From Octopus vulgaris (Eukaryota), in contig OX597835.1 of NCBI GenBank assembly GCA_951406725.2, forward strand, positions 18,848,001 through 18,912,000: a DNA stretch of 64,000 nucleotides, written 5' to 3'. Every line of letters begins with the position of its first letter. Positions within the stretch are counted from its first letter, which is position 1. The notes beneath the pieces were generated by a model. It was not told the origin of the DNA, did not search any database, and saw only the letters and a list, made by a program, of their open reading frames with translations. Positions 1 through 64,000 of the stretch are shown here, piece by piece. The position numbers and the translations under genes were made by a program.

Positions 1-356
1 GATGTTCGTAATCACATACAACTAATTTGAAATTCATGCTGAATAAGAATATTTCTAAATTTGCTGAACAGGTAGGAGAGATATATTAGTGTATCTAAGT
101 ATGCATGTAAATATCCACGTTGCAAATGGAATTGATTAAAGAAATAATACGAAATTAAATTTTCCATATTTCACATAGATAACTCAGATAGATCCCATTC
201 GAGATATTGAATATCGTATGAGTGTGTGTATATTGGTGTATGCCTAAGCAGACATAGGTGTGTATTGGTGTATCTATATGCATACTTGCAAAATATAAGC
301 AAACGAGCATGGATGCATTCTTTCATATAAATATATATGAATATATATACATATAC

Positions 357-397
<41 letters not shown>

Positions 398-433
398 TAG
401 ATAGATACATCATATATATATATATATACATAC

Positions 434-475
<42 letters not shown>

Positions 476-664
476 AATACATATGTATATGAATTTGTAT
501 TGATACATTTCTACATATGCAAATATATATTTGTTTTGATAAATATATTGACGCGAGTATACGCATATACGTTGATATATGTGTGTGTTTGTGTGTGTAT
601 GCGTATGTGTTTCAGCATATAGAGTAATACCCATACACTCATGTACATATACATCTCTAGCAAA

Positions 665-732
<68 letters not shown>

Positions 733-740
733 ATATATGT

Positions 741-771
<31 letters not shown>

Positions 772-993
772 CACACATGCTTATGTGGACTTATCATCGT
801 GCATGTGGATGTAAGCACGTTTTACATTGTGGAGTCGATGTGTGAATACAGGAAATTCGTAATTTGTTTAATTTTGAAAATACATTTACAATTTAATTTT
901 GTACAACAATAATATTAAACATAACACGAATTATCATTCTTAATATCATTACTACTACTACTACAACTGCTACTACTATTATTATTATTATTA

Positions 994-1086
<93 letters not shown>

Positions 1087-1480
1087 TCGTGTAAACATCG
1101 AAGTAATTTTTAGACCAAAAAAGAGTTTTATTTATACATTATATGCTTCTTTGATGTTTTCATTTCAAATATTAATTTTTCCACGTGCTCAATCACCAAC
1201 TTCCATTTTACAAAGCAACTTTCATTATTACATCTATATATTTATTTCCTCTTTCCTCGTAACCTAATTCTTGAAACATTTTTTTTTTCGTTTTGTTTAC
1301 TAACAAACTAGACAGGAAAAATTGAATTTTTAAATTTGTTCTTTTAAAGTAGACAGCCAGCAAAAAAAAAGTATATATAATAATTTGATTTAAAAAAAAT
1401 TAAAATCAAAAGAAGATAATTTGATAAAATACAACTATACATTTAAAACAAATTGAGAACACACGTAGTCGGACGCAGAG

Positions 1481-1531
<51 letters not shown>

Positions 1532-1696
1532 CACACACACACACAGAAACACAACCACACAACCACACACATACACGCACATACATACAAGTATGTGGTT
1601 TATACTATTTATAACCTACATTCTAACATTCTCAGCAGATTGAGTCACTTTTTAGTATAGTGGATAACTTAATCAATTTAGGAAGCATATAACGCT

Positions 1697-1731
<35 letters not shown>

Positions 1732-1759
1732 CATATGTATATATATATATATATATATA

Positions 1760-1850
1760 AAGATAACCGAAGAGATGGTGTTGTGGATTTACACCTCGGC
1801 ATTCGAAACTCAGAGTTTTATCTTGGCCACCGAATAATTGTCACATATTA
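1760..1850 (+). mobile_element. PLE-type terminal repeat fragment with degenerate hammerhead core; second copy at 38394-38480
   Basis: AAGATAA-CCGAAGA-...-GAAA-CTCAGAG-TT-TTATCTT; closely matches 38394-38480; embedded in (TA)n. Confidence 0.6.
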
Positions 1851-1871
1851 TTTTACAGATAAATTTCCTCC

Positions 1872-2035
<164 letters not shown>

Positions 2036-2086
2036 ATGGGTGTGTATATATATATATATATATATATACACAATCATATACATGGA

Positions 2087-2894
2087 TACGAGGGGATCCC
2101 AAAAGAATTCGGAATTTTATAATATCCTATTCACTTACTGACATGTTTAAACTTTTATCGCCTTCAAATTATTCTCCATTTGAAGCAATTCATCGCCCCA
2201 CCCGCATTTTCCACTGTCGTAAACAATGCTGGAACTCTTGCCCTTTAACACGACAGTGTTTTTTTGTTCTTCACATCTTCAACATCTGCAAATTCCGTAG
2301 CACCAGCTTTCGTCACCAGTAATGACCTTCGAAGAATAGCCGGGCTCCCATCCCAACTTTTCATTCAGGTCATGACATGCATTCAGCCATGACTGCTTTT
2401 GATCTCGCGTGAGCAAGTGAGGCACAAATTTTGCTGCAACTCTTTTCATTCGCAATTCCTCGCTCAATATTCGTTGGCAGGAATCCACGAGACACCGGTC
2501 AAGTCAACAAGTTCATGAATGTTGACGATGTTTAAATTCGTTCGGGAGGCCCCCGTTCGCTTTAACGACATTGGTCATCAAGAGACAAGTGACTAATCCC
2601 AAATTGTGAAAACCAGTTGTAACCTTATATTTTGCTCAAGGCAGCATCTTTGTGAGTTGTTTCAAGCTTGATAACTGTTCCAACCGATGTTTTTCCCAGC
2701 AGAAAACAGAATTTCCAGGAAGCACGCAGTTCTTTCGCTTCTACATAGCAAAACTCGATGAAGAGGGTAGGAGCACTCCAGAATAAAATGCATCACATGA
2801 CAGTACGACCGCAAGAGATGATGCTAGTCGGTACACTCTTGAAGGAATGTCGCATCAATTGGCTTCTAACGGCAGAGGCCTGATATGCAACTTG

Positions 2895-2900
<6 letters not shown>
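2087..2900 (-). mobile_element. Mariner transposon remnant, internally deleted and degenerate
   Basis: Minus-strand peptides [42 protein letters not shown], then a jump to C-terminal [19 protein letters not shown]; TIR-like TACGAGGGGATCCCAAAAG at 2087; no matching second TIR seen. Confidence 0.85.
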
Positions 2901-2935
<35 letters not shown>

Positions 2936-3069
2936 GTCTGTATATATATAAACACATATATATATATACATACATGCATATATATATATATCAAATATAA
3001 ATTTAAACCAGAAAACAAATATATCGCGGTATACGTGTTTCAGGCTCTATAAAAGATCCATGTCATAGA

Positions 3070-3311
3070 TTAAGGACAGTGCATTTGTAAATTACATTAC
3101 ATCTTCTGTAATGGGTTTGTAACGGGCAAATTGTTCCAGGACTGCAATTACAATTAGTTGTATTTTGGGGCTGTATTCAGGAAGAGAGGAGGTAATGTCG
3201 TCAGAGAGCTTAGAGAAGGAAGTAGAAGATTCTATATTCTTAGTATTATTAACGTTAACATTACATGTATACATATATATGCATATTTATTTTATATATA
3301 TATATATATAA

Positions 3312-3365
<54 letters not shown>

Positions 3366-4170
3366 TCGTGTCTGTGTGCGTGTCTGTGTGTCTGTTTCTG
3401 TGTGTGTGAAATTCTTTCCCACCAGAACCTTTCTATCTCTGTCTACAATTGCTCTACATAGACATATTATACCTTTTTCGGAATCGGGATTATTCTGGTA
3501 TTGCACATCTGACCTTCAATTGGTTCTTGAACATCCAGGATTTGATTCTGATGTAAGAACATTTGGGGTGCTATTTCAAGCAGGTAAGGCGACTTTGGAA
3601 TATCTCAGAAGGCTTACAAGTGTTACCTCTGTTAGCTGAAATATTAAACGCGATATTCTGTGTTAGAAAATTTACCGAAACCTTTTTGAATTTAATACTA
3701 AAATATTATTAAACTTACCTCCGTTACCTACAATAATACAATTAACAAGATTCAAGGAAAATCACTCAAAATTATTGCACTTCGCCTCATATGGTAGTGT
3801 TTTACCCATGGTCAGCTCTGTTGTTTATTATGTTGTTGGAAATGGCAACAATTTGTTTGTATTTACAATGATAAAACCAAGAATTTTGCTGCTATATATA
3901 CACACCAGCTTAAGAGTTACACTCCGTGAAAGATTTTACACTAGTACTTGCGGCGGACTAACTGAGTATATAGTAAATCCCAAAAATAACACACACAAAA
4001 GAAAACAACAAAAACGCGAGGACGTGTAAAGTATTAGCAGACGCTTTGGGTAGGAAAGCAAGAAGGTTTAACGTTTCGAGCAAATGCTCTTCTTCGGAAA
4101 CAGAGGAAAGTCCAATAGGAAAGGAAAATGGAGGAAGAAAATCACCAACGATTCACAGGTATATTAGTCA
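3070..4170 (-). mobile_element. Highly decayed Penelope-like RT/thumb remnant with terminal repeat
   Basis: Minus-strand fragments in PLE order: ELTMGKTL (~GLAMGSPL), ILDVQ (~FLDV), NNPDSEKGIICLCRA (~HP..KGII..L..RA), SLPEYSP..KP; hammerhead-like CCGAAGA-AGAGC..GCTC-GAAACGTT at about 4068-4097. Confidence 0.5.
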
Positions 4171-4189
4171 ACAGAAACCCCACTGAATG

Positions 4190-4600
4190 GACTGGTTTAC
4201 TTGTCCGAGTTGTTGTGAGTTTGTCCTAATGCAAGGTTCAACAATTTGTGAAACTTTCAAAACAAAATCCTACAATAACATAAATAAATCGCTGCACACA
4301 TGTTTACTGATTGAAATTGTCTCAAGTCGAACTTCACCCGACCATTTTTTTCAACAGATTTTTTTAAAATGTTCATAGCACAGTCCTTCATCCATAATGT
4401 GGAATTAAAATTATATAATCACTTGTCACCAGTGTTTGATATATGCCACATGATTCAGCTTTTTTTGTCTTTAGACATTTTGTTTGTTAATATATGGTTT
4501 GCAATTACATTCTGTCTCGTTTCGCAATATTTGTATATGGATGTTGTTATGTACATCATATGTGATTTTCTTTCGAGGAAAAATATAATTTTCACAGTTT
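4190..4600 (-). mobile_element. Very decayed mariner-like fragment
   Basis: Minus-strand ISNTGDK*LYNFNS resembles IxTGDEKWIYYxNP, preceded by a segment resembling the WVPHxLS..QK region. Confidence 0.4.
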
Positions 4601-4932
4601 GCGACAGGTAAACAAATGAAAAATTGATGATAAAGTTATTACAAAATTTCAACGAGAACTTGTGAAGAACTGTGAAACCAAAATTAATAATCTGAAAAAA
4701 GAAATTGACAGAGAAACATTCAAGAAAAAGTATAAAAATTGTTGAGAAAAATTTCGGAAGTACAATTAATTTCGCTCGTGATATAACAGAAGTTTTCTTG
4801 AAGAACGGCAGCAATATAAGGAAACTGACTTTCATTGTATGTTCCTAGCATCTCACCAAGAAAAAATGGAATTGATCAAAAACGAAATACCAACCTCTAA
4901 GACATCAAATCACAAACGGACAACGTATACAG

Positions 4933-4966
<34 letters not shown>

Positions 4967-5083
4967 ATTAAACTAGAGATAAAACCACTATTAGGCAAAT
5001 CAAACAGTGAAAAACATAAACCAAAACATAGAAATAGAATTAATTAATATAATATACAAAATATATAAAATATAAAATATATT

Positions 5084-5161
<78 letters not shown>

Positions 5162-5174
5162 AAATGGGACCTCC

Positions 5175-5830
5175 TGTCCATTAGAAGGAAAATGTCTGGA
5201 GAAAGGAATCCTGTATTGAGCGAAAGTGCAAATAGAAGGCCTACTTTAATATAGAACTTACATAGGTGCTACTGAAAATTCTTTCAAGGCCCGATTTTAT
5301 TCTCATAGAAATTCCTTCCGATACCCCGAAAATAAGACAAAGACCAGCTTGGCAAAATATGTCTGGGAATTAAAAGAATATGAAACCCGGCTTTTCAACG
5401 TGGTATGTAGAATTTTAGATAAAGCATCACCTTACAGACACGGTACGCATAAAAGACCCATCAAATGTAATTTATGTCTCTTGGAAAAATTCCAGGACAA
5501 AGGCGCTTTGAATCAAAGACGCGAACCCTAGAATTCCTGCAGACACGCAACAACATTTAAAATACAATATGGATTGTATATATTTTTTGAAGCTTGAACT
5601 AGTTTTCAATCCTACTATTGGATTTGTATTTTGTAATGCGTGGCTTATTTCGCATCACAAAGTTATTGTGTGTGTGTCGACATAATTCTTAAGAAAGCCT
5701 TCTACTGTTAGACAAGTAAGACACGACCATCTAATGACCGTCTACTTTACTGACACCCCACCCTATATGTAACGACTAGCACATGCCACTGGAAACCTTT
5801 TTATCGAAGCTTTAATGTTTCAGAGACTCG
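5175..5830 (+). mobile_element. Penelope-like GIY-YIG endonuclease remnant plus 3' region
   Basis: CPLEGKCLEKGILY*AKV..TYIGATENSFKARFYSHRNSF..SLAKYVWELKE..KCNLCLLEK..LNQRRE..SCRH with in-frame stops. Confidence 0.85.
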
Positions 5831-5941
5831 AAAACATCGACGCAGGTTGGCATGTGGAGGTGGGGGGATAAGCAGAAACACAAATGCACACACACACTCC
5901 CATATGCATACGCACATTACAGATATATGTGTGTGCGCGTG

Positions 5942-5998
<57 letters not shown>

Positions 5999-6000
5999 GC

Positions 6001-6042
<42 letters not shown>

Positions 6043-6049
6043 ATTGTGT

Positions 6050-6250
6050 CATTATGTCTGTGTTTGTCATCCAACGACATATCATTATCGGCGTTGGTGT
6101 GTTTACGACCCCGTAACAGCAGAACAGACCGATGGAAAAAGTTTTGGGTACTAAAAAGAAATAAGTCCCGGTAATCATTTGTTCAACACAAAACCTTTCA
6201 ACTAGGTGCTCCAGTGTGGCCACAGCCAAAATGACTCAAACAAATAAGTG
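6050..6250 (+). mobile_element. SINE family A, degenerate 3' half
   Basis: GGTGTGTTTACG..ATAAGTCCCGG..GGTGCTCCAGTGTGGCCACAGCCAAAATGACT matches the tail of the copy at 26656. Confidence 0.75.
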
Positions 6251-6305
6251 ATAATACCCCATCTCTCTCTCTTTCTCTGTATATATATATATTTATATGT
6301 GTATG

Positions 6306-6342
<37 letters not shown>

Positions 6343-7496
6343 TGTTGAGTCTGGGGAGAGTCATATTGAAAAGGTTGCAAGACGCAACGAAAATTTTAGA
6401 AAATAAAAATAAGAAATAAGTGGAAATTTTACCGTGAGTGTGTCAACTAATAAGGCACTAAAAGAGAATAACTCCCCACAGACACAACAGAATATGCTTC
6501 AACACACGAACTCATGTAGAGAATCTTGCAAACCAAATCCCAAAGCGAAATACACACATATATATATATATATATATCTGCTTTCAATATAAATGATATG
6601 AATTGTCCCCATGGTGGTAATTGAGATAGCAGTAGTTATGAAGGCATTGATGCCACAAGGATCTTGAACCACAGGTAGCTTGATATCTGGGGCAATATTA
6701 CTCGCGAGATTCGATTATTAGATACGGGGTCATTATTCATTTCATCAGTGGAACTTGTTCATCTTCAGAAACGGAAAGTGCAGAACGACCACCTGGGTCT
6801 GAAAGTGACAGCATTAATTCTGCTTTGTTTGGTGTACCTACAGACATCCGCATTTAGGCAGACGCACACTCACAGATCACATAAATACATGCATATACGG
6901 AAAACACACATATGTGTGTGTCTGTGTCTGTGTGCCTGTGTGTATGTGTCAGTGTGTGTGTTTGTGTGTGTGCATGTGTGTTATTAATGTATGTATGTTA
7001 ACATATATACATGTATCGATTGCTTGAAGTGACGAAAAACATTTTTGATATTAAGGAAAATTCGGTAGTCAGAATTACGGATAATTAGCTATTGGCACCC
7101 TCGTGTCATTCATGGAGATGCTTCTGATATCCGAGAAGTTTCCGACGTCATGAATGACACAAAAGCGCTAATAAAGAATTGTCCAAAATTCAGACTACCC
7201 ACTTTTTCTGAATATTTTTAATATTCTATTTTTCTATTTATTAGATCAGTGTACTCTGTGTCTCTTTGAAAAGTATATATTTCGAACACAAGTTTAGTGG
7301 TTATTCTGTGCTTATCAAGAGAAACAAGCCACAAACCATTGGTGCGCAGATATTGCTTTGAGGTGAGTAGGACGCTAAGCACCCTTCTTCGAAAATATAA
7401 GGACGCTGTCGCATAGCCAGCTGGAGACGAGGTTGAAATAAAAGTTACAATCATACTAACCAGGACTGCCACATCGCACAGGCAGATAATCTTTAC

Positions 7497-7561
<65 letters not shown>

Positions 7562-7856
7562 ACAGAAGCCATCTTAATATGCTAACCACAAAGGGAGAGG
7601 GTGTTACTGTAGCTTTATAGCCCCTTTATAGCTGATGAATACCCCTCCGCTGTGGTGTATGTGGCTTCTATACTACGAGCGATTACTGTTTACATCTCAT
7701 TCGAGATTTAATAATGTATATATATATATATATATATATCACTCACACACGCATATACGTGATGAATACTTGTGTGTGTATGTACGTATACGAGTGTGTC
7801 TGTATGTGTGGAATTTGTTATATCTATATCTATCTAACTATCTATCTATCTAGCCA

Positions 7857-7888
<32 letters not shown>

Positions 7889-8774
7889 AATTATATACAT
7901 ATAAGAATATAAGAGGGAATTTTACCACTATGTGGAAACCCTTATGCTAGAAGAATAATCGCTATGGTCTTAACCACTAAGTATTGTTCTGTAGAAAATT
8001 TAGCAAACACCAGAAACGTAAGCGAGCTAGATAAATGAAAAGTAACAAAAATATTTTTGTTATCATAGCGGACCTTCTTCTAGCATAAGGTTTGCCACAT
8101 ACTGGTAAAATTCCCTCATATGCTAGACCACTGATGTTAAAATTGATGTTATCAAATTAATATCCAATTTTTCACCCTCATTTTAATTTAAATTTTATAT
8201 ATATATATATATCGTTAGATATATTTGCCACTTAAATGTGGCTAACCTTTCAGAGTTGATGCTACTGTAGTTTTTAGCTGCAAGAAGAAATCATCTCCTC
8301 CAGCTGATAGGGCACAAAAAGTATGTCAATAGCCAGGTGGAAGAGATGTCTTCCTGGGGCTACAAGCTACAGTAACATCAACCCTTAAGGGTTAATCACA
8401 TTTTAGATGCAAATATACTTCACGATGTCATGCAGCTGCTGTTTATACCTCGCTCGGAAATTTATTATTACTTATACATATATATATCTACATACATAAG
8501 CCTTTTTCCTGGGGTGCTACCGAATCTGCCAGCTCCCTGTCTTCGCTTGTAATAATATTGCAAACTCTTGATTTTTTTTTTTACGTTATTAGTACCTGCT
8601 TCTAATCTCCGATTGTTTCATGAACAGTGGTCCCCTCCCACGAAATTGGGTGCTATTCTATTTCGTCTGTTGATAAATTCCTCGTTTTAAGCAGTCGCCA
8701 TGGATAATCGGTAGAAGTGCCTTTCACATGATTTATTGTATTCATAGAAACGTTACTAATATTCACTTGATAAG

Positions 8775-8990
8775 GTGGCGTGCGGCAGAATCGTTAGCAG
8801 GCCGGGCAAAACCCTTAGCAGTATTTTGTCTGCCGCTACGTTCTGAGTTCAAATTCCGCCGAGGTCGACTTTGTCTTTCGTCCTTCCGGGGTCGATTAAA
8901 CAAGTGCCAGTTACGCACTGGCGTCGATTTAATCGACTTAATCCGTTTGTCTGTTCTTGTTTGTCTCCTCTGTGTGTAGCTCCTTGTAGA
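8775..8990 (+). mobile_element. SINE family B (tRNA head plus MetaSINE-like central domain)
   Basis: GGCAGAATCGTTAGC..GAGTTCAAATTCCGCCGAGGTCGACTTTG..TCCTTCCGGGGTCGATTAAA; A/B-box-like motifs; homologous to 48291 and 61563. Confidence 0.85.
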
Positions 8991-10553
8991 TCTTTAAAAA
9001 AGATCCTGAAAATTTAGGTTCTTAAAACCGGAACCACATCTGCTGTTATAGGCTTGGACATGAACATATTCAAGCATACAAGAATAACGACAACCTACCG
9101 AAGCTAACATTCAACGAAGTTACAATAAAAAGGGACAAACAGGTTTTTTCGCTTTCACAAAAGAATACGTTACTTGCTTAAAGATATTGTACGATAGCCG
9201 TAGGAGGTTTTTTATGATTTTACCCATGATAATCTTCAGCGCCTCGGATCTTCTTTCGTTATTGCTATACTGTTTTGTTAACAATGAATCATTTCTTTTG
9301 ACGTAAGAGTCCCAGCATGCATCACGCTATCGGAAGTTGACAACGTAATCGAAATGCGCAGATAGCGAAGAGAGTATCATATGATTTTGAAAAATCCTCT
9401 GTGTGTGTGTGAGGGGGGTCTGTGGGTGTAAATATATATGTGTATATGTGTGTGTGACTGTGCGTGGGTTGTTGGGTGGGGGGGGTTACCAATTTCACAG
9501 TAAGAACTTATCCATTACAAACAAACCGAGATATTTTCATTAAAAACACATTAGCGTTATTTTTCCAGATGTAACATTAACAAATGTGTAATATTAAGAA
9601 ATATACAAACAAAGAACAAATACACCCCGCTACTTTATCAAAACAAAAATTCCAGAGATGCACACAAAAGGAAATATAAAGGAATAAATTTAAAAAAAAA
9701 AGAAATTGAGGGAAAAAAAAAAACAGCTGGTAACGGTTTTTGTTACTTTATAACAATGGAAATTGTTTGACAAAGCTAAAGCGACAGAATAAATTTATTT
9801 TATAATAAAATATAAAATTCAGTGAAACTATATATATATATATTTCCACTGAAAAGTAAACCAATTTCTACCAAATATATAGTTACGTCGGTTTTAATTT
9901 TGTTTTTTTCATTATTATTATTTGTTTTGCTGCTGTCTTTTTTTTTTTGCGCCGTGGTTTGTGTATGAAGACATGTAATATCAAATACATTCTCACTTCA
10001 AAGAGAAATTAACAAAATTGTAAAATCTTTTACATTTTTTTTCTTCTGTGATAACTTGAAAATAAGAAAGAGTTGCTTGAAAAGAAAACAAACGTAAAAT
10101 CGGAATTGTTTATTAATTTATGCAGATATGTAGATAATGGAAAACATACACATGCGCATTTAATACATTTATATGTACACAAACTTACACAGACAGACAA
10201 CAAACAACAACAAAAATACACAAAGAGAAGAATGACGATGAAGTCTTCAATATTCTTTAAGGAAGAATTAAGACAAAGCTATTGATATACGGGTATGTAA
10301 TGCTTTATGATATAATTGTTTAACATCAAAACAACTCTAAACTGTATACCATTAATCAAAATCGTTCCATCCGTGATAATCTCGCTTATATAAAATCAAA
10401 GATGTTCTTTCTATAATACTGTGCATCTCCCGTGTCTTTGAAAAATCAGTAAAGTTGAACAGTTGTTCTGAGTTATTTGATACAGTTCCTTGTGTTACTG
10501 GATGTTTCATGGCTTTGATACATTCACCATTTTATGGTTTATGTGGCGATTCC

Positions 10554-10687
<134 letters not shown>

Positions 10688-11692
10688 GAGGAGTACCTGA
10701 CCCGCCTGTTCAGGACGACTTTCGGGCCAGGGCCATGAACAACTTCCAGAGATCCCTGGCCTGGCAGTGCTACCGAGAAGCGCTACCCGTTCGGGATAAG
10801 CTCTACAGACACGGCTCGAGAAACACGGGGCCGACCTGCCCGAGATGCGGTCAAAGCGACGAAACCGTTCTGCACGCACTCGTGCAGTGTCCAACAATTT
10901 CCGACCTGTGGGCTTATGTCGAACAACTGCTGTCACGTGTGGGACGAGTCGGTTTATCAGCTGAGTCTATCGTCAATATATTCACGCCTCCTTCCTTCAA
11001 ACGGGAAGGAAGAGCTATTTTCATCATCCTTGTGGCTATGGCGAAAGAATGTAACTGGTGGACGCGTCTGAAAGGATTGGAGACAAACACTTTCCTCTCT
11101 GGTCAATCTCTCATCAACTTCTTCAAGTACCACTTGAAAAGGAAAGTGGGAGTAGAGAGACAAGTTTTGTCTAGCGAATGTTTTAAAAAAAGAAGGGTGA
11201 ATGTAGCAAGGATGGCACGTATGAATGACGAAGCCACCTTGAGCATAATCCTATGAACCCAGAAATTGAAAACAGAGGGTTACCCACTTGCAAACAAATG
11301 TGGTAACATATAACAATATTGACCAAGGTTACCGTGGTCTTTTTCGTAGGCTTTTCTTCCCACGGATAAACCTTACTTGCTTTCCCCTTTACACCATATA
11401 TCATAACACTGTGATACACGATCCCTATTGATCGTTCTTTTTTTCCTCTTCCCCCTTTTTTTCCCCTTTTTTCTTCTTTTTTCATTTCTCTTTCCTTTTG
11501 TTCCTTTTCCTTTCCTTTTTTTGTTCTTTTTATTCTTTTTATTTTATTCAATTTTTTTTTGTTTTTGTTCTTTTCTTCCCTTTTACGATCCCTCTTGATC
11601 GAAAACCTACGCCACCTTCATCCCCCAAAAGAAAAGCTCTACCTTGTAACTTGTCCCATCTGTGTGCAGCCCTGTGTGGCCAATAAAGAAAC
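10688..11692 (+). mobile_element. 5'-truncated Tx1/L1-type LINE: ORF2 C-terminus (zf-RVT) and 3' UTR
   Basis: ORF 10735-11256 LAWQCYREALPVRDKL..CPRCGQSDETVLHALVQC (CxxC..ETxxH..C zinc finger); T-rich 3' UTR; AATAAA at 11682-11687. Confidence 0.9.
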
Positions 11693-11805
<113 letters not shown>

Positions 11806-11966
11806 ATATCTATCTATCTATCTCTCTCTCTCTCTCGTCACCGAAGTCAAAGTACACTGTTTAAAACAACTAATACATATTCACAAATTAAACTTACCGG
11901 AATAGAAGCCGTACCTTAGAGGAATTATTATACTTAATAAAGATTAAATATACCAATATATATATG

Positions 11967-12031
<65 letters not shown>

Positions 12032-12797
12032 ATTTGTACATGTATATATGAAATGATTTCAAGTGTTGCTACAATGGTTTCGTTGACAGTTTCGACATTA
12101 ATACTTACTCAATACACCGTGAACCTCACATGCTCTTCAGGCAATTTTCCAAGCGAGTGGACAATGACATGTTGGGTAATCCATCCGCCTCCTGGAAGTG
12201 AAATTACAATCATAATACAGATGTGTAAATTGATATATGTCAGTGAGCCCCGAAGCTATCAATCAAGAACAGTGCATAGCTGAAAGACGTTCGAAGTATT
12301 ACTTACAGTTATAGATATTAAAATCAGAATTGCAAAGAATGTATGAAGCTTGCATCGAAATAAAAGCCCCGAAGGAAATAATTGGTGCGACACGTGAAAA
12401 ACACTCGTAATCTTTTAGTATTCCTTTAAACCATATTCAAATATCCCTTCTTAGTTGAATACTTTGAATATTATTCGAATTGCGAATTACCCGGCAATAA
12501 TGTCTTTACTTCACCGATGCCTTCCACGCTGGGATAATGGACGGTTTCGCTCTCAGCACCGCATGATTCTCTCAAGCAATTTAGTGGCGTGTTTCACTTA
12601 CGTATGCCTTGCGTTTTACGTTTGACTTGTAATCGAAAATGCAGGCATACACACAACACACACACACACACTCACACATGCATGACCACACAATTTCACT
12701 CAAACACACACATTCACACACGCATGCACACAGACACAGACACATACACATATGTTGCTAGATAGCAAAAAATATATATAACATTATATGTATATAT

Positions 12798-12892
<95 letters not shown>

Positions 12893-13074
12893 CATATACA
12901 TATAGTTGTTTTATATTATCTCATTGTTATATTGTATTATGTCATTTCCTATTATATTATATTATTTGATATTATATTGTATTAAATTATGTTATATTAT
13001 ATTGTAGTATAGCATACTATAATATTATAGCATACTATAACATTATACTTGCCTACTATGCTTGCAGTCATAAG

Positions 13075-13450
13075 AGTGTGCTCATGCCGTCACAGTGCCT
13101 TGAAGATTTCTGTCGCGCAAATTGACTCCCATAATTTCTTTTTAAGTGTGCAACTTATTGTATCGGTTCTTCTACTGACCGCTAATTTACAGTGCGGTGA
13201 GCAAAACAATGGCGATTGTTACGAGGTAGTGGACTGAAACAGAAAATCAGGCACCCATACATAGATTTTTATATATACGATTTTTATATATCACAGGCTT
13301 CATTCAGTTTCCGTATACCAAATCTACTCACGGCTTTGTTCGACCCAAGGCAACAGCAGAAGATACCCAAGGTGCCACGCAGTGGTACTGAACCCGGAAC
13401 CATTTGGTTAGGAAGCAAATTTCTGGTCACGCAGCCACGTCTGTGCCTAT
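13075..13450 (-). mobile_element. SINE family A, degenerate
   Basis: CAAGGTGCCACGCAGTGGTACTGAACCCGGAACCAT is the reverse complement of the family A head. Confidence 0.8.
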
Positions 13451-13653
13451 GTATCTGCATGTATATATATAATACTTGTATACATACATAAGTTTATACA
13501 TAAGTATATCTGTGAAACTATACACTCAAATTATTCACTCTTAAGTATCTTGTCTATCTATCTGTCTGTATGTCTGTCTATGTATGTATGTATGTATGTA
13601 TGTATGTATCTATCTATCTACCTATCAATCTATCTATCTATCTATCTATCTAC

Positions 13654-13721
<68 letters not shown>

Positions 13722-13837
13722 TGCTTCATGGTTAATCCGTTGCCGTCCATATCGATAGATCTCACTAGCTTTCTGGAATCCCAGATAGTGACCAATAAAA
13801 TTGATGGTCGAAAATGGGGAAATGCGAAGCAACAATA

Positions 13838-14090
13838 TACGGCTGGGAGCTGAACAGTTCCTGGCTTCGAGTTTCATATAATACTGGAGATCAATTAATG
13901 ATGACATTATGCCATATATTTCCCTCTGCGATTCCCACACTTACTGCAGCAGTCATTCAGTTTTTCTAGGCCCTGTAAAAATACTTGCATAGTTGGGTCT
14001 CCGACCCGGCCACAGCGATAATCTTAAAGTGTTTTGCCATACCCTCGTTGTCTACCTGCCTCATCTCTGCAAATTTATATAGAAACACCC
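13838..14090 (-). mobile_element. Mariner 3' end remnant with TIR
   Basis: Minus-strand YFLQGLEKLNDCCSKCGNRRGKYMA* resembles the mariner C-terminus; ends GCCAGGAACTGTTCAGCTCCCAGCCGTA. Confidence 0.6.
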
Positions 14091-15477
14091 CTTTGATAAA
14101 TTAAATTACAGCAACTACGATTCTATATTTATATTTTAATTCAGTCTGTATTTGCTAGTACAGTTATCACTCACGGTTTCATAAATTTCGCGCAAATGAA
14201 AATTTTGATTTAACGTTCAATTCTGTAAAGCGAAAATATTGTACATTTACTTCTATTACCCCTTTGAAAAAATCCAAATGGAATATGGGTTTCCGTTACG
14301 GAATTTCATATTACGGTAAGATTTTCACTCAGACAACATTTCCTAAACATGGAAGGGGCTTGTTGTTTTTTCTAATAGATTAATCCAATTTGGTCTAAAT
14401 TTGTATTACTTTTATGTATGTATATATGTATGTATCAATGCATGTACTGTATGTATGTAAATATGTATGTATGTAAGTATGTATATATCTATCTATCTGC
14501 CCGTGTATTTATCTACCTATTTCTCTACCTATTTATCTACCTATATATGTATGTATGTATGCATGTATGTATATATCTATCTATCTGCCCGTGTATTTAT
14601 CTACCTATTTCTCTTTCGCTCTCTCTCTCTCTCTCTCTTATGTGTGTATCAGTCTCCATTTATTTACGTATGAGTATACATACACATATTTAGATAAACG
14701 TTTGTGTGTGTGGCTGAATGAATCACTTTGATTTCTGTAGATGATGGGATTCAGAAGTTATAAAACATAAAACGTATGCCTACCTCTTCTACACATAAAT
14801 GCTAATGCATGTATTTCAACTTTGTAAATGACAGAGTTATGAAATGCAATATATCACCATATTTCTCTGATGTCAAGGTAACACATATTAACTGAAATAA
14901 ATGACCATAATTTATGTAGGCTATGGGCAAGTAACGTAATATGACCATTACAGAAATCCTGTATGTCAATAATTTTAATAATCATATTATTTTTTCTTTT
15001 ATTTATGGTGAACACAGCTAACATAAAGCAATATTTATAAAACTGTTAGACGAAAAATTTCAATGAAAATGCATGTCTGTAACATTAGCCATCAGATATA
15101 ACTGGTAATTGAATAACTCTAATAAATGTAAGTTTATCACCTGTATTGTAACACATGGCTATGCTAAATCAACAATTTTAATATATGGCTGTCAACTATG
15201 TGGGCTATGGGCCGGCAATATAATATAATATTTATTCTTATGGTAAGTCAATAAATTTAATAAATGTCTGGATGTATGTAGTATATGGGTCTGTAATGTA
15301 ATATAAATGTTATGAGTCTGGTAAATTTCAATATTTCTTTTCAAATAAATAACTGCCATTTATGAAATATCTAACTTTTTTTTTTTTTAGAAAAAAAAAT
15401 GAAAAAAAAAAACATCGGAAAATATGTAACGAGATTGGAATAAAAACGAAAACAAATCGAATTCAAGCAAAACCAAA

Positions 15478-15700
<223 letters not shown>

Positions 15701-15760
15701 AATTGAAATCTAAATAATTTTTCATAATATATAAATATATAAATATATATATATATATAA

Positions 15761-15823
<63 letters not shown>

Positions 15824-15971
15824 CATACGTATCTATATTTGCATATATATTAACATATATACCTATACATATGTATATTTATAAATAATCATATAGTATT
15901 TATAAACAAATAAGAAATATATTTATATATATATATGCGTGGGTACAGATATATACATTTACAAGTATATA

Positions 15972-16017
<46 letters not shown>

Positions 16018-16053
16018 GTATATACATATTTATATATATATATGTAAATAAAT

Positions 16054-16113
<60 letters not shown>

Positions 16114-16661
16114 CATATATATATAAATATATATATAATATATGCATGTAACACATATGTATGTGTCTGTGTGTGTGACATATATATGTATATATTTGTG
16201 TTTATATATACATATATATGTACATACACGCACACATACACACATACATATGTATAGAAAGAGACAGTGAGTCAGAGAGAGTGAGATAGATAGACAGATA
16301 TATAGATAAAGAGAGAGAGAGAGAGAGAGAGAGAGACTGAAAATAATTTTTAAGCAATTTGTTTGAAATTGAAATGATCTACAATTACCTTTTTCGGTAA
16401 ACTGCTGAACGAAATAAGAAATGAAAAAAATTACAAATTAAAAAATAAAATCTGGCGAGTGAAAGGCTTCACGTACGAAATGTAATTAAAGATAATTATA
16501 GTCCGCCCAAATAAAACGAATATATATATTATTTCTCATTAAAAAATAATACAACTATCGATATGGTTTACTCTGTTTCAGAGAATGTGCTGAAGTCATG
16601 TGTGCATATATGATATCAGGCATCAATCAATACTGGAACATTATTATTAATACTAATGTTG

Positions 16662-16727
<66 letters not shown>

Positions 16728-17008
16728 TTATAGGTAGTCTCCAATGGATTATTATGAAATTCTTTTCGTTCGTGACTATTTCGACGAATTTTATGATTAT
16801 ATTTTCTTTATTATATATACATGAATATTATACATTTATTTGCGAATATTTATATTATTATGTATATGTCACAAATATGCACGAATATTCAGAAAAGCCT
16901 ACACGTGCCGATATTTCTGTCTGTCTTGTAATCACTCTGTCTCCGTCTGACTGTCTGTATATCTGTCTCTCACATTATTTCTGTTTGTCTTCCTTTCTCT
17001 TTATATAA

Positions 17009-17050
<42 letters not shown>

Positions 17051-17430
17051 ATGTGTGTGTGTAGATAAATATACATACATACATATATATATATATCGAT
17101 CTATCGATCTCTCTGCTTATCTATCTTACTGTATACATAAACGTGTGTGTGTGTATGCGTGTGTATTTGTGAGTGATGCGTAGTGAAATCTGCCAATGAC
17201 CCAGGAAGTGTTACGCAATTGCTTGGAAACTGGGAACTAGAACTCTAAGTAATCTTATTAACACTTAGTAACTTCACCGATATACTTAAAAAAAAAAACC
17301 TTCTTGAATTAGACTTTTAAACAGGCTCCCGAGCAAAACCATCATGAACTCTCTTTTTATATCATTTGATAATTAACACAGGTTATAGGAACATAAACGT
17401 TCTTCCAAGAAAAGATAGCTTAAACTCTGT

Positions 17431-17770
17431 TCTAAATGGAGGTGTAGTGAAATCCTATTTTATGGACTCAACGATGTTCTAAAATAAGGCGAAATTTAAG
17501 CTGCTATAAATCGGCACGAACTTTCCGGACAATGCAATAGCTCTAAATGGAGGTGTAGTGAAATCCTATTTTATGGACTCAACTATGTTCTAAAATAAGG
17601 CGAAATTTAAGCTGCTATAAATCGGCACGAACTTTCCGGACAATGCAATAGCTCTAAATGGAGGTGTAGTGAAATCCTATTTTATGGACTCAACTATGTT
17701 CTAAAATAAGTCGAAATTTAAGCTGCTATAAATCGGCACGAACTTTCCGGACAACGCAATAGCTCTAAAT
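17431..17770. repeat. Minisatellite, 111 bp unit, about 3 copies
   Basis: TCTAAATGGAGGTGTAGTG starts at 17431, 17542 and 17653, with a partial copy at 17764; only a few substitutions. Confidence 0.95.
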
Positions 17771-18044
17771 TTAACACTAAAATTATAATCCCATTAGTCA
17801 AAAAAGAAAATCCCTAATTGCAGGACATGTGTTAACCTTATGGAAGATTCGAAATAGGAGTTCAAGTCCTGGCAAACAAATAGTTCTTTCATATATGTAT
17901 CTATGTGTGTGTTGTGTGCATGAATTTGTGTATGTTCATATATGTGTATGTGCGTTTGTGTCTGGGTATATGCAGAAAATTTGTTACTGTATTTATGCAA
18001 CACAGCATTGAGCGAAATGTGTGGTTGGTTAAATCATAGAATCT

Positions 18045-18250
18045 TTTTATTTTTTACTTGTTTCAGTCATTAGACTACGGCCATGCTGGGGCACCACCTA
18101 GAAAGATTTTAGTCGAACATATCGACCCCTGTACTTACTACGTTTTTGTAAAGTCTGGTACTTATTGAACAGGTACTTTTGCCGAACCGCTATGTCACTT
18201 CGCTTTAAACACACCAACCGCGGTTGTCAAGCGGTGGATGGGGGACAAAC

Positions 18251-18306
<56 letters not shown>

Positions 18307-18487
18307 CCAACGGGCTTCTTTCAGTTTCCGCCAACAAAATTTATTCAGAAAGTTTTGGTTAACCCGGGTCAATGATAATCAATAATACCCAATAGCCAAT
18401 AATAGCCAATAATACCCAAGATGCCACGCTCCGGGACTGAATCTGGAACCATGAAAATTGGAATAAAGCATCTTACCACCCAGCCAC
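18045..18487 (-). mobile_element. SINE family A
   Basis: Reverse complement of tail (TTTTACTTGTTTCAGTCATT..GGCCATGCTGGGGCACC), internal (CA)n and head. Confidence 0.85.
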
Positions 18488-19737
18488 ATGTGTTATGATA
18501 TGCACAGTGTGTATTCTAATAATTTATACACACTAGAATGGATCTTACATTATAACACAACATTGAATGTATCATAAAAGATAATGAACCCGAATTGGCT
18601 CACGGTTTAGGAATGCAGGGCAAATTGTATTAATCTTATATCCTGCTTATCTTAATCCTTCAAGGTCCGACATAGCAGTTATCTTCGTTTCTTAGCGATG
18701 ATACTTTCATCCTTCTAACACGTTCTGTCTGTTTCTCTCCTCTGTGTTTCCTCCCCCTCTCTCTCTCTCTTTCTCTTTGTATGATGGGTACGTTTAGAAA
18801 AATCTACTAGACGTGCTTAAGGAATATAAGTTGGGTATAACTTTACGCATAATTCTAAGATATGTACAAATACACAAATTACATCGATACGGTAGATTCT
18901 ATTTGCACTGATTGACGTAAATCAATTTTCTACCTCCAATATGCTTGAGTAGTTAGCTATAGAATATTCGCTCAAATGGAAAAAAAACCAGATTTTTTTC
19001 TGACAAAGACTATTTGACACATTACGCAACAAAACACATAAGCCATACAAAGACGCACGCACAAACAGATATACTCACCCATACACATGTTGTCTATAAG
19101 GTAAAAACAAAACTGCACTTACAACTGAATAAAGTGTAAAATTATATTTATTTGGTTGACGCCTCCTGCAGTTAGATGTCTAGCGCTGGTCTTCCATCTC
19201 ATTAATCAAAAATTACTGATGAATCAAAACGGACTTTATGGTCTGCCCGAATAAATGAATATATGATGTTGTTGTTGTTGTCTTCAGATATTCGTTCCAA
19301 CGTAGACAGCTGACTCCATTTGTCTAACGATTGCGTAATTAATGAATTAGTTGGACATGACTCAGGGTTAAAATGTATAATCTGTAAAGGAAACTAAGAC
19401 GTCAATTATATACAGGTGTCTGTGTGTGTGTGTGTTTCAGTCTGTGTGTGTGCGATTGTGCGAGTTTCTCTTCGTGTACATGTGATACAGTGTGTGTGTG
19501 TTTCAGTGTGTGTGTGTGTGTTGAGGTAGTGCTTATGTACTGGAAAATGTATCCATGAAATTCATGAATTCACTTCTTTAATAAGTCGTTAAACCGTAAT
19601 ATGTTATTACCGCAGTGCATAGACATGAAAACAATGAAGTTTCACAGAGTTATAATTGGCTGAAATATCACTGATTTTTTTGTCTTACGGTTCAGATCCT
19701 CTCTCTCGCATTACTCTGCATTACATATGTATACATG

Positions 19738-19772
<35 letters not shown>

Positions 19773-20144
19773 ATATATAAAAATAGGGTAATAAGAAATT
19801 ATTATTACCAGTGACCTAGCACAAAAACGAATTAGTCATTAGACTATATATTATTCACATAGAAATACAATAAGAGGCTACCAAATAGGAAAGCCTTGTG
19901 CTAGAAAGAGCAGTAGAAAACTCAAACCACCAAGCAAGGATAAATTCTCGAAAGGAATGAAAATTAAAAACGTTTACCATCTCAATTATTTCCCAGACCA
20001 TGGTTTCTAACTACTTCCATTTTTCTAATGCTCTTTCTAGCACAAGGCTTTCCTATTTGGAAGCCTCTCATTGTATTTATATGTATATATATATGTATGC
20101 ATGTATGTATGTATACTAGACGATGCTGTATAGTTCCTGGCATT

Positions 20145-20471
20145 CTAAAGACTCCGCCGGTTACGACGACAAGGGTCCCAGCTGATACGATCAACGGAAC
20201 TGCTTGCTCGTGAAATTAACGTGCAAATGGCTGAGCATTCCACAGACACGTGTACCCTTAACGTAGTTCTCGGGGATAATCAGCGTGACACAGAGAGTGA
20301 CAAGGCTGACCCTTTGAAATACAAGTACAACTCATTTTTGCCAGCTGAGTGGACTGGAGCAACGTGAAATAAAGTGTCTTGCTCAAGGACACAACGCGTC
20401 GCCGGGAATCGAACTCACAACCTTACGATCATGAGCCGAATGTCCTAACCACTAAGCCACGCGCCCTCACT
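20145..20471 (-). mobile_element. tRNA-derived SINE: family C 3' tail with a different head and CORE-like body; 14 bp TSD
   Basis: TSD TAGTTCCTGGCATT at 20131-20144 and 20472-20485; head GGCTTAGTGGTTAGG..GAGTTCGATTCCC; body GTTGTGTCCTTGAGCAAGACAC. Confidence 0.9.
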
Positions 20472-21319
20472 TAGTTCCTGGCATTAAAGATATCGGAAAA
20501 GACCTGGTTGGAGGCACAACATTCTGAGTTCTTTTGCGGAAATTAAAATAAATGAAGTACCGTTGAAACAGGTGTGTGAATCTGAGAGATGAATATCTTG
20601 AATACAATCATAATTAACTGATCCTCTTGTAGATTCTTTTACATATAATCAGGAGCTTTTGTGTTCTACCTCGTATATGTGTATATATGATTGCGTATAA
20701 TAGGGTTCGCTGAGAATGCGATAATTCTTCCGTACAGATTAAATACTTTAAACTCGCACCGTTGCATATTCACCTGGGATACAGCGTAGGTTTGTGTGTT
20801 GGCTATATCGTAATATAAAAGCACCATATAATGGAGAAAAAAAGGGACATGAACTTCCAATTTTTACTCAAGGGTGAAAAACGGGCCAGATAAATAAATC
20901 ACACTTAAAAGCCTTAATGGAGGGAAGAGAGGCGAGCATACATAAAACTCGTCGGGTGGCCGGCAAGGCAGTTTATATATACGTGTGTGTGTGGAACTGT
21001 ACACATGTACATATGTGTATATATGTCTTCTTAGACGAATGAGTGAACAAATAACAGAAGTTAGCACACAGCATACTTGATACATATTATACAGGACGTA
21101 TGCTCCCACCGACATCCTGACAACGTACGTCGTCCCAGGGATTTTGAACGGAGGAAGATCTAGCTAATAAATTGTTTACCACAAGCGACCAGTTTTGAGT
21201 AACAGCATTTCTAATACCCAGAAGCCCTGATCCAATGTCTCATCATTAATGATGATCATCTTCTTGATGTTTTAGTTGTGGTTTGCATGGCCTAACATTT
21301 CCTGAGCAATTTCCGTGCA

Positions 21320-21537
21320 CTTGTTGTCAAGCGGTGGTCGTACGACAAGACACAGTCCCTCATATATGCACGGCAGTCTTCTTTCAGTCTGTATCTACGA
21401 AATCCACTCACAAGGCCTTGGACGACCCGTGGCTATAGTAGCAGACACTTGACCAACGTGCCATGCAGTGGGCGTGAACCTGGAATCATGTAGTTGGGAA
21501 GCAAGCTTCTTACCACAGAGACACACCTGCTCCTATG
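21320..21537 (-). mobile_element. SINE family A, degenerate
   Basis: AAATCCACTCACAAGGC..CTATAGTAGCAGACACTTG..CTTACCACA. Confidence 0.8.
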
Positions 21538-21729
21538 TTACAGAAATATGAACTTAATGAATGTAGAATACAATTACGTATATTATGACTAATGAAATAT
21601 TTTAAGTTTTTTTTTTTAGAGAAATGACTATAAAATATAAAACTTATATGATGAGGAAAGGTCAATTTCTCCGAAAAAGCAACAGAAAATCACTATCAGA
21701 TCTAAAAGCCTCATAAACAAAATGATAAA

Positions 21730-22410
21730 TGCTGCAGAAAATATGATTTGTTTTTCTCAAACGAGAAAAAATTTAAGATCGAAAAGTTAACATGAGAAAT
21801 GACAGATGGTTATGTGCAAACCCTTCTGAAGTTCCAAGTGTTATGCATACAACATTTCATACAACTGTCAAGGCTTTATGGCTGTCAGGAATGAAGGACT
21901 TGTGATGCTCTTTACTTCTTCCCACATGGCCTACATGCCGCCTACATTGAAGTCCTGGAAAAAATTAAGACCTGGATAGACAGTGTATGGAATAGAAGGC
22001 CATATGTGTTTCAGTACAACACTGCACTGTCACATATGGCTCTAGTAACACAAGAATGGATGGCTGAAAATTTGTCTGATCACGTAAAACCTTACATTTG
22101 GCCTCTTAATTCCTATTACATGTGGAGTATTGTTGAGGGAGAGGTCAATGAACACGCCCTTAATACCAACGATTCTTTGAAAGCTGCCATAGTCAGAATA
22201 ATGTCCAGAATGAAGCAGAACCGCTTGATTCAAGCATGTAGATGATTTATATCTCATACAGTAGCCGTTGTTGAAGATAAATCTTATTGAATAAGATTAT
22301 AGAATAAAATTATATTTATCCTCATAGCATTCTATTTTGATAAATAAAGTTATTTTATTATACATTTTCTAAACATAAAGCTGTCCTGAAATATCTTACG
22401 CCCCCTCTAT
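21730..22410 (+). mobile_element. Tc1/mariner transposase remnant, maT/DD37D-like
   Basis: FFSNEKN..DRWLCANPSEVPSVMHT..YIEVLEK..PWIDSV..RPYVFQYNTALSH..TQEWMAENL..IWPLNS..YYMWSIVE..DSLKAAI; TIR-like end at about 22385-22410. Confidence 0.85.
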
Positions 22411-22467
22411 ATATGTGTGCATGTAGGTATGAATGCAGTATACATACATATATATATATATACATAC

Positions 22468-22562
<95 letters not shown>

Positions 22563-22622
22563 CATATATTTACAAATATATACACACATATACGTATATA
22601 TATATATATATACACATATATG

Positions 22623-22655
<33 letters not shown>

Positions 22656-22745
22656 TTACAAATATATACACACATATATGTATGTATGTATGTATATATA
22701 TATATATATATAATACACACACACACACATTCGTATACGGAGACA

Positions 22746-22786
<41 letters not shown>

Positions 22787-23103
22787 TTATGTAATTTAAC
22801 ATTTCAGTTATGCTTTGGGTTTCTAATAACTTGGTTTTAGAGCTAAACTTGCAATGCAAGCGATGTAGCTCTCGTTTGATCGCATTGCTCATAATAGCAG
22901 TAACACCTGTATTCTAAATAGAGTTCATAACATAATTGCGAATATCTTTCTCACACCAATTGCTACAATGTACGTACGTAGGTATTATCAATGCGACTAG
23001 GCTGTTCAGAAACACCTACATTGCTAAATCCTCCAATTATTTGGATGACGGAAACATAAATATTGATGGCGAAGCGAGTCCGGAAAGAACCGAAATCGAG
23101 CTG

Positions 23104-23156
23104 TCTTAACTGATGAGACAACGGAAATTGCTGAAGCTGACACGTCAGTATTAAGA
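23104..23156 (+). ncRNA. Type I hammerhead ribozyme motif, copy 1 (GAAG instead of GAAA)
   Basis: Stem I TCTTAA/TTAAGA; CTGATGA at 23110; stem II gaCAA-cggaaa-TTGct; GAAG; stem III CTGA-cacg-TCAG; GUA triplet at 23148-23150. Confidence 0.75.
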
Positions 23157-23370
23157 ATTTTCGATCAGCACTTTCCGGAAGATTATGGTCCCTGTTTGTG
23201 TATATGTTTTCATCACGTGCGTTAACTACAGCGTTTGGCGCGGTTCACGTCTTATTTTTTCCATTGTAAGTGTTTCCTACAACCCTAGTCTCATTTAGTG
23301 ACATCTGTAATTCTCCTTTATGGTAAACCATTGCAAACTGCGGTTTATATTTATTTATATATTTATATAT

Positions 23371-23753
23371 GGAAGCACTCCGTCGGTTACGGCGACGAGG
23401 GTTCCGGTTGATCCGATTAACGGAACAGCCTGCTCGTGAAATTAACGTGTAAGTAGCTGAGCACTCCACAGACACGTGTATCCTTAACGTAGTTCTCGGG
23501 GATATTCAGCGTGACACAGAGAGTGACAAGGCCGGCCCTTTGAAATACGGGTACAACAGAAACAGGAAGTAAGAGTGAGAGAAAGTTGTGGTGAAAGAGT
23601 ACACAGGGATCACCACCATCCCCTGCCGGAGCCTCGTGGAGCTTTTAGGTGTTTTTGCTCAATAAACACTCACAACACCCGGTCTGGGAATCGAAACAGC
23701 GATCCTACGACCGCGAGTCCGCTGCCCTAACCACTGGGCCATTGCGCCTCCAC
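23371..23753 (-). mobile_element. SINE family C, full length
   Basis: Minus-strand head GTGGAGGCGCAATGGCCCAGTGGTTAGGGCAGCGGACTCGCGGTCGTAGGATCGC..TTCGATTCCCAGACC; near-identical to 32397-32782. Confidence 0.92.
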
Positions 23754-23853
23754 CTATACGCATTAGCGAATGGCTAAATCATCCAATTATTTGGACGAGG
23801 AAAACATAAATACTAATGGTGAAGCGAGTCCGGAAAGAGCCGAAGATAAGCTG

Positions 23854-23906
23854 TATCAACTGATGATGCAACGGAAATTGCCGAATCTGACGCATCAGTA
23901 TTAAGA
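23854..23906 (+). ncRNA. Type I hammerhead ribozyme motif, copy 2 (GAAT instead of GAAA)
   Basis: CTGATGA at 23860; stem II tGCAA-cggaaa-TTGCc; GAAT; stem III CTGA-cgca-TCAG; GUA at 23898-23900; exactly 750 bp after copy 1; stem I weakened. Confidence 0.65.
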
Positions 23907-24388
23907 ATACTCGATCGGCACTTTTCGGACGATTTTGTCTTCATTCGTGCGCGTTAACCACAACAGTGGAGCGGTTTAGCTCTTATATATTTACCTTGCA
24001 AGATGCATGACATGAAATTGTGTGTTGAAACAGATATTATTACAGTTGGGGATGGTCATTTTTGTTTTTCACCCCTATATTATTGTCTTTATTTTATGCC
24101 CGTTGTCTGGAAATCCTTCGCCGCATACTTATGACCACTCCAATGACTCTCCATCCGACGTGTCTCCACCTGTTCTGTTTAGTCCATTCTGAAAGAACGA
24201 CAGAAAGGACTAAACAGACATGTGGCAGACACGTGTGATGGAGTGTCGTTGAAAAGATCACAGGACAGGTGGCAAAAGGTTTTCAGTCAAAGGAGAATGT
24301 ATTAAGAAGAATAATAAATCTGAAGTGTAAGCCAGCGCGTGTGATTATTTGGCAATCAAAAAATGACCGTCCCAAAATATTATCAATC

Positions 24389-24451
<63 letters not shown>

Positions 24452-24460
24452 GTCTGTCTA

Positions 24461-24533
<73 letters not shown>

Positions 24534-24642
24534 ATGTGTGTATGTATGAATATATATACATATGTGTGTGTGTGTGTATGTATGTATATATATATATATA
24601 TATGTATATGTTAATATATATATGTATGTATATATATATGTC

Positions 24643-24760
<118 letters not shown>

Positions 24761-26288
24761 ACTATTTAATGCACGCAGATTCACGCTCTCATTAATATAC
24801 GCACCTATGTAAATGCATAAATATATAAACGTTAATAATAGACGTATAGATGTATATGGATATATAGGTATGCGCATATATGTGAGTGAGCGTTATAACG
24901 CACAAGTACGTATATGTTATATGTCAGTAATTGTCCTTTGGGTGTGGAGGAGCGTATTTGTATGCGTACATGTGTGTGCGTGAGAGAGAGAATGAGAGCG
25001 AGCGGGAGAGATGGTGAGAGAGGGAGCGACGTTAAGACACGGAGAAAAGGAAGGAGTGTGATAGCAAGCGTCCTATGTTTTTTTTTTTTAAATGACTACG
25101 ATTAATTATTCATGCTGCAGACAACAGGAAATATGCTACATCTTATTGTTGATTCTCCCTAAGGCAATTTACAATATTTGTAACGATATATCTATGATCA
25201 GAGTTCATGTCTAGAATCGTTAATCTTAGTGAACGTCATAAATTAAGAGATCAGCGTAACACGTTCGTTAGGTATGGCTGCACAAGCTTCAGAATATGTA
25301 GGTTGCAGAACACCCATCACTTTCTGTATGTATGTTTGTATGCCGCCATGTATGTATGCATATATCGAATGTCCCGTCCGTGTTTTTTGTATCGTCTTCT
25401 AAATGTTTTACGTTCTTGTCCCAGTTTGTATTTTTCTACATATAAAATATATATAGCGACGTCCGTACCCTCGTTGGCACTTATGTAAGTACATATTCCT
25501 GTAAATTTGGTACGGCTCTACACACTGTCTCTCTCTCTCTCCTATATTTCTCTGCCTTTCACACTTTGCACTCTACTTTGATCTCTCCCCTTCTTTCTCT
25601 CTCTCTCTACTTCTCCTTTTCTCTTTTCTTGCCTCTGATTCTTTAGTCTACTCTTCCCCCCACTCTCTCACAATTCTCTGTCTTTCTCACTTTGCACTCA
25701 CTAGCCCTCATCGGCACGCACTCTTTCTTCTCCCCTCTTTAATTCCTTCTTTCTCTCTCTTCTCCCCCCTTTGTTGCCTTCGTCCCTCTTTCTCTCTCTC
25801 TTTGTTTCCTTTGCCCCCTTTCTTTTCTCTCTCTTCTCTCACGTGACCGCTGTACAAACACACACACACATACACGCATACACACGCGCACACACAACGC
25901 GCGCCGACACACACCCGAAATAAGTTGAGATAATATATATATAATCGATGTATATCTCTACGTATCTCGAGTGTGTGTCTGTGCGCGTTGTAAGTGCATG
26001 TGTGTGTCTGCGCGCGTGTGTGTGATTATGCGTCTGTGTGGGTGTGTGCATGTGTGTGTGTGTACAGTGATACGTTCGAGGGTTTCGTTTATTTACGAAT
26101 TGATTTCTTAATTTTACCGGCCTATAAATATTTATAATTCTGATAGCAGATATCTGGTTCGGCATAAGAAATGCTTTGCCTTCATCAGTAGAATATAGGC
26201 AATATAATACATAAATACCTGAGTATATGTAAGTATTTGTTTATTGTACATAAATTCGTGCGTATATGTAAGTATTCGTATGTATGTT

Positions 26289-26364
<76 letters not shown>

Positions 26365-26655
26365 ATTTATGTACTACTTTGCATATATTCCACAATATTT
26401 TTCCTGGTATATTTTGTCCCTTTCTCCTCTCCTTGTGCTTTATGAACATTTAATGTGGTTTTAGAGTCAAGTTTTGGCTGCTATTTCTAGCATGGTGGTA
26501 TCTCTTGGAGACCTTTAATTATTTAATTATAATTTTAATAATAATTATTACTTATGTGGCTTTTATTCCGATGCTAACTACCTGATATGATCGGTATTCT
26601 AAATAACGATCTTATCCTTATTTATATAAGTTTATATATTGAATTCGTCATCATA

Positions 26656-26826
26656 GGCGCAGGAGCGGCTGTGTGGTAAGTAGCTTGCTAACCAACCACA
26701 TGGTTCCAGGTTCAGTCCCACTGTGTGGCATCTTGGGCAAGTGTATTCTGCTATAGCATCGGTCCGACCAATGCCTTGTGAGTGGATTTGGTAGACGGAA
26801 ACTGAAAGAAGCCTGTCGTATATATG

Positions 26827-26857
<31 letters not shown>

Positions 26858-27072
26858 CTGTGTCTGTGTTTGTCCCCCTAGCATTGCTTGACAACCGACG
26901 CTGGTGTGTTTACGTCCCCGTCACCTAGCGGTTCGGCAAAAGAGACCGATAGAATAAGTACTGGGCTTGCAAAGAATAAGTCCCGGGGTCGATTTGCTCG
27001 ACTAAAGGCGGTGCTCCAGCATGGCCGCAGTCAAATGACTGAAACAAGTAAAAGAGTAAAAGAGTAAAGAGT
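26656..27072 (+). mobile_element. SINE family A, full length (tRNA head, CORE-like domain, internal TA/TG tract, GTAAAAGA tail)
   Basis: GGCTGTGTGGTAAG (A box), GGTTCAGTCCC (B-box-like), CTTGGGCAAGTG (CORE-like); ATCATA flanks both sides (26650-26655, 27073-27078). Confidence 0.93.
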
Positions 27073-27199
27073 ATCATATTCACTGCGGTGTTATTTTGAC
27101 CATATCGCACAAGGAGTTTAGGCCGGCAATTTCAAATGGTGGTGTGCATATGTGCATACGTCTGCTGAAACAACTTATACTGGCATCACATGAGACTAA

Positions 27200-29470
27200 A
27201 CCTGAGGAACACTGTTACTTCAACTTTCCGATTTATATCTGGTGTCTCTGATCGTTTTATGTACTTAAATTTGGTTTTCTTGCGCTGGTGTGTTATCATA
27301 GGTTATTTAGTTTGGGGTTGTATTTTTTAATGAACATATTTTCCTTATCTAATCGGAATTGAGCCGACGCGTTTCCGATGCATTGGAAACGAAAAAAAAA
27401 TCTGTTATTTCGCATTTATGTTTCCAAGGCATTGATCTAAGCGTTTACTTACAGGAATTTTCTTGGTTGTGGGGTCCTGAATCTGTTGCCTTAGTACTGT
27501 CAGTCTGTTCTTCAAATTCAAGCTTGTTTGACTTATGTAGACCCATCACAGCTACTATATTTTGAACATAGATTAAGTTCTTCGATGCACAGGAGGAGTG
27601 ATTCTTTATGTTGAATATTTGGCATGACTTGATTTCATATATCGAAGCGGAAATTATGGTTATGCAGATTCTGTATTTATGGCAGTTGCATTTATTAACC
27701 AGCGAGGTTGTTTCTTGGTGGATAATTTGACGCTGGTCATAACCTTTTTAGAGATATGTGTTGTCTTAATTTTCTGTACTTCGTGAGCATTTACATTGAC
27801 AGGTCGTTCCGCGCGGGGAGGATATTCTGATGGATGTGTTGTAAGCTTCCAATTTTCTTCGATTGTGTGTTGATAAGTGAGACAAAGTTTTACCTGTGTC
27901 AGGAGATGTTTTAGTTTTTCGTAATTCATGGATATCTATCGTTTTTGTACATTCTCCTCCCATTTAGCTTAAACTAACCGGCTATTTTCTCTCATGTAAT
28001 TTTTACAAATTTCTTGGATTCGTTCATATTGAGCTTCGGGATTTGATACAATCGTGTAAATTCTTCTTGTCATGCTAAACGGTATATTGATTGTAGTATG
28101 TTTGGGATGACAAGACGAGAATAGTAGATGCTTTGAGGTAAATGGTTTAAAGTAGATATCGGTTTCTATGACAGGATCACTTTTTATAATTAATATGTTC
28201 GAAAGTGTAGCCTCTTATGATTTTGTTACATAGTAAATTGAATACTGTGGTTAATATTGTTAAATATTGTTAATTAAGTTTTAAATTCCAAGAGTTTTCC
28301 AGGTCATGTGACCACAAAATAGAAAAGTCCCTCAGGTAGCGTATCCAGTTGGCGAGTAAGTATTTGTGGACGTGGTCACCAAATTGCAATCTAACGTGTT
28401 CGTATACTTGCATTTCCAAGTATGCCACTACAAGGCTTGCAAAAGTATTGGTTACTTTAGTTCCCATTGCAGTACCAGATTTTTGTCTGACGTTGTTTTC
28501 GTTGAAGTTAATAAGTTATTTTGTAGGATGAATTTTAGTCCCTCCATGATGTATCCTATTCCATTTCTGTCTAGAATGTCATTCAGGATTATTCTAGCCA
28601 AACCTGTATAGCTTCTATTCCGTATTCGTGAGGAGTCGAGGCTTAAATGTGTATTACATCCAATGAAACTAAAAGAGTATTCATACTGGTTTTGCTCGGA
28701 ATAAGGTTTAAAACGTCCCGGTTATCTCTTACGAAACTCGCAATATGCTGAAGAAGACGCCTTAGGACGACGACAGTGACGTTACAGGAAGAGCTGACCA
28801 CAGTTGGCCTAATTCTGTGATCTCTCTGATGTCGAATATTAATGTTTAAAGAAGCTGATCTGCTACAGGCTTCATTCAAGTTTTCACTTTTCCGCATGTT
28901 TAAGAATACGTAAAACTTTCTGGTCTTGCAATAAAATTTTAAGTAACCCCTTTCCTTTCTCGTTAAATCTTGTTGCAACCTATGGATAAGAGTAGCAAGC
29001 TTTGTCATTATTTTGAACAGACTTTTGTTTTCGATTTTGTCGTAGTATGTATTGTCTTGACGGAGGTAGTATTTATGTATTGATGTGACTCCATGGTGAC
29101 AACAACACTCCCCATATCAGGTTCTTTTGGATCTGTTTTATGATTATCCTTGACATCATTAATGATTTCCCATTCCTCTGGGCTTTTATTTGTTTCAAAT
29201 TTTGGATTTGGGAGTAAATTATGGGGGAAATTAGATTGAAGTTCAACCCCACACCTCAAAAATTAAATTTAGATGAGATACAGAATGATATTCAGGAAAT
29301 GTGTAGAAAACGAGGTTACTGAAAAACTATTTGTTAAAAAAAAATGATGATTCCTCAATACTTCTTAATAGATCCAACTACTGTCCCAACAAAAGGGGAA
29401 ACCACACTCTAATTAAATTTTGTAATTTGGTATCCAGGGGAATTTGGGCTAGGTCATAAACCAGAATTTC
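27200..29470 (-). mobile_element. Penelope-like element, RT plus GIY-YIG, frameshifted
   Basis: IRPTVVS..LLVSLDV; SGTAMGTKVTNTFASL..WIRYLRD; ETDIYFKP..SSCHPKHTTINIPFS..RRIYTIVS; CASKNLIYV; RLDKENMFIKKYNPKLN. Confidence 0.9.
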
Positions 29471-29519
29471 CAGCCTTGCCTCGAGACTAAATTAGAATAA
29501 ACAAGTAAATATGATAATG

Positions 29520-30369
29520 ATGGAGTGCTTTTGTCGGAGCATTCCAGTAGAGGCAAATGGCTTACGTTTAGAGGATAAGACAACGAATACAAAGGAATAA
29601 GAGGGTATGGAACTGTTTGAAGCTACAGAACAGAGATAATGTGATCAAGCAAGAGCAATACGGAAAAATTGGTGGTTATTTCAATCGGAGTTAGAAGCTA
29701 TCAAAAGATGGATACCTAGCAGTGCTGAGTATATGAGAAACGAAAGTGACATATTGAAAGAAATGGGCAATTGAAAACAAGAATATACTGGTGTGAGTGG
29801 TGAAAGAATAGAAATAAGAGAACATCTAATCGATGAAGACTAGATGATAATGAAGAGGTTTTGGGATCTATCAAATGCAGAAGGGACAGAATTTATGTGT
29901 GACTTCAAGAAGGCTGACAATAGAGGTTAAATCAAGAAGCAAGGAAAGTCAATAATATATTGAAATACATTGAAACAAAGAAGATCACACAAACATCAGG
30001 GCTGCAAGTAGGAATGTTGCACAAAGAAGTGGATTGAAGATCAATGGAAACCGAACATTGAAAGAAAAGGAAATAAACCACCTTGGTGGAAAGTGGGAAT
30101 ATCAGAAGCTATAAGCTCTCAAAACAGTGACGTGCCAATACTTGATAGGAAAAGTGAAGTAGAATTGAAAAATGATCTTAGGTTTGAGAAAGTGAAGACG
30201 TATTGAGTGGCTGTGTGGTAAGTAGCTTGCTAACCAACCACATGGTTCCGGGTTCAGTCCCACTGCGTGGCATCTTGGGCAAGTGTCTTCTGCTATAGCC
30301 CCGGTCTGGCCAATGCCTTGTGAGTGGATTTGGTAGACGGGAAACTGAAAGAAGCCTGTCGTATATACG

Positions 30370-30410
<41 letters not shown>

Positions 30411-31330
30411 ATATGTTTGTGTGTCTGTGTTTGTCCCCCTAGCATTGCTTGACAACCGATGCTGGTATGTTTACGTCCCCGTTACTTAGCGGTTCGGCAA
30501 AAGAGACCGATAGAATAAGTACTGGGCTTACAAAGAATAAGTCCTGGGGTCGATTTGCTCGACTAAAGGCGGTGCTCCAGCATAGCCGCAGTCAAATGAC
30601 TGAAACAAGTAAAAGAGAGAGTAAAGAGTATTGAGTTGACACAAAAGACTGAATGTTCTGATTGAAGAGCTAAAGCTGTGCATATTTGCAAAGAAAGCGA
30701 AACTAACTAGGCTTGTGCAACGGATTAAATATTAGCTGTAAAACTGATTGTTTAGAATCGACCAAAGATGAATTTATTAAGAAATTAACGATGATTTAGC
30801 ATACAGATGAAAGTCGATGGATTTGGGTGAAATATAGAGCAAACAGGAATAATATGATCCTGCAGTCTGAATCAAACCACTTCTTTATCTCTAGCAAGAA
30901 GCTTTTCTCTTTACCGAAGATAGTATCAGTAATGTGAGAATAAATATGAAAAGTTGGAGAGCGGTAGAACCTGATGGTGTGTTGGTATTTTGGATAAAAA
31001 AATGTTCAGTCGGTGTCATAAGTTGATTGTAGAGACTGATCCAGCCGAAGATATTTCAGATCGGTTAACCAAACGACTAACGGTGTTGTGATTGACTGAT
31101 GTATCGAAAGGAAACGCTGTCGACAATTACAAGCCAATTCCTTGTTTTCTGTTAATATGGATTTTACTGTCAGGAGGGACGTCATTAGAAATGTACACAG
31201 ATTTCTTGATCTTAATGGGATTTTACCAATGGAACAAAGAAGTCGTAGAAGAAAATCCAGAGTTACCAAAAAATATGCAAACGAACTGCATTGATTATAG
31301 TAAAGCTTACAATATTATTCCACATTCGTT
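29520..31330 (+). mobile_element. Decayed R4/Dong-like LINE RT region interrupted by a SINE
   Basis: LNVLIEELK..; NMKSWRAVEPDGVLVFWIKK (~NWKAPGPDGVQGFWIK); DNYKPIPCFLLIWILLSG (~NYRPITCL..WKLLTG); CIDYSKAYNIIPHS (~WIDYKKAYD.VPHS). Confidence 0.8.
30205..30630 (+). mobile_element. SINE family A with 9 bp TSD
   Basis: GTATTGAGT at 30200-30208 and 30628-30636; near-identical to the 26656 copy. Confidence 0.93.
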
Positions 31331-31332
31331 GA

Positions 31333-31417
<85 letters not shown>

Positions 31418-31529
31418 GTGTATATATAGATAGATATATACATATATACACGCATACATCATACACACGACGAGCTTCTTTCAGTTTCTCTCTACCAACT
31501 CCACTCACAAGGCTTCGGTCGGCCCGAGG

Positions 31530-31593
<64 letters not shown>

Positions 31594-31599
<6 letters not shown>

Positions 31600-31724
31600 A
31601 AGGAGCTTCTACAGGACTAGAACTGTTTCATTCAAAAGAAATCATCAGGAAGCACCTGATGATTTCTTCCTGATGATTTCTTTTGAATGAAACAGTTCTA
31701 GTCCTGTAGAAGCTCCTTCTATAA
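31594..31724. repeat. Perfect 59 bp inverted repeat with hammerhead-like core, next to (TA)n
   Basis: 31594-31652 is the exact reverse complement of 31666-31724; 13 nt spacer. Confidence 0.92.
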
Positions 31725-31796
31725 AATAAATTAATTTACTCTGATATGTATTGAGTACCTTATTTACTGTTGTTAACCCCGACTCAACCCGGGACC

Positions 31797-31858
<62 letters not shown>

Positions 31859-32396
31859 CCGCAAATGAAAGATGGTAATAAGTCCCGGGGTCGATTTTTT
31901 TCGACAAAAACACTTTAAGGCGGTGCTGCAGCACACCCGCAGTCAAATAGCTAAAAACACATAAAAGGATAAAAGAAGCCAAAAGTGTACTTGTGGGTGT
32001 ATGCTTATATGTCTATGCACATATATACGAATACATACAAACATGGTATACAATGTACATGTGCGTGTATGTGTTAATGTGTCATGTTAATGTTTTACAT
32101 AAACACACGCTGATAACATTTGTGTGGAGAAACACTCTTTCATCCAAATGAAATGAAAAGAAAAATCTCACAGTCCCCATGGATATCGGATAAAATACAT
32201 CATGCTATTTTCTACACTTTGCTGCAACTGTTCCACGGACCACCGAATTGTTTCAAAGATATAGTGACAGATAAGATGAAAATAAATCTGCAGCCAGCAG
32301 ACATGTCAACGAATACAACCAAACCCATTGTCAGCTTGTCGAATACTTAGCCGTCAGCAATACTAAACTGCCAACACTATTTTTGCAATATAACAG

Positions 32397-32782
32397 GTGG
32401 AAGCACTCCGTCGGTTACGACGATGAGGGTTCCGGTTGATCCGAATCAACGGAATAGCCTACTCGTGAAATTAACGTGTAAGTGGCTGAGCACTCCACAG
32501 ACACGTGTACCCTCAACGTAGTTCTCGGGGATATTCAGCGTGACACAGAGAGTGACAAGGCCGGCCCTTTGAAATACAGGTACAACAGGAACAGGAAGTA
32601 AGAGTGAGAGAAAGTTGTGGTGAAAGAGTACAGCAGGGATCACCACCATCCCCTGCCGGAGCCTCGTGGAGCTTTAGGTGTTTTCGCTCAATAAACACTC
32701 ACAACGCCCGGTCTGGGAATCCAAACCGCGATCCTACGACCGCGAGTCCGCTGCCCTAACCACTGGGCCATTGTGCCTCACC
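32397..32782 (-). mobile_element. SINE family C, full length
   Basis: Near-identical to 23371-23753. Confidence 0.92.
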
Positions 32783-33404
32783 GTGAGTAGACCAAATCGA
32801 TATCAATCTTCAAGAAGAGATGAACACTACAAGCTACAACGATCCACCATCACATTTACTTCTGTTGTGGGGCTTCACTGAGGTTTACTGGATTTATAGT
32901 TCTCTTGGAAGCCACTGCAACAGATTTCCTTTCTCATACTACCTTTCTATCTATTTGTCTGTATATCTATCTGTCTATCTCAGGCCTACTACATTTCGTT
33001 TCCTTCTGAAGCATGAACTCTCAAGGGATAGATGCATTAGAGTAATGTGAGAAAGGTAAAAATATTTTAACGAAATCTACCTTTGATTACTATCGCCTTG
33101 AGTTTGGTCCTCTTGGAAAACACATAATCGTGCTATCCAGGATTAATTGTTCAGATTACTGTACATGTCATTTTAGAAACTTCGAAACGTGTTTCTTCAT
33201 GAAGGAATTATCTAAATGCACACAGGAATAGTATCTCCAACTACAGCATATATATATCTACAAGGTTTTATATTCCAGATGTAACGTTTACAACGAGTGA
33301 GTCCTAAATGCACACGGGCGTAACTCGTTCAGACAAAGACTTTACATATGTGGTGCGTGTTCTCAGTCCAAATCCAGAGAAGGTAAATAGTTCAATTTCA
33401 TAAC

Positions 33405-33755
33405 AGACGCAAACATGGCTGTGAAGTAAGACGTCTGTTTCCCAACCACATGGTTGCGGGTTCAGTCCCGTAACGTGGTACCTTGGAAAATTTCTTGTAC
33501 TATAGTCTCAAACCGAGCAAATCTTTGCCTCTGGATTTAGTAAAGGGAAACTGAAAGAAGCCCGTCTTATGTGTGTGTGTGTGTGTGACTTTGCGTCTCT
33601 TTGTCTCCATCACAGTTTTACAACCGGTGGTGGTGTGTTTACCTCCCCCTAATAAACTCCATACTTAACTACAGAAAATATGTACTGGGGTCGATTCTTC
33701 AAGGCGGTGCTCCTGCATGGCTACAGTCTGATAACGGAAGCAAGAATAAAAGAAC
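33405..33755 (+). mobile_element. SINE family A, degenerate
   Basis: CAACCACATGGTTGCGGGTTCAGTCCC..GGAAACTGAAAGAAGCCCGTC..AAGGCGGTGCTCC. Confidence 0.8.
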
Positions 33756-34326
33756 AATATTAATGCCACTATCTACAGAATATGACTTCAATAACTAACA
33801 ATAGCGTTTCTAGAATTATTTTTACATATGGGCTGAGTAAAGGGGACGGATATCCTCAAAGTTATACGTGCATCACATACCTTCGTGTGCATACGCTCTT
33901 ATTTTACTGAGGCGCAAACATAATATATGAGATTTGAAAAGCATTTTGTCCTACACTAGTCGGCAAGAAGAACAAAATATCACTATAGTCACTCTAGACA
34001 AGATATCATTGCGGTTAATATAAACGAGATATCACAGCTCTTACTATAGACAAGAATATATTTGGCAATAAATTTGTGGAAAATAATAAAGATATCGGCA
34101 TCAATGGATTAGAAATTTTGAACGTTAATGTAAGATTTATTTCAGCAATCAGGAAATTAGTTTCGCTTTAGTAACCGAGCTTAAATTTCTGAATAGGTCG
34201 AGCTAACTCTGTGAGAAAATTTTACGGTGTAGTTTGTAATAAATATAGTTTCCGTCAAGAAATTTCTAATATTTTTTAAACGTATTCTATGTAATCTAGT
34301 TGTGATCGCAACGAAAGAGTAATTAT

Positions 34327-34360
<34 letters not shown>

Positions 34361-34369
34361 GTGTGTGTG

Positions 34370-34417
<48 letters not shown>

Positions 34418-36183
34418 GTATATATATATATATGCATATATACACATACATACATATATATATATGTATTATATATATATGCATACATATATATATGTGT
34501 ATATATATGTATATATATATATATACGTATATATATGCATATATGTACATATATATATATATATATACATATATATATGTATATATATATATATATATAT
34601 ATACATGTACGTATAATTATATAGTAATATTTACGTGTCTACGCTAATATCTACGTGTGTATAAATACATGAATGCATATACGCACACATGCACGGACGT
34701 ACACGCATACAGACACACACAGGTACCACTATATGTACGTGTCTACATATATATATATATAGGTATACATACTTATGTACACACGGACACACGCAGCTAT
34801 ATATACACGCGTGCGTGTGTCTGTATATGTGTAAATGCATGCATACAGGCACACAACCATTATAAATATATATATGTGTGTGTTTGTGTGTGTGTATGCA
34901 TATTTTATATGGGCGATGTGTATGCATGTACACTCGTATTGAAGCACCCATTCGTACTTACATCCGCGTGTGTGTTTGTGTATGCGTATCTGATTATATG
35001 AGCGTGTGCACGTGTGCCTGACGTGTGGTTGCGTACATCTAGTTTAATGTTTATGTATGATGTCATATAACGAATGTTGGGAGGTGCAATGAACTATTCA
35101 CTGTAATGCATTTATGTTCTCTATGACAGCCTGAAGGTGAAGAAGTTTACGACGTTCATGTTTATATTTGACAGTGTCTTTCACTTCGATCGTAAAGAAA
35201 CAGCGATAACATAGGATACAAAACTGCACATAATGATACCACGTCCTGTTAATAATAAAAGACTAATAATGCTTATCAAGCGCTGTAACGTTTCACGACT
35301 ACAGAAAATGACCAGATGCCAATGGTGAGAAAATTTAATGCCTACTGATGAGAAAGAGGTGGATACAAACGAAACCATTAGTCGAATTATTCTCATATAC
35401 GATATTAAAATGGTAATAACAACTGCCAGTGTTAAGATTGCATTCCTGATATATAAAATACTAGAGAGGTTTCCAAATTGTCGATAGTCTTTCGTAAATT
35501 TATTGGCATATTTTAGATAATTTAGGACAAGTGATAAGCTATTAATATAACACTTCTATATGCTTTTAAAGAAAAATGACTTCCTGACTTAATCAAAATC
35601 ATAATTGTTTTCATTCTAATTTTAATGTAATATTTTAAATTGAAATGCATTTAATGTACATTTATAAGAGATCTAGAAAACAAATCACCCTACAATACCT
35701 GTTTTTTTTCTTTATGTATATTTTATTTCCTTTGTTTATATAACTTGTTTGATGTGCTCACCCCCAAAATAATAATTTGTGAATTGAAATTAACACGTAA
35801 ATTAAATAAAATGTGATTAATTTGAAAATAATAACAATTTGTGGAAATAAAAATTACAATTAAAAGAATGAAGAAAAGATTTAGAAATTTCATTTTATTA
35901 AATCATAGAAAGCTGTGTATATAAGGGGTGGTACATCACATGCACTGTTAAAGTTCAGATCACTACGGTTTATATAGAACTATGTGACGAGACAGCACTC
36001 AGATCTATGTTGAAGCCAATATTGGTTTTTACACAAGACCAGCAGCATCCGGGAAGAGCGTTACCTGAATGGGTAAGGAGGATGAGGGTTAGCTCAATAG
36101 GTACTTATTCTGTCGACCACTAAATGTTGAACAACGAAGTCGACCTCAGCAAAATTTAAACTGAGAACGTAACGACGGACGCG

Positions 36184-36641
<458 letters not shown>

Positions 36642-37448
36642 TAAACGAGAGACAACCACGGGACAAAATACCAGAACAAGTCTAACACTTCTTCACTTGT
36701 CGACTGTTGATTAGTCCATATTTCGAGCTTTCAAGAAAAACAATGGAAACCTTCATAAACAGTAGCATCCAGAAATTTTAAAAATAAAAAAAAACGTGGA
36801 GTGTTAGAGCTTCGAACGAACAATGACAGAGTGAACGTAGAGTGTAAACAGTCGACGAAGACAAACATTAATGGCCGTTAGGGCAGCGTGTATGTGTGTT
36901 AATATAGGTTTGAGTGTACGTGTGTTTTTGTGTGTGTATGTGTATTTGTGCGTGTGTATGTATGTGGGGTGTGTGTTTACCTACTTTTGCATATATACGT
37001 AACAAGCACATCTATATATAAAAGGCATACGTTTGGTTTCACTGTCTGACAACGTAATTTTCTTCACGAATTTTTTTCTTTTCCCCATTCACCTGCTTCT
37101 CATATTTTGTGCTTCCAAGTCGGCAAAGAATATATATTTTTAATCTTTGGGAATGAATATTAAATTTAGAAGAACTTTGGCCGTGTGTAGTAAAAGTAAT
37201 AAAAAATAAACAATAAGAAATATAATAACAAAACAGAACACATGAAAATTATATGAAGTAACGTTCTGGTATATTTTTGTTTTCAGTTCACCATATTGGA
37301 TGAAACTATTTCCGTCAAAACTAGGGCTAGTCACCATTTTTAAACATTTTCACAACTCTTACTTGTCGAGAACTTTCTTTTATTTAATGTATGTATTTTT
37401 CACTGTTCTTTTGTCTGTTTTTTTTGTTTCGTTGATTTTTCAGTCCTT

Positions 37449-37599
37449 TTTCTTCTTCTTCTTCTTCTTCTTCTTCTTCTTCTTCTTCTTCTTCTTCTTC
37501 TTCTTCTTCTTCTTCTTCTTCTTCTTCTTCTTCTTCTTCTTCTTCTTCTTCTTCTTCTTCTTCTTCTTCTTCTTCTTCTTCTTCTTCTTCTCCTTCTTA

Positions 37600-37631
<32 letters not shown>

Positions 37632-37940
37632 CTTCTTCTTTTTCTTCTTCTTCTTCGTCTCCTTTTCTTCTTCTTCTTCTTTTTCTTCTTCTTCTTCTTC
37701 TTCTTCTTCTTCTTCTTCTTCTACTACTACTTCTTCTTGACCCTCCTCCTCCTCCAACTACGACTACTACAGATGCTACTACTACAACTACTACCAGTAC
37801 CATCACTCCTGTCCTACTACTACTGCTGCTGCTACTACTACGGTTCCTGTTGCTACTGCTGCTCCTGTTACTACTACTACTACTACTACTACTACTTTTA
37901 CTACTACTACTACTACTGCTACTGCTGCTGCTGCTGCTAA
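37449..37940. repeat. (TTC)n followed by (CTA)n/(CTG)n compound microsatellite
   Basis: Direct repeats; source of the poly-F, poly-K and poly-E ORFs. Confidence 0.97.
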
Positions 37941-38070
37941 CTTTAAGCTTTCCTTCATATTTTTTTCGTATTTCATATTATTATTAGTATGTGTTTTCTC
38001 CTTGAAACGTTCCTCTTAACGTTCTAACATCGATGCATAAAAGCAAGGTATCATTCCTACTACTACTACT

Positions 38071-38480
38071 CCGAGTTCCGGGTGCTGAGGTGGAAATACA
38101 CGCCACCATCTCTTCAGTAATCCGGCCATCGGAAAGACGTTATGAAAAATGACCGTTATACAAAGGGAAATTACTGTTATTTAACCGCTATTAAGACAAA
38201 ACAACTATTCGAATGACCACTAAGTAAGGGAGTAAAGTAATGGGGTAAAAAGTTCATAGTATTCGCGTAAGCGCGCCTGTTCATACCTAAACATGTGCGC
38301 CCGCACACCCACGTTCGTGTGCATACATTCATCCACCCTCAGTAATTTCCCTTTGTATAACGGTCATTTTTCATAGCGTTTTTCCGATGGTCAGATAACT
38401 GAAGAGATGCCAGCGTGGATTTCCACCTCGGCATTCGAAACTCAGAGTTTTATCATGGCTACCGAATAATTGTCACATAT
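38071..38480. mobile_element. Fold-back element with about 105 bp arms, probably inverted PLE terminal repeats
   Basis: 38071-38176 approximates the reverse complement of 38340-38445; the right arm continues into sequence shared with 1760-1850. Confidence 0.8.
38394..38454 (+). ncRNA. Minimal type I hammerhead ribozyme motif with intact core
   Basis: GATAA/TTATC stem I; CTGAAGA; stem II GATGCC..GGCATTC; GAAA; short stem III CTCAGAG; GUU triplet at 38447-38449. Confidence 0.7.
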
Positions 38481-38491
38481 CACGTCTATAA

Positions 38492-38550
<59 letters not shown>

Positions 38551-38622
38551 CACACACACATATATATACATATATATAGAGAGAGAGACAGATATAGATA
38601 GATAGATAGATAGATAGATAGT

Positions 38623-38656
<34 letters not shown>

Positions 38657-38657
38657 C

Positions 38658-38726
<69 letters not shown>

Positions 38727-39456
38727 GATATAGATATATTCTCAGATGCTGAATAAAAAGCATGTTTGAAACTAATATTTCGAATGTTCACTGCGTGAAC
38801 TACCAGATTATTCAAGTTGTCTAAGTAGTGCTACTTTCAAGAAATTATTTTTCTCTGTAACATTTTTGTCTACGTGTAAGTAGGTTTCTGAATTTCGTTA
38901 CAGAAATGCTAAGACAAGCGATCCACGGTCGGTTCTAAGCAGGACTTCAACAGCTATTTTTTTTCACTATTGCCTTTATAAGCCACATTTTTTTTTTACA
39001 ATCTACATAATGACAGAGATACTGTAAGTATTCTGGTTCAGCTTCTTTATTATGACAAACAATAGCACAGATATTCGGGACCGAAAAAAACGATATATAT
39101 ATATATATATATATATAATTCATACGCATCTATAGAGTTGTGTATGCCAATACATATATGGTGCACATAATTCTTTATCAATAAGTGTTCGTAGTCTAGT
39201 CAGAAAATTTGTATGTCTGTAAATATTGCATTGCGCAAATGCATCTATTTTAATAAAATGTAAGAGACTAAATATATAGCCGCTGTCATTCGCACAAGTC
39301 TTTGATACTGAGATAATAAATATTTCCTACTTGGATGTTTTTTGCAATATTGCATTTCTATATGAACATTTATATATATGTATGTGTGTGTATGTACCTA
39401 TATATATATATATATGCATGCATCTAAAAACACCGTCCTATATCTATGCGTATAAA

Positions 39457-39495
<39 letters not shown>

Positions 39496-39670
39496 TATAA
39501 AGTATATATATATATATATATATATATATGCGTATAAAGTATATATGCTTGAATATAAGTAAATCACATTGTCACAAACTCACATATAACATATACATAT
39601 ACACTCACACACACCACACAAGCACACAACACATATACATAAATATACGCTGAAATGTATGTCGTTCTAA

Positions 39671-39701
<31 letters not shown>

Positions 39702-39922
39702 TGTGTATGTGTGTGTCTATGTGTTATTCCCAATGAGATTTGAACAACTGTAGATTATAAGAAAACTTGGAACGTGTGCTGAGAAAATATAACTCCTATA
39801 TTTTTGCAGTAATAATTTTTATTTTTTTTATTTTTTCACCATTCTTATTTCCGTAGCACCGAAATAAAAGACGAACCTACATTTAGCAGGCATTTTACAG
39901 AACAGACAAAACTATGTGCGTA

Positions 39923-39979
<57 letters not shown>

Positions 39980-40034
39980 CGCACATAGATTTGTCTGTTC
40001 TGCAAAATGCCTGCTAAATATATATATATATATA

Positions 40035-40090
<56 letters not shown>

Positions 40091-40289
40091 CAAATGAGCA
40101 CTTATTACATGACAAAACAAAGCAAAATATAAATGAGATATAAATACCTTATGGTTATTATAAGTGGAGCAAGATTTCATTGAGTAGTCATACAAACCTA
40201 CATTGGGGAGACATGTAAACAAAGAAGCATTCAGTGAAGAATGTAAGTAATAAGAGTTGCGATGACAATTGTGCTGGTGATGATAATGA

Positions 40290-40394
40290 TGAGGAGGATG
40301 CTGATGATGATGACGGTAATAATAATAACAATAATAATAATAATAATATTAAATAATAATAATAATCATAATAATAATAATAATAATGATGATG

Positions 40395-40426
<32 letters not shown>

Positions 40427-40464
40427 TAATAATAATCATAATAATAATAATAATGATGATGATG

Positions 40465-40510
<46 letters not shown>

Positions 40511-40627
40511 TAATAATAATAATAATAATAATTAATAATAACAATAATAATAATTAAAAAAGTAATAATAATAACCACAGCAATACTGATAATAATAATA
40601 ACAACAACAATAATAATATTAATATTA

Positions 40628-40670
<43 letters not shown>

Positions 40671-40764
40671 TAATAATAATAATAATAAAATAATAATAAT
40701 AATAATAACCATAGCAATACTGATAATAATAATAGCAACAACAACAATAATAATAATAATATTA

Positions 40765-40813
<49 letters not shown>

Positions 40814-41530
40814 TAATAATAACGATAATAGTAATAATAACATAGTTTCTCTAAGAATAAGAGCAAGAATACTGTGATGTTAGCATTTTATTGATTGTCA
40901 ACATGGTGTTACTTATGGTGCCCTTCAAATTCAGGTTCTTTGATGATGATGATCATGATGATGACAATAGTTATGTTCACGATGACGGTGATGGCTTGGA
41001 TGCTGCGGGAGACAAAGAAGCCGACGATGGGGACGATGCGGATAAATTTAGAGTGGAATGAAGAGAATCGCAAACGAAATTAAGTTTTTGGTGGCGAAAG
41101 TAATTATGAGGTTCTTGTAGTCGATGATGACGATGATGATGATGATGATGTGATCATGACCATGATTATTATGATGATAAATCGGACATCGTACTCCACA
41201 TGATGATACTGATGATCATGATGATCATGATGATGATCATGATGATGAAGATGATGATGATGGTGGTGATGATGATGATGATGGTGATGATGATACCGAT
41301 ATTGATGATGGTGATAATGATGTTGATTATAATAATGATGATGATATGATTATGATGATGATAATGGCAATGATGATGAAGACGAAAAATATGAAGATGA
41401 CGATGATGTTCATTATGTTGATGATAATGATGTTGATGACGATGACGACGACGAAGACGATGATGATGATGATGAGGATGATGATGATGATGGCGACGAC
41501 GTCGACTACGAAGTTGCTGATGATTATGAT
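40290..41530. repeat. Degenerate (AAT)n/(GAT)n low-complexity tract
   Basis: Trinucleotide repeats. Confidence 0.95.
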
Positions 41531-41973
41531 GATGAAGCAAGCGGTAATGTTTCAGACGAAATACTCGAGCTGAAATATGTATCATGATATTAAATTATTT
41601 TTCACTAAAGAACAAAAGACAAAAAAAAAACAACAACAACAAAAATAAGAAAGAAAAATATAAACAAATAACAAAGAAACAGAGAGAGAAAGAAAAAAGT
41701 GCGAGAACTGTAAATAAAAATATAAAACTATGCTTTCGTCTTTCAGTGAATTTTAAAAATATAAACAGCAAATGCTGTTACTATCAGACACGCTAGCACG
41801 TACGTACATACACATACACGAAAGCATATATTCTTCTTATATGCAAATGCATATATGCAAACAACCGTACGGTCATGCAAACGCACAGACATGTGTATGT
41901 GAGTGATTGTTTATAGACACATATGTATAGATTTGTATTGATGTGTATAATTTTTCCATTTGCATATTTGCAG

Positions 41974-42039
<66 letters not shown>

Positions 42040-42078
42040 ATATGTTTGTATATATGTGTGTGTGTGTCTGTCTGGCTG

Positions 42079-42121
<43 letters not shown>

Positions 42122-42326
42122 TTATTTATATATTTTTACATAGATATGTATATGCATATATATTTGTACATATACGTATGTATGTGTATAGTTATAGATA
42201 ACTGTGCCTAACTACATCTATATATATAAGTTTATGAGTGTGTGTGAGTGTGTGCATGTATGTGTGAGTGTACATATATATGTATTTATGAAATGTTCTG
42301 TTTGTGTGTGTATATATATATTCATA

Positions 42327-42358
<32 letters not shown>

Positions 42359-42375
42359 CTAATATGGATATATGC

Positions 42376-42409
<34 letters not shown>

Positions 42410-42793
42410 GCGTATATATTTATGCCCCGCCTCTACATGTATACATTTACTTATACACACTAACATGGATGTAGGTATGTATGTATACATATTATTATAT
42501 TGATCTAAACATCTTATGAACACAACAGAGACAATGCTTTTTTGGTTTTCAAAAATCAAATACCTACGATCGTAAACAAACCCGCAAACAGATGCACATA
42601 AATATTGCTCACCCAGAAGACAACACAAACAACTCCGCGCGCCTACGTACACTTTCATTTTCACACATATATGCACAAACCAATCTATAGTACTCCTAAA
42701 TGAAAAACAAAAACGGACATTAAAATCAACACCTACAGTTATAGATATCATGCAAACTAAAAAAAAATTATCTAAATATTGTGTATTATATTG

Positions 42794-42794
<1 letters not shown>

Positions 42795-42830
<36 letters not shown>

Positions 42831-42877
42831 TGATGATGAAGATGATGATGATGATGATAATAATAATAATAATGATA

Positions 42878-42909
<32 letters not shown>

Positions 42910-42922
42910 AATAATAATAATG

Positions 42923-42959
<37 letters not shown>

Positions 42960-42988
42960 TGATGATGATGAAGATGATGATGATGATG

Positions 42989-43019
<31 letters not shown>

Positions 43020-43060
43020 TGATGATGATGATGATGATGAAGATAATAATAATAATAATG

Positions 43061-43159
<99 letters not shown>

Positions 43160-43394
43160 GTAACAAAAACATAATAACTATAATGAAGGTGTTGATGATC
43201 ATGATCACGATCATGATTATGATGATAACGATGATGATGATGATGATGATATTGAAGATGCTGCTGCTGCTCATTATGATGACGAAAATGATGATGAGGA
43301 GGAAAATTATAATGATAATAATGATAATAATAATGATGAAAAAAATAATAGTAATAATAATAACAATGATGATGATGTTAGTAATAACAACAAC

Positions 43395-43440
<46 letters not shown>

Positions 43441-43460
43441 TTAACAATAATAATCATAAA
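42795..43460. repeat. Compound (AAT)n/(GAT)n tract
   Basis: Trinucleotide repeats; source of the poly-N/D ORF. Confidence 0.97.
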
Positions 43461-44107
43461 TGAATAAGTCATATAACGTCAACAGTAACAATTATAACAA
43501 AATGTTTTGCATAGATATATATATATATATATCTATGAAGCTTGTATTCATTGAATCACTTGTTTTGGTTTTGTTGCATTTATGGAGAAGAAACAAAATA
43601 TTTATATACATAATACGTTTGGCGGAGAAATCCTATATTGTGACTGTTTCATCAAGAGACTAACGTTTCTTTGTCGCATTGTCAGATGATAATAATAGTA
43701 AGCTAGAATTTATGCCAACAACAAGAAAAACAAAATACAAAGTGAAAAAACAAACAGTATGACACGAATAAATGTAGTTTCAAAAAGTATTAAAATTTTT
43801 ACAAAATTATGTTTATATTTTCTTTCTTTACGTTACATATTTTTTCCTTCTATTTGAAAATTTCAATGCAAGCATGACTGCGTATGAGATTGTGTCTGTG
43901 TATGTCTGTCCGTATGTGTATGCGTGAGTGTGTAGGTGGGCGTGTATTCGCGTGTGTATGTGCGTGTGCGTGTGTGTGCATGTGTGAGTGTGTCGAATGA
44001 AATCGTTATGGATCATCCATGGTTTTTTGCAAATTCAGTTGTTAAATATTGCACATTCATGTATATAATGTATATTTGTATTATACACACACACATGCAC
44101 ACACACA

Positions 44108-44175
<68 letters not shown>

Positions 44176-44364
44176 CAAATACATGTATGTATATATGTGT
44201 GTATATATATCTATATATATATATATGTATGTACGTATACGTGTATGCGCTCACATATACACTCAGACATATATCTATCTGTGAATCTATATATATAATT
44301 ATGTCTATACACGTATATATATATATAGATATATATAGATATATATGTATATACGTATACATAC

Positions 44365-44411
<47 letters not shown>

Positions 44412-44803
44412 TATATATACATATACATATATCCATATACACAGTAAGTAAATCTTAGTGCAAGATGCGAAGTATATGGTACCTATATTCCTTAATTTGT
44501 AAAATCCACTCCAGCTATCATCAGTCTACTTCATTAGATTCGACAGAGAACAGATACTTATGGAAAGCAAATATTACGACGAACCTATTTGAGGTGTGAA
44601 TATATAACGTTTTGATACACAAAATTTAGTTACCGATTCACTGAAAACTGTTGGCGAAACTAACAGTCACTCTGTTGTAACATTTCTCTAAAGAAATAAT
44701 CTTTAAACTATTTCAACCGCTACATTTTGTTGGGAAAATCTCTGAGTGTTACTACACTTTAATATTTCACCTAAACTAATTGGACTATATTAGTGTCATT
44801 TTT

Positions 44804-44845
<42 letters not shown>

Positions 44846-44859
44846 ATTACTATTGTTAC

Positions 44860-44950
44860 TATTATCTTCTTTCAAATTTGCTTCCATTTCTTGCCGAGAG
44901 TCTTCCCGACTCCTAGGGCAAAGAAACTCATAGTATACATTGGTAGGCCA
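44860..44950 (-). mobile_element. Probable R4/Dong-type LINE 3' tail; second copy at 46862-46945 (+)
   Basis: GAGTTTCT(T/A)TGCCCT(A/G)GG(A/T)GTCGGGAAGAC..CAAGAAATGGAA shared by both copies, each running into a trinucleotide repeat. Confidence 0.55.
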
Positions 44951-45047
44951 TTAAACTAAACTCACTAGTTCGTTAATTTTTTTTAAAGTTAAATTAAAAT
45001 ACATGGGCAGTAATAGTTCTATTAAAATACATGGGCAGTAATAGTTC

Positions 45048-45084
<37 letters not shown>

Positions 45085-45086
<2 letters not shown>

Positions 45087-45750
45087 GAGAGAGGTAAGCG
45101 CATATCATTAGATTGACACTGGGCTACAAATATACGAAGCCCAACATATCCATCATGACTAACCATGTGATATGTGTACACAGGGCACGTGCATCGCAAC
45201 ATGGTGATCACATAACAAGATATGCATCTTATATAGCATTTCAGGGGAGGCCTAGTTAGCATTTTCTTTGGGTTTCATTAGTCCATCCCGCTCAAATGTG
45301 TCCTGAGTAAGTTTTGATAAATGAAACCGCCATGTTTCCGGATGTAAAGTATTCGTATTCTAAAGAATTCCTTTCAACACATATATATGATGCTCCACCA
45401 CTACTCTGCTCTTGATCAGAGAAGTAGAAATGGAAAACAAATATCACGAAGAACCTATTTGAGGTGTAAATAAATAACTTTTTGATACGAAAAATTTAGT
45501 TTCCGGTTCACTGAAAACTGTTGGCGAAACTAACAATCACACTCTTGTCACATTTCACTAAAGAAATAATCTTCTGCTCTTGATCAGAGACGTAGAAATC
45601 GTCAGCCACTAAGGGATATGCTCAACTGGTTAAGTAAATCTTTGATATTGAGCAGAATATTTGCTGTAGCCCTATCGTGTACATAAAGACAATGCAGGCA
45701 TATGATAAGACTTACAATCAGTTAACATGAGAAGCCAGAGTAGACACTGC
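45085..45750 (+). mobile_element. Unclassified interspersed repeat abutting (TTA)n; inverted copy at 48655-49085
   Basis: ATCGTCAG(C/T)CACTAAGGGA(T/C)ATGCTCA, TGATCAGAGA, TATTGAGCAGA(A/G)TATTTGCTGTAG and CCATCATGACTA shared by both copies. Confidence 0.7.
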
Positions 45751-45754
45751 TTGG

Positions 45755-45920
45755 TCGGCGAACTGGCAGAGTCGCGAGCTAACCGGGCAAAACACTGAAT
45801 GATATTTCGTCCGTCTTCAGGATCTCAGTTCAAATCCTGCGGGTGTTGGCTTTACTTTTCATTCGTTCAGGGTCGGTAGAATATCTATCAGTGGAGCACT
45901 AGGGTTGATGCAATCCACTT
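45755..45920 (+). mobile_element. SINE family B, degenerate
   Basis: GCGAACTGGCAGA..GTTCAAATCCTGC..TTTCATTCGTTCAGGGTCGG. Confidence 0.7.
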
Positions 45921-46994
45921 AAAGCTTATTTTCCGTTTCGCATATGAAACATCATCACAGAATAATCGTCGGCTATAATTTCTAATAGCAAATCTGCAGA
46001 GATAACCGTAACAAGTGATTTAATAGGACTGCTAACGCAATAGGACACATTATTGACTTATTAAAGTGTTTTGTGTTCTTTGTAGTATATTATGGTGGCA
46101 TAACGAAATACCGCGTCCCTACAAGTCATTAATATTTACATACGAGCTTCCTGGAATGTGTTTGATGTGGAAAATTGGCAATATCGAATACCGTTGCACC
46201 GCTATACTTACTGAGTATTTAAGGAATACGTTCGTGGATTATTAATGGCTTGGGTGCGTGCTGATGAGGAAGCAAAACGTGCTGATGAGGAAGCAGAATT
46301 ATGACATAAACGCCCATTACCAATTTTTCATTTTCGATGTCATTGTTTGTTGGCCATAATTTCTATAGAGAATCCGCCGAAATAACCTTAACAAGTGGTT
46401 TAGTACTAATTCTACTCATGAAACACCTTTTCCGTCCAGCTATTCGTTCAACTTTCTTCTTGATCTCCTCATGTTCTTGTCCTTCTCCTTATTTTCTTAC
46501 TCCTACTTTTCTTACTCCACCCTCACTTACACTTCCCTGTCTTATTTATCCTCTTACTCCTCCTTCTCTTATGCAACCCTCCCTTAATCCTCGTTCCTCT
46601 CCTCCTTCGCTTATTCCTCCTTCCTCACCCTTCTCTTTTTACTACTCCTGCTTCTCCTCCTTCACAACTTACACCTCCCTTTTCTCTGCCTCCTCCTCCT
46701 AGTACTCCTTCCTCTCCTCATTCTTCGTCATTTTCTTCTTCATTTCTTGCTTCTTTTCATAACCAAACTATAATTTTATTTACTAATTATAGCTAATTAT
46801 TACTAAATGAACACGTCTGAGGAAGTGCTACTATAATGATTAATGTTTTTTCTTTTCTTTTAATAGACTTCAAATGTTTACAATGAGTTTCTATGCCCTG
46901 GGTGTCGGGAAGACACTGCGCAAGAAATGGAAACAGAATTGAAAGATGATAATCCTGATAATGATGTTCATGATGATGATGATTATGATGATCC

Positions 46995-47126
<132 letters not shown>

Positions 47127-47849
47127 TGATAATAATAATAATAATAATAATAATTGTAATAATAATAATCACAGCACAATCTACAAAAAGAAATTTATTA
47201 AAGCTTGACTGATTGTTATCTTGAATGATATGCAGTTGTAAAATTAATCAATGTTGAAAGCTCTATAAATGCAAGTCGGATAGAGAACAGAAAAAGTGGG
47301 GAATACTGTGATAAAAGGAGGACGAGGGAAGAGATTGGTGAAAAGTGAACAAGTGCAAAATATGGTGATGATGATGGTGACGATGATGGTGATGATGATG
47401 ATAACCTATTTATTTTATTAGTTTATATTTCAATTGGTGATAGTTCATTACGTGTTATACATGTGCTATGTCTGTTGGTGTGAGCCTACGTGTATGTGTG
47501 TATGTGAGTGTGTATATGAGTGAGTGCGTGCCTATTTATTCGCTATAGGAACATGGTGTGTTTGGTTGCAAATTATACTCGAAATTGCAGAAGGAAAATA
47601 CATATAATATTATATGGTTGAATGGAAATAAATATGTTTCCGTTCCTATACACATTCAATTTCTGAAACTCCTAACTTCCCATAAGCTAAATTGGACTGA
47701 GCCGAAAACTTCTGGCTTTTATGTGTTCCCATCCAAAGTTTAATGTTCTGTTTTCGCCCGTTTTCATTTTTCATCTTTCATATTAACAAAAACTGGATTC
47801 CGATAACTTTAAAATCTTCACCACTTGTTAACAAATACGCACCAGAAAA

Positions 47850-48200
47850 CCTGGGCAACCATAAGCTCAACAAACACTTTAAGCTCTTCACTACTTGAAC
47901 TCAACACGTTTTCTCAATACCAAATAATTTATAACCACTTCTATATGAATTCTCATTCGTTATCTCTATTTAACTTTGCCTTGCTTGGTATGGAGTACTG
48001 CGGACAGCCAAAAGATCAAAATGCGTCCACAGAGGGAGCAGTCCACAGAGGGAGCTCAGAACTGATTTTTGTTTTTAACACTTTCTGCCTAAAGCTGAAA
48101 GTTTTCTCTATGACAGCCTGCAGGGAAAATGGCTCATTAAATTTTAAATACAAGTTCCAAATATATTGTAACTGGTCTAAAGCAATTGGTCTTTTGGCTA
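47850..48200 (+). mobile_element. Decayed CR1/L2-type LINE ORF2 C-terminal fragment
   Basis: MEYCGQ (~LEYCxQ), AVHRGSSELI (~RVQRRATKLI), KLKVFSMTACRENGSLNFKYK (~KLxLFSLERRRLRGDLIxxYK). Confidence 0.5.
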
Positions 48201-48290
48201 CATATTGAAGAGATAAATACAATGTGTCGATAAAATGAAATAGTGTCCAACAATGCTTCTAATAACACGATATAATATTGGTTATAATAT

Positions 48291-48520
48291 TGCGAGCTGG
48301 CAGAATCGTTAGCACGCCGGACGAAATGCTTATCGGTATTTCGTCTGCCGCTACGTTCTGAGTTCAAATTCCGCCGAGGTCGACTTTGCCTTTCATCCTT
48401 TCGGGGTCGATTAAATACGTACCAGTTACGTACTGGGGTCGATATAATCGACTTAATCTGTTTGTCTGTCATTGTTTGTCCTCTCTGTGTTGAGCCCGTT
48501 GTGGGTAGTAAAGAAAGAGA
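48291..48520 (+). mobile_element. SINE family B, full length
   Basis: GCGAGCTGGCAGAATCGTTAGC..GTTCAAATTCC..GCCTTTCATCCTTTCGGGGTCGATTAAATACGTACCAG. Confidence 0.92.
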
Positions 48521-48544
48521 TATAATATTGGTTTCAAATAATAA

Positions 48545-48579
<35 letters not shown>

Positions 48580-48596
48580 TGATGGTGATGATGATA

Positions 48597-48649
<53 letters not shown>

Positions 48650-49108
48650 AAAGATGCCCTACAGCAAATACTCTGCTCAATAACACAGATTAGTTTGCCA
48701 GCTGTTTGACCTAAACTAGCTGAGCATGTCCCTTAGTGACTGACGATAGGTACATCTCTGATCACGAGTAGAAGTAGTGAGAGAGAGAATCATAACCGTG
48801 TGCTGAGAGGAATTTCTTTGGAGCTTGAATAATTCACCTTTGGAACCATGAGTGTTTCGTTCAACATACTTAAAAAAAAACATTATTCAGGGACCTTTTG
48901 AGAAGAATGGGCTACTCAAACTAAAAAAGCAAATTCTAACAGGGCCACATCTGCAAGGTCATTCGCTGTTTATCTTGATATGAGAGCACTGTGTCGTTCT
49001 CAAATGGTTGTGGCGCATGTTGTTGGGGTAGCCTTATAAGACAGGTAGTCATGATGGGTATACTGGTATTCGTATAGTTTACTCCATTAGTAGTAATAGT
49101 AGTAGTAA

Positions 49109-49159
<51 letters not shown>

Positions 49160-49299
49160 AAGTAGTAGTAGTAGTGACATCAATAATAATTTTAACAACA
49201 ACTACAACAATAATAATAATGTTAATCTCCTTCTTCTCCTCCTCCTCCTCCTTCAACATCATCATCACCATCATCATTATCACCATCATCATCATCACC

Positions 49300-49359
<60 letters not shown>

Positions 49360-49590
49360 TTCTTCGTCTTCTTCGTCTTCTTCTTCTTTTTCTTCTTCTT
49401 CTTCTTCTTCTCCTTCTTCTTCTTGTTCTTCCTCTGCTTCTTCTTCCTCTTCTGCTTATTATTATTATTATTATTAATATTATTATTATTGTTATATTTC
49501 AGAATGGTCATTATGCCAGTTTAGCTAACAAATATAACAATATCTGTTTCAACACACGTCTTCACATAAAAAAATCTTGCACAACAAATA

Positions 49591-49659
<69 letters not shown>

Positions 49660-49847
49660 CTATTTCTTTACTACCCACAAGAGGCTAAACGCAGAGAGGA
49701 CAGACAAACGGATAAAGTCGATTATATCGACCCCAGTGCGTTACTGGTACTTATTTAATCGACCCCGAAAGGATGAAAGGCAAAGTCGACCTCGGCGGAA
49801 TTTGAACTCAGAACGTAGCGGCAGACGAAATACCATTAAGCATTTCA
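49660..49847 (-). mobile_element. SINE family B, 5'-truncated
   Basis: Reverse complement of the 48291 copy. Confidence 0.9.
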
Positions 49848-49892
49848 CCCTACCATCATCATCATCATAAATAATGCAAGAACAAGAACAAG

Positions 49893-49938
<46 letters not shown>

Positions 49939-50404
49939 GCTACTACTGCTACTACTACTGCTGCTGCTGCTGTTGCTGCCACTGCTGTTACTGTTGCTGT
50001 CGATACTACTCCTACATCTGCACTTGCCAAAGTTGTCGTAGCAGTAGTTGTTTTAATATTTTTAGTCAATTCATTTAATTAGTAGGATGTGTTCGAAAGA
50101 TATACATTGCGCAGGCGCAGTCGTCATGTTTCGGACAAGATTTTAGCGACAATGGTGCGAAATTATTAAACGCGTATCAAGCTTTCACACTGAATACAGT
50201 GTGCAATCAATAATTTCAGTCATACTGCCGCGTGTTCGCAACACACGATCAATTGGGAAGTAGTACTTTTATTAATATTCGCACGATGTATATGTATGTG
50301 TATGCATATACGAATGTGTGTATGAGAGTGAATGACTAGCGTAAGTACATATTATTATATTATTATACGTATTATATTATTGACATATATATGCATACAC
50401 ATAA

Positions 50405-50499
<95 letters not shown>

Positions 50500-50784
50500 C
50501 AAAATAAGTAACAAGGATATCCAGCGCTAATGCTCTACGATCGTTTCATGGAACAGTATTTAATTGAACAATGCAATAATTACATCAAATGTAGAGCAAT
50601 TAAGTGGAATTGCATGAAACGATCGTACTGCATTACCTCTAGATATGCCTGTTGCTTATTTTGATTTTAATAACCTTATTTCGAAATTGTTTGGATAATA
50701 CCGTACCAAATTCTGGTGCCTCAAATTAAGTATTATATTAATCTTAATCTAAATTTTTGCTGAGCTCATCTTCCATACCGAATG

Positions 50785-50872
<88 letters not shown>

Positions 50873-50924
50873 GAGAGAGAGAGAGAGAGAGAGATGTATA
50901 TATATATATATATACATATAAAGC

Positions 50925-51140
50925 CGCAGGCGTAGGAGTGTGGAGGTGCAGGGGTAACTGCGTGGTAAAAATTGTGATTCTTTGCCACTGTGTGGCACCC
51001 TGGGCAATTGTGTACAGCTATGGTCTTAGGCTGACGAAACCCCTGTCAGTGTACCTGGGAGCCAGAAACCAAAACGAAAGGAGCCCGTCGTATAAATATA
51101 TATATATATGTGTGTCTGTATGTGTGTGTGCGTGTGTGTA
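50925..51140 (+). mobile_element. SINE family A, degenerate 5' half
   Basis: GGCGTAGGAGTG..CCACTGTGTGGCACCCTGGGCAA..GAAAGGAGCCCGTCGTATA. Confidence 0.65.
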
Positions 51141-51239
51141 AGAGTGTATGTGTGTGTATTTGTGTGCATACATATACATATATATTTAGACACACACACA
51201 TAGTCAATTCGAATAAACGAACAAAAAGGACAATATTTT

Positions 51240-51535
51240 TTACTTTCTTTAATGCCCACAAGGGGCTAAACATAGAGGTGTCAAACAAGGTCAGACAAAG
51301 TGATTAAGTCGCTTACATCGAATCCAGTGCGTAACTGGCACTTAATTTATCGACCCGAAGGGATGAAATGCAAAGTCGACCTCGGCGGAATTTGAACTCA
51401 GAACGTAACAGCAGACGAAATACCTATTTCTTTACTACCCACAAGGGGCTAAACACAGAGGAGACAAACAAGGACAGGCATACGGATAAATCGATTATAT
51501 CGACCCCAATGCGTAACTGGTACTTATTTAACCGA
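51240..51535 (-). mobile_element. SINE family B, two partial copies in tandem
   Basis: CCCACAAGGGGCTAAACA occurs twice; GCAAAGTCGACCTCGGCGGAATTTGAACTCAG. Confidence 0.85.
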
Positions 51536-52047
51536 TACGGGGATTGCCTACTTCTATTGGATATAATGGGTTCGTGTCAAGGCGTGTTGCTATTGGTGAC
51601 ACAATAAATTGCTTTTGAAAAGACAGTCAAATATAGGCAGAAATGCACACAATATCACGTGCCGCCACTGGGGTGATAGATGCTTGTCTTCGAAATATGT
51701 ACTGTGTTTTACAATACATATATATTGTGTCAACTCTCGGAGCAGTAAACTTGCTTTACAAGATGTATTTAAATTATGTATGTTGCGGTAATGTCAATAA
51801 TATAAACCGTTATTACAATGAAAGATTAACAATTTTCTAAAATTTTTTTTCGCCTGAAACTAAAATACAAAACCAAACAATTGTCAACCACCCATTCCTC
51901 AATGTGGCAGCCTTCTATAAACTGTAGATTTATCCAGGGGTCATTTCTCATTTATTTATGTTTTATGTTTTTTTTTTTATGTTTTCCAGTTTCAGCCCTT
52001 GAGCTGTGGCCATGCTGGGGCACCGCCATTAAAAAAAATTTATATGC

Positions 52048-52120
52048 AGCCCCCAGTGAGAATCGAACTCACGACCCCTGGTTTACAAGACCAGTGCTCT
52101 AACCTCTGAGCTATGGAGGC
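52048..52120 (-). tRNA. tRNA-Thr-TGT: tRNA-Thr(TGT), copy 1
   Basis: GCCTCCATAGCTCAGAGGTTAGAGCACTGGTCTTGTAAACCAGGGGTCGTGAGTTCGATTCTCACTGGGGGCT; full cloverleaf, anticodon TGT, T8 Pol III terminator just downstream. Confidence 0.96.
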
Positions 52121-52365
52121 TATATTTACTTAAGTCTTTTTTTTTTTACATATGGAACAAACTTCAATATAAAATCATACCTTAGGGTAAAAAAATATAC
52201 AAAGACATAAATGCCATCCAGTCATACAATATCCATCATATCGGAAGATTTATCCAGGGGTCATTTCTCATTTATTTATGTTTTATGTTTTTTTTTATGT
52301 TTTCCAGTTTCAGCCCTTGAGCTGTGGCCATGCTGGGGCACCGCCATTAAAAAAAATTTATATGC

Positions 52366-52438
52366 AGCCCCCAGTGAGAATCGAACTCACGACCCCTGGT
52401 TTACAAGACCAGTGCTCTAACCTCTGAGCTATGGAGGC
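52366..52438 (-). tRNA. tRNA-Thr-TGT: tRNA-Thr(TGT), copy 2
   Basis: Identical 73 nt sequence and T8 terminator. Confidence 0.96.
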
Positions 52439-53020
52439 TATATTTACTTAAGTTTTTTTTTTTTTTACATATGGAACAAATTTCAATATAAAATCATACC
52501 TTAGGGTAAAAAATTATACAAAGACATAAATGCCATCCAGTCATACAATCTCCATCATATCGGAATATTTATTCAAGACTGAATCACAATCTCAGTTTAT
52601 TAGGAATTTTAATGTTATAGCATTAAATATCTGCTATAAAGCCTAGAGTACAACATACACTTAACGCAAGTACTTCAATGGAGCTACTGTACATATTGAA
52701 CAATTTATTCCACTTATCTTATCGTTGCAGAACAAAGGGGACGTAATTATGAGCCACTAAAACCACAGGGAAATATTTATGCAAAGCCGTCATATTTAAA
52801 CAACCTTTATTAAGTGCTAACTTCCTCTTGATCGTTAGAGAAATGTATCTAATACGATAATTAGGTTATTGACTTATAATATTGAGGATGAAACTTAGCA
52901 ATTCTCTCAAAATACTTGCTCCAAAATATTAACTTCGTACATTTTGGCAATTAATTTGGCAATTAATTTGGCAATTAATTTTGGCAATTAATGATAAAAA
53001 TGACAAACTGTTCTCAATTT

Positions 53021-53186
53021 GGAGTGGCTGTGTGGTAAATAGCTTGCTTACCAACAACATGGTTCCAGGTTCAGACCCACTGCGTGTCACCTTCGGCAAG
53101 TGTCTTCTACTATAGCTTCGAGCCGACCAAAGCCTTGTAAGTGGATTTGGTAGACGGAAACTGAAAGAAGCCCGTCGTATATATGC

Positions 53187-53242
<56 letters not shown>

Positions 53243-53497
53243 TTGTGTGTATGTTTGTGTGTGTGTTTGTGTGTGCGTTTGTGTCTGTGTTTGTCCCCCC
53301 TTCATCGCATGACAACCGATGCTGGTGTGTTTACGTCCCCGTAAATTAGCGGTTCGACAAACGCGACCAGCAGAATAAGTAATAGGCTTACAAAGAATAA
53401 GTCCTGCGGTCGGTTTGATCGACTAAACACGGTGCTCCAGCATGGCCGCAGTCAAATGACTGAAACAAGTAAAAGAGAAAAACAGTAAAAGAGTAAA
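53021..53497 (+). mobile_element. SINE family A
   Basis: GGAGTGGCTGTGTGGTAA head through GTCAAATGACTGAAACAAGTAAAAGAG tail. Confidence 0.92.
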
Positions 53498-54368
53498 TAA
53501 TAACGCAGTGAAAGGGTCTGAGTCGAAGTATCGGGAGCGCATCCCGGAGGCTCAAAGAAGTTGTACAGCTATGAAATATCATCCCAAGTAATTTGGAGGA
53601 AGTGTAATAGAAAGGACTTGGGCTCTTCATCATACAATATGAAAATGGAAAACCACGTTCGCTGGAGATAGCATAGGGAAACATACATTCCCAAGGCTTT
53701 GTGGCTGTACATTCTCTACTCCACAGATTTTCGCTTACATTTTTACCTTTAGACAAACTTCGGAAACCGGGACATGTGGAAACGGCTTAGAGATACGTTT
53801 CTGTTCTAAAAGGAATTGTGTTTTTTTGCCTAGAGGCATGAAGGAACTGTTTGCGAGTTTAGAATAGGTTACTGGAAACAATGGCGATTAAATTTCCAAT
53901 GATGATATATACTTACGAAACATTTTACGCGGTTCGAACTCAATGCATGAAAGGCAACGACGGTTAATTACAAATTTCAAAGTTGACTATTTGTTTCGCC
54001 TCACCTCGTTATTTTCTCTAGCAATCAGGTATTGACGATGCAAACATGACCACCTACATTATAAAACTCTCCACTCCCAACGCTACTAAAACCAAAAGTA
54101 TTACAGAAGCAAAAAAAACAACAAATAAACAACAATCAAAATAAACATTACTCTATTACATTTACATCAGTACAAAACAATTCTATTCTCTGAATGTTGT
54201 TTCTTTCATTTTCCCTGTTGTACTGTCTTATATCTATATAGCTCTGTAAGCATATACATATCCATACATACAAACACGTACACACACACACACCCCACAT
54301 ATATATATATATATGTATGCAGATATATAGATATATATATATATGTGTATGTATATATAAATACATAA

Positions 54369-54405
<37 letters not shown>

Positions 54406-54471
54406 TATATACGTCTATGTATACATGTATATATATATATTATGTATATGTATATATATATATAAACATAA

Positions 54472-54504
<33 letters not shown>

Positions 54505-54595
54505 CATATATACATATATATATACATATACATATACATATAAATATATACATACACACACACATATATATATACATACATATATACATATCTAC

Positions 54596-54667
<72 letters not shown>

Positions 54668-56009
54668 TACATACACACACACACACATATATTTATATAT
54701 ATATATATTGATTGATTTAAATTTTTCGTTGGTTTGTTTTGGTAATTAGAACTAAAAGACAAGCGGAAACTGTACCAACACAAGTGCAATAACGAATTTA
54801 ATTTCATAAGTGAATTCAGTGTATTCACTGTTATGTCTTTTGTTTGTTTAGAAATTTCTTTTCATGTGTATTTTATTTTTTGATAGAAAATGGCAAAAAA
54901 AAAAAAAAACGAAACAAAACTACCTCAAAAAACCATTTTTAGGATTTTCGATTACGTTTTATTATTTTTCTGTTGTTTTGTTACATTCATAAAAATCACT
55001 TGAACTGAAGAATTTACCAAACGGTACTGAAGTTTCGTGTTTTAGACTTCAAATATTTTAAAAACTTTCCAATCTATTGAGAATTGATCTAAGAGGATTT
55101 TACTCTCGCTACGCTTTAATGGCCACGGAGAAATAGGTGCACAAATTACCAAGGGACCAAGGATAAAATTTTTGATTAAGTCATTACAGGAACTAATTCT
55201 ACTACAGCGATGGTGTTCATGATGTTAGTTTGCTCTTCGTCTTCGTGATCATGGCATTTCTACGTATTGTTATTGTTCTTGGAGGTGGTATGATGATAGA
55301 AGCAATTTTGATGTTGATGTTTTAGTATTAGCATTAGCAGTATATGTAATAGTGTTCTTGGTGTTGGTACTGTTATTATATATGCTGTTAAATGCTTGTT
55401 TTTCGTGATAGAATATATTGTTATTGTTCTTCTTAGTTGTATTGTATGCGCTGTTATCCTGCTACTAGTATATGAAATGTTGTTAGTGTTAATGGCAGTA
55501 AAATCGGGAAAAAGGAATGCAGGGCTGCAGGTGGGACTCATACGATTTGCGGGGACAATACTAGCGTTTTGAATATACTCCGTAGGAACTTTATTAGACG
55601 GATTTGAAACTATATTTTTGCTGCGGCTACGGATTCCCATGACTGTCTGTGGGATTGAATTTGGGATTTGAATTAGGAATTTGAATCATTGCGACTCCGA
55701 CCTTATAAGTGCATTGCAGTTAATCTCTCGATAGGGCTTGGTAATCCTGACCTTTGATCTAGGATTCTTCCGCTCAGCACCAACGTAAGGAACACTGTTA
55801 GTTCAGTTGAGCTCTTCGAGGAGTACTACTTCACAATCCGCTACGCTGCAGTCAAATGAATTCGACGTATTCCTAGCACAGCGGTTGAACTGGTGCTATA
55901 CCATGCCAAAAAACAGGCTGTAACTATGCAGGGAACGATAGTCATTCCGTGAGGTTATTTCAAAGTAATTTTCCATAATTGGTTTTATCTGATTTCATTG
56001 AAGTAGAAA

Positions 56010-56918
<909 letters not shown>

Positions 56919-57220
56919 GACATCACTGAGAAAAAATGCTTACCAATCGATGTATCAATACCAACAGATGACAATGTTTCTCTAAAAGAAACAAGGAAAC
57001 TTTCAAAATACAAAGATCCGGAAATAAAGGTAACTCAAATGTGGAAATCTAAGAACAGAAACAATTTCTATTATTTTAGGCACATTAATATTTGATAACA
57101 AATATTCAGACAAATACTTAACAGTAAAGATTAGTGATACACAACTACATAAAGAGACTGACACACATTCATTATTTATTTCATGTGAATTATGGCGAGG
57201 GTATTGCATGTTATTTAAAA
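56919..57220 (+). mobile_element. R4/Dong-like LINE fragment, restriction-like endonuclease domain
   Basis: EKKCLPIDVSIPTDDNVSLKETRKLSKYKDPEIKVTQMW resembles the RLE motif C.LIDV..P.D.N...KE.EK..KY..L; directly follows (TAA)n. Confidence 0.8.
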
Positions 57221-57379
57221 CGAGAAGCTGCTTCTAATATTTTAGTGTCGTTGATTGAGAACAAACATTGTAGTAAAAGATTAGTTTCTGTTTTGGGTAT
57301 ATGCGCATCATTTCATTTCACCTCTTTCATTTTCAAAACTGTATGTATACAAATATTTTTTGCTATGCTACTTGTACAA

Positions 57380-57609
57380 TACTCTTTACTCTTTACTCTT
57401 TTACTTGTTTCAGTCATTTGACTGCGGCCATGCTGGAGCACCGCCTTTATTCGAGCAGCTCGACCCCGTGTCTTATTCTTTGTAAACCCAGTAATTATTC
57501 TATCGGTCACTTTTTGCCGAACCGCTAGGTGACGGGGACGCAAACACACCAGCATCGGTTGTCAAGCAATGCTAGGGAGACAAACACAGACACACAAACA
57601 CACAAACAC

Positions 57610-57703
<94 letters not shown>

Positions 57704-57846
57704 TACGACAGGCTTCTTTCAGTTTCCGTCTACCAAATCCACTCACAAGGCATTGGTCGGCCCGAGGCTGTAGTAGAAGACACTTGCCCAATATGCCACG
57801 CAGTGGGACTGAACCCGGAACCATGTGGTTGGTTAGCAAGCTACTT
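57380..57846 (-). mobile_element. SINE family A split by a 2.2 kb insertion; its 5' end resumes at 60053-60090
   Basis: ..GGTTGGTTAGCAAGCTACTT | insert | TAGCAAGCTACTTACCACACAGCCACTCCTGCGCC rebuilds the intact head. Confidence 0.93.
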
Positions 57847-60052
57847 TATTTCAAAACATTTGCGATAAAGGCAGTACACAGATTAAGTTAGCTTTGCGGG
57901 CTGGACGAGGACATTAATGAGGTGAATGATAATGAAAGAAAGATGATAAGGATGGGAGAAGACAAAAAGCGCCCGCCGACTTTCGCTTCTCTAAAACATT
58001 GTTCTTTTTAAAGATAAACACAAAACGAGGTATTAAACCTCTTACAATTTTTACAAAGCGAGGTATTAATCCTCTTACAATTTTTCAATTTTTGGACTTA
58101 AGTCCATTACTAATAATACATATCGTCCTCGAAATAGCTTGTGCCCTCCACCATCAACCACGCCTCCCTCAGAACGTAATCAAGTTCCGAGTTCGCGTCG
58201 CCCGGGACCAAGTTATAATCTTCATTGAGCTCCTTTAGCCCAAGCGTCACGTCGAACGCCACGGCCTCCACAGCTACCTGCGGAGGCCATTCGGGGTCCT
58301 GTGTGAAGGCTAAAGGTGCTCCCATGTAGTGCTCTTCCATCACTTTTTCAATTTCTCCTCCTCTATAGAAGAGGACCAATACGTTCAGTTCTTTCGTTGG
58401 CGGCACAGTTCCTGCCAACGGTATTCCTTCTCTTGTCGGTGGCACAACCCCAACCGACGTAGTTCCGGGACATTCCGGTGCTACACTGACAGCCGGTAAT
58501 GTCCCGTTTTTCTTCCTCTTTTTCTTTTTTTTCCCTTTTCAACTGAGGGAGGGTGCGTCTCCTCCGCGGCTGGAAGATTCTCCTTCCTCTCCTCATCCCT
58601 ATTATCCTTTGGTGAGCACCCATTGTTGCTCACCTTCCTCTTTCGGCCTCTGTTTGAGGAGTCCTCTGCTTTCTCGGCCGTTATCGTTCCCTCTTCTAGA
58701 GGGGTTTTACTTAACTGTTCCGGGATCCTATTTTGTTCCCGAGGACAGTTCTTCTTTATGTGGCCGGACTCCAAGCACCGATGACACTTAGTGGGGCGAC
58801 CCTCAAGCATCACCGGGTACCTGCACCCGGCCATTTTCAAAAAATCTGGAAGAACCAGATTGGCTGATTGGGTCCACAGGGTCAAAATTGCTTTTGACCC
58901 AACCCAAGCAGCCGCAGGAAGAACTTTTACATTAAGGAGCTTAGTTTCGCTGTCACCCAGACCCCGGCGGAGAGTCTCCTCTATCCACTCGGGTTCTATG
59001 TCGGGTGGCAATCCGCAGATCCAAGCTTTCATCAATTTCTTTTTTTTGTACGTGGGCAGGAATAAGATTTCCTTACCCTCCAGGGGTTTGCTAGCAAATT
59101 TGCAAGCCTCTTCAGGGGTGTCAAATAGCAACCACACCGTTGCATATTTGACACCCCTGGAAATGAATTTAATTGTTGGCAAATACTCTACCAACTCCTC
59201 CTCAATTGCCGACTTTTCGAATAGGGCGATGGTGTCGAGTGCCTTGGAGTAGGTTCTCAACACCACCGTCCTATCTTCACGGTCTTTTAACCACTTTTTA
59301 GGTGGTATGATTTCCCACTCCAAAATTTTGTTATTTTTCATTGCCATGTATTTTTTAAAATATATTCAAATTAAACACAAAAAGCAGGAAGAAAAAAGTT
59401 CAAAAGTCCAAATAAAATTTGATAGATTTTTGAAAAAACAAAAAGGAGAAAGCACAACAGAAGGGAAGAAACCAACGGAAAGTCGCAATAAAGAAAAAAA
59501 ACAAAAGGGGTGGTTAAATGAAGTTCAAAAGAAAGTTGATAAACAGAAAAAACACAGCAAAAATATTCTGGCCTTGCGGTACTTCCGGCCTGGGTTGAAC
59601 CTGGAACGCCGCAACTGCAACACAACCTCCACAAAAATGGGTCCGAAAGGTAATCCAATAGTGGCTTATTTTTATAATTTTCTTGCGAAGTACTCTGACA
59701 AGGGAATACATTCAACAAACCCAAACACAGCACTGGCTACCGCCAACGGTAATTTTAACAGTAACTGTATTGAATTCTGAGGATACGCCCCTCTACTGTT
59801 TTTTCTTTTTTTTTTTTTTCAATGAACACAAAAACGGCAGCCGCCGAGAGCAGGCGAAATTGTCTCAGAGTTGGACACAACTTACTGAAATAATAATTGG
59901 CACGCAATAAATTATGCCCAACTCATAATAAACAAAATCACTTACCTCGACAACTTTCCGTTTTTGGTCTTTTTTCTTTAATTGAACGGAGCTGATTGAC
60001 TCGCGTCCACTCTAGCTGAACAGGAAGCAACTGACTAATTGCGCATGTGCGC
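57847..60052 (-). mobile_element. Non-autonomous ORF1-only retroelement (HAL1-like architecture, Tx1-like) with 13 bp TSD
   Basis: TSD TAGCAAGCTACTT at 57834-57846 and 60053-60065; about 700 bp 5' UTR, gag-like ORF, short 3' UTR ending GAAATAAA; no EN or RT motifs seen. Confidence 0.85.
58481..59347 (-). CDS. ORF1/gag-like nucleic-acid-binding protein with CCHC zinc knuckle; probably continues in the -1 frame to 58110
   Basis: 288 aa; CHRCLESGHIKKNC is CX2CX4HX4C, preceded by VMLEGRP; AWICGLPPDI is RRM-like; basic low-complexity tail. Confidence 0.85.
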   Translation of the reverse strand: MAMKNNKILEWEIIPPKKWLKDREDRTVVLRTYSKALDTIALFEKSAIEEELVEYLPTIKFISRGVKYATVWLLFDTPEEACKFASKPLEGKEILFLPTYKKKKLMKAWICGLPPDIEPEWIEETLRRGLGDSETKLLNVKVLPAAAWVGSKAILTLWTQSANLVLPDFLKMAGCRYPVMLEGRPTKCHRCLESGHIKKNCPREQNRIPEQLSKTPLEEGTITAEKAEDSSNRGRKRKVSNNGCSPKDNRDEERKENLPAAEETHPPSVEKGKKRKRGRKTGHYRLSV

Positions 60053-60265
60053 TAGCAAGCTACTTACCACACAGCCACTCCTGCGCCTATATATAGAAGT
60101 ACACATTTGCGAGTTTTAGACGCCATAACTTCGACCTTATCGTTTAACTTTGTAAAAGCCGTTCCTAAATCAGTCTAGGATCATTGGATTTAAGTTGAGA
60201 CTAAACATTCCATATTAATTTCATTACGATGGGGTTCCTGTGTGCAGACGATAAAATAGTCAATG

Positions 60266-60610
60266 TCGTGGCATCTTGGGAAAGTGTCTTCTGCTATAGC
60301 CCCGGGCCGACCAATGCCTTGTGAGTGGATTTGGTAGACGGAAACTGAAAGAAGCCTGTCGTATATATGTATATATATATATGTATGTGTGTGTGTATGT
60401 GTGTCTGTGTTTGTTCCCCTAGCATTGCTTGACAACCGATGCTGGTGTGTTTACGTCCCCGTCACCTAGCGGTTAGGCAAAAAGAGACCGATAGAATAAG
60501 TACTGGGCTTAAAAAAAAGAATAAGTCCCGGGGTCGAGTTGTTCGACTAAAGGCGGTGCTCCAGCATGGCCGCAGTCAAATGACTGAAACAAGTAGAAGA
60601 GTAAAACAGA
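60266..60610 (+). mobile_element. SINE family A, 5'-truncated
   Basis: CGTGGCATCTTGGGAAAGTGTCTTC through GACTGAAACAAGTAGAAGAG. Confidence 0.92.
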
Positions 60611-60719
60611 GTAATATAGAGCTAACAACCAAGAAGCCGGTGACTTCGTTTTCTATACATAAGGTTATGTTAGAAAAAATATATTTAGCCTAGATGAATT
60701 ATTCCTAATTATATGATGT

Positions 60720-61214
60720 GACCTCCTTCGGTCATGAATGACCATGGAATTGCACCTAGAAAGTTACCCTCCGATGTTCAAGTCTGGGCAAGGTTGTTTA
60801 TGGAAGGCCAGCAGTCGCCCACGCATACCAGCCTCCCCTCTCCACGCCACCGATGTTATCCAAGGGAAAGGCAAAGGCCGATACAGCTCGGCTCCAGTAA
60901 CGTCGCAGCTCATTTATTAACGAGCAAGTGGCTGAGCACTCCACAGACACGTGTACCCTTAACGTAGTTCTCGAAAAGATTGAGCGTGACACAGAGTGTG
61001 ACAAGGCTGGCTCTTTGAAATACAGGTACAACAGAAACAGGAAGAAAGAGTGAGAGAAAATTGTGGTGAAAGAGTACAGCAGGGTTCACCACCACTCCCT
61101 GCCGGAACCTCGTGGAGCTTTAGGCGTTTTCGTCAATAAACACTCTGGGAATCGAAACCGCGATCCTACGACCACGAGTCCGCTGCCCTAACCATCGGGC
61201 CATTGCGCCTCCAC
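60720..61214 (-). mobile_element. Chimeric SINE: family C head/body fused to an unrelated tail; TSD-flanked
   Basis: About 60915-61214 matches family C; 60720-60915 does not; AATTATATGA(T/C)GT at 60707-60719 and 61215-61227. Confidence 0.85.
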
Positions 61215-61562
61215 AATTATATGACGTAATCTGGTAATATCTTCATTATCAATTTGCCCTTTCAGAACTAACGCTGCAATAAAAAAGAAAAGGGTTTGAA
61301 AACACCAATATATTTATTTAACACAAAATGAAAGAGAATTATGCTCCTAGATAATCTTGATTGCAATAAAAAGATATAAAGGATTAGAAGTGTAAATTCG
61401 AGGCCTGTATATTAAGATGATAATAACTGGTTTCTATTTACACAGCTATAAATTATGGCATGTGATGCAGAATCCGAAAAGATTTCTAAAAGTGTTAGAA
61501 TGTTATGTATTATAGAAATGCAATGTAGTCTTTGAAAGATCAACTCTTGTTCGTTAATGGTA

Positions 61563-61983
61563 TTAGCAGAAACGTTAGTGTGCCGGGCGAAATGCTTAAC
61601 GTTATTTCGTCTGCCGTTACGTTGTAAGTTCAAATTTCGCCGAGGTCGACTTTGCCTTTCATCCTTTCGTGGTCGATTAAATAAGTACCAGTTACGCAAT
61701 GGGGTCGATGTAATCGATTTAATACCTATGTCTGTCCATGTTTGTCCCCTCTGTGTTTAGCCCCTTGTGGGTAATAAAAAAAAATAATAATAGGTATTTC
61801 GTCTGCCGTTACGTTGTGAGTTCAAATTTCGCCGAGGTCGACTTTGCCTTTCCTTCTTTTCGGGGTCGATAAATTAAGTAACAGTTACGCAATGGGGGTC
61901 GATGTAATCGACTTAATACCTATGTCTGTCCAGTTTTGTCCCCTCTATGTTTAGCCCTTTGTGGGTAATAACGAAATAGGTAT
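61563..61983 (+). mobile_element. SINE family B head-to-tail dimer
   Basis: TATTTCGTCTGCCGTTACGTTGT..TTCAAATTTCGCCGAGGTCGAC occurs at about 61603 and about 61795. Confidence 0.9.
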
Positions 61984-62410
61984 TGCATGTAATTGAGCCA
62001 TTGAATGAGCCAAAAGAAATATAACCTTGAAGGAAATTGAACTGCGGTCGCAACGAGATTCGGTCTGTCGAAATACGGCGATTTTCTGATTCATCAACAC
62101 ACCAAGAAAAAAGAACATACAAGGAATGATGAAATATTCCAGAGGGAATATATTGACCAATATTAACTCGTTTTAATTACAAATCAAATGAAAGAAAATT
62201 TTCGTTAATCCCCCAATACATATACACATACCTACATAGATAAATATGTACATACAAATATTCATCCGCACATACGTAGTGAATTGTATATGTATGTATG
62301 TATGTATGTATCTATTTATCTATTAGGATAATGACACACACACAAACACACACATATATATATATATTTATATTTATATATATATATATATGTATGTATG
62401 TATATATATG

Positions 62411-62525
<115 letters not shown>

Positions 62526-63402
62526 TATATAATGGATTTATGTATGGGGACATATATGTATACAGTTAGAGGGAACGAGAGGGAAGCGAGAGAGTAATTT
62601 CAAGTTACATATATTGCTTAAATGAAAATTTTACACCATGATTAATTAAGACGGGTAAATATTTCCGTAGAGATGGTTGTTGACACAAATTTTGTTTATC
62701 AATGTAAATATTGTAGACGTAAAACTTGTTATGCGATGTGATATGAGGCGAGCAAGCGATGATGCGATATGTGGGTGGTGCGAACGGATGCAATCTTTTA
62801 AATGATAAATAAAAGCGGAAAAGCATCTCCAATCATTGTCAGTTGATTTAAAGAGTATCTCTATTAGTTTGGTTGTATCTATAATTAAAGTCCGAAAGAA
62901 AATAAACATACGTATATAAATACAAGAATATATGTACACACACATATATAAAAACGTATGCACACATACAAAGACATATATACACACCCACAAACACACA
63001 CACTCAATTATATATAGGGAGGCCCACATGAAAAACCATAGAATGCAAATAAGAAAAGCGTCCAAATATATACCTTTCATACAATCGTCTGGGGAATCGA
63101 GTTAAATCGAAACTTCTTTCTATTGAAGATGAAAAGGTGTAAGCTGTATACATAACATTAAATAAACGATGTTCTGTTACAGACGTAAATATATGTATGT
63201 GTGTGTGTGTGTTTGTGTGTGTGAGTTTTTTCCCCGCGTCTGTTTGTGCATATGTGTGTGTGAGTGTGTATGTATGTATATCTGGTTGTTCCTTGCTTCT
63301 CTGAGACGGCGTGTGTGTGGTTTGCATGTATATACCTATATGTATATATATATATATATATATATACGTATATCATATATATTTATACGTATAACATATA
63401 TT

Positions 63403-63462
<60 letters not shown>

Positions 63463-63476
63463 CATATATATCTACA

Positions 63477-63529
<53 letters not shown>

Positions 63530-63617
63530 TTGTTAAAGATGACAGTAAGCGTTGAGGCAAGGCAAACATCTCATATACATTATTATTATATACATTATTA
63601 TTATTGGAAAAATATTC

Positions 63618-63676
63618 AAAATCTTACAGCAGTTTCTGGGATATCCCAGCCTATGGGATATTCCCTCATCGGATAC
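63618..63676 (-). mobile_element. PLE-type terminal fragment with degenerate minimal hammerhead
   Basis: Minus strand CCGATGA-GGGAATATCCCA-taggc-TGGGATATCCCA-GAAAC-TGCT-GTA; long stem II; U4 changed to C. Confidence 0.55.
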
Positions 63677-64000
63677 ATATAGGGAAAATGAGAATGGTAT
63701 AGTTAATGAAATGAGGACATTGAGAACATGAGTAAAGGAATACGGATATGAAGAAAAGAGTAGCATAAAAGTCGGCAGCTCAAATTTTCGGTTTTGTAGA
63801 AATAAGTCCTTACGTCCTTAGCTGCAATCCCGCGTAAATCCATGAAGGTTCAAGTACTTATATTGTAATGTCCAGAAAAAAGAAGCGAACATGTCAACGT
63901 TCAATAATAGAATATAGTAAACGGAGGTGGGTATTAAGGGGCAAAAACAATGAAAAGTAAATAAATAGAAAGAAGCAGAAAGAATGAGTGAGGAAGTTAA

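What the first reader, a model, noticed from the sequence alone, without database searches (positions are those of the whole stretch)
57834..60065. ORF1-only 2.2 kb retroelement inserted into the tRNA-like head of a SINE
Seen: an exact 13 bp TSD brackets 2206 bp that splits a family A SINE between its A and B boxes. The insert has a long 5' UTR, one gag-like ORF (RRM-like region plus CCHC knuckle) and a 3' UTR ending in AATAAA, with no endonuclease or RT. The perfect TSD shows it was inserted in this form or deleted cleanly afterwards. Known: HAL1 elements are ORF1-only L1 derivatives, and several Tx1-clade families target small-RNA genes, tRNA clusters or microsatellites. Inference: a half-Tx1 non-autonomous family that may use abundant SINE heads as a target.
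Basis: partly seen in the sequence, partly recalled or inferred. Interest (0 to 1): 0.78.

Follow-up and report, generated by a model that had tools for sequence, protein, structure and literature searches.

The report
ORF1-only retroelements targeting octopus SINE heads
In an octopus genome, hundreds of copies of a one-gene jumping element sit at exactly the same base inside the promoter of a very abundant short repeat; a full-length partner element that lands at the same base likely moves them, and older families sit in an older version of the repeat, so they appear to have followed their target as it changed.

Summary
Confirmed and larger than reported. The 2206-bp insert belongs to a young ORF1-only LINE family: 217 exact 3' ends genome-wide, 212 followed directly by the same SINE-head site. 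None of 80 ORF1 loci inspected carries ORF2. ORF1 (two RRM folds, CCHC knuckle, an unassigned C-terminal domain; 414 aa when intact) is under purifying selection (core dN/dS 0.12-0.26 between families). A 5.45-kb autonomous L1/Tx1-group LINE (endonuclease, RT, zf-RVT) occupies the same nucleotide in 30 of 30 copies and shares only a 3' hairpin with it. Insertions are independent, not a composite unit. Corrections: the 13-bp 'TSD' is partly the element's own target-like 5' end; AATAAA is completed by target bases; this copy is frameshifted. An older ORF1-only clade sits in an older SINE variant and begins with that variant (12 of 12). It works like HAL1 riding on a Tx1-Mar-type site-specific LINE; the SINE target, target tracking and mixed arrays were not found in ten literature searches. 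Tx1-clade membership and all biochemistry are untested. New variant of a known kind.

The parts
60066..60088 (-). 5' part of the host tRNA-like SINE head, with A-box-like motif at 60067-60077; insertion follows ...GTGTGGT
   Evidence: sequence; same head precedes the element in other loci
60053..60065 (-). upstream copy of the 13-mer: part true duplication, part the element's own target-like 5' end
   Evidence: at positions 11-13 the upstream copy follows the element in 30 of 31 informative cases
59348..60052 (-). 5' UTR (705 nt); its first ~360 nt are exchanged between subfamilies
   Evidence: (L025-L030 match only from position 361 and carry two other 5' ends)
58110..59347 (-). ORF1 (414 aa in intact copies), frameshifted in this copy at the A-run 58525-58532
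58799..59269 (-). two predicted RRM folds (about residues 27-100 and 104-183)
   Evidence: AlphaFold model pLDDT 70-90 there; Foldseek hnRNPA2B1, NONO E 1.7e-4; VIA Z 7-8, rmsd about 3 A over 70-83 residues to single RRMs
58745..58786 (-). single CCHC zinc knuckle
   Evidence: Pfam zf-CCHC E 0.02, 0.008 in an intact copy; both under the curated cut-off
58143..58382 (-). conserved ~85-aa C-terminal alpha/beta domain of the ORF1-only clade, absent from the partner's ORF1; out of frame in this copy
   Evidence: alignments A1, A2; model pLDDT 79, pTM 0.68; no clear fold or family match
57847..58109 (-). 3' UTR ending ...GAAATA, no poly(A); 33-bp tandem duplication at 58020-58085
57861..57873 (-). 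3' hairpin (4-bp stem, 5-nt loop) 14 nt before the end, shared in sequence with the autonomous partner; one stem base is substituted in this copy (57864)
   Evidence: ten family representatives
57834..57846 (-). downstream copy of the 13-mer = original SINE target sequence
57380..57833 (-). rest of the host SINE: B-box-like motif 57805-57815, body, (TA)n, second part and short tandem-repeat tail
   Evidence: sequence; BLAST of the restored site against the window

Best explanation
The insert is one copy of a long-lived clade of ORF1-only, non-autonomous LINEs that sit at one nucleotide of an abundant octopus tRNA-like SINE head, and they are most likely moved in trans by a 5.45-kb autonomous L1/Tx1-group LINE found at the same nucleotide. 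Shown: shared site, ORF1-only anatomy, selection on ORF1, independent insertions, shared 3' hairpin, element-encoded target-like 5' end, mixed head-to-tail arrays, and an older clade confined to an older SINE variant. Inferred mechanism: the partner's APE endonuclease nicks the bottom strand at or within a few bases of GTGTGGT|AAGTAG; its RT recognises the 3' hairpin of either RNA; the RNA probably runs a few bases into the downstream SINE (its polyadenylation signal is completed by target bases), so it can pair with the nicked DNA and prime without leaving a poly(A); the finished cDNA ends in a target-like sequence that anneals at the second nick, giving mostly full-length copies and rebuilding a cleavable site at the 5' junction, where further elements stack up. 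ORF1 is probably kept because it packages its own RNA in cis while ORF2 is borrowed.
For: Site: 30 of 30 copies found with the insert alone end at the same SINE base; 212 of 217 exact family-A 3' ends are followed by AAGTAG, and the 2 exceptions fetched are the same site with one substitution. Partner: full-length 5.4-5.5 kb copies with ORF1 + ORF2, one with an intact 1133-aa ORF2 carrying Exo_endo_phos, RVT_1 and zf-RVT over cut-off; 108 exact 3' ends, 30 of 30 examined at the site; copies 97-99% identical. Independence: insert and flank distances uncorrelated (Mantel r -0.07, p 0.74, n 29); inserts 0.3% apart sit in SINEs 12-13% apart; 5'-truncated copies of many lengths join the SINE head directly. 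No ORF2 after ORF1 in 0 of 80 loci. dN/dS of the ORF1 core 0.12-0.26 between families; 17 synonymous vs 8 non-synonymous shared changes among 12 intact family-A copies, p 2e-6. ORF1-only ORF1s form one clade (SH-aLRT 100) with an Octopus sinensis protein, apart from all ORF2-linked ORF1s. 5' end: 30 of 31 informative sites at positions 11-13 follow the element; one 5' type has its own variant upstream in 22 of 27 copies and downstream in 0 of 27; two loci carry a second SINE head or second target copy in front of the element (L154, L005). Tracking: 12 of 12 copies of an older clade sit in the rarer AAGAAG SINE variant, and all 10 readable 5' ends begin with it; that variant is 3,123 of 56,068 exact empty sites counted. 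Control: 29 of 30 loci of sister zf-RVT families are not at this site.
Against: No biochemistry or retrotransposition assay; trans-mobilisation rests on shared site and hairpin. The RNA's start and end are unknown; read-through at either end rests on two loci and on junction logic. An autonomous family with an ORF1 close to the ORF1-only clade could have been missed, since genome searches score only the best candidates (135 of 13,509 and 150 of 11,558). The 80 loci overlap those, and 3 of them have lost their 3' end. dN/dS within family A used copies chosen for intact ORFs; between-family dS is near saturation. The ORF1-only clade sits on a long branch in a quick tree. One sister-family copy (L071) lies 2 nt from a 5' junction of this system. 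Age order of SINE variants is rough (12, 12 and 30 copies; the youngest set was taken from filled sites). The hairpin is the predicted minimum-energy fold in most but not all tails.
Confidence: 0.88

Rival explanations
1. One ancient insertion made a composite SINE-head + ORF1 + SINE-tail unit that then amplified as a whole, so the shared site reflects common descent, not targeting.
For: Every copy has SINE sequence on both sides; the element's RNA may include part of the SINE head (L154).
Against: Insert and flank distances are uncorrelated and near-identical inserts sit in different SINE subfamilies; several unrelated families, autonomous and not, share the site; 5'-truncated copies break at many points yet join the same head; empty heads outnumber filled ones by roughly a hundredfold.
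Confidence: 0.03
2. The elements are recent internal-deletion derivatives of the present autonomous family (or this copy is a one-off deletion), and ORF1 is a passenger.
For: ORF1s are homologous (E 9e-23); HAL1 elements arise by such deletions (PMC5753468); a different ORF1-only element with a partner-like ORF1 was seen once (L139).
Against: 28% amino-acid identity and no alignable DNA with the partner; separate clade spanning two species; purifying selection across near-saturated dS; an extra conserved C-terminal domain.
Confidence: 0.04
3. Targeting is real but comes mainly from protein tethering to RNA polymerase III factors on the SINE promoter (possibly through ORF1), with the endonuclease only setting the exact base.
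For: The site abuts the A box; ORF1 is conserved in the ORF1-only clade and has a domain of unknown role. Tethering of this kind is recalled for Dictyostelium TRE5-A; my search for it returned nothing relevant.
Against: Single-base precision and one orientation; repeated insertion at 5' junctions where the B box is already 2-5 kb away (arrays of up to 5); the partner lacks the C-terminal domain yet has the same specificity.
Confidence: 0.12

Closest known systems
HAL1 (half-L1) elements of mammals
   Same: Non-autonomous L1-group derivatives that encode only ORF1p and arose more than once (PMC5753468, passages).
   Different: Here ORF1 is of the RRM + CCHC type, there is no poly(A), insertion is at one nucleotide of a SINE, and ORF1 is only 28% identical to the partner's. 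No site specificity is mentioned for HAL1 in the passages seen; the primary HAL1 paper was not held.
Tx1-clade LINEs that target other transposons: Tx1L in Tx1D (Xenopus); Tx1-Mar with SINEU in Mariner-N4_AMi, Tx1-9_AMi in Harbinger (crocodilians)
   Same: APE-type LINE preferring a site in another repeat, with non-autonomous riders sharing the target (PMC4494074, passages and section 15).
   Different: The target here is a tRNA-like SINE head; the riders are protein-coding ORF1-only LINEs, not SINEs; specificity is about 98% at one base against a >20% criterion in that paper; succession of target variants is tracked.
HeT-A and other ORF1-only telomeric retrotransposons of Drosophila
   Same: ORF1-only families that share a niche with autonomous partners and form head-to-tail arrays; about 40% of telomeric families lack ORF2 (PMC13534243, passages).
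   Different: Jockey clade, chromosome ends; here L1/Tx1 group and tens of thousands of dispersed internal sites.
R1Bm, SART1Bm and R2 (target sequence carried in the RNA)
   Same: Target-like bases at the RNA end anneal to the nicked DNA and raise accuracy (PMC7265360, passages); co-transcription with the target strengthens specificity in R2 (PMC4494074).
   Different: Those target rDNA or telomeric repeats and are autonomous; pairing here is inferred from junctions only.
Dada DNA transposons in tRNA genes
   Same: Insert at the A box of a polymerase III promoter and form tandem copies (PMC3706591, passages).
   Different: DNA transposons in real tRNA genes; 'SINE' does not occur in that text.

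Membership tests
HAL1-type (ORF1-only non-autonomous L1-group LINE) | Single ORF homologous to an L1-group ORF1, no ORF2 | tested here: met
   28% identity, E 9e-23 to the partner's ORF1; 0 of 80 loci with ORF2
HAL1-type (ORF1-only non-autonomous L1-group LINE) | Multi-copy family transposed in the ORF1-only form | tested here: met
   217 exact 3' ends; 30 of 30 about 2.2 kb
HAL1-type (ORF1-only non-autonomous L1-group LINE) | ORF1 under purifying selection | tested here: met
HAL1 proper (mammalian Repbase families) | Derived from mammalian L1 with Transposase_22-type ORF1p and poly(A) tail (tail recalled) | tested here: not met
   No Transposase_22 hit; RRM + CCHC architecture; no poly(A). 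It works like HAL1 but is an independent case.
L1/Tx1 group (autonomous partner) | ORF2 with APE endonuclease, RT and C-terminal zinc motif, closest to L1 ORF2p | tested here: met
   Pfam hits over cut-off; human L1 ORF2p E 1e-63 against R2 E 7e-19
L1/Tx1 group (autonomous partner) | Type I ORF1p (RRM + CCHC), typical of Tx1-like non-mammalian elements (PMC5203782) | tested here: met
Tx1 clade | RT groups with named Tx1 elements (Tx1L, Keno, Kibi, Koshi) in a tree | not testable with these tools
   No named Tx1 reference among 105 ORF2 relatives, their clusters or the Atlas rows
Sequence-specific non-LTR retrotransposon | Most copies at one site in one orientation, by independent events | tested here: met
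Sequence-specific non-LTR retrotransposon | Endonuclease cleaves the target | not testable with these tools
   needs purified protein
tRNA-derived SINE (host) | tRNA-related head with A and B boxes | tested here: inconclusive
   Box-like motifs read from sequence; ARAGORN found 0 tRNAs in 5 loci and Rfam no tRNA match in one empty head. Identification with the octopus 'OK' SINE is recalled, not from a call.

The most novel reading that the evidence does not exclude
A three-tier parasite system that tracks a moving target: an autonomous LINE and a guild of protein-coding ORF1-only riders use a SINE promoter as landing pad, transcribe from within the SINE head through into the SINE body, and use those target-derived RNA ends to pair with, and so choose, the matching SINE subfamily; as the SINE's sequence was replaced over millions of years the riders re-captured the new target at their 5' ends. 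That would be RNA-assisted target choice in an APE-type LINE and a recorded co-evolution between a SINE and its site-specific invaders.
Probability: 0.4. Interest if true: 0.82.

Novelty: new variant of a known kind. Interest (0 to 1): 0.68.

Why it matters
It joins two separately known habits, ORF1-only LINEs and LINEs that target other repeats, in one young and apparently active system with hundreds of natural insertion events to read. The junctions record how both ends are joined (no tail, target-like 5' end, 0-16 bp true duplications in truncated copies) and how specificity changes when the target itself evolves. It makes a standing question testable: why an element would keep ORF1 but not ORF2, and whether ORF1 acts in cis while ORF2 is borrowed. 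A compact APE-type LINE with about 98% single-base precision that likely moves cargo marked by a short hairpin is also a candidate for targeted gene insertion. For annotation, these copies are split by SINE masking and one relative is filed as an uncharacterised host protein (P0001).

Tried and rejected
The repeat finder on the whole window was swamped by microsatellites. Empty alleles: contigs of 4 DNA-type runs from 3 organism labels cover the insert and show joints that skip it, but these joints can come from any of the many empty SINEs, so they say nothing about this locus. No listed run is on record as RNA; 4 runs guessed to be RNA cover 23-30 of 30 bins and show no splice joint in the 5' UTR; not used as evidence. 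Rfam found no ribozyme or other structured RNA at gathering level in 5 element loci, only microsatellite-driven miRNA matches. The C-terminal domain matched no Pfam family, solved sequence or clear fold (best VIA Z 5.2); this does not show that the fold is new. Atlas rows for stored homologues gave CCHC/RRM and RT clusters without a clade name. The zf-RVT search did not find the partner but supplied the sister-family control. Within family A, 5' type and target subfamily are associated (37 of 56 vs 6 of 24 in the A13 variant, Fisher p 0.001), but the partner splits 7:7 and timing could explain it, so it is a hint only. Rows dropped: L016 from the Mantel test (truncated flank); copies with indels in the upstream repeat from the position count (25 listed); family labels were faulty for partner copies and were redone. 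Absolute dating was not attempted. Supplements of PMC13282606 (repeat library) were not read, and Repbase and Dfam cannot be searched here, so an existing library entry may exist.

Full report
Observation. The 13-mer is exact at 57834-57846 and 60053-60065 and brackets 2206 bp on the minus strand. Taking the insert out restores a SINE like four other heads in the window, split just after its A-box-like motif. The insert has a 705-nt 5' UTR, one ORF and a 263-nt 3' UTR ending in AATA. In this copy the ORF reads 288 + 142 aa because an A-run is one base short; intact copies give 412-414 aa. The genome is an octopus by inference: the only full-length protein relative found is from Octopus sinensis, 63% identical. 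The species was not determined.

A family at one base. A DNA search with the insert alone scored 40 of 3,225 candidates; all 30 loci fetched are about 2.2 kb and end at the same SINE nucleotide. Genome-wide, the family's last 26 bases occur 217 times exactly and 212 are followed by AAGTAG; the two exceptions fetched are the same site with one substitution. These are lower bounds. Exact empty sites number 27,299, 25,646 and 3,123 for three SINE variants, so only a small share of heads is filled.

More families and the partner. Searching by junction (239 matches) and reading 30 + 40 loci, partly the same places, showed further ORF1-only families of 2.0-2.5 kb and a 5.45-kb element with ORF1 (about 382 aa) and ORF2. 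One copy has an intact 1133-aa ORF2 with endonuclease, RT and zf-RVT domains; its best solved relative is human L1 ORF2p. Its own 3' end occurs 108 times and 30 of 30 examined are at the same site; 12 copies are 97-99% identical. Thirty loci of sister families (mostly 50-67% identical in the ORF2 tail) end differently and 29 are elsewhere; one lies 2 nt from a junction of this system. All SINE-site families share a 4-bp hairpin motif about 14 nt from the end, while family A and the partner share no other alignable DNA.

Independent insertions. Among 29 family-A copies (one dropped for a truncated flank) mean insert distance is 2.4% and flank distance 7.5%, uncorrelated (r -0.07, p 0.74); inserts 0.3% apart lie in SINEs 12-13% apart. 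5'-truncated copies of 96-1651 bp join the SINE head with 0-2, 7, 12 or 16 identical bases, as expected for target-primed reverse transcription. A composite unit is therefore rejected.

ORF1 is kept on purpose. No ORF2 follows ORF1 in 0 of 80 loci from three searches (partly overlapping); 74 have the SINE junction within 1.5 kb by rule, 2 more by eye, 1 is doubtful and 3 have lost the 3' end. Core dN/dS is 0.12-0.26 between families at dS up to 1.8, and 0.14 for shared changes among 12 intact family-A copies. ORF1-only proteins are 59-68% identical between the main families and 25-29% to the partner types, and form one clade with the O. sinensis protein, on a long branch in a quick tree. The model shows two RRM folds and a knuckle, the type I architecture described for Tx1-like elements (PMC5203782, passages), plus a folded C-terminal domain without a match.

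The 'TSD' is partly the element. In 87 in-register insertions, where the target differs from the usual sequence at positions 11-13 the upstream copy follows the element in 30 of 31 cases; one 5' type carries its own variant upstream in 22 of 27 copies and never downstream. L005 has a 16-17 bp target duplication followed by a second target-like copy, and L154 a short duplication followed by a second SINE head, which suggests that the RNA can begin inside the head. At the 3' end no poly(A) was seen in any junction read; AATAAA spans the junction, whereas sister families carry it inside the element. Read-through and RNA-DNA pairing at both ends is my inference, with precedent in R1Bm, SART1Bm and R2 (PMC7265360 passages; PMC4494074 passages). 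Because the 5' junction rebuilds the target, elements stack: 5 of 55 insertions picked without regard to flank have another member directly upstream, and one head holds five elements over 11 kb.

Target tracking. Twenty more distant ORF1-only loci include a clade of 12 whose copies all sit in the AAGAAG variant, with all 10 readable 5' ends beginning with that variant; their end branches (0.016-0.056) are longer than the median (0.007). That variant is 5.6% of the exact empty sites counted, and at most 3 of 217 family-A ends can be in it. Older partner-like elements show the same range of variants. Pairwise divergence of the three SINE variants (0.155, 0.136, 0.045) fits that order but rests on small, unequal samples.

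Comparison with print. HAL1 is defined as an ORF1-only L1 derivative (PMC5753468, passages). Tx1 families are known in piggyBac, Mariner, Harbinger and LTR elements, small-RNA genes and microsatellites, with SINEU riders (PMC4494074, passages and section 15; PMC3747384, passages). ORF1-only niche specialists are common at Drosophila telomeres (PMC13534243, passages). Dada DNA transposons use the A box of tRNA genes (PMC3706591, passages). A 2026 Octopus vulgaris annotation lists 13 recently active L1-Tx1 families but has no occurrence of 'target', 'nested' or 'autonomous' in its main text (PMC13282606, passages; supplements not read). Octopus SINE papers were seen only as citations (PMC4758252, passages). 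Ten searches (listings only unless named above) returned no SINE-head-specific LINE with ORF1-only riders; subscription journals, Repbase and Dfam were out of reach. Unchecked notes of this scan describe LINEs at SINE-like heads in three other genomes, so the target class may be recurrent.

Verdict. A real, young, site-specific system: a new variant that works like HAL1 on a Tx1-Mar-type carrier. Anatomy, specificity, independence and selection are shown; trans-mobilisation, nick positions, RNA ends and Tx1-clade membership are inferred. Interest 0.68.

Noticed in passing
window 10688-11692 (+): 5'-truncated sister L1/Tx1-group LINE (58% to the partner's ORF2 tail) flanked on both sides by (TCTA)n, with a similar 3' hairpin followed by an internal AATAAA; possible microsatellite-targeting family.
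   Followed up: partly
window 26662 (+), 30204 (+), 53021 (+), 21527 (-): Four empty SINE heads representing all three target variants.
   Followed up: partly
L309-L310 = G000:C4:151498725-151510117: Five ORF1-only elements of several families head to tail inside one SINE head; other mixed tandems in L023, L128, L139, L159, L247; three partner 3' ends about 5.4 kb apart at C9:2664555-2675458.
   Followed up: partly
L139 (upstream 1.45-kb element): A different ORF1-only element at the same site whose ORF1 groups nearer the partner type, suggesting a second origin of the ORF1-only form; L342 is followed by a similar 5' end.
   Followed up: partly
L025-L030, L110, L117, L118, L134-L136, L244: Modular exchange: the same 5' ends occur on different ORF1 families, and some copies join one family's ORF1 core to another's C-terminal domain and tail.
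   Followed up: partly
L093/L163: A 90-bp internally deleted copy (5' 45 nt + 3' 43 nt) at the site; whether it forms a family is unknown.
   Followed up: no
window about 59940-59950 and 5' UTRs of L025, L030: A splice-donor-like AG|GTAAG about 100-130 nt into three unrelated 5' UTRs, and promoter-like GCGCATG and CTTCCTG motifs near the 5' end (motif names recalled); no spliced form seen.
   Followed up: partly
L061-L090: Several sister-family copies appear to be followed directly by the 5' end of another element, and the hit list has arrays at about 5.4-kb spacing (C2:73046133-73068136), hinting at their own tandem or nested targeting.
   Followed up: no
P0115 cluster: Sister sequence to the ORF1-only clade in the tree (long branch) whose four members lie on contigs of 1.85-1.93 kb, the size of an ORF1-only element; weak hint of such elements in another organism.
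   Followed up: no
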